A DNA stretch of 63,528 bases, filler included, from Octopus bimaculoides (taxonomy: Eukaryota), in assembly GCF_001194135.2 (NCBI RefSeq). It is 6 parts of 6 records of this genome, joined end to end, with 100 filler letters (N's around TTAATTAATTAA, not from the genome) between each part and the next. Parts side by side here need not be neighbours in the genome. Positions count along the whole stretch, not along the records: positions 26,276 to 42,157 come from NC_069004.1; 5 more parts are not named here. The stretch is one strand, 5' to 3'. The notes under the pieces were generated by a model. The model did no database searches. It saw only the letters and a list, made by a program, of their open reading frames with translations, and had not been told where the DNA came from. This document shows positions 1-63,528 of the stretch, one piece after another. Each line of letters begins with the position of its first letter. Position 1 is the first letter of the stretch. The position numbers were made by a program, and so were the translations under genes.

Positions 1-38
<38 letters not shown>

Positions 39-53
39 GTACGTCCACTTTGG

Positions 54-90
<37 letters not shown>

Positions 91-112
91 GTATATATAC
101 ACATACATACAT

Positions 113-148
<36 letters not shown>

Positions 149-150
149 CC
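1..150. repeat. Compound (AG)n/(CT)n/(CA)n/(TA)n microsatellite
   Basis: Direct dinucleotide runs. Confidence 0.95.
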
Positions 151-860
151 ATTTTGATATATTTGAAAATATGATCTGTTTACGTATACAATGATGTAGC
201 TCCTTCATGCGAAGACCCGTGCACACCAGTGTTAAATCAACACGTTGTTGAAATATGAATATTTGACTTGGTTGGCAATGGTGATAATTAATTTACATAT
301 AGGAATCATCTGTTGTGAGACTTCATAGCTTTACGCGTGGTTCAGTTGATAATAATCATATATGCAATACGTTGTCCTTTAATGATAGGACTAATGGATA
401 TCTTCATTTTGAACATGAATATGTTAGAGAGTTTTATTAGGATTAGTCATTTTAGTAATCTCAATATTTATAAATTTTATCTGTATGCATGTGTGATTTT
501 GTGTATGTCAATGTGTACATGTCATTGTCTTTATGTTCATCATCCAACTTATGACAGACGTTGCATCTATTATGCGGTTTGTACCTTTCGAGTAGGCCAA
601 ATATCGATCGCTATAATAGCTTTAAGGCTTCACCGGAATCGATGTGTTCCACCGATCGTAAGAGCAACTGCTCCCCAGCTGGTTTTAAGTTTTATACACA
701 TATTTCCATGCGTGCATAGATCCATACACACACACACACACACGTATAATAAATGCAATGGAGAAAACTCAAGTCAGGCAAACCACAATGAACACATGTA
801 TACGGATTTAATTTCAGATAAAAACTATCCAGAAATCATATATTTATATATTATATATAA

Positions 861-911
<51 letters not shown>

Positions 912-1037
912 NNNNNNNNNNNNNNNNNNNNNNNNNNNNNNNNNNNNNNNNNNNNNNNNNNNNNNNNNNNNNNNNNNNNNNNNNNNNNNNNNNNNNNNNN
1001 NNNNNNNNNNNNNNNNNNNNNNNNNNNNNNNNNNNNN

Positions 1038-1091
<54 letters not shown>

Positions 1092-1319
1092 TTGTGTGTG
1101 TTTGTGTGTGTGTATGTGTGTGTGGGTGTATGTGTGTGTGTGTGTGTGCGTGTGTGTGATTGTATCATATGTCTATGGATTATTGTATGAGAACAGTAAT
1201 AATCCAAATTTGTTGATAGACGTCTACACACATATATATAAAAGAAACATTTCCTTCTCGAGACATGCCACGCTCATGAGAGACAACTTCCCGGTTTCAA
1301 TTGTGTATATTCCCAACCT

Positions 1320-1480
1320 GGACGGGACGCCTATCAGTCGTAGGTTTACTCATTTTTTGCTAGCTGAGTGGATTGGAACAATGTGAAATGAAGTGTTTTG
1401 CTAAAGAAAACGCATCGCCTAATCCAGGAAACGAAACCACAATCATACGATCATTATTCCAACACCCAACCACTAACACA
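1320..1480 (-). mobile_element. tRNA-derived SINE, family E
   Basis: Shares 'gtgaaatgaagtgttttgct..ga..caacgc...gaaaccac....acgatc' with 48317-48575 and 53480-53715; tRNA-like head at the right end on the minus strand. Confidence 0.7.
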
Positions 1481-2315
1481 CAGGCCTGCATAGACTTATA
1501 CAAGAACACCAATATCTATGCATGTTCGCACACACATGAATATATATATAAGATTTTGTATAAATANNNNNNNNNNNNNNNNNNNNNNNNNNNNNNNNNN
1601 NNNNNNNNNNNNNNNNNNNNNNNNNNNNNNNNNNNNNNNNNNNNNNNNNNNNNNNNNNNNNNNNNNNNNNNNNNNNNNNNNNNNNNNNNNNNNNNNNNNN
1701 NNNNNNNNNNNNNNNNNNNNNNNNNNNNNNNNNNNNNNNNNNNNNNNNNNNNNNNNNNNNNNNNNNNNNNNNNNNNNNNNNNNNNNNNNNNNNNNNNNNN
1801 NNNNNNNNNNNNNNNNNNNNNNNNNNNNNNNNNNNNNNNNNNNNNNNNNNNNNNNNNNNNNNNNNNNNNNNNNNNNNNNNNNNNNNNNNNNNNNNNNNNN
1901 NNNNNNNNNNNNNNNNNNNNNNNNNNNNNNNNNNNNNNNNNNNNNNNNNNNNNNNNNNNNNNNNNNNNNNNNNNNNNNNNNNNNNNNNNNNNNNNNNNNN
2001 NNNNNNNNNNNNNNNNNNNNNNNNNNNNNNNNNNNNNNNNNNNNNNNNNNNNNNNNNNNNNNNNNNNNNNNNNNNNNNNNNNNNNNNNNNNNNNNNNNNN
2101 NNNNNNNNNNNNNNNNNNNNNNNNNNNNNNNNNNNNNNNNNNNNNNNNNNNNNNNNNNNNNNNNNNNNNNNNNNNNNNNNNNNNNNNNNNNNNNNNNNNN
2201 NNNNNNNNNNNNNNNNNNNNNNNNNNNNNNNNNNNNNNNNNNNNNNNNNNNNNNNNNNNNNNNNNNNNNNNNNNNNNNNNNNNNNNNNNNNNNNNNNNNN
2301 NNNNNNNNNNNNNNN

Positions 2316-2368
2316 AGGAACAATATAAAGCATTCGGTGGCGGCGACCGAATGCTTTATATTGTTCCT
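2316..2368. repeat. Perfect 23-bp inverted repeat with 7-nt loop
   Basis: aggaacaatataaagcattcggt / ggcggcg / accgaatgctttatattgttcct. Confidence 0.95.
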
Positions 2369-2429
2369 TAGTTCCTGTATTATGTTCGGATTTTTTTTGT
2401 GCACCGTGCTCTTGCAGTGTACCCGGAGC

Positions 2430-3160
2430 TAATAATCATATGTTGAAAGAAAAGGAGAACGTAGTGGTATTTCTCAGAGAGGGTTCCATGGACTCGCTGC
2501 AGGACCGCATGAAGATGTGGCAAGTGAAGCCGCCCAGCCGGAAGAAGAACAGTTGTCCTTCACTTTCAAAGAAAGGGACAAAAAATTGGTCCAGCATGTT
2601 CATATACACCTCCGTAGTGACAGTACTGTCAATCAATATCGGCCCAATTATGCATGCCCCTGAACGAGCACGTCGAACACCACTACTTTTGTTTTAGGTG
2701 TCGCTGCTCGTAGAGAGGGTGAGGATTCTTCCACACCCAGTACCATTTCAGTTGGGAATTTACGTGACCGGAGAAATGAAACTATGCCCAATCACTAAAT
2801 GTACACTGGAAAAGGTGTAGACCACCATTGGTAATGCTATTCAGAAGCGATGTGCAGCAATTTACTCGCTTGCAATGGTCATCCATTTTTAATTGCTGTA
2901 CTCATATAAAAAGAGTTTCTATTTGAGACATTTCAACATCCTTTGACGAGATCTCCTGCTTATGTGAGACTGCTGCGCTATTTACATGTTGGCTTCTTTG
3001 GACTTCGAGTAATCATTTGATGAATGCTCTGAATAACCTCTGGCATTCAAACTACAGCGTCTGTTTGCTTTCGTACAGCTTTGTTTTCGTACGTTGTGCA
3101 CTGACGCTGTAGCGTAGTTCGTGGTAAGCAATATTTGCATTGTTTTCCGTGCCGGAAATA
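2430..3160 (-). mobile_element. Decayed Tc1/mariner-superfamily transposase (maT/Tc3-like)
   Basis: Frameshifted minus-strand translation gives ITRSPKKPT, HISRRSRQRMLK, FSD(W)A*FHFSGHVNSQ..W...NPH and IIGPILIDSTVTTEVYMNMLDQFFVPF, matching the FSDEA.FHLNG.VN.QN..W...NPH...IIGP.FF..TV....Y..ML pattern of this group. Confidence 0.75.
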
Positions 3161-6100
3161 AGTTACCCTGAAAATTTACTTCAAACATTGCACACATTTA
3201 CTTGAAAAGAACCGGTTCTAACTAGCGTTGAATATGCCATCGTGCTGGAAAGGTTAAAGCAATCTTACAATCAACTAATGCGGTGAGAATGCAATGAGGA
3301 TAACGTAGGAAACAATCGACAAGTGAGCCACGCTTGTTCAAGCAGTCAAAGAAAACACAAAGACACTTGGAAACAAGACTGGTTGCTTTTCTGTATGTAT
3401 AAATTTATTTCCTTATTTACATTATGCTACGGATTTCGGGTTACGTTTTCGGGCACCACTATTTATGTGAGTGAGTGTGTATGAGAGAGAGAGAGATAGA
3501 GAGATAGAGAGACAGAGAGAGAGAGTGAAACTGTGCTTGTGTATGTGTGTGTTTGTGTGTATGTGTGTGTGTCCGTGTATTCACATAGAATGTGCATACA
3601 TTGCACTTATGAATGCACGCTTACACGCATGGCAAGCGGCACATTCTACACAAGGCCTGTCAAAAACGCGGTCAATTTAAAACACAAATGTGGCTCGCGT
3701 GTGACGTGGCTCGAAATGCAAAAATAAGGGACTCCCAAAAATTTCGAAAATAAAAATAATGGATAATAATTTAATCAATAAAAATAGCGTTACTGATGAG
3801 CAAACAAAAGACTTTTAATGAATTTTATTTAATAAAGAATTGATATAACAGAAACTTCTCTTGAGAACCTGTTTTGAAAAATATGCAGCCTCTATGGTAA
3901 TGAGCAATGTGTCCTATAGGGTCACTGCATTTTTACATTAATTGTTAAAAATCATTTGTAATGCAGTAGTTTCCAATTAATCGACAATCAATCGAACTTG
4001 GAACAATCCACGCTAGATTCTGTTTTATGACCTATTATAACGCCTTGAGTTTAACAGTATTTATTGTCTAGTATGCTGTCTTCATGCAATGGATCTCAGT
4101 TATTATCTCCTAGCATTAACAACACAGATTAGTGTTGGTCAATGATGTTCGTGACTGGATATTATAACTTAAGCAATGCAGCGGAGGATCATGGACGTTT
4201 CTCTTACGATTTACTGCTAATTGTTTGTTTGAAGCTTTAGCTATGGATTGTAATAGCATATTTTAATATCGTCACTGTACTAATGGAGGGAATTTTCTCA
4301 TATCCTGTATTTATTATCACGTTATAAATCATGGTATAAATATATCATGCAATATCTCCAATATGGCATATGGACAAATAATTTACAGGGATGTAATTCA
4401 AATGCGATCCATAAAACGATGCATGTATTCATAACATAATTGCAATATACATTGCTTAGGAGTGTTAGAGAATATGAAACTCATTGTACAGCTTTAAAGG
4501 TATCCTTGAAAATCTTTGCTAATTTCAAATATTAGAAGCGTTAATTCTCTTGAAATATTCATGATGGTGTAAATTATATAATTAAGAAATCTTGATTTGA
4601 AATGCATGGAACATAACTTCTGCTGACATTATTCATTCACATACACAGGGACTAAAAATCATTCAGCATTAAAATGCAGATGGTTCATAAGCTGAAGCCA
4701 TCACATTACGTTCTTATATTGTAATATGCAGGCAGACTTTGCCACGTGATGAAAATGACACTGTTTTGAGTCAGATTTAAACCAAATACGGTACCGTGTT
4801 TTCTATACCGTGATCCTTGACCTACTACAATTATTAAACTCCTTCTGATGCACGCAAAGAGAATGTTACCAAGTCTCAAAAATAGTGAACACAAGTATGT
4901 ATATTAAGATCATTATAAAATTGTCCCAACACACTTATAAAAAGGTGGCCATGATTCTAGTGGAGAATATCGCTTCCAATATATTTGATTTCGATTTTGA
5001 TTCGTTAGTATCATCTTCCATGAGAACAGGTACACCAATACCTTCTGGTTGAAATGTACTACAGGCTAGCAGATTGTGGAAGTTGAGGATAAAATTGCGC
5101 CTAACACCCAAACTACAATCCTTCACTACAAAATGGATTGCATATGTATTCATTCTTACACGCGCACGCAAAGACAACACACATATACATACATATTTAC
5201 ATTATATGAATGGTAAATGTGACTGCTTTTACCATCATTGAGTTTATTGCAATCTTGATTTGTAATGTTTAACAGTGAATTTTCTGTTAGGGAATAACTC
5301 TCACCAGACGGAATATTGGCTTTAATTTTCAAATACCTTTTACAATTCGTTTATCATTTAGTATACAAGATGGTAATATGCATGGAGTAATATCATCTAA
5401 AGAAACAATGATGAAGAGATACTGAGAGAGAGAGAGAGAGGTTATGAGAGAGAAGGGTGAGTAAGAGAGAGAGAGAGAGAGAGACAGAGAGAGAGTGTGT
5501 GTGTGGTGAGTAAAAGAGAGAGAGAGATAAGGGCAGACAGAAAAAGAGAGAGTCGTTTTGACAATATTAGAGACAGTAATTAATAGAGAAGGTGAGAGCA
5601 TCTGCGCACAGATCCCAAATGCAGTACAGAATAGCAAGCAGAATCCAAAATGAAGCAGAAGATAAAAAGCAAAGAATTTAAACTATTAAAATTTGGCCGC
5701 AATATTTGCCGTTGATAACCATGAATGAAAAATCAAAGAGTAGACGATAGAAAACAAGTAGCTCCAACAAGAATAAAAATAGTAATGCAGGAAACAGCAA
5801 TTTTCAGCAATCAAATATAGCGTAATATGTGAGCTTTTGGTACAACGCATTTTCTTGCAGAAAGATCTAGTGATATCACATTCTATAAATATTTCCATAA
5901 CTTTGATGTTCGTAATCCTGAACACTGATACACCAGAAAATAATTGAAACGCATTATATAATATAGTCAAGTCAGCGTATTTATTTCCAATTTTAAAATA
6001 TTACATCTTAAAATTCAGTGTTTAAATTTGCTAGAATGTAAACTGAAATAATTGTAAAATATATTTACTTTGCAGACCATAGTCATACTTCTCATGTCAG

Positions 6101-6639
6101 TCAGAAAATAACCACAAAACTGGGTGATGAAAAACGAAGTGATAAAATGTATGGATTTTATTCCACAATAGCTGATCAGGCATCACGTCAACAAAGGATG
6201 TGCTACTTACATCCATATGGATATATATATATATANNNNNNNNNNNNNNNNNNNNNNNNNNNNNNNNNNNNNNNNNNNNNNNNNNNNNNNNNNNNNNNNN
6301 NNNNNNNNNNNNNNNNNNNNNNNNNNNNNNNNNNNNNNNNNNNNNNNNNNNNNNNNNNNNNNNNNNNNNNNNNNNNNNNNNNNNNNNNNNNNNNNNNNNN
6401 NNNNNNNNNNNNNNNNNNNNNNNNNNNNNNNNNNNNNNNNNNNNNNNNNNNNNNNNNNNNNNNNNNNNNNNNNNNNNNNNNNNNNNNNNNNNNNNNNNNN
6501 NNNNNNNNNNNNNNNNNNNNNNNNNNNNNNNNNNNNNNNNNNNNNNNNNNNNNNNNNNNNNNNNNNNNNNNNNNNNNNNNNNNNNNNNNNNNNNNNNNNN
6601 NNNNGTGTGTGTGTGTGTGTGTGTGTGTGTGTGGTGACG

Positions 6640-6725
6640 CAGGAGTGCCTGTGTAGGTGCAGAAGTGGCTGTTTGGTAAGTAACTTGCTTACCAGCCACA
6701 TGATTCCGGCTTCAGTCCCACTGCA
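6640..6725 (+). mobile_element. tRNA-derived SINE head, family B
   Basis: gtggctgtttggtaagtaacttgcttaccagccacatgattccggcttcagtcccactgc has A/B-box-like motifs; homologous to 39065-39235 and 63435-63528. Confidence 0.7.
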
Positions 6726-7099
6726 TTATTTATGGGTTGTCCCAATATACAGTAGAATAATAAACTGAAAGTTGTTGGTACAGTATCATATTTGAAAAAA
6801 TGAGGGGAGATGGATTTTGCGGAGATAATATTTATGTTAATAATAAGGTTTAGTGAGTTACTGTTGTTTGAAACTCAAACAACAATTAGCCGTTTTCAAA
6901 ATGAAAAATATATGTTTTACTGATTACTTAAAAGGTGGGATGAACATATTCTAACATTGATTTCGTCATCAAGAGTCCTCTTGAAAGTTAGTTTACTTGC
7001 AAGATATTTATTCCCAGATATTTAAAAAAAGTTCTGGCCTATTTTAGTGGGTCATCGTGAATTATCACACTTGAATCTTGATTATGTTTTGCCTGGGGC

Positions 7100-7622
7100 A
7101 GAGGTTGGAATTCATTTAGTATACATTTAGTCCACTTTGAGCTTTTAAATCCAAACCAAACGATATTAAAGGAGATCTACTGCGAGCAGCTTCAGAGTCT
7201 TAAGTCAGCACTAGGAGATAAACGACCATCTTTGGTTCTAAAACGAAAGGTATTATTCGATCAGGATAATGTTCGGCCATATGCAGTGAGGATGACATTC
7301 CAAAGGCTGGATCATATCAATGGGAAACGATGCCCCAGCCACATATTCGCAGGACATTTCCCCATTTGATTATCACTTATTCTGTACTCTTCAAAATCAG
7401 TTCGAGGGAGAAATATGAATTCAGTAGATGGAGTCAGAACAGTACTGGATAAGTATTTTTTGTCACAGACAAATGAAATTTGGAAGAGAGGCCTTGCAAG
7501 TCTACCGGGTAGATGGAAATGCATTGTAGAAAATGAAGAATATTTTAGATTAAAATTGTACTTTGTGCATCTTAAATTTCAAGGGTAAGATAAAAGTATA
7601 AACAACATTATTAATGGGATGA

Positions 7623-7626
<4 letters not shown>
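7100..7626 (+). mobile_element. Decayed mariner (DD34D-type) transposase C-terminal half and right end
   Basis: VHFELLNPNQTILKEIYCEQLQSLKSAL..KRPSLV..RKVLFDQDNVRPY, YSQDISPFDYHLF, GLASLPGRWKCIVEN; ends aatgggatgacca-TA before a (TA)n tract. Confidence 0.85.
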
Positions 7627-7678
<52 letters not shown>

Positions 7679-8032
7679 CGGTTGTATACTGTCAACTTAA
7701 CGTGATAGTCCCAATAAAGGAATCATACTACTGCTATGTAACCCTAGGACGCTGGACTGCTTCCTGTCGGCCTTGACACATTTCCTGTTTCCTTATGTTT
7801 ATGAGGCGGAGACAAGCACCTCCAGCCAGCCTAGCCTGTAAAAGAGCATGTTTCTGAGTCTTTGCTCGTCATCAGCCTGAAGTAGCACGACCAGCTGGCT
7901 GAAGATGCCTGTCAGTCGCTCACAAACATATATATTTCTAGTGAAAACATATTCACTGACTACAATAATTAGATCATTTCTAATTTGACAGGACTTTAGA
8001 AAGGTTAGTGACATCAGATACTAGGGAAAATG

Positions 8033-9065
8033 AAGATGGAAGCATGAAAGCTGTAGTTCTTGCTTTGCGTTCCTTATTGCCGCTTGAGAAAAGTTAGAGT
8101 CAAATAAAGAAGGAAGAATTAGCCATCATATTTGCGGTAAAGAAATTCCATAAAATATTCCGTTTGCTAATAGACTACCACCCATTATTTTCGATTATTT
8201 TCGGTTATTCCTACACATATAGCCAACAGATTTCAGTGCTAGGGAATGAACCCACTGAAATATAACTTCAAAATTGAGTATTTGCCTTCTAAAAAATTGG
8301 AACATGCAGATAATTTGTCAAGGTTAATACCATAATACAGTGAACCACCAGAAGATATAGTGATAGCGGCATGAAGAGGCGAAAATGAAATAAAAGGTAT
8401 ATTGGGCAACGTTGTGCGAGAATTGCCTGTCATATTGGAAGAAAATTAAGCCAGAATCGGACGAAATTATCATGAAAATTCAAAAGACATGAGGTCATAA
8501 TAAACAAATCGAAAATACGTGTTACTGGACGTAAGATAATTTCGAACTTGTATTCGATGTGTGATAATGGGCTTATGTATGCACAGAGGGTCGTAATTCC
8601 TGTCTCACTACAAAATCAAATGTTAAAGTTATTCCACACTAGACATCCAAGAATTGCTAGGATGAAATCACTTACAAGAAGTTATGTTTACTGGCCGATA
8701 ATGGATCTAGATAGTGAGAAGTTCGTAAAATCCTGCATCGAAATCACCACCTACAAAATTCCAACCTTAGCCCAAGACTGATATTCCATGGGCAAGGCTA
8801 CATATAGACTTCACAGGACCATTAAACGGATCATATTATCTAATACTGATAGATAGCTTTACAAAATACTCAAAAAATGTGTAAATGGAGAAAACCGACC
8901 TCCACAGTAACAGTGGATTTTCTACTCGAAGGTTTTGCAAGGGAGGTGTTCCGGATACCATAGTCTTCGATAACGGTACAAATTTTGCTGTGAGTGAACT
9001 TTAGAAATTTTTCAAGATGTTTTCAAATGAATATATCACTATTCCGTACCACCCAAGATTTGATT
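8033..9065 (+). mobile_element. Decayed Ty3/Gypsy pol (RNase H, integrase zinc-binding, integrase core)
   Basis: SQIKKEELAIIFAVKKFH, DYHPL, EHADNLSRL (RNase H); RVVIPVSLQNQMLKLFHTRHP..ARMKSLTRSYVYWP (HHCC region); PWARLHIDFTGP, GVPDTIVFDNGTNF, PYHP (integrase core). Multiple stops and frameshifts. Confidence 0.9.
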
Positions 9066-9649
9066 TCCTTTTCAAACAAAGAGAGAGGTTCACAATTTAA
9101 ACCAACTTCACTTGTGCCTCTGATAATCTAATTTATGTAATAACCTACTCAGGCTGTGGACATTACTATATAGGAAAGATGAGTTCGTCATTGAGACGGA
9201 GAACCACTCTACATAAAGAGCAGTTCCGTTTCCCGCAATAGAGACATATTTCTTTAAGTGAACACATGAGAGATAATAGGGACAAGTCACTAATAAGAAA
9301 TTCTACAAGAAACCAACGTAGGGTTAGGAGAAATTTTTTCTACCCAGTAAATAGAAACGTCCAAGAAACTTCCTCTACCCCCCCCCCCCAGGAGAAGCTC
9401 AACCTATGGATTCTCAACCTATTTACCTAGACAACATCAACTCCTCCACATCTCAAACATAATTAAGCAACCCAACAATTTATTCCCACAAAGAAACCCG
9501 AACGACGTACTTCCAACCAATTTACCCAGACAGCAAAACTAACCACCTAGCAATCACAATATAACAAATAATAACAATAATAAAACTGATGTAATTAATA
9601 ACAAAAATAATACTGATAACTTATCCCAACCATATTACAGTAAACATTT

Positions 9650-11250
9650 TTAAGACCGAGTGGAGAGAAGCAAGAACACACGTTGGAACAAATTTTATAG
9701 GAGAAACCCAAAGTAATAAATTTATCAAAGAAAACTCTGTGTGTAACAAAAAATAGTATACTAGCTAAAGGATTATAATTTACCCCAATCCCATAAAGAC
9801 CTAACTAGAATGAAATTCAAGACAATATTTCGGAATTCTGCAGAAAACTATGACTACTGAAGCATTAACGGACTACAACAACGGAGATGAGTCACTGGTT
9901 GAAAACAGAAGTAATTATCTTCCACCTAAAATTAGGAATAAAATACTAAATGACATGTGTGACCATGTCCGAAGTTTCCGATATACTTTCCATAAATGAA
10001 AAAGTAATTCGAACTTCAACAATCTAGAATGGAAAAATCTAATTGAACTACAAAACTATAAAGACCTGACAATTGAAGAAGCAGATAAAGGAAGTGATGT
10101 AGTCCTGATGGACAGAGAATACTATAAAACCTAGCATTATCCATACTAGAAAACGATACCTTCTATAAAAAACTTGTAACCTATAAACAACAAAAAACAA
10201 TGAAAAATCTTGCATCCTTAATACTTCTACATGGAAAAGTCCTGACAGAAAAAGAAATAAATTAAATCATGAACTTTAAATGTAAACCTAGACTTTTTTA
10301 CGGCCTACCTAAAATACACAAGAGCAAGATAATCAATGAAGCCTGCAAACAATCACCAGGCAAATACATAAATATCCAAGCCCCAGAAGACTTAACTTTA
10401 AGGCATTATAATAGCTGGCCCAGCCTGTGAAACCCACTGCCTAAGCAATTTTCTAGACATCCTACTGAACGCCTTGCTGAAATACATCAAATGTTTCATT
10501 AGAGACGATTTAGACATGTTGAGAACCTACCAAAAACAAATAAACAAGGAGGAATTTGGTTTCCTTCGATGTTATCAATCTTTATACCAACATCCCACAT
10601 GAATATGTATTAAAGGGAATGAAATTCTGATTGGAAAAGTATCCCGAAGTGCTTCCTAAATGCATAAATCAGGTCCTTATCATTGAATCATTAAAAATTA
10701 TGCAACAAAACAATTATTTCCTATTTGATGACACCTACTATCGTCGAAAAATTCGGAATTGCAATGGGAACGAAAGAAGCCCCTGTTATTGCGAACCTGA
10801 TAATGGGTTATTTTGAATTCGCTATAAATGAAGTGTCACTGTAAAAACATGGTTATCCATAAGACAAAACTGGAATATATACTTGGATGGCTATTTTATC
10901 ATATGAAAGGAGACCATTGATAAATTCAAATCAACGCTAAATGATATAAACCGCAATATTCAATTCACAATTGCATATAGCAAAGAACAGCTCTCGCTTT
11001 TGGATATTGTGATAAAAAAAGTTAACAATCAAATTATAACTGACATCTATCATAGACCAACGGACTCGATGCAATATCTTCTTTTTAGCTCATGCCACCC
11101 GAAACACATCAAAATAAATATCCGCTTTAATTCGGCAAAAAGGATTTGCACAATAGTGTCTGATAGAATTACATGGGACCTTCGTCTTCAAGATTTCAGA
11201 AGAACAACAACTGAAAGACAATATTCACCCTCACCTATAGTGAACATAGA
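9650..11250 (+). mobile_element. Decayed Penelope-like element reverse transcriptase
   Basis: LAKGL*FTPIP, EADKGSDVVLMDREYY, FYGLPKIHKS, SFDVINLYTNIPH, AMGTKEAPVIANLIMGYFE, DIYHRPTDSMQYLLFSSCHPKH; endonuclease domain absent. Confidence 0.9.
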
Positions 11251-13102
11251 GAGAGATGTGCAGGTAACATCAAACCAAATTTCACATTTTTTCCATTCTA
11301 CCGGTGCAAAGATACAATTTCTATACAAGAACGTGTGTGTTTTTTCTCTGTGTGTGTGTGTATGTGTGTGTGTGTATGTGTGTGTGTGATGTCTGTGTGT
11401 GCGAGTGTGCATGTGTGTGTGTGTGTGAAAACCTCCAATTTTTCTGTACACTGCCAAAGACACATAATGATAAAATCTATGTAAATGTATGTCTTCAAAA
11501 AGGAAGCGGACACCCTTCCAACCACTATACCAGACATCTCGACATGAGATATATATGACTGCCGCGTTGTCATACTTTTCATATATGAAATGGGCCAACA
11601 AACAAGAGAAAATGTCTTTCTGTTAGATGTAACGAACTGTGATACTGAGTAGAGTAAAAGAAGAATCGTGACCTACGTTTGATAGTTCATGATTTCTCAA
11701 GCGGAAAGGTAGAGGGTGCAAAGCTAATCTGGTGTTGATTAGTTGTCAGCGAAGTGAAAACGAGAAAAGAAATCGTATACCATGATATTCGACATTCTAA
11801 TGACTCTGTCACCTGACCACGTATATTTAGTGAGTTGCTACAGTTAGTGTGCATCATCTAACGTGAATTTATGTCCTGATAACAGAATCTTACTGAAATT
11901 TATCGAATGTTTAGATTCGTTATTCTGCAGATTTGTTACTTTTAAGATAATTGAATATACAAAAAGTTAACTTTTTGAAAAATATCTATGTATCATGCAA
12001 TCCATGACTTTACAAACATTTAGGAATACTGCATTAAACGTAATGTTCTGAAAGTCTGCAAGAAACTTATTTTCAAAAGATAACCAAGATATTAGTTAAA
12101 CATTCTAATTCTCTATAAGATTAGTGTCTGCGGAATTTTCACTTTTCTGGGTACCACATACCAATTTCAACGATAACTGATAAGTTGATGTATTGCATTC
12201 AATGTCTGATTAGAGTATCTCCCAGGAGAAAGTTACGTATTCTAAGTTTCTATTTTCAAAGTATATGAGAACTTTCAGAACTGTGATATAAGTTACATTC
12301 CGGAAGCATTTAACGATTAGCAAACATAACTTTTGCCAGCAAGGAATTCTTATCGCTGATGACAATTATAATAAACTGGATGGTAATTTATACTTCCACC
12401 TTTAAATGTATGCAGCTAGATTCCTTACACATGCATGCAACTTCGTCTCTGCCTAAGATAATCAATGTAGGATCAACTTTGTACTTTCAGTGAATAAATT
12501 TTCCCTATGAAAGAATGGTGCTTAACGGATCATTAGGTTCATTGTTCAATAACTTTACCTCATATATATTTGTATTTATAGAGCCTCGGGTTTCTGTAGA
12601 AAATGAAAAAAAACTTTATATTTACTACTTGATGTGAGATATAAACGGTAGAAAGAAAATTAGTGACCTGTCTTTGAGTATTTAAAATATCAGCGTTATA
12701 TTTTGCAGAAACGGGATGTGATTTCCGTTTCATTAGATGAAAGCAAATGAATGCATTTAAATGCTATCACAGTTATGAATTTTACTAATGTCCAAATATT
12801 ACATATATTTTTCGTGCTCTTCTATCTATGAAATCAAAATACATGGGAAAATGTCTACGTTTCACAATGTATAATATTAGATTCAACTAATATTACTTGC
12901 ATTGTGTTCATGGCGTGTTAATCTAGAGAGCGTTCGTCAACAAATCATATAGATTTCAGAAATAGTATAAAGAAAAAAATGCTATACATCATAAATTCTT
13001 AGAAAATAGATATATTCAATCCCAGCGGACTTTATGATCTCTAACTCAAATCTGTTGAAAATGTCCGCCAAGGGAACACCGTTTAGCCTCATTTGTATTC
13101 TC

Positions 13103-13121
13103 TTCAATAATGAAAATAATA

Positions 13122-13189
<68 letters not shown>

Positions 13190-13212
13190 AACAATGATAA
13201 TAATAATAATAA
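13103..13212. repeat. (GAT)n/(AAT)n trinucleotide tract
   Basis: Direct; source of the spurious poly-D/S/H ORFs. Confidence 0.95.
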
Positions 13213-13576
13213 TGTGCATCTCTGATCAGAAGCAGAAATATTGGGGGAGAATCATAGCCATGTGTTGAAAGGAATTCTTTGGGGTTTGAATAAATCACCT
13301 TTGGAAACGGTTGTGTTGCTCAACATTCTTAAACAAATCTATATTCAGGGACCTTTTGATCAAGATGGGCTACTCGACCTGAAGAAAATTCTAACTGTGC
13401 CCCACCTACGAGGTCATGCGTTGTTTCTCTTTCTATGAGATCACCATGTCACGCACATATGGTTGTGATGCATGTACCTGGTGTACCCTTATCAGACGGG
13501 TAGTCATGATGGGTATAACGGGCTTTGTATCTTTTACCCCAGTGTCACTTTGATGGCATGCACTGCTTTCTCACTC

Positions 13577-13608
<32 letters not shown>
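13213..13608 (+). mobile_element. (TAA)n-tailed retroposed repeat, non-coding
   Basis: About 370 bp homologous in reverse complement to 14290-14800; ends cactgctttctcactc(aat)n. Confidence 0.75.
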
Positions 13609-13814
13609 NNNNNNNNNNNNNNNNNNNNNNNNNNNNNNNNNNNNNNNNNNNNNNNNNNNNNNNNNNNNNNNNNNNNNNNNNNNNNNNNNNNNNNNNNNNN
13701 NNNNNNNNNNNAAGAAGAAGAAGAAGAAGAAGAAGAAGAAGAAGAAGAAGAAGAAGAAGAAGAAGAAGAAGAAGAAGAAGAAGAAGAAGAATATTAATAA
13801 CTGCAGCAACAGTA

Positions 13815-13945
13815 ATACCATTTATGGATACGAGGTGACGGGTGCTTGGTACCAATATACATCAGAAAAGGTAATGGACGAAAAGGAGAAGGCAAAAGTC
13901 CTCTGAGACTTTGACTTCCAGATAGACAAGATATTAGATAGACAA
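13815..13945 (+). mobile_element. R4/Dong-clade LINE fragment (REL endonuclease region)
   Basis: YGYEVTGAWYQYTSEKVMDEKEKAKVL*DFDFQIDK resembles the WY.H.P..V.EN...KILWDF.IQTD motif. Confidence 0.7.
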
Positions 13946-13946
13946 G

Positions 13947-14028
13947 GTATTTCAACTCAGAATGTAAAGACGGACGAAGTGACGCTAAGCATTTCACCCG
14001 GCGTGCTAATGATTTTACCAGCATGCCG
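13947..14028 (-). mobile_element. SINE family A head
   Basis: Reverse complement resembles ..gcacgccgggtgaaatgcttagcg..ttcgtccgtc.ttacattctgagttgaaat, as in 31462. Confidence 0.7.
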
Positions 14029-14029
14029 G

Positions 14030-14083
<54 letters not shown>

Positions 14084-14280
14084 GACTTCGCACACTATAC
14101 AATATCGTGAGGTTGTTGATTGTAGATATTTTGTCTACCAGGGGTTTTATACTGTTTGTCAAGTCGTAAAAAGGAACCCAGACAGACAGCACTTTACACA
14201 ATATGCGTGCAGTTCCAAGTAATGACGACGTTTGCAATACATCTAGATAGTAAGGTATTTTTAAGGTTTTCAGATAATTA
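14030..14280 (-). mobile_element. R4/Dong-clade LINE 3' end with (TAA)n tail
   Basis: Minus translation YLKTLKIPYYLDVLQTSSLLGTARILCKVL; (TAA)n tail at about 14030-14080. Confidence 0.75.
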
Positions 14281-14289
14281 CTATTATTA

Positions 14290-14800
14290 TTATTTATTTA
14301 TTTATTTTTTGAGTGAGTGAGAGAGCAGTGCATGCCATCAAAGTGACACTAGGGTAAAATATACGAAGTTCAGTATACTCATCATGACTACCTGTCAGAT
14401 AAGAGTACACCAGGCACATGCATCACAACCATATGTGCGCGACATGGTGATCTCATACCAAGATAAAAAGCACATGACCTCGTAAGTGGGGCGCAGTTAG
14501 AATTTTATTCAGGTCGAGTAGCCCATCCCGCTCAAAAGGTCCCTGAATAAGGTTTGTTTAAGGATGTTGAGTAAAACACCCATGTTTCCAAAGGTGAATT
14601 ATTCAAACCCCAAAGAATTCCTCTCAACACATGTCTATGATGCTCCCCACTACTTCTGCTCATGATCAGAGATGCACGTATCGTCAGCCACCAAGGGACA
14701 TGCTCAACTGGTTAAGGTCAAACAACTGACAAGCAAATATGTGGTATTAAGCACAATATTTGCTGTAGCCCGTCTTTTATACCAAAACAAAACAATGTAC
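14290..14800 (-). mobile_element. (TAA)n-tailed retroposed repeat, inverted relative of 13213-13608
   Basis: Reverse-complement homology along about 370 bp (gcagtgcatgccatcaaagtgacact ... gatcagagatgcac). Confidence 0.75.
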
Positions 14801-14900
14801 NNNNNNNNNNNNNNNNNNNNNNNNNNNNNNNNNNNNNNNNNNNNTTAATTAATTAANNNNNNNNNNNNNNNNNNNNNNNNNNNNNNNNNNNNNNNNNNNN
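14801..14900. other. Artificial scaffold join (44 N + TTAATTAATTAA + 44 N); same construct at 26176-26275, 42158-42257, 54464-54563 and 59170-59269
   Basis: The same 12-mer, which has stops in all six frames, is centred in five 100-bp gaps. Confidence 0.95.
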
Positions 14901-15205
14901 AACTCGAATGTGGAATCTAAAAACAGAAACAATTCCTATTATAGTAGGTGCCTTAGGTATAATAAAAAAATATTCAGACAAATACATAACAAAAACACCA
15001 GGGCTTACAAATATATATAACATACAGAAAATTGCACTACTGGGTACTGCACACATCCTACGCAAAACACTTTCAATACAGTAACCATAAGAGCACAACA
15101 GCAAACCACAGCACATACCCAAGGCGCACAGAGCTGCGCTCGGTAGTGAAATGAAAGCACGTTATAAAAATAAAACTACTGAACAATAATGATAATAATA
15201 ATAAT
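14901..15205 (+). mobile_element. R4/Dong-clade LINE 3' end with (TAA)n tail
   Basis: TRMWNLKTETIPIIVGALGIIKK...IQKIALLGTAHILRKTLSIQ*, then a 3' UTR and (taa)n. Confidence 0.85.
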
Positions 15206-15654
15206 ATAGATATAGATGTATTAGTGTGTTCAGAAAGTAATTGCATTTTACCAAAAGGATATAAAATGAATGTAAACTACATTTATCTCTTATAAAATGT
15301 TCTAGTGATCGGAACAGATGGATATCCATTGGTGTTAAGTCAGGTGAGTATGGAGGATGTGGAAGAACTTACTATCCTTATGATCTTATTTTTTCTTGAG
15401 TTTGTTTTGAAGAGTGTGACCATGTATTGTCCTGCTGGAGAATAACACCTTTTCTGTTTACTACAGCTGCCACTTTCAACGTAATTTTTCATTTACATGA
15501 TCAAGTTGTCGGTCCTTCCTTCTTCCAGTAGCCTGTAATGGATGTTACTTTTCATGTTCCACCAAATCCAGAGCAAGGATTTTTGTGGATGGAGTTTTGG
15601 TGGTGGCACTGACCTCTCATTATGTGATGACCATCATCTTTTTCATTTTCTCTT

Positions 15655-16684
15655 CATCATCATCATCATCATCGTTTAACGTCCACTTTCCATGCTAGCA
15701 TGGGTTGGACGATTTGACTGAGGACTGGTGAAACCGGATGGCAACACCAGGCTCCAGTCTGATTTGGCAGAGTTTCTACAGCTGGATGCCCTTCCTAACG
15801 CCAACCACTCAGAGAGTGTAGTGGGTGCTTTTACGTGTCACCCGCACGAAAACGGCCACGCTCGAAATGGTGTCTTTTATGTGCCACCCGCACAAGCCAG
15901 TCCAGGGGCACTGGCAACGATCTCGCTCGAAAATCCTACAGGAGCCAGTCAGGCGGTACTGGCAACGGCCNNNNNNNNNNNNNNNNNNNNNNNNNNNNNN
16001 NNNNNNNNNNNNNNNNNNNNNNNNNNNNNNNNNNNNNNNNNNNNNNNNNNNNNNNNNNNNNNNNNNNNNNNNNNNNNNNNNNNNNNNNNNNNNNNNNNNN
16101 NNNNNNNNNNNNNNNNNNNNNNNNNNNNNNNNNNNNNNNNNNNNNNNNNNNNNNNNNNNNNNNNNNNNNNNNNNNNNNNNNNNNNNNNNNNNNNNNNNNN
16201 NNNNNNNNNNNNNNNNNNNNNNNNNNNNNNNNNNNNNNNNNNNNNNNNNNNNNNNNNNNNNNNNNNNNNNNNNNNNNNNNNNNNNNNNNNNNNNNNNNNN
16301 NNNNNNNNNNNNNNNNNNNNNNNNNNNNNNNNNNNNNNNNNNNNNNNNNNNNNNNNNNNNNNNNNNNNNNNNNNNNNNCTAATGTTCAGCTTTTCTCTCA
16401 AGATACTTACACTCTGACGGGTATTCACATTGACATTACACATCCAACGGAGCATACTGGCTTCATTTCTTGCGAGCTTACGTATGTCCTCAGCAGTTAC
16501 AGCCCACGTTTCACTGCCATGTAGCATGGTTGTTCGTACGCATGCGTCATACAGTCTGCCTTTTACTCTGAGTGAGAGTCCCTTTGTCGCCAGCAGGGGT
16601 AAGAGCTCTCTAAACTTTGCCCAGGCTATTCTTATTCTAGCAGCTACACTTTCAGCGCACCCACCCCCACTACTAATATGCAAA
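15655..16684 (-). mobile_element. 5'-truncated RTE-clade LINE with (GAT)n tail
   Basis: ISSGGGCAESVAARIRIAWAKFRELLPLL..KGRLYDACVRTTMLHGSETW..RNEASMLRWMC; 3' UTR ends ttaaacgatgatgatg; internal gap. Confidence 0.9.
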
Positions 16685-17171
16685 ATCCTTCATCACCTGT
16701 AACAATGTGCTGCAGAAATGAGTGGTTGTTATTCTTGGTGAGAAGACTACTACAGATGGTGGAATGTTGTGTTTGAATCTCAAGCATATGCTCATGTGGA
16801 ACCCAAGTTCCCTCTTTGCATGTTCTCTCAATTTGCTTGAGATGTTAATGGATAGTTGAACATAACACATTGAGGTTTTGCACCAAATATCTGGTTCTTT
16901 GATGTGGATCCAATATAATAGTCTCATTCAAAAGGTCATCATTTAGAATGGGTTGTCTTCCAGAGTGAAGATTGTTGGATATGTCACAATCACCATCTTT
17001 AAACCTTTTAAACCACAGCTGACATGTACGAGCTTTCACTGCATGTGGATACACTTCACAAATGTTTTTCACTGCTTCTCTAGTGGTACTTTTCTTTTGA
17101 AACTCATACAGTAAGCAATAGTGAATATGTTTTGTAAAATTTTTATCCTCCATGGGGTTAATTACTGAAAT

Positions 17172-19113
17172 CATCATCATCATCATCATCGTTTAACGTC
17201 CGCTTTCCATGCTAGCATAGGTTGGACAATTTAACTGAGGACTGGTGAACCAGATGGCTACACCAGGCTCCAATCTGATTTGGCAGAGTTTCTACAGCTG
17301 GATGCCCTTCCTAACACCAACCACTCTGAGAGTGTAGTGGGTGTCTTTATGTGCCACCAGCACGAAGGCCAGTCAGGCGGTACTGGCAACGGCCACGCTC
17401 AAAATGGTGTACTTTATGTGCTACCTGCACAGGAGCTAGTCCAGCGGCACTGGCAATGANNNNNNNNNNTCACTTGCCCCAATATGTCTTCGCAAGCCGA
17501 GTTTAGTGTCCAATGAAAGAGACAACATTAGCATGGGTGCCAGTTGTCAAATTTAGTTTGATTTCAATTTCACTTGCTTCAACAGATCTTTGCAAGCAGA
17601 GTTTAGTGTCCAATGAAAGAAAGGTACGCATAAGCGGGCTGGCTACACCCCTGGCAGGGGCCTTGGATTTCGGTCTCACTTGGCTTGCCGGCTCTTCTCA
17701 CACACAGCATATTTCCAAAGGTCTCGGTCAGAAGTCATTGCCTTGGTGAGGCCCAATGTTCGAAGGCCATGCCTCACAAACTCATCCCAGGTCTTCCTGG
17801 GCCTACCTCTTCCACAGGTTCCTTCAACTGCTAGGGTGTGGCACTTTTTCACACAGCTATACTCATCCATTCTCACCACATGACTGTACCAGCGCAATCG
17901 TCTCTCTTGCATGCCACAACTGTGCTTCTTAGGTCTAACTTTTCTCTCAAGGTACTTACACTCTGTCTAGTATGCACACTGACATTACACTTCCATCGGA
18001 GCATACTGGCTTCATTCCTTGTGAGCCTACACAAGTCCTCAGCAGTCACAGCTCATGTTTCACTGCCATGGCTGTTCGTACACATGCGTCATACAGTCTG
18101 CCTTTTACTTTGAGTGAGAGGCCCCTTGTCACCAACAGAGGTAAGAGCTCTCTGAACTTTGCCCAGGCTATTCTTATTCTAGCAGCTACACTCTCAGTGC
18201 ACCCTACCCCACTACTAACTTGGTCACCTAGATAGCAGAAGCTATCAATTAAGTTTAGTTTTTCTCCCTGGAATGTGGTCAAACTTGTTTTCTGCACATT
18301 TTCAGTGTTTTTTGCTCCTGAACATCTGCCACATACAAAAACTAACTTCCTAGTTAGTCTTCCTTTGATATTGCTGCACTTCTTATGAGTCCATAGCTTA
18401 CACTGAGTACATCTTATAGAGTTTCTACCTATGCCTTTTTTACAGATCGAGCAGGGCCATCTACCTGAAGGAGTTTGTGTTTTGTGTACCTTCCTACTTA
18501 TTAGGACTTTGGTTTAGCTAGGTTGACTCTAAGGCCCTTCGGTTCTACTCCTTGCTTCCACACCTGAAACTTCTCCTCTAGTTCTGATAGTGACTCAGCA
18601 ATTAGTGCAAGGTCATCAGTATAGAGGAGCTCCCAGGGGCATCCTGTCTTGAATTCCTCTGTTATTTCCTGGAGGACTATGATAAATAGGAGGGCGTTGA
18701 GGACTGAACCTTGGTGGACTCCTACCTCTACCCGGAATTCTTCACTGTACTCGTTGTTAACCCTCACATTACCAACAACGTCTCTGTACATGGCTTGCAC
18801 AGCACTCACTAACCATTCTTCTATCCCTAGTTTTCTCATTGACCACCAGATAAGGGATCGGGGGACCCTATCAAAGATTTCTCCATGTCAACAAAAGCCA
18901 GGAACAGAGGTTTATCTTTGGCTAAGTATTTCTTCTGCAGCTGTCTTACCAGAAATATAACATCAGGGGTGCTTTTCCCTGGCACAAACCCAAACTGCAT
19001 CTCATCTAAACTGACTCTCTCCCTAATTAGTTGAGCTATGACCCTCTCTGTGACTTTCATTACCTGATCTAACAACTTGATACCTCTGTAATTATTTGTA
19101 TCTAAAGCGTCGC
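17172..19113 (-). mobile_element. 5'-truncated RTE-clade LINE including RT domain, frameshifted
   Basis: NYRGIKLLDQVMKV, EMQFGFVPGKST.D.IF.VRQLQ, AFVDMEK, GVHQGSVL..LLFIIV, WELLYTDDL, RRLRWYSHVVRM, GRGRPRKTW; (GAT)n tail at 17172. Confidence 0.92.
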
Positions 19114-19620
19114 ACTGCTGGATAGAAGAGATGATATACTATTTCTAGACAGCTTCCACCCATTTGACCTTGGCTTTGACGTGGTTGGCTGATTCTTATT
19201 TGATAGTGGTGAAAAAATGCAATTACTTTCTGAACACCATAATACCTACCTTATAAGGATATTATATAAGTTGTATATATTCATGTATGCAGTGGAGAGT
19301 AAAGAAGAACATGGTTGGAGGTGAAGTAAAGTGGAGACAGGGTTTGAATTAGACTAGGAGATTGAGCAGTATTCGTTGGTGTCTGTATTCTGAAGATGAG
19401 GTAGTTTGCTTAGTGTCATGTCAAACCTTGATGAAAGGTAACTTCACAGAGAAATGATTGAAGGCATATTGAATTGAAATGTCTAGTTATGTCATTTGGA
19501 GATTGCTTGCTGTTATTGCAAATATCATGAGCATATTAGAATTTTATGCCTTAAGATTTTAAAGCACTAATTATAAGAAAACTTTTAAATCATAGCATTC
19601 TTGATTCAGGCACATAGGTA

Positions 19621-20625
19621 TTCATCATCATCATCATCATTTAACAACTGTTTTCCATGCTGACATGAGTTGGACAGTTTGATTGAAAACTGGTAAATTG
19701 GGGAACTGCACCAGGTTTCAATCTGATTTGGCATAACTTCTACAGCTTAATGCCCCTCCTAACACCAGCCACTCTAAGAGTGTAGTTGGTACTTTTTACA
19801 TGCCATCGGCAAAGGTGTCAGTTATGAAATACTGACATTGGCCACGACAGGTCTTTTCAAGGTCTCGGTCACTTGTCACTGCCTTCATGAGGCCCAAAGT
19901 TTGAAGGGTGTTTTTTACATGCCACCGGCATGGGTGCCAGGTATGCGACACTGGCATCAGCCACATGGCTTGACGGGTCTTCTCAAGCACAGTATATCGC
20001 CCAATGTTCAAAGGGTGCTTTTTATGTGCCAACAGCATGAGTGCCAGTTACATGACACTGCCATCAGCCATGACTGCAATTTCACTTGGCTTGATGAATC
20101 TTCTCAAGCATGGCATATCGCCAGAGGTCTTGGTTACTTATTGCCTCCATGAGTCCCAGTGTTTGAAGATCAAGGTTCATCACCTTGTTCCATGTCTTCC
20201 TGGGTCTACCTCTTCCACGGATTTCCTTCACAGTTGGAGATCGACACACAGCTGTCCTCGTCCATATGTATTACATGACCATACCAGTGCAGTTCTCTCT
20301 CTTATGCACCACATATGATTCCTCTTATGCCCAAATTTTCTCTCAAGCCAATTACACTCTGTCATACATACACACTCTGTCATACATGCACACTCTGTCA
20401 TACGTTGTACATCCAGCGAAGCATACTAACTTCATTTCTTTCAAGCCTTCACATGTTCTCAGCAGTTACAACCCATGTTACACTGCCATGTAGCATGGCT
20501 GTTCGCACACAGGCATTGTACAATCTGCCTTTCACTCTGAAAGAGAGGCCCTTTGTTACCAACAGAAGTAAGAGCTCTTTGAACTTTACCCAGCCTATTC
20601 TTATTCTAGCTGCGATGCTCTCAGA
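19621..20625 (-). mobile_element. Older RTE-clade LINE 3' fragment
   Basis: SESIAARIRIGWVKFKELLLLLVTKGLSFRVKGRLYNACVRTAMLHGS; same 3' UTR family and (GAT)n tail. Confidence 0.85.
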
Positions 20626-20632
20626 GCAGTAT

Positions 20633-21330
20633 TCATCATCATCATCATCATCGTTTAACATCCGTTTTCCATGCTGGCATGGGTTGGATGGTTCAACTGG
20701 GGTCTGGGAAGCCAGGAGGCTGCACCAGGCCTCAATCTGATCTGGCAGTGTTTCTACAGCTGGATCCCCTTCCTAATGCCAACCACTTCAAGAGTGTAGT
20801 GGGTGCTTTTTACATGCCACCGGCACAGGGGCCAGGGGAGCTGGCATCAGCCATAGGCGGATGGTGCTTTTTATGTGCCACCAGCACAGAAGCCAGTCAA
20901 GGCGGCACTGACATCAGCCATGTTTGGATTGTGCTTTTTACATGCCACCGGCACGAGGGTCTCAACTACAATTTCCATTTGATTGTAATTTGATTTGATA
21001 TTGATGTTGATGTACTTGACTCAATAGGTCTCCTTAAGCTTGGCATGTTGCTCTATGATCCAAGGTACTTTTGTGTGTGCTGGTTATGCGACGTTGGTGT
21101 GGTTACGGCTGTGAACTCACTTTATTTGCCTGGTCTTCTCAGACACAGCATACCTCCGGAGGTCTCGGTCTTTTGTCATTGCCTCTGTGAAGCCCAACAT
21201 TCAAAGGTCATACTTCAACACCCCATCCCATGTCTTCCTGGGTCTCCCTCTACCCCAGATTCCTTCCACTGTTTGGAAGTGGCACTTCTTCACACAGCTT
21301 TCATGCAGTAGCTTTCTCCAGTTAAACATG
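20633..21330 (-). mobile_element. RTE-clade LINE 3' fragment
   Basis: (GAT)n tail at 20633, same 3' UTR, C-terminal G.PRKTW / DRDLW-like remnants near 21150-21300. Confidence 0.8.
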
Positions 21331-21479
21331 TGTCTGTTTTCCTCTTCCTTCATCTAATGGTGGTAGTGATGTCATCACCAAAGAAATTATCATTAGTTTT
21401 TCAAACTGCTGATACTATCAATCATAACTTCTGCTAGAAGTGCCACTGTTTTTGTGTGATATGATGAGACTTGAACTGA

Positions 21480-21700
21480 GAATGCACAGAATTTGAATAG
21501 ATTGCACAGAGCATTCCACTGGACACTAATAATTCTGCCAGTCCACTTCCTTGGACTAGTTCTTTTATCAACCCTGAAATGATGAAAACAAAGTTGACCT
21601 ACATGGGATTTGAACTTCAGACACAGAGAGTCAAAACAAATACCACAAGATAGTTCATCCAACTCTCTAATAATGACTTTGCCAATTCACCACCTTCGCT
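21480..21700 (-). mobile_element. Old SINE family A copy
   Basis: Reverse complement aaggtggtgaattggca...gttcaaatccc..ggtcaactttg.tttcatc.tttc.gggttgataaaa aligns to 31462. Confidence 0.65.
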
Positions 21701-22292
21701 TAAATGCTCTTTATAACAGACTAGCAGTAGAACCTGACGTTGTCCGGGTGTGACTTATTACGCCATCTACGATAAGTCTTGCTAGGTGAAAATCAAGTAA
21801 AAAAGAAAGCCTTACAATGAAAAAACCCTTATGATGTAAATATGTTCATAATTCAAAAGACGATGAAATTAATAGGGAAAGTCTGAAGGCTGTTTTGCAT
21901 AACATTATTAAGTGTACATAAATTTCATCCGTCTAATTGGCTATAGAAATGCTTGTGCAAAACAACTTTTTGCGCTGCCTTGATTATACATAATTGGGTA
22001 ATTCCTTTTCACAGGAGGTTGGATGGCAATTTCTGATGAAGCAATTGCTGGCGATCTGTTGGTACACAGTTTTGCCAGAATTCTATCAGATTAGGCAGAT
22101 GTTGATGCACCGTTTTGCATTATGTTCAAAGTAGCTTCTGGAATGTGGTGAAGTGCTGCATTCTGTTGCTGTCTTTTTAAACCGGTTGCATTCTTTCCCC
22201 AGCAAGCTCTCTTGTTTGAAGGCATAATATATGTACATATTAAACAGAACAAAAGTTATAACAGATGGCAGGGTTGGTAGTTTTCACATTTC

Positions 22293-22444
22293 GGTAATTT
22301 TTCAGATTAACACCCGCATGATTATGTAACCCTAACCCTAAAACCGTAACCCTGACCCTAAAACCGTAACCCTAACCCTGACCCAAAAACCGTAAGTATA
22401 ACACCCAAGTAAAAATCGTGCGGGTGTTAATCTGAAAAATTACC
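22293..22444. mobile_element. 152-bp MITE-like element with 31-bp TIRs and internal telomere-like repeats
   Basis: ggtaatttttcagattaacacccgcatgatt versus aatcgtgcgggtgttaatctgaaaaattacc (30/31 inverted match); flanks cacatttc / cacatttg; internal taaccctaaccctaaaaccg repeats. Confidence 0.85.
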
Positions 22445-23336
22445 CACATTTGTAATGAAGTTCACTGATTTGCAATGTGTTGTTCATAAGCTCCGTAGTT
22501 TGTATATTTACAAAACATTGACGAACATGAGTTATCTTGTAGTGAATGGTTGTGTGTACATGCGCGTGTATGCGTTTGAGAGATCGAGAGAGAAGAGGGT
22601 GAGAGGAAAAGAGAGAGAGAGGGAGATAAAGGAATAGAAAACAGGAGCAATGAAGAAAGAGAGGAAGGGAGAACGGAAGACAGTTATAAAATAGCAATGC
22701 GTGCACATGTTTATGTAAGAAACACACAGAAACTAAATCTTATATCTATAATGTTGATGTGTGTATGTGTTTATGTGTATGTTGTTGTCACAGATCATGT
22801 ATGTGTGGTTGTGTGTTTTTACGTTTCTATGCTATGAAAAATATGTTAGAGGTAGAGGGATAGAAGAAAGCTATTAAATGGGAGACAGGAAGAAGAACGA
22901 AGAGTGAAAAGGTAGAAGGAAAGAATAGTCTTAAAGCAAGTTAATCTATGACTTTGTATGTATCACTTTCTATCTCTCTCTTTTACTCTTACTCTCTATA
23001 TTATATGTTGAGCACGTGGTCGATGTGTAAGAACGCCAGTACAGGTAGAAGGGAAGAAATATAAAAGTTGCTAGAAACAACAGCCAAATCTCCCTTAAAT
23101 CACACAAAGTAAACGGAATTTAAAAAATTTAATTACTGTACTGGAAAGTTCACATTGAGAAAATTCCATTGATGTAAAAATTTGTACAAAACAGTGGAAA
23201 ATGTGGATTTCTATAAACTTTTAAAAAGGCTTCACACAGATACAGAACTTCAGCATTATATATTAAGATGGGCAACACACACACTAAATAAAAAAATGAC
23301 AGATATTTGTATATATCTGTGTATTGATGTGTATTC

Positions 23337-23369
<33 letters not shown>

Positions 23370-24559
23370 NNNNNNNNNNNNNNNNNNNNNNNNNNNNNNN
23401 NNNNNNNNNNNNNNNNNNNNNNNNNNNNNNNNNNNNNNNNNNNNNNNNNNNNNNNNNNNNNNNNNNNNNNNNNNNNNNNNNNNNNNNNNNNNNNNNNNNN
23501 NNNNNNNNNNNNNNNNNNNNNNNNNNNNNNNNNNNNNNNNNNNNNNNNNNNNNNNNNNNNNNNNNNNNNNNNNNNNNNNNNNNNNNNNNNNNNNNNNNNN
23601 NNNNNNNNNNNNNNNNNNNNNNNNNNNNNNNNNNNNNNNNNNNNNNNNNNNNNNNNNNNNNNNNNNNNNNNNNNNNNNNNNNNNNNNNNNNNNNNNNNNN
23701 NNNNNNNNNNNNNNNNNNNNNNNNNNNNNNNNNNNNNNNNNNNNNNNNNNNNNNNNNNNNNNNNNNNNNNNNNNNNNNNNNNNNNNNNNNNNNNNNNNNN
23801 NNNNNNNNNNNNNNNNNNNNNNNNNNNNNNNNNNNNNNNNNNNNNNNNNNNNNNNNNNNNNNNNNNNNNNNNNNNNNNNNNNNNNNNNNNNNNNNNNNNN
23901 NNNNNNNNNNNNNNNNNNNNNNNNNNNNNNNNNNNNNNNNNNNNNNNNNNNNNNNNNNNNNNNNNNNNNNNNNNNNNNNNNNNNNNNNNNNNNNNNNNNN
24001 NNNNNNNNNNNNNNNNNNNNNNNNNNNNNNNNATTAGAATGAGGTATGTATGTATATATGTATGTAGTATGAAAATCAAACCATTAAAGTGAAACTATCT
24101 GTCATTACACTATCGAAATGTGATTGTTTCAGTTTTGATACTGAAAGAGTTTTCTTTTACTGTCAGTGTTTCTCCTTCCTTTCTTTTTGTATTTGTTGTT
24201 GGATTGTTCGTAAAGGTTCATAAGAGAAAGTAGGAGTTGAAAGGATTTGTAAAGGTAGTAGAAAGAGGAAATTAGATTTTATTAGGAGGGAAAATGTTTA
24301 TTTGTGTAGTTTTATTCGTTATTATGAGTAATTTTGAGTGAAAAAAATGATGCAGTGACCTAACTAATTGTATATAGAATATTAATTGCGATTCTTTAAT
24401 CCAAGAAATTTGGAATTGTGTAAATGTATGAATTTTAAACATACACACACACACACACACACAGAAAATCTGCCTTTTATAGATAAGATTATATTACTAC
24501 ATATTCTTTTTGGGATTTCAGTTGTAGGACTACAGCCATATTGTAGCACCACCTTAATT

Positions 24560-25620
24560 TATTTTCTTTCAGTTTTGTTTTTGCTTTATGGTTGGAAGTT
24601 GGTCTATGATTGAACTGGTCTTCTCTGAGTATATCCTTGAATGATTGGCTGGTCTGGTATCATTGTTAGGAGTTTATTCAATGTTTTTTTAATGTTTCAG
24701 TAGAGGTCCCTTTTATAACTCTGATTTGTTTAGGTAGGCTGCTGAACAATTGAGGACCTCTAAATATCATATTCTTTTTATCTGCCAATTGATAAATGAG
24801 GTTTAGTACATTTTGGAGTGTACCAGAATAGCTTGGATAGCTATTGATATTTTTTTGTGTCATCCTCTTAGCTCATCAGATAAATAATAATGTTCCTAGA
24901 ACCATGCCTTGAAGTATACCGCTTATTACAGGTAATTTTGCTGAGAAAAATCCGTTTGCAGCAACAGATTGATTTTTACATCATAAGGAATTAGAGAGCC
25001 GTTCTCTGTGTTTCGCTGTAATACCAAAATCTGTCTATGACAGACGATTACATGATCAATCTTGTCAAATGCTTTCACAAAATCAAGAGATAAACAGTGT
25101 TCATTCCTCTCAAAAGAGTATTGAGGATAGTATTAAGGTGCTGTAATGGTTGTGACAGGCAACTTTCTCTCATCTGCAAACCAGGTTGTGTATTCTGTAA
25201 GAGATTGTTTTTCTTGAGGTATGTAATTATTTTTTTTTGGACAATGTATTCAACTATTCTAAATGTGTGAGATGTGAAAAAAGCAGGTCTGTAATTTTTA
25301 GCTTCAACCCTGCTACCTCCTTTTCATCTTCATACCCAAAATTTCTCTTTTGCATATTACTATCACTATCATTTTCAAATTGGTTTGCAATATTGGTATT
25401 TTTGTTTTTGGCTCAGGTTTTTGGTAATGCTTCAAAATGCTTTTCGTATCTTTCATTTTCAATATCCTCTGTCTTCAGGATCCTTCATTTCTTTAAGTTA
25501 TTTCAATACCTACCACCAGCTACCAGCTTGTTGAGCATTTTTACCTGGCATCTAGTGTTCAGTTTTATCAAATTACTTGGATTTATATTATTGACTGAAA
25601 TCTGAAAAACAAATTACTCT
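24560..25620 (-). mobile_element. Decayed CR1/L2-like LINE (RT and 3' end)
   Basis: KNNLLQNTQPGF, DFVKAFDKIDH, SGILQGMVLGTLLFI, FRGPQLFSSLPKQIR. Confidence 0.75.
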
Positions 25621-25764
25621 TCAATCAAAATGTTGATATTTCATAAAAAGCTGCTGTTAAAATTTAAAATTATGATATTGGCTGATGTAATGTCTTTATG
25701 GATGGAAAATAATTTTTTTCCATTTTCTTTTCTAATGCTAATGCATCATTTTTCTTTTTTTTCG

Positions 25765-25930
25765 CCCTTTCAAAGCCTAGCCATGCTCATGGGCCCAGTT
25801 TCCTGGTTTCTATGGCGTATGTGTTCTCCCCCAGCACGGGACACCAGTCCATCGCAGCGTTACTCAAGAAACAGGAAGAAAGAGTGAGAGAAATTTGGGG
25901 CGAAAGAGTACAACAGGGGTCGCCACATGG
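25765..25930 (-). mobile_element. SINE family C 3' portion
   Basis: Reverse complement aatttctctcactctttcttcctg...gctgcgatggactggtgtcccg...gccatagaaaccagg..catggct matches 39567-39831. Confidence 0.7.
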
Positions 25931-26175
25931 GGCCAGTCCAGGAGCACTGGCAACGATCTCGCTCGAAAATCCCATGACGGCCCCGCACAAAGCCAGTTCA
26001 GGGGCACGGCAACAATCTATTTCTATTTCACTTGCCTCAACAGGTCTTCGCAAGTGAGATTTGATGTCCAATTTTAATTTAACTTGATTTCGATTTCACT
26101 TGCCTCAACAGGTCTTCACAAGTAGAATTTAGTGTCCAGTGAAGGAAGGAAGGAAGGAAGGTACGCATAAGTGGA
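25930..26175 (-). mobile_element. RTE 3' UTR fragment
   Basis: gccagtccaggagcactggcaacgatctcgctcgaaaatcc is shared with 15897-15940; tttcacttgcctcaacaggtcttc repeats are shared with 17470-17610. Confidence 0.75.
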
Positions 26176-26282
26176 NNNNNNNNNNNNNNNNNNNNNNNNN
26201 NNNNNNNNNNNNNNNNNNNTTAATTAATTAANNNNNNNNNNNNNNNNNNNNNNNNNNNNNNNNNNNNNNNNNNNNGATAGAT

Positions 26283-26650
26283 AGATATTTCTAGTGAGCC
26301 CACTTGCTTAGAGAGGCCTTAAGCAACCTCGTAAAGCCAAGAGCTTTATAGACTTGAAACCCTGGGCAACGCTACAGACCGGCCGTATCTATCTTTATCT
26401 ACATATCCTACTGTTCTATATAGCTTAGAGTGTTCTTCTTCGGATTTTGATTTACTGACGATACGTACATATATTGACATAGAACGAAGAAGAATTTTGA
26501 CGAAAAGATATGGCGACAGCTTTATTTACCTCGGTGACTGCTGAGTGATAGAGTGTTAGTTTTTTTGGGGGGGGGAATATTCGTAGTCGAAGTAGTTTTA
26601 GTGGTAGTTGATATAGAGATGGTATTGGTGGATACATAATTGTATTTTAG
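26283..26650. repeat. Locally repeated module B, copy 1
   Basis: Homologous to 31138-31750 (which carries a SINE insertion) and 30443-30597, e.g. gaattttgacgaaaagatatgg and cggtgactgctgagt. Confidence 0.85.
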
Positions 26651-26710
26651 GCAGGGTAAAACTACAGGGTTTTACCCCCTGTAGTTATGCCGTATTTTAT
26701 ATATAATATA

Positions 26711-26913
26711 GGTACTACTAAAGCAGCGCGGACCCGAACGCGCAGTCACGCGTCCGCGCTAGCTAATCGTGAGTGGTCGATCCTAACCCTAACCTTATCC
26801 CTAACCCTATCCCTAACCCGCGTGTGCAAATGAATACGTGTTTAGGGTTAAGGTTAGGATCGAACACTCACGACTAGCTAGCGCGTTCGGGTCCGCGCTG
26901 CTTTAGTAATACC
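26711..26913. mobile_element. 203-bp fold-back MITE with long TIRs, telomere-like repeats and apparent 9-bp TSD
   Basis: Arms ggtactactaaagcagcgcggacccgaacgcg...ctagctaatcgtgagtggtcgatcctaacc and their reverse complement at 26850-26913; tataatata on both sides (26702-26710, 26914-26922). Confidence 0.85.
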
Positions 26914-28081
26914 TATAATATATACATACATGTTATAGGTAATCTTCCAGTTTCGAGAGGTAAAAGAAATAAATAAAAATATTCAAGGGAAATAACTCAA
27001 CGACTTACCAGTATTAATATTTTTTTTTATGATAAGTTTAAAATGTCTTTTTCTTTTTACCACATGTAATAAGTCCGCATGGGACTAGACAGTCGTCGCA
27101 GGTAAACTTATTTCTAATAAGTCGACGACTCGCACACCATTCCAACATTCTGTATCTTGAGCTACCGCTTAAATCACAGATTTTCCATTATTCCTCTAAT
27201 ATAAATTCACGAGTGAGGATATCGTTTTCAGCAACAATAAGATGTTGTGCAGCCGGTCTTCCACGAGGAATTTTCGATTTCTCATAAGAAACTATGATAT
27301 TCAATCACGTGTGAGATTCATATATAAACAGTTAACGTCATTCATATCACGTGATTTATTTATAAACAAACTAGTACGGATAATACTGGTAAGACGTTCA
27401 GTTATTTCCCTTGTATTTTATTTACTTTTTTAACCTCCCGAAACTGGAAGATTACCCATGTTATATATATTATATATACACACACGCACACATGTGTATA
27501 TATATATTTATACATATGTGAATAAAAAATAAAAATAACAAAATATTAAAAAAAAGGTTTTGTATGATCGTGTATAGAGGAATATATTACTTAAAAGAGT
27601 TCCAACTCTGTTTTTTATGTTTTATTCATATTCTTATAAAATTAATGCGGGATATAGAATATGGAATATATAATATNNNNNNNNNNAAATATATAAGGAC
27701 TAATACACTTTCATGCCTCATGGCATTCATCAAGGTCCTGTCTGACAGATGTGCAGCATCTAAGCAGGATTTGTTCAAGAATTTGTGAATGTGTATCTAT
27801 TTTCCTGGAAGTTATGAGGCAACAAAGTCGTGAGGGTGAGGTACATATCTGTAGTTATGGTGGAAGTTTTATCATCCATAGAAAAGAATAGGGAAATATT
27901 TTCCCCAAAATTGTTATTATTTTCAGTTCAATATAATTACTGTATTCTTGAAGAAAATATCTTTTACCAATGCCGTTCTATATTTCCACATTTATACAAT
28001 TACCATGATCAGACAAGTGGAACACAATTCTATTATTTAAATACATTACTACAGCATTAAATCAAACTTCTTTCAACTTAC

Positions 28082-28420
28082 CTTTAGCAGATGTAAACAA
28101 TGAATCAATGTGTTATGCGNNNNNNNNNNNNNNNNNNNNNNNNNNNNNNNNNNNNNNNNNNNNNNNNNNNNNNNNNNNNNNNNNNNNNNNNNNNNNNNNN
28201 NNNNNNNNNNNNNNNNNNNNNNNNNNNNNNNNNNNNNNNNNNNNNNNNNNNNNNNNNNNNNNNNNNNNNNNNATGAGATTGACCAAGGTTTCAATCCTCA
28301 GTGACGTTGAGTTCCTAACAAGCTCAACAATAAAATCGTGAGTGAAGCTGGCTTAATGTCTCCAGCCGCACTTTCGGTCTCAAATATACCGAACTCAATG
28401 GTAACGTTCCCTTGGATATG
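28082..28420 (-). other. Putative non-coding 5' exon/promoter module A, copy 1 (donor AAG|GTAAGT at 28082/28081)
   Basis: Paralogue of 37642-37900 with a consensus donor; exon status is inferred. Confidence 0.5.
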
Positions 28421-28774
28421 TCATAAGGTCACAAGGGGACGTTGAATATTTCAAGAGGTACGAAATATTTCCAACAAATTATTTTAATCTCTAAAATATG
28501 AATAGAACATGGCAGTTTAATAGACGCAAATTCTGACAATAAACCGCTGAGCAAACCTAGCTTCTATTTCGTGAATGAAATGTTTTTCGCTGCTCCTTCC
28601 GATTTTTCTTTTTGACAAACTTAGGTTGGTTGCAAATTTTAGGTGAAAGAATATACTCACCAACAAAAGTTTAATAAGCACTGCTTGGAGATAGAATTCA
28701 GAGTGACACAATATTTCATAAATATTTACGTTTTAGTCTGTCTCAATGTTTATGATCTTTTATTTTCTAGATTT

Positions 28775-28910
28775 CATCATCGTCGTTTAACGTCCGCTTT
28801 CCATGCTAGCATGGGTTGGACGATTTGACTGACTGGAGAAAACAGATGGCTACACCAGGCTCCAATTTGATTTGACAGAGTTTCTACAGCAGGGTGCTCT
28901 TCCTAACGCC
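28775..28910 (-). mobile_element. Short RTE 3' end
   Basis: catcatcgtcgtttaacgtccgctttccatgctagcatgggttgg..., as at 15655 and 17172. Confidence 0.85.
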
Positions 28911-29009
28911 ATATATATAAAAAGAACATGACTTTCCTCCTGGGTGAATACATTTACAATTAGTAAAAACTTTTCCCATGAGAATTATTTACCACTAATA
29001 TAAGAGCAT

Positions 29010-29275
29010 GGAGGCACATAACCTAATGGTTAGAGCAGCGAACTCATGATCAAGAGATTGCAGGTTCGAATCAGAGCAGGTGATGTGTATGTTTATGAGC
29101 AAAACACCTAAGCAGAAGGTAGGGGCAAACTTCTGCAGACTCTCTCACCACAACTTTCTCTGACTCCTTCCTCCTGCAACTAGCAGCTCACCTGTAACAG
29201 ACTGGCATCCTGTCTAAGTGGGGAAACTATACGCCAATGAAACCAAGCATGGCTCAAGAAGGAACAAACAACAAC
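29010..29275 (+). mobile_element. SINE family C with 13-bp TSD
   Basis: A-box-like taacctaatgg and B box ggttcgaatc; TSD aatataagagcat (28997-29009) / aatataacagcat (29276-29288). Confidence 0.85.
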
Positions 29276-29884
29276 AATATAACAGCATCATGGTTTTTAT
29301 TTTGTAAAAATGTTTCAGATCAGTTGAGTTATTTCTATCCATACGAGAATGACTTACCACTGATATTGGAGTGAAATGGTTTCTTGCCTGTACAATCATA
29401 CCTGTGAGTAGTTAACAAAAAGGAAAAAAGCTTTACTTTATGTCTTAAACAAGTCTTATGTATGGTTTGCTTTAGGGAAAATGGTTTTTNNNNNNNNNNN
29501 NNNNNNNNNNNNNNNNNNNNNNNNNNNNNNNNNNNNNNNNNNNNNNNNNNNNNNNNNNNNNNNNNNNNNNNNNNNNNNNNNNNNNNNNNATATCTTTAAT
29601 GTCAATGTCTCAGATAGCCTGAAATGAGAGAGAAATAGTTTAAGGTATTAAAAATGCAGAGATTCAATAGTGGAAGTTTATAATTCTATATTGATAAACC
29701 ATAAACGTTTACCCCCAACAAATAAACTTTACATTTTGCTTTACTATTTAAATTACATCTGAAAGCGATACCTTTCCCTATTCTTATATATTCTCGTTCC
29801 AATATAACTACCTACATCCAAGTAAAGCAATTCTATTATTTATATACAGTATTACAGCGTTAAAACAATCGTGTATCAGCTTAC

Positions 29885-30100
29885 CATTTTCAGATGTAAA
29901 CAGTGAATCAACGTGTCATATGTTATCCCCAAACTAAATAATGATTTGTCAACTTTATTCTACGCCAACATTCAAATTGTTCTGGATTTCTTCAACAATA
30001 AAATTTCACTTTATCCCAATGAACGCGTGAAGCTGACTTTATGTCACCAGCCGCATTTTCGGTGTCGAATATTATAATGGTAACGTCTCCTTGGAGAGTT
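29885..30100 (-). other. Putative non-coding 5' exon/promoter module A, diverged copy 3 (donor ATG|GTAAGC at 29885/29884)
   Basis: Retains aattctattattta, cagatgtaaaca.tgaatcaa.gtgt, cagccgca.tttcggt and atggtaacgt blocks in the same order as the other two copies. Confidence 0.5.
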
Positions 30101-30442
30101 GCAATATTTGGTGCTGAGTGTTTCTGGTGAAATGTAATTTTTCATCGCGATAAAATATTTAGACTTCATGCGATACTTACACTTTAAAAACATTTGAAAG
30201 AAAATTAAAAGATCACCAATTTATTTTTTAGAATTTGATAGTATATTGTGAGTTAGAAAACGCGGTAATTATTTCATCAAATGATATAATAATTACTGTT
30301 TTTCCGTCTCTCCCCTCAAATATGATAGCCAAACCTTGGGTGGATGCTATATTTTGGCGAAAGAAGATGCTTATCAACAAAAATTCGATAATCACCGCTT
30401 TGGCGTGTTATAATCATTCCCAGATATATATATATATATATA

Positions 30443-30597
30443 GGAACGGAGAATTTTGACGAAAAGATATGGCGACAACATTACTTACCTCGGTGACTGC
30501 TGAGTGATATAGTGTGTTTTTGGGGGGGTAAAATTTGTAGTAGTTCTAGTGGTAGTTGATGAAGAGATGGTGGTGACGTATACATAATTGTATTATA
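30443..30597. repeat. Module B, copy 2
   Basis: Homology to 26480-26645; carries minus-strand GAG|GTAAGT at 30489/30488. Confidence 0.8.
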
Positions 30598-31046
30598 TAT
30601 ATATATATATANNNNNNNNNNNNNNNNNNNNNNNNNNNNNNNNNNNNNNNNNNNNNNNNNNNNNNNNNNNNNNNNNNNNNNNNNNNNNNNNNNNNNNNNN
30701 NNNNNNNNNNNNNNNNNNNNNNNNNNNNNNNNNNNNNNNNNNNNNNNNNNNNNNNNNNNNNNNNNNNNNNNNNNNNNNNNNNNNNNNNNNNNNNNNNNNN
30801 NNNNNNNNNNNNNNNNNNNNNNNNNNNNNNNNNNNNNNNNNNNNNNNNNNNNNNNNNNNNNNNNNNNNNNNNNNNNNNNNNNNNNNNNNNNNNNNNNNNN
30901 NNNNNNNNNNNNNNNNNNNNNNNNNNNNNNNNNNNNNNNNNNNATATATATATATATATACATACATGTTATATATATATATATATATATATACATACAT
31001 GTTATATATATTATATATACACAAACACGTGTGTGTATGTATGTGC

Positions 31047-31087
<41 letters not shown>

Positions 31088-31137
31088 AATAATGAGTATA
31101 TGCATATATACGTACATGTATGTACATACATCTACCT

Positions 31138-31750
31138 AGATTTTCTAGTGAGTCCACTTGCTTAGAGCGGTCTTAGGCTAACGCGTTTAGTGCCTGAAGA
31201 AACTTCATAAAGCCAAGCGCTTTATAGACGTGAAACCCTGGGCAACCCTACAGACGGGCCGTATCTATCTTTATTTTCTATCCTACTGTTCTATCGGATT
31301 TTGATTTACTGACTATACGTACATATATTGACACTGAGTAAAGAGACATGCAAGTGAAACGAAGAAGAATTTTGACGAAAAGATATGGTGACTGCTGAGT
31401 TATAGAGTGTGTGTGGTTGGTAATATTTGTAGTAGTAGTAGTAGTCGTCGTAGTTGGAGATAAGGCGCCGAGCTGGCAGAAACGTTAGCATGCCGGGTGA
31501 AATGCTTTGCGGTATTTCGTCTGCCGTTACTGTTCTGAGTTCAAATTCCGCTGGGGTCGACTTTGCCTTTTATCCTTTCGGTGTCGATAAATTAAGTACC
31601 AGTTACGCTCTGGGGTCGATGTAGTCGACTTAATCCCTTTGTCTGTCCTTGTTTGTCCCCTCTATGTTTAGCCCCTTGTGGGTAATAAAGAAATAAGTAG
31701 TAGTTTTAATAATAGTAGTTGATGTAGAGATGGATACATAATTGTATTAT
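31138..31750. repeat. Module B, copy 3, interrupted by a SINE
   Basis: Homology to 26283-26650; the donor-containing segment is deleted in this copy. Confidence 0.85.
31462..31695 (+). mobile_element. Near-complete tRNA-derived SINE, family A
   Basis: aaggcgccgagctggcagaaacgttagc...gagttcaaattccg..ggggtcgactttgccttttatcctttcgg.gtcgataaattaagtaccag...aataaagaaata. Confidence 0.9.
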
Positions 31751-31989
31751 ATATATTACACACACACACACACATATAATACTTTGTATTATATTATACT
31801 CATTTATTGTGCTTTTAATTATTTTTTCTATATGTGACAGTGGATTTTCATTGATGAGTTCATGAACCTTGGTTCTTTTCCCTAAAACTATATATTTATA
31901 TATATTCTATACTGTGAAACTTAATTTAATTTTAATTTTTAATAAATGGATTTTAATTGAGTTTTTACCTGTAATTTTGGATTTTATCC

Positions 31990-32025
<36 letters not shown>

Positions 32026-32483
32026 TAGATAGATATATCCACTCTTGTCTGTAAAATAAAGTGTCCCAAATATAACTTTAACAGTAGAAGTACTTAGAAA
32101 GAGAAATAGACGAATCACTAAGTTTATGAATAACTACCTTTGGGAGTTTATTAGTTAAGTGACTCAACTATTTAGGGAATCCTGCTGTCAGACATAGTAA
32201 AATTTAAGCATAATCTAAGGCAATTGGTCCGGTACAATAGCTTTTGATCGTACTTTTACTAATAATAACTACAATTGATAATATGTAGGTATAGTTTTTA
32301 TATATGTAGAAGTTTCAATGAGAATTCGGAGACTGTACTCTGGACGTAATCTTAGCGTTTAACGACATGAAGATGCATACGAGTATATATATAATACAAT
32401 TATGTATCCACCACCACCATCTTTACATCAACTATAACCACTACTACAAATATTACCCCACCCCACCACACACACACTCTATA

Positions 32484-32520
<37 letters not shown>

Positions 32521-32596
32521 GCATGTGCGACCGTTTCACAGGCATGCCTTATATATGTGCTTGTCTTTTGTTTTCTGTACATTTGAACGACACACA

Positions 32597-32803
32597 CGCG
32601 TCGCCAGCACCACCTCACTGGCCCTTGTGCACTTAAAAGCACCCACTACACTCTCGGAGTGGTTGGCGTTAGGAAGGGCATCCAGCTCTGCCAAATCAGA
32701 TTGGAGCCTGGTGTCGCCTCCTGGTCCACAGTCCTCAGTCAAATCGTCCAACCCATGCTAGCATGGAAAGCAGATGTTAAACGACGATGATGATGATGAT
32801 GAT
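32597..32803 (+). mobile_element. RTE 3' end with (GAT)n tail
   Basis: Reverse complement of the 15655/17172 ends. Confidence 0.85.
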
Positions 32804-34239
32804 ATATATATATATATCATATTAATTAATAGTAGGAGATGGATTTCGTATTAGATTTTTATTAAGTCCAACATATGTTTCAACGCAGCTGTCTGGGTCT
32901 TTTCAGGTACATTGACAAAGAAATCTCACTAGAGATTTTATGAGTTGGCTGGCTTGTTGTTATATGCCCGTCTAGTTTCAGAATGAATAAAAACAAAAAA
33001 TTTTATAGAAACGCAAAAAATTCAAATATGAACGTGGAATTAGTGGGAAAATGAGTAACTTCTGATTTCTTATTACTTTTTCCTTAACTGTTTGAAATCA
33101 TTACATTGTAAGTATTGCATCGTCTTTAGGAGTAAAAATTGGTCTGCATAGTTAAGAGAAAGTGAAAAACTAAATAAATGGGTCTAAGGAGGGAGAGTGG
33201 AAGCACAAAATGGAGGGATTGCAATATGTTCAGTTTTAATATCACATAATCACAAGGGCAGTGGAGAGGTGGGCATTACAATATGAATTGTGGGGAAGAG
33301 ACAAGTCAGGGACAGAGACATTAACAATATGCTTTTAGGTCCTCATTTGAGCATAAATGTCTTTTAGATATACATATGTATTAGATGTATTTATAAATAT
33401 GTTATATATAAGCCTTAGATAGTGTGTATGTATTATAATATTCATATAGACATAGTTCTATAAACACATAAATGTTAAGTGCAACAAGCAGAGGATACCA
33501 AATGTAACAGTATAATTGTAAGTGGTTAATTATGGCAGATTGAGAAGTGGTACCAGTAATTATTTCTGAATGTCTTTGAAAGAAATTTACACAAGACGAT
33601 TTATATTCATTATAGATTTTATTCCATCATCAAGAAGTTTTTCACAATTGCTATGAATTGGAAGTAAATACAAATGCTGACTGTGTAGGTTGCTATTAAT
33701 TTGATGGGAAGCTTGCAGGTCTAATAAAATAAAATACCAGTTAAGAATTGGGGTTAATGGTACAGACTGACTACCTTACATCAAAATTCCTGTCCTTTTG
33801 CTTAAGTCAAATTTTCTTTTGTTTGTTTTTAGCTTGTGCCAGAATTTATAACTTTACAATGTTTTGTATTATAATAAAATGGGGTGAAAATAAAGAAAGA
33901 TAAAATGTGGCATTCAAAGTTCATCAATGTTGGTGTCTTTTGTTGAATATTTTTTAACTGTCTATGAATGGCCTCCAAAGGAGAGAAAAAGAAATTCACT
34001 CTCCAAGTTGCCAAATAAAGAGAATGTTTTCTTCTACAAATATCCCACTACACTGCCATGCTGAAGTTGATCTAGGTCAATATCAATGGAATTGAATGAG
34101 ATGTCTTGATTGGACCTTGTCTCACCTAGGATGGTGGAGAATTTGACATGTAACATTAATAAATTCTATGAGCAGATTCTAAGACCAACGGACAGAAACA
34201 TGAAGAGTGAGGTTTCAATTCTTGGTAATAAATAGATTA

Positions 34240-34400
34240 TCTTTTACTTGCTTCAGTCATTAGACAGCAGCCTTGAAGGGTTTAGTCAAACAAATTATCT
34301 CAGGTACATATTTTTAAAGTCTGCTACTTATTCTGTGTACCTCTTTTACCAAACTACTAGGTCACAGTGATGTAAAGAAGCCAGCACCAGCCATCATGAT
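34240..34400 (-). mobile_element. SINE family D, old copy
   Basis: cttttacttgcttcagtcattagac.gc.gcc.tgaagggtttagtc, shared with 42750-42920 and the reverse complement of 52215-52370. Confidence 0.6.
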
Positions 34401-34769
34401 GGAAGGTGAGGTGGGTCAAGAATGAACAGAAAAACACCTCTTACACATAGTATACATATGCACGAACACATATATTCACAGACAATCCTTCATGAACAAA
34501 CATTTACACAAATGTGTAAATAAATAGTACATATCAACATTTAACGTCTGTGACCTGTAATTGCATCAGTTGAAAATCTATTATTCTCAAGAATGTCGTT
34601 TATTATGCAAATCTACAGGATTCCTTACTCAGGAATTGAAGTTACTCTCACATCATAAACTATTACATTTAACACTTAATCCATGCTTATATTCTCTGCA
34701 CCAAAGATGACAAAATAGTATACAATGACATTTTTCTCTCCATAAAAACATCTTTTATCACTGTTACAT

Positions 34770-34917
34770 AAGCCATGGTCATTTATCACTTTGATACAGT
34801 CTCTCTGTTGTATGAATGTGTCTCTTATGTATCGTTAAATAACTTGTTCAAGAGAATGATTTACCAAAGATACTAGTGATATGGTTTTTTACTTTGAATT
34901 AATTACACACACATATC
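34770..34917 (-). pseudogene. Decayed zinc-finger repeats after the ZNF-A stop codon
   Basis: Minus translation KKPYH / SIFGKSFS*TSYLTIHKRHIHTTERLYQSDK*. Confidence 0.8.
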
Positions 34918-36294
34918 TCAGAGATATGGTTTTTCCCCTGTATGAATACGTTTGTGAAATTTTAATGTGCTTCCATAGGTGAATGATTTATCACAGATAT
35001 TACAGTGATATGGTCTTTCCCCTGTATGAGTACGTCTGTGAACTGTTAATTGACTTCCAACAGGGAATGATTTACCACAGGTATCACAGCGATATGGTTT
35101 CTCTCTTGTATGACTGCGTCGCGTGTGTATTGTTAACTGACTTGTTTGGCTAAATGTCTTACTACAGATAACACAACAGTGTGGTTTTTCCCCTGAATGA
35201 ATACGTTTATGAACAGTTAATGTACTTCCAGAAGAGAATAATTTACCACAGATATCACAGTCATATGGTTTTCCTCCTGAATGAGTACGCTTGTGGACAG
35301 TTAAAGCACTTGCATAAGAGAATGATTTACTACAGATATCACAGTGATATGGTTTTTCCCCTGTATGAATACGTTTGTGAACAGTTAATGCACTTCCATC
35401 AGCAAATGATTTACCACAGATATTACAGTGATATGGTTTCTCTTTTGTATGAATGTATCTATTGTGTATTGTTAACTGGCTTGTCCGAGAGAATGATTTA
35501 CCACAAATATCACAGCGATATGGTTTTTCCCCTGTGTGAATACGTCTGTGGATAGTTAATTTACTCCTATGAAGAAATGATTTACCACAGATATCACAAT
35601 GATATGGTTTTTCGTCTCCATGAATACGTTTGTGAACAGTTAAATTACTTCTATCAGTGAATGATTTACTACAAATATTACAGTGATATGGCTTCTCTCT
35701 TGCATGAATACGTTTATGAGAAGTTACTGCACTTCCATTAGTAAACGACCTACCGCAAACATCACAGTGATATGGTTTCTCTCCAGTATGAATACGTTTG
35801 TGAGAATTTAAATGAACCTTTTGAAAGAATGATTTTCCACAGATATCGCAGTGATATGATTTTTTGCCAGTATGAATGTATTTGTGTTTAGCTAAATTAC
35901 CCCTTTCAGAGAAAGATTCCCCACAAATGTTACACTGATATGGTTTCTCACCTGTATGAATACGTACATGGCGAGTTAGGCCATTAGCACGAGAGAATGA
36001 TTTACCACAGACATCACAGTGATGTGGTTTTTCACCTGTATGAGTACATAAGTGATCAACTAAATAACTTCTGTAAGGGAATAATTTACCACAGATATTA
36101 CATTCATGTGACTTTTTTCTGGAATGAATGCGTTTGTGCTTAGTTAAAGTATGTTTTTCAGAGAATGATTTACCACAAATATCACATTCATATAATTTCT
36201 CTTCTGTATGCATATGCTTTTGAGTAGCAAGGGTACATTTTAAAGAGAACGATGATTCTTCTGCTCCCTTTGGCAATTCTTCAGAAAAATTCAT
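34918..36294 (-). CDS. ZNF-A: C2H2 zinc-finger array protein, 458 aa, 15 fingers
   Basis: Intact ORF with 15 CX2C-X12-HX3/4H repeats and TGEKPY-type linkers; acceptor ttacAG at 36300-36299 lies 4 nt before the ATG; candidate AATAAA at 34604-34599. Confidence 0.95.
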
Positions 36295-37641
36295 ACTTCT
36301 GTAAGGATATTTTTACCACTTTTTATATATNNNNNNNNNNNNNNNNNNNNNNNNNNNNNNNNNNNNNNNNNNNNNNNNNNNNNNNNNNNNNNNNNNNNNN
36401 NNNNNNNNNNNNNNNNNNNNNNNNNNNNNNNNNNNNNNNNNNNNNNNNNNNNNNNNNNNNNNNNNNNNNNNNNNNNNNNNNNNNNNNNNNNNNNNNNNNN
36501 NNNNNNNNNNNNNNNNNNNNNNNNNNNNNNNNNNNNATGACACAGATTATAAAGAAATTTGAGGGAAAATTTTTTCCAAGATGGGGAAAGGGGCTTTAGA
36601 TCAAGAAGACCACTTAAGTCGAACTTTCCTTGTTTTGACAGGGATTTTTCCAATTTCTTTTCACAATAACCTTGGAAATGATAGGTGGAGAAGAGTATCT
36701 TTTTATGGAAAAAGTTTTGAAAATTAATTTTTTTTACACCTCCCCTCTCTCACCATCACACTCCAGACCGATTTTGGCCAATTTTCTTTGGCACTTAAAA
36801 ACCACGGTAAAAAAAAAATTGTAAATATTTTCAGAGGAAAAAGTGTGATCTTAGTGAGATTTGGCTGTTGTTTCTAGCACATCCCAAGACAACCCTCCTC
36901 GTTTCTTTCTCACTCTTGCATGTATTGATGTTTCTCAATATTTTTCTCCCCATGAACAATTTATGCTATAAAATTAAGTTGAAAATGTATGATTTTTTTT
37001 CAAAACCACTCCCCGACCCAATTCTTTCTGTTTATAATTGAACATATCGGAGGGACTGGGGTCACTGCTGGCATTTATCAAGTCATTTAAAATAAATAAA
37101 AAAGAAGAGGTATGTAAAAGATGATTCATTTTAATAGAATACTTTTCTGTTAGAAAATGTTTAGTCTTACACACATGACTTCGCTTGATTGAGATATTGC
37201 CTTTTTTTAAAAATTATATCCTATCAGTGGACCACGGCGTATTTCTTCGACATCATCATTCCAAAAAATGTGTTTTATGGGAGAAAAATATTGCAAATAA
37301 ACATCAATATACGTGAGAGTGAAAACAAGGAGTGGTCTTGGAAACAACAGCCAAATCAAGAATTCGTGAAAAAGTATCTATTTTTCTGGAAGTTATGAGG
37401 CAACAAAGTCGTGAGGGTGAGGTACATATCTGTAGCTATGGTGGAAGTTTTATCATCCATAGAAAAGAATAGGGAAATATTTTCAGTTCAATATAATTAC
37501 TGTATTCTTGAAGAAAATATCTTTTACCAATGCCGTTATATATTTCCACATTTATACAATTACCATGATCAGACAAGTGGAACACAATTCTATTATTTAA
37601 ATACATTACTACAGCATGAAATCAAACTTCTTTAAACTTAC

Positions 37642-61589: not shown

Positions 61590-62560
61590 GTGAGAAAAGT
61601 TGATAGGGTAAAAAGAATGCTATTCTTTTCTTTATCTTTTTCAGATATTTGCCATGTAGGGACATTTCTTGCTTTTGTTTTAGAATTCCATGGAAACCTA
61701 GAACTTGCTTTTAGCTGCGTTTAGCTTTCATACGAATTCAATAGTTTTAGCTCTGAAAAAACTTCTCCCTTCCTTCACCTTATAAATATCTTTCATTTTT
61801 CTTTTTTTAAAGCCTGTTTTGTGTTTGTTAGATTCCTCGAAGACAGAAAACAGTTGCTTTTTGTTTGTATTTTGTTATGTTTTTTATTACGTTCATATTT
61901 TGTAGTCATTTGTATTAGCTTTCAGTTCTTCTTTACTAGTATCTCTGTTGTCCTGCAGTCGATATTATATAACCGTTTTATAGTTACTAAGCAACTACAA
62001 AGCTATTACATAATATCAACTAATGTCCACTGTATTCGTGTTTTTAATATAATCTTTCTTTATCTAATTTTCTGTGGTGTAGGCTAAATGCGGTCGGTAT
62101 CCATGTTGTTTTTATTTTTCTATCTACACTCTTGTTAATTGATTTAATGTCTAGTTAATAATATTATAACTACAATTTATAAATGGAACAGCTGATATAT
62201 TGAAACCAACTAATGCATTTTTTTATTCATTCATTTCTTCCTGAAATATTAATCTAATGCGTCTATACTTTTCCTTCTTAATCTTTATATATTTTTTTCA
62301 TATGCGTATTGTCTTGTGTCAACTTTATTGAATCCTAAATGTTAGCAAGTCTGTGTTTTCATCCAATGCTCTTGTCTCTGTTTCTTTATCTAGCATGACA
62401 TTACCATTCGTAATTATTTTTCTTCGCTTCGAGATTACTTTGGCGAAATTTTTCTAATCTGAATATCGTATTAATTTTCCCTTGTATTGTCTGCAGTGGT
62501 GTTTCTAATTGTTTATTAACTGCACCATACAACTTGTGGATGTCTATTTACAAAAGCTGA
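61590..62560 (-). mobile_element. Heavily decayed R4/Dong-clade LINE ORF fragment
   Basis: Frameshifted minus translation gives KYRRIRLIFQEEMN, AVPFINCSYNIIN, VDRKIK, DKERLY and LHGKYL, matching the post-RT region of this clade. Confidence 0.6.
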
Positions 62561-62659
62561 TTGGTCACACATAGAATTTATGCCGAAGTCCATTCTGGTT
62601 TCGCACCATTTTGTGTAAGGTACTTTGTCTTTTGATATTGTTCTCAATATCTTGGAATT

Positions 62660-62845
62660 TGTTATAAGACAGTGATCTAGCAGAATCGTTTGCACGCCAT
62701 TCTGAGTTCGAATTCCACGAGGGTCGACTTTTGTCTTTCGTCCTTCCGGGGTCGATAAAATAAATACTAGTTGATGACTGGAGTCAATGTAATCAACTTG
62801 ACTCCCTCCCACCTTGTGCCAAAATTTGAAACCATTATTATTAAT
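62660..62845 (+). mobile_element. SINE family A
   Basis: ttctgagttcgaattccacgagggtcgacttttgtctttcgtccttccggggtcgataaaataa. Confidence 0.75.
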
Positions 62846-62934
62846 ATGAAAGCGAAATTTATAGTCTTGTGTCAAAATTTGACTTTGTGGCTTACAAATC
62901 ATCACTGCCATCATCATCATCATTATCATCATCA

Positions 62935-62983
<49 letters not shown>

Positions 62984-63028
62984 GATTATTATTATTATTG
63001 TAAGGCGNNNNNNNNNNTATTATTATTG

Positions 63029-63229
63029 TAAGGCGGCTAGAAGGCAGAAATGCTACCGTACCGGACAAAATGCTTAGCGGCATGTCGTCCGAGATCTAAT
63101 TCCACCACGGTCGACTTTGCCTTTCATCCTTTCGAGATCGATAAAATAAGTACCAGTCGTGCACTGGGGTCGACGTGATTGACATAGCCTCTCTACCAAA
63201 ATTGCTGGCCTTCCGCCAAAATTTCAAAC

Positions 63230-63235
<6 letters not shown>
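63029..63235 (+). mobile_element. SINE family A inside a (TTA)n tract
   Basis: aaggcggc...aaatgcttagcggc...ggtcgactttgcctttcatcctttcg..atcgataaaataagtaccag. Confidence 0.8.
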
Positions 63236-63289
<54 letters not shown>

Positions 63290-63369
63290 GGCGGAGAGGA
63301 GCTTTAGAAAGCACACTATAAGTTTACTAGCTAGATTATGTGCGTGTGTGTGTGTGTGTGTGTACATTT

Positions 63370-63434
<65 letters not shown>

Positions 63435-63436
<2 letters not shown>

Positions 63437-63528
63437 CGACGAGCTTCCTTCAGTTTCCGTCTACCAAATCCACTCACGAGGCTTTGGTGGACTCGTGGCT
63501 ATAATAGAAGACATTTGCCAAAGGTGCT
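63435..63528 (-). mobile_element. SINE family B 3' part, cut by the window edge
   Basis: acgacgagcttccttcagtttccgtctaccaaatccactcacgaggctttgg...gctataatagaagacatttgcc. Confidence 0.75.

What the first reader, a model, noticed from the sequence alone, without database searches (positions are those of the whole stretch)
28912..30100. A third zinc-finger gene is probably hidden in the 100-N gap at 29490-29589
Reading the minus strand, a diverged copy of the putative ZNF 5' exon with a GT donor (29885/29884) runs into the gap. The sequence leaving the gap (29489 to 28912) is a close paralogue of the region just downstream of ZNF-B, including the same decayed fingers and the same TSD-flanked SINE. 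It stops about 190 bp short of where the ZNF-B stop codon would map. Both flanks of a ZNF gene are present and only the repetitive CDS is missing, as expected if a finger array collapsed in a short-read assembly. The homologies are seen directly; the gene is inferred.
Basis: partly seen in the sequence, partly recalled or inferred. Interest (0 to 1): 0.75.

Follow-up and report, generated by a model that had tools for sequence, protein, structure and literature searches.

The report
Zinc-finger gene probably lost in gap
A 100-N placeholder join in the short-read octopus genome sits where a tandem array of zinc-finger genes should carry one more coding exon, so a gene copy is probably unassembled there; this is an assembly issue in a known expanded gene family, not new biology.

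Summary
The piece is Octopus bimaculoides GCA_001194135.2, CM046624.1; the gap maps to about 8,316,822-8,316,921. It holds a minus-strand tandem array of C2H2 zinc-finger genes.

- Upstream of the gap lies a diverged (76-80%) copy of the array's non-coding 5' exon. Its GT donor aligns with the paralogues' donors, and 295 nt of intron-like sequence follow.
- Downstream, 29489-26276 is collinear over 3.2 kb (81-98% by block) with the 3' flank of a gene just outside the piece (ZNF-U), the next gene's 5' exon and its intron. It is also 93.7% identical to the ZNF-B flank.
- Homology runs right up to the gap edge. That edge maps 131 nt (ZNF-U) or 187 nt (ZNF-B) past a stop codon.
- This assembly is the 2015 shotgun assembly plus Hi-C, with no gaps closed. 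The same supplement gives 100 bp as the default gap (stated for the squid assembly) and reports 0.14 Gb of unplaced scaffolds.

So the gap length tells us little, and at least one ZNF coding exon probably lies there (about 0.7). I could not show the gene. Its intactness, its link to this 5' exon and the adjacency of the two sides are untested. Interest is low.

The parts
29885..30095 (-). Diverged copy ('copy 3') of the array's putative non-coding 5' exon. Its 5' limit is unknown; the alignable blocks are 30095-30027 and 29936-29885.
   Evidence: 76-80% identity to the copies at 37863-37642, 28416-28082 and L001 5700-5919.
29590..29884 (-). GT donor (29884-29883) followed by 295 nt of intron-like sequence that runs into the gap.
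   Evidence: The donor aligns with GTAAG in all copies. Only the first 57 nt (29884-29828) align with paralogue introns. 29827-29590 has no match in the piece or in L001. It contains no finger remnant.
29490..29589 (.). 100-N assembly gap, most likely a default-length Hi-C scaffold join (CM046624.1 about 8,316,822-8,316,921).
   Evidence: It is the only gap of exactly 100 N among gaps of 10, 153, 332, 206, 775 and 2452 N. Assembly methods are in the PMC9068888 supplement. The contig ends on either side are not low-complexity sequence.
28913..29489 (-). 3' flank of a ZNF gene ('C flank'). It begins 131 nt (ZNF-U) or 187 nt (ZNF-B) downstream of where the paralogues' stop codons map.
   Evidence: 97.4% then 93.4% identity to L001 4612-5501 (ZNF-U flank). 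93.4-93.7% identity to 40137-39471 (ZNF-B flank).
29344..29415 (-). Relic (decayed) C2H2 fingers within the flank.
   Evidence: tblastn with a finger consensus gives LTTHRYDCTGKKP / FHSNISGKSFS; the same relics sit at 39900-40016.
29010..29276 (+). tRNA-like SINE with 13-nt target-site duplications (29289-29277 and 29009-28997). It is shared by the U, B and C flanks, so it predates the duplications.
   Evidence: Three-way alignment and sequence read directly. Not recognised by ARAGORN or Rfam.
28774..28911 (-). Second interspersed repeat. It is shared at the same site by the C and U units and is absent from the ZNF-B unit.
   Evidence: Another copy in inverted orientation lies at 32664-32793.
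28082..28416 (-). 5' exon 'copy 4', interrupted by the 153-N gap at 28120-28272; donor GT at 28081-28080.
   Evidence: 94-97.5% identity to ZNF-B's 5' exon at L001 5497-6001.
26276..28081 (-). Intron following copy 4. It is collinear with the ZNF-B intron all the way to the piece edge.
   Evidence: Identity is 81-97.6%. 26646-26276 matches L001 7136-7503 at 97.6%, and the match ends 38 nt before the 2452-N gap that precedes the ZNF-B coding exon. The contig ends in a TC/TA/TG microsatellite.

Best explanation
The 100 N mark a placeholder join in a short-read assembly, inside a tandem array of octopus C2H2 zinc-finger genes. In the real chromosome, at least one ZNF coding exon (a close paralogue of ZNF-U/ZNF-B) lies just upstream of 29489, together with the rest of an intron and 131-187 nt of flank. 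It was not assembled or placed here because near-identical paralogous finger arrays cannot be resolved with short reads; the exon may be collapsed onto a paralogue or sit on an unplaced scaffold.

Shown: the homologies, the array structure, and the absence of any finger sequence between 29590 and 34733.

From the literature: the assembly history and the 100-bp default gap.

Inferred: that the coding exon exists, that it is intact, and that it is spliced to the 5' exon at 30095-29885.
For: (1) Array structure. ZNF-U, ZNF-B and ZNF-A each have one coding exon that starts (t)ag|AAGTATG, and they encode 458-958 aa of C2H2 fingers (Pfam scan of ZNF-B and ZNF-A). For ZNF-B and ZNF-A a conserved 5' exon with a GTAAG donor lies 1.3-4 kb upstream.

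(2) Collinear block. 29489-26276 is collinear over its full 3.2 kb with ZNF-U flank -> ZNF-B exon 1 -> ZNF-B intron (L001 4612-7503), at 81-98% by block. Both ends of the block are cut by assembly breaks, not by loss of homology.

(3) Edge of the gap. The last 76 nt before the gap are 97.4% identical to the ZNF-U flank, and the first 50 nt are identical. In both paralogues an intact ZNF ORF ends 131 or 187 nt further on.

(4) Spacing. From the flank start to the next 5' exon is about 1.1-1.2 kb in both the U and C units.

(5) Assembly history. The assembly is the 2015 shotgun assembly scaffolded with HiRise and Juicebox, and the authors 'did not attempt to... close any gaps'. 0.14 Gb remains in unplaced small scaffolds. 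The same supplement speaks of 'the default gap of 100 bp'. Neighbouring gaps have non-round sizes.

(6) Orientation. Both sides have the orientation and polarity expected of one unit: a 5' part on one side and a 3' part on the other.
Against: - No sequence of the supposed exon was recovered. Three protein searches found nothing above 68% identity. The exact ZNF-U, -B and -A proteins are not in that protein collection. ORFs next to the gap are not on record elsewhere.
- The 5' exon copy is about 20% diverged while the flank is 4-5% diverged, so the two sides need not be parts of one recently duplicated gene.
- 29590-29827 matches no paralogue intron.
- The 50-nt identical run at the contig end is not unusual: runs of 64, 59 and 51 nt occur elsewhere in the same alignment. 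It is therefore not evidence for collapse.
- The 'default 100 bp' wording in the supplement refers to the squid assembly, and I extend it to the octopus by inference. I could not see the AGP file or the v1 scaffolds.
Confidence: 0.7

Rival explanations
1. CDS-less relic. The gap really is about 100 nt. Either a partial duplication (its breakpoint within the 131 nt beyond 29489) or a later deletion of at least 2.7 kb has left a 5' exon and a 3' flank with no coding exon between them.
For: The nominal gap length is 100. Within-scaffold gap estimates nearby are small: the 153-N gap at 28120-28272 corresponds to only about 41 nt in the paralogue. The flank already carries one private 90-nt deletion and 20 private substitutions, against 3 for ZNF-U and 11 for ZNF-B, which fits a decaying copy. 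No candidate protein was found.
Against: It needs a breakpoint to coincide with a contig end. Homology is at its highest (97.4%) right at that end. A gap of exactly 100 N among non-round gaps in a HiRise/Juicebox assembly points to a default join. Unique sequence across a true breakpoint would normally have been bridged by the paired reads of the original assembly.
Confidence: 0.15
2. Scaffolding artefact. The two sides are ends of different original scaffolds that Hi-C placed side by side, but they are not immediate neighbours, or one small scaffold is mis-ordered. Each end still points at an unassembled ZNF exon, but no single gene spans the join, and two or more genes may be missing.
For: Hi-C ordering has limited resolution at the kilobase scale. 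0.14 Gb of small scaffolds remain unplaced. The divergence of the two sides is unequal, about 20% against 4-5%. The intron side has no homology to paralogue introns.
Against: Order, orientation and polarity are exactly what one array unit requires. The distance from ZNF-A's stop to the 5' exon copy (4.8 kb) and from the C flank to the next 5' exon (about 1.1 kb) fit the array.
Confidence: 0.2
3. The 5' exon copy at 30095-29885 is a dead relic, or merely part of the duplicated intergenic block. The hidden gene, if present, uses its own 5' exon, which is also inside the gap.
For: Copy 3 is the most diverged of the four copies, at 76-80% against 91-97.5% among the others. Divergence is the same in the exon part and in the first 57 nt of the intron, which looks neutral. 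I had no transcript evidence for any of these exons.
Against: The GTAAG donor and the conserved core motif (GTTACCATT...ACCGAAArTGCGGCTGGwGACAT) are retained. Its position, 4.8 kb downstream of ZNF-A and upstream of a ZNF flank, is where a 5' exon is expected.
Confidence: 0.25

Closest known systems
Lineage-specific tandem arrays of C2H2 zinc-finger genes in coleoid cephalopods (Albertin et al. 2015, from my own knowledge; Albertin et al. 2022, PMC9068888; PMC12513265)
   Same: Same species and same gene family. The genes are tandem and same-strand, each with many TGEKP-linked fingers in one large exon, and the intergenic DNA is rich in SINEs and repeats.
   Different: Nothing differs in kind. 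The only new element is the inference that one array member is missing from the reference at this join.
Collapsed or dropped paralogues of KRAB-ZNF and other tandem gene clusters in short-read vertebrate assemblies (general knowledge)
   Same: Near-identical repeated coding exons break contigs. The unique flanks are assembled and the repeated exon is collapsed or left unplaced.
   Different: Collapse is inferred here, not measured, because no read depth was available. The octopus proteins lack KRAB or SCAN domains.
Default-length (100 bp) gaps written by HiRise/Juicebox scaffolding (PMC9068888 supplement)
   Same: Exactly 100 N, in an assembly made by that pipeline, among other gaps of non-round estimated sizes.
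   Different: The supplement states the 100-bp default for the squid assembly. That it applies to this octopus join was not verified against the AGP file.

Membership tests
C2H2 (Krueppel-type) poly-zinc-finger gene | Tandem C2H2 fingers (C-x2-C-x12-H-x3-H) joined by TGEKP-like linkers in the gene product | not testable with these tools
   For the hidden gene no sequence exists. The neighbours ZNF-B and ZNF-A meet it: PF00096 at E 1.9e-105 and 3.1e-76, PF13465 at E 2e-168 and 4e-115.
C2H2 (Krueppel-type) poly-zinc-finger gene | Remnants of finger codons in the assembled sequence next to the gap | tested here: met
   Relic fingers at 29415-29344 are homologous to those at 40016-39900. They are non-coding relics and sit downstream of the paralogues' stop codons.
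Member of this local tandem array (unit = 5' exon, intron, coding exon starting ag|AAGTATG, flank with relic fingers and SINE) | 5' exon copy with an aligned GT donor upstream | tested here: met
   30095-29885 with GT at 29884-29883. Identity is only 76-80%.
Member of this local tandem array (unit = 5' exon, intron, coding exon starting ag|AAGTATG, flank with relic fingers and SINE) | 3' flank collinear with the paralogues' flanks and followed by the next unit's 5' exon | tested here: met
   29489-26276 against L001 4612-7503, 81-98% by block over 3.2 kb.
Member of this local tandem array (unit = 5' exon, intron, coding exon starting ag|AAGTATG, flank with relic fingers and SINE) | A coding exon between the 5' exon and the flank | tested here: not met
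   There is no finger-like sequence between 29590 and 34733, nor in the 339 nt between the last alignable points. If the exon exists it lies in the unread gap. No such protein or contig was found in the accessible collections.
Default-length scaffold join (size unknown) | Gap of exactly the pipeline's default length, in an assembly built by that pipeline | tested here: met
   100 N. The record is GCA_001194135.2. HiRise and Juicebox, no gaps closed, default gap of 100 bp.
Default-length scaffold join (size unknown) | The two sides are ends of different scaffolds of the earlier assembly | not testable with these tools
The look-up returned only the v2 chromosome.
CDS-less relic / deletion pseudogene | Homology to paralogues ends at a defined breakpoint inside assembled sequence | tested here: not met
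   Homology runs to the last assembled base, and the last 76 nt are 97.4% identical. No breakpoint is visible.

The most novel reading that the evidence does not exclude
The two sides really are about 100 nt apart, and the locus is a natural CDS-less unit. Its retained 5' exon and donor (29885) would then splice onward to the next coding exon downstream. The array would be using upstream 5' exons as alternative promoters for downstream finger exons. The gene model in the record that runs from ZNF-U through ZNF-B (L001 1604-11849) hints at such read-through transcription.
Probability: 0.05. Interest if true: 0.4.

Novelty: new member of a known kind. Interest (0 to 1): 0.15.

Why it matters
If confirmed, the O. 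bimaculoides reference lacks at least one C2H2 ZNF paralogue at this join, and probably many more at similar 100-N joins in ZNF clusters. Counts of the octopus ZNF expansion, and analyses of paralogue age or gene conversion based on this assembly, would then be underestimates. That is useful for annotation and for anyone re-assembling the genome with long reads. It does not change what is known about cephalopod ZNF arrays.

Tried and rejected
(1) I searched the protein collection for a close paralogue, a candidate 'ZNF-C', with three queries: whole ZNF-B, the last 112 aa of ZNF-U and the last 330 aa of ZNF-U. The hit lists were dominated by generic ZNFs, mostly vertebrate. No hit exceeded 68% identity, and listed hits never exceeded about 1.75 times the query length. 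This was uninformative, because the exact ZNF-U, -B and -A sequences are not in that collection.

(2) I made exact look-ups of ZNF-A and of the ORFs beside the gap, 29214-29399(-) and 29913-30077(+), hoping for other assemblies or read-level contigs that cross the gap. None is on record.

(3) The ZNF-B look-up returned only the same v2 chromosome. Its 10-kb flank stops at window position 30324, which is 735 nt short of the gap.

(4) I did not look up ZNF-U to fetch its own 5' exon, because the tool restricts look-ups to proteins encoded in the window.

(5) I considered the 50-nt identical run at the contig end as evidence of collapse and rejected it. Equally long runs occur elsewhere in the same alignment.

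(6) I considered the 131-nt segment between the ZNF-U stop and the flank as a dispersed repeat that might explain the contig break. Only the two paralogous copies are seen in the 26 kb available, so this is undecidable without the genome.

(7) ARAGORN and Rfam do not recognise the SINE. Its tRNA-like head and target-site duplications were read by eye.

(8) The 2015 genome paper is not held in the library. A search for a long-read O. bimaculoides assembly found none.

Full report
**Source and layout.** Window position y corresponds to about 8,287,332 + y, so the gap is at about 8,316,822-8,316,921. The fetched locus L001 is identical to window 30324-42157 (L001 x = window 52151 - x). It adds 10 kb upstream of ZNF-B.

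All genes are on the minus strand. They are ZNF-U (L001 1604-4480, 958 aa, outside the piece), ZNF-B (608 aa) and ZNF-A (36294-34918, 458 aa). ZNF-B and ZNF-A are plain poly-C2H2 proteins with no other domain. Each coding exon starts (t)ag|AAGTATG. A conserved non-coding 5' exon ending TTTACATCTGnnnAnG|GTAAG lies 1.3 kb upstream of ZNF-A and about 4 kb upstream of ZNF-B.

**Checking the observation.** The piece contains gaps of 10, 153, 100, 332 and 206 N.

On the minus strand upstream of the 100-N gap:
- 30095-30027 and 29936-29828 align to the 5' exon copies at 76-80% (E down to 5e-23).
- The GT at 29884-29883 is in register with the other donors.
- Only 57 nt of intron past the donor are alignable. 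29827-29590 matches nothing in the 26 kb available.

Downstream of the gap:
- 29489-29414 and 29415-28913 match the ZNF-B flank (40137-40062 and 39971-39471) at 93.4% and 93.7%. A private 90-nt deletion removes one relic finger.
- Position 29489 maps 187 nt past the ZNF-B stop codon.
- Relic fingers remain at 29415-29344.
- The tRNA-like SINE at 29010-29276, with 13-nt target-site duplications, is shared.

**Continuity across the gap.** No real ORF crosses the gap. In the gene's orientation both sides are non-coding. In the ZNF-B unit, the points homologous to the last alignable bases on either side are 6,038 nt apart, counting an estimated 2452-N gap. In the ZNF-A unit, the donor-side point lies 2,667 nt from the stop codon. 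Here the two points are 339 nt apart including the N. If the 100 N were literal, the whole coding exon, most of an intron and 131-187 nt of flank would be absent.

**What the wider context adds.**
- The flank is not only a ZNF-B paralogue. 29489-26276 is collinear over its whole 3.2 kb with ZNF-U flank -> ZNF-B 5' exon -> ZNF-B intron (L001 4612-7503). Block identities are 97.4, 93.4, 93.9, 97.5, 81 and 97.6%.
- It shares a second repeat (28774-28911) with the U unit that the B unit lacks.
- It contains a fourth 5' exon copy (28416-28082).
- The block is truncated at one end by the 100-N gap and at the other by the piece edge. That edge is a microsatellite 38 nt short of the position where the ZNF-B unit has a 2452-N gap just before its coding exon.
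- Over 573 gap-free flank columns there are 20 C-private, 3 U-private and 11 B-private differences. C is thus the outgroup to a U/B pair, at 4.0% from U and 5.4% from B.
- Homology is highest at the gap edge: the last 76 nt are 97.4% identical to ZNF-U and the first 50 nt are identical. Runs of that length occur elsewhere in the alignment, so this carries no extra weight.
- There is no finger-like sequence anywhere between 29590 and 34733.

**What the gap is.** The supplement of Albertin et al. 2022 (PMC9068888) describes the O. bimaculoides chromosome assembly. It was made by adding Hi-C (HiRise, curated with Juicebox) to the earlier shotgun assembly. [quoted passage not shown] For the squid, the same note mentions 'the default gap of 100 bp'.

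One gap of exactly 100 N among gaps of 10, 153, 206, 332, 775 and 2452 N is therefore most likely a default-length join whose true size is unknown. Extending the squid wording to the octopus is my inference. The contig ends at this gap are ordinary sequence, unlike the (TA)n ends of the 332-N gap. That fits a break caused by paralogous repeats rather than by low complexity. Gap estimates nearby are loose in any case: the 153-N gap corresponds to about 41 nt in the paralogue.

**Best explanation (about 0.7).** At least one ZNF coding exon, a close relative of ZNF-U/ZNF-B, lies just upstream of 29489 in the real chromosome and is missing from the reference. My rough estimates for the narrower claims are:
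- about 0.5 that it is an intact gene;

The second figure is lower because the 5' exon copy is about 20% diverged while the flank is 4-5% diverged, and because a Hi-C join does not guarantee immediate adjacency.

**Rivals.**
- A genuine CDS-less relic with a short gap (0.15).
- Non-adjacent sides, or more than one missing gene (0.2; this is compatible with missing genes).
- A dead 5' exon copy (0.25).

**Attempts to find the gene directly failed.**
- Three searches of the protein collection returned generic ZNFs only, with at most 68% identity.
- The exact ZNF-U, -B and -A sequences are not in that collection.
- ZNF-A and two ORFs beside the gap are not on record in any other assembly.
- The ZNF-B look-up returned only this chromosome.

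The absence of a hit is therefore uninformative.

**Comparison and novelty.** Tandem, lineage-specific C2H2 ZNF arrays in octopus are well described (the 2015 genome paper from my own knowledge). Loss or collapse of near-identical tandem paralogues in short-read assemblies is routine. At most this is one more array member, inferred but not seen, plus a caution that 100-N joins in ZNF clusters of this reference may hide genes. Interest is low (0.15).

Noticed in passing
window 26276-28416 (minus strand): A fourth 5' exon copy (28416-28082, donor GT at 28081-28080) and its intron are 81-97.6% identical, block by block, to ZNF-B's 5' exon and intron. They run to the piece edge at the position where ZNF-B has a large gap just before its coding exon. 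A further ZNF ('ZNF-D') probably follows beyond 26276.
   Followed up: partly
window 34918-36294 (minus strand): ZNF-A is an intact 458-aa poly-C2H2 ORF with a good acceptor (ttacag|AAGTATG). However, no gene is listed there in the record's gene table, and the protein is not on record. It looks like an unannotated gene.
   Followed up: partly
L001 1604-11849: The record's gene model whose product is the 958-aa ZNF-U protein spans from the ZNF-U start to 22 nt past the ZNF-B stop, overlapping the separate ZNF-B gene. This is either a merged annotation or read-through transcription across array units.
   Followed up: no
window 36331-36536; L001 7542-9993; L001 631-1405: All three assembled coding exons have an assembly gap just upstream of the ATG, ending 36, 7 and 198 nt before it. 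The 3' end of these introns seems systematically hard to assemble. The contig that enters the 2452-N gap ends just after a TC/TA/TG microsatellite.
   Followed up: partly
window 28120-28272: This 153-N gap inside 5' exon copy 4 corresponds to only about 41 nt in the ZNF-B paralogue (L001 5842-5883). Gap-size estimates in this region are off by about 100 nt.
   Followed up: partly
window 37642-37644 and 29885-29887; exon 2 starts at 36298 and 42154: The 5' exons of ZNF-A and of copy 3 end in ATG|GT. Spliced to AAGTATGAA..., this would give a short out-of-frame upstream ORF (ATG AAG TAT GAA TTT TTC TGA in ZNF-A) that overlaps the main start codon. The ZNF-B copy and copy 4 end in AAG|GT instead.
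   Followed up: no
L001 1604-4480 versus window 40324-42150: ZNF-U and ZNF-B share a nearly identical N-terminus (about 100 aa), and their flanks are 97.4% identical starting inside the last 55 nt of the ZNF-B-equivalent CDS. They differ by about 350 aa of internal fingers, and ZNF-U contains internally repeated finger blocks. This suggests unequal crossing-over or gene conversion within the array.
   Followed up: partly
window 30400-32650: This region is rich in (TA)n and (TATG)n-type microsatellites. It also holds several copies of one interspersed repeat, also seen at 26316-26649 and L001 6971-7327, around the 332-N gap.
   Followed up: no
window 38241-39471: The ZNF-B unit carries about 1.2 kb here. 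The U and C units instead have only the 138-nt repeat (28774-28911). This is a unit-specific insertion or replacement in the intergenic region.
   Followed up: no
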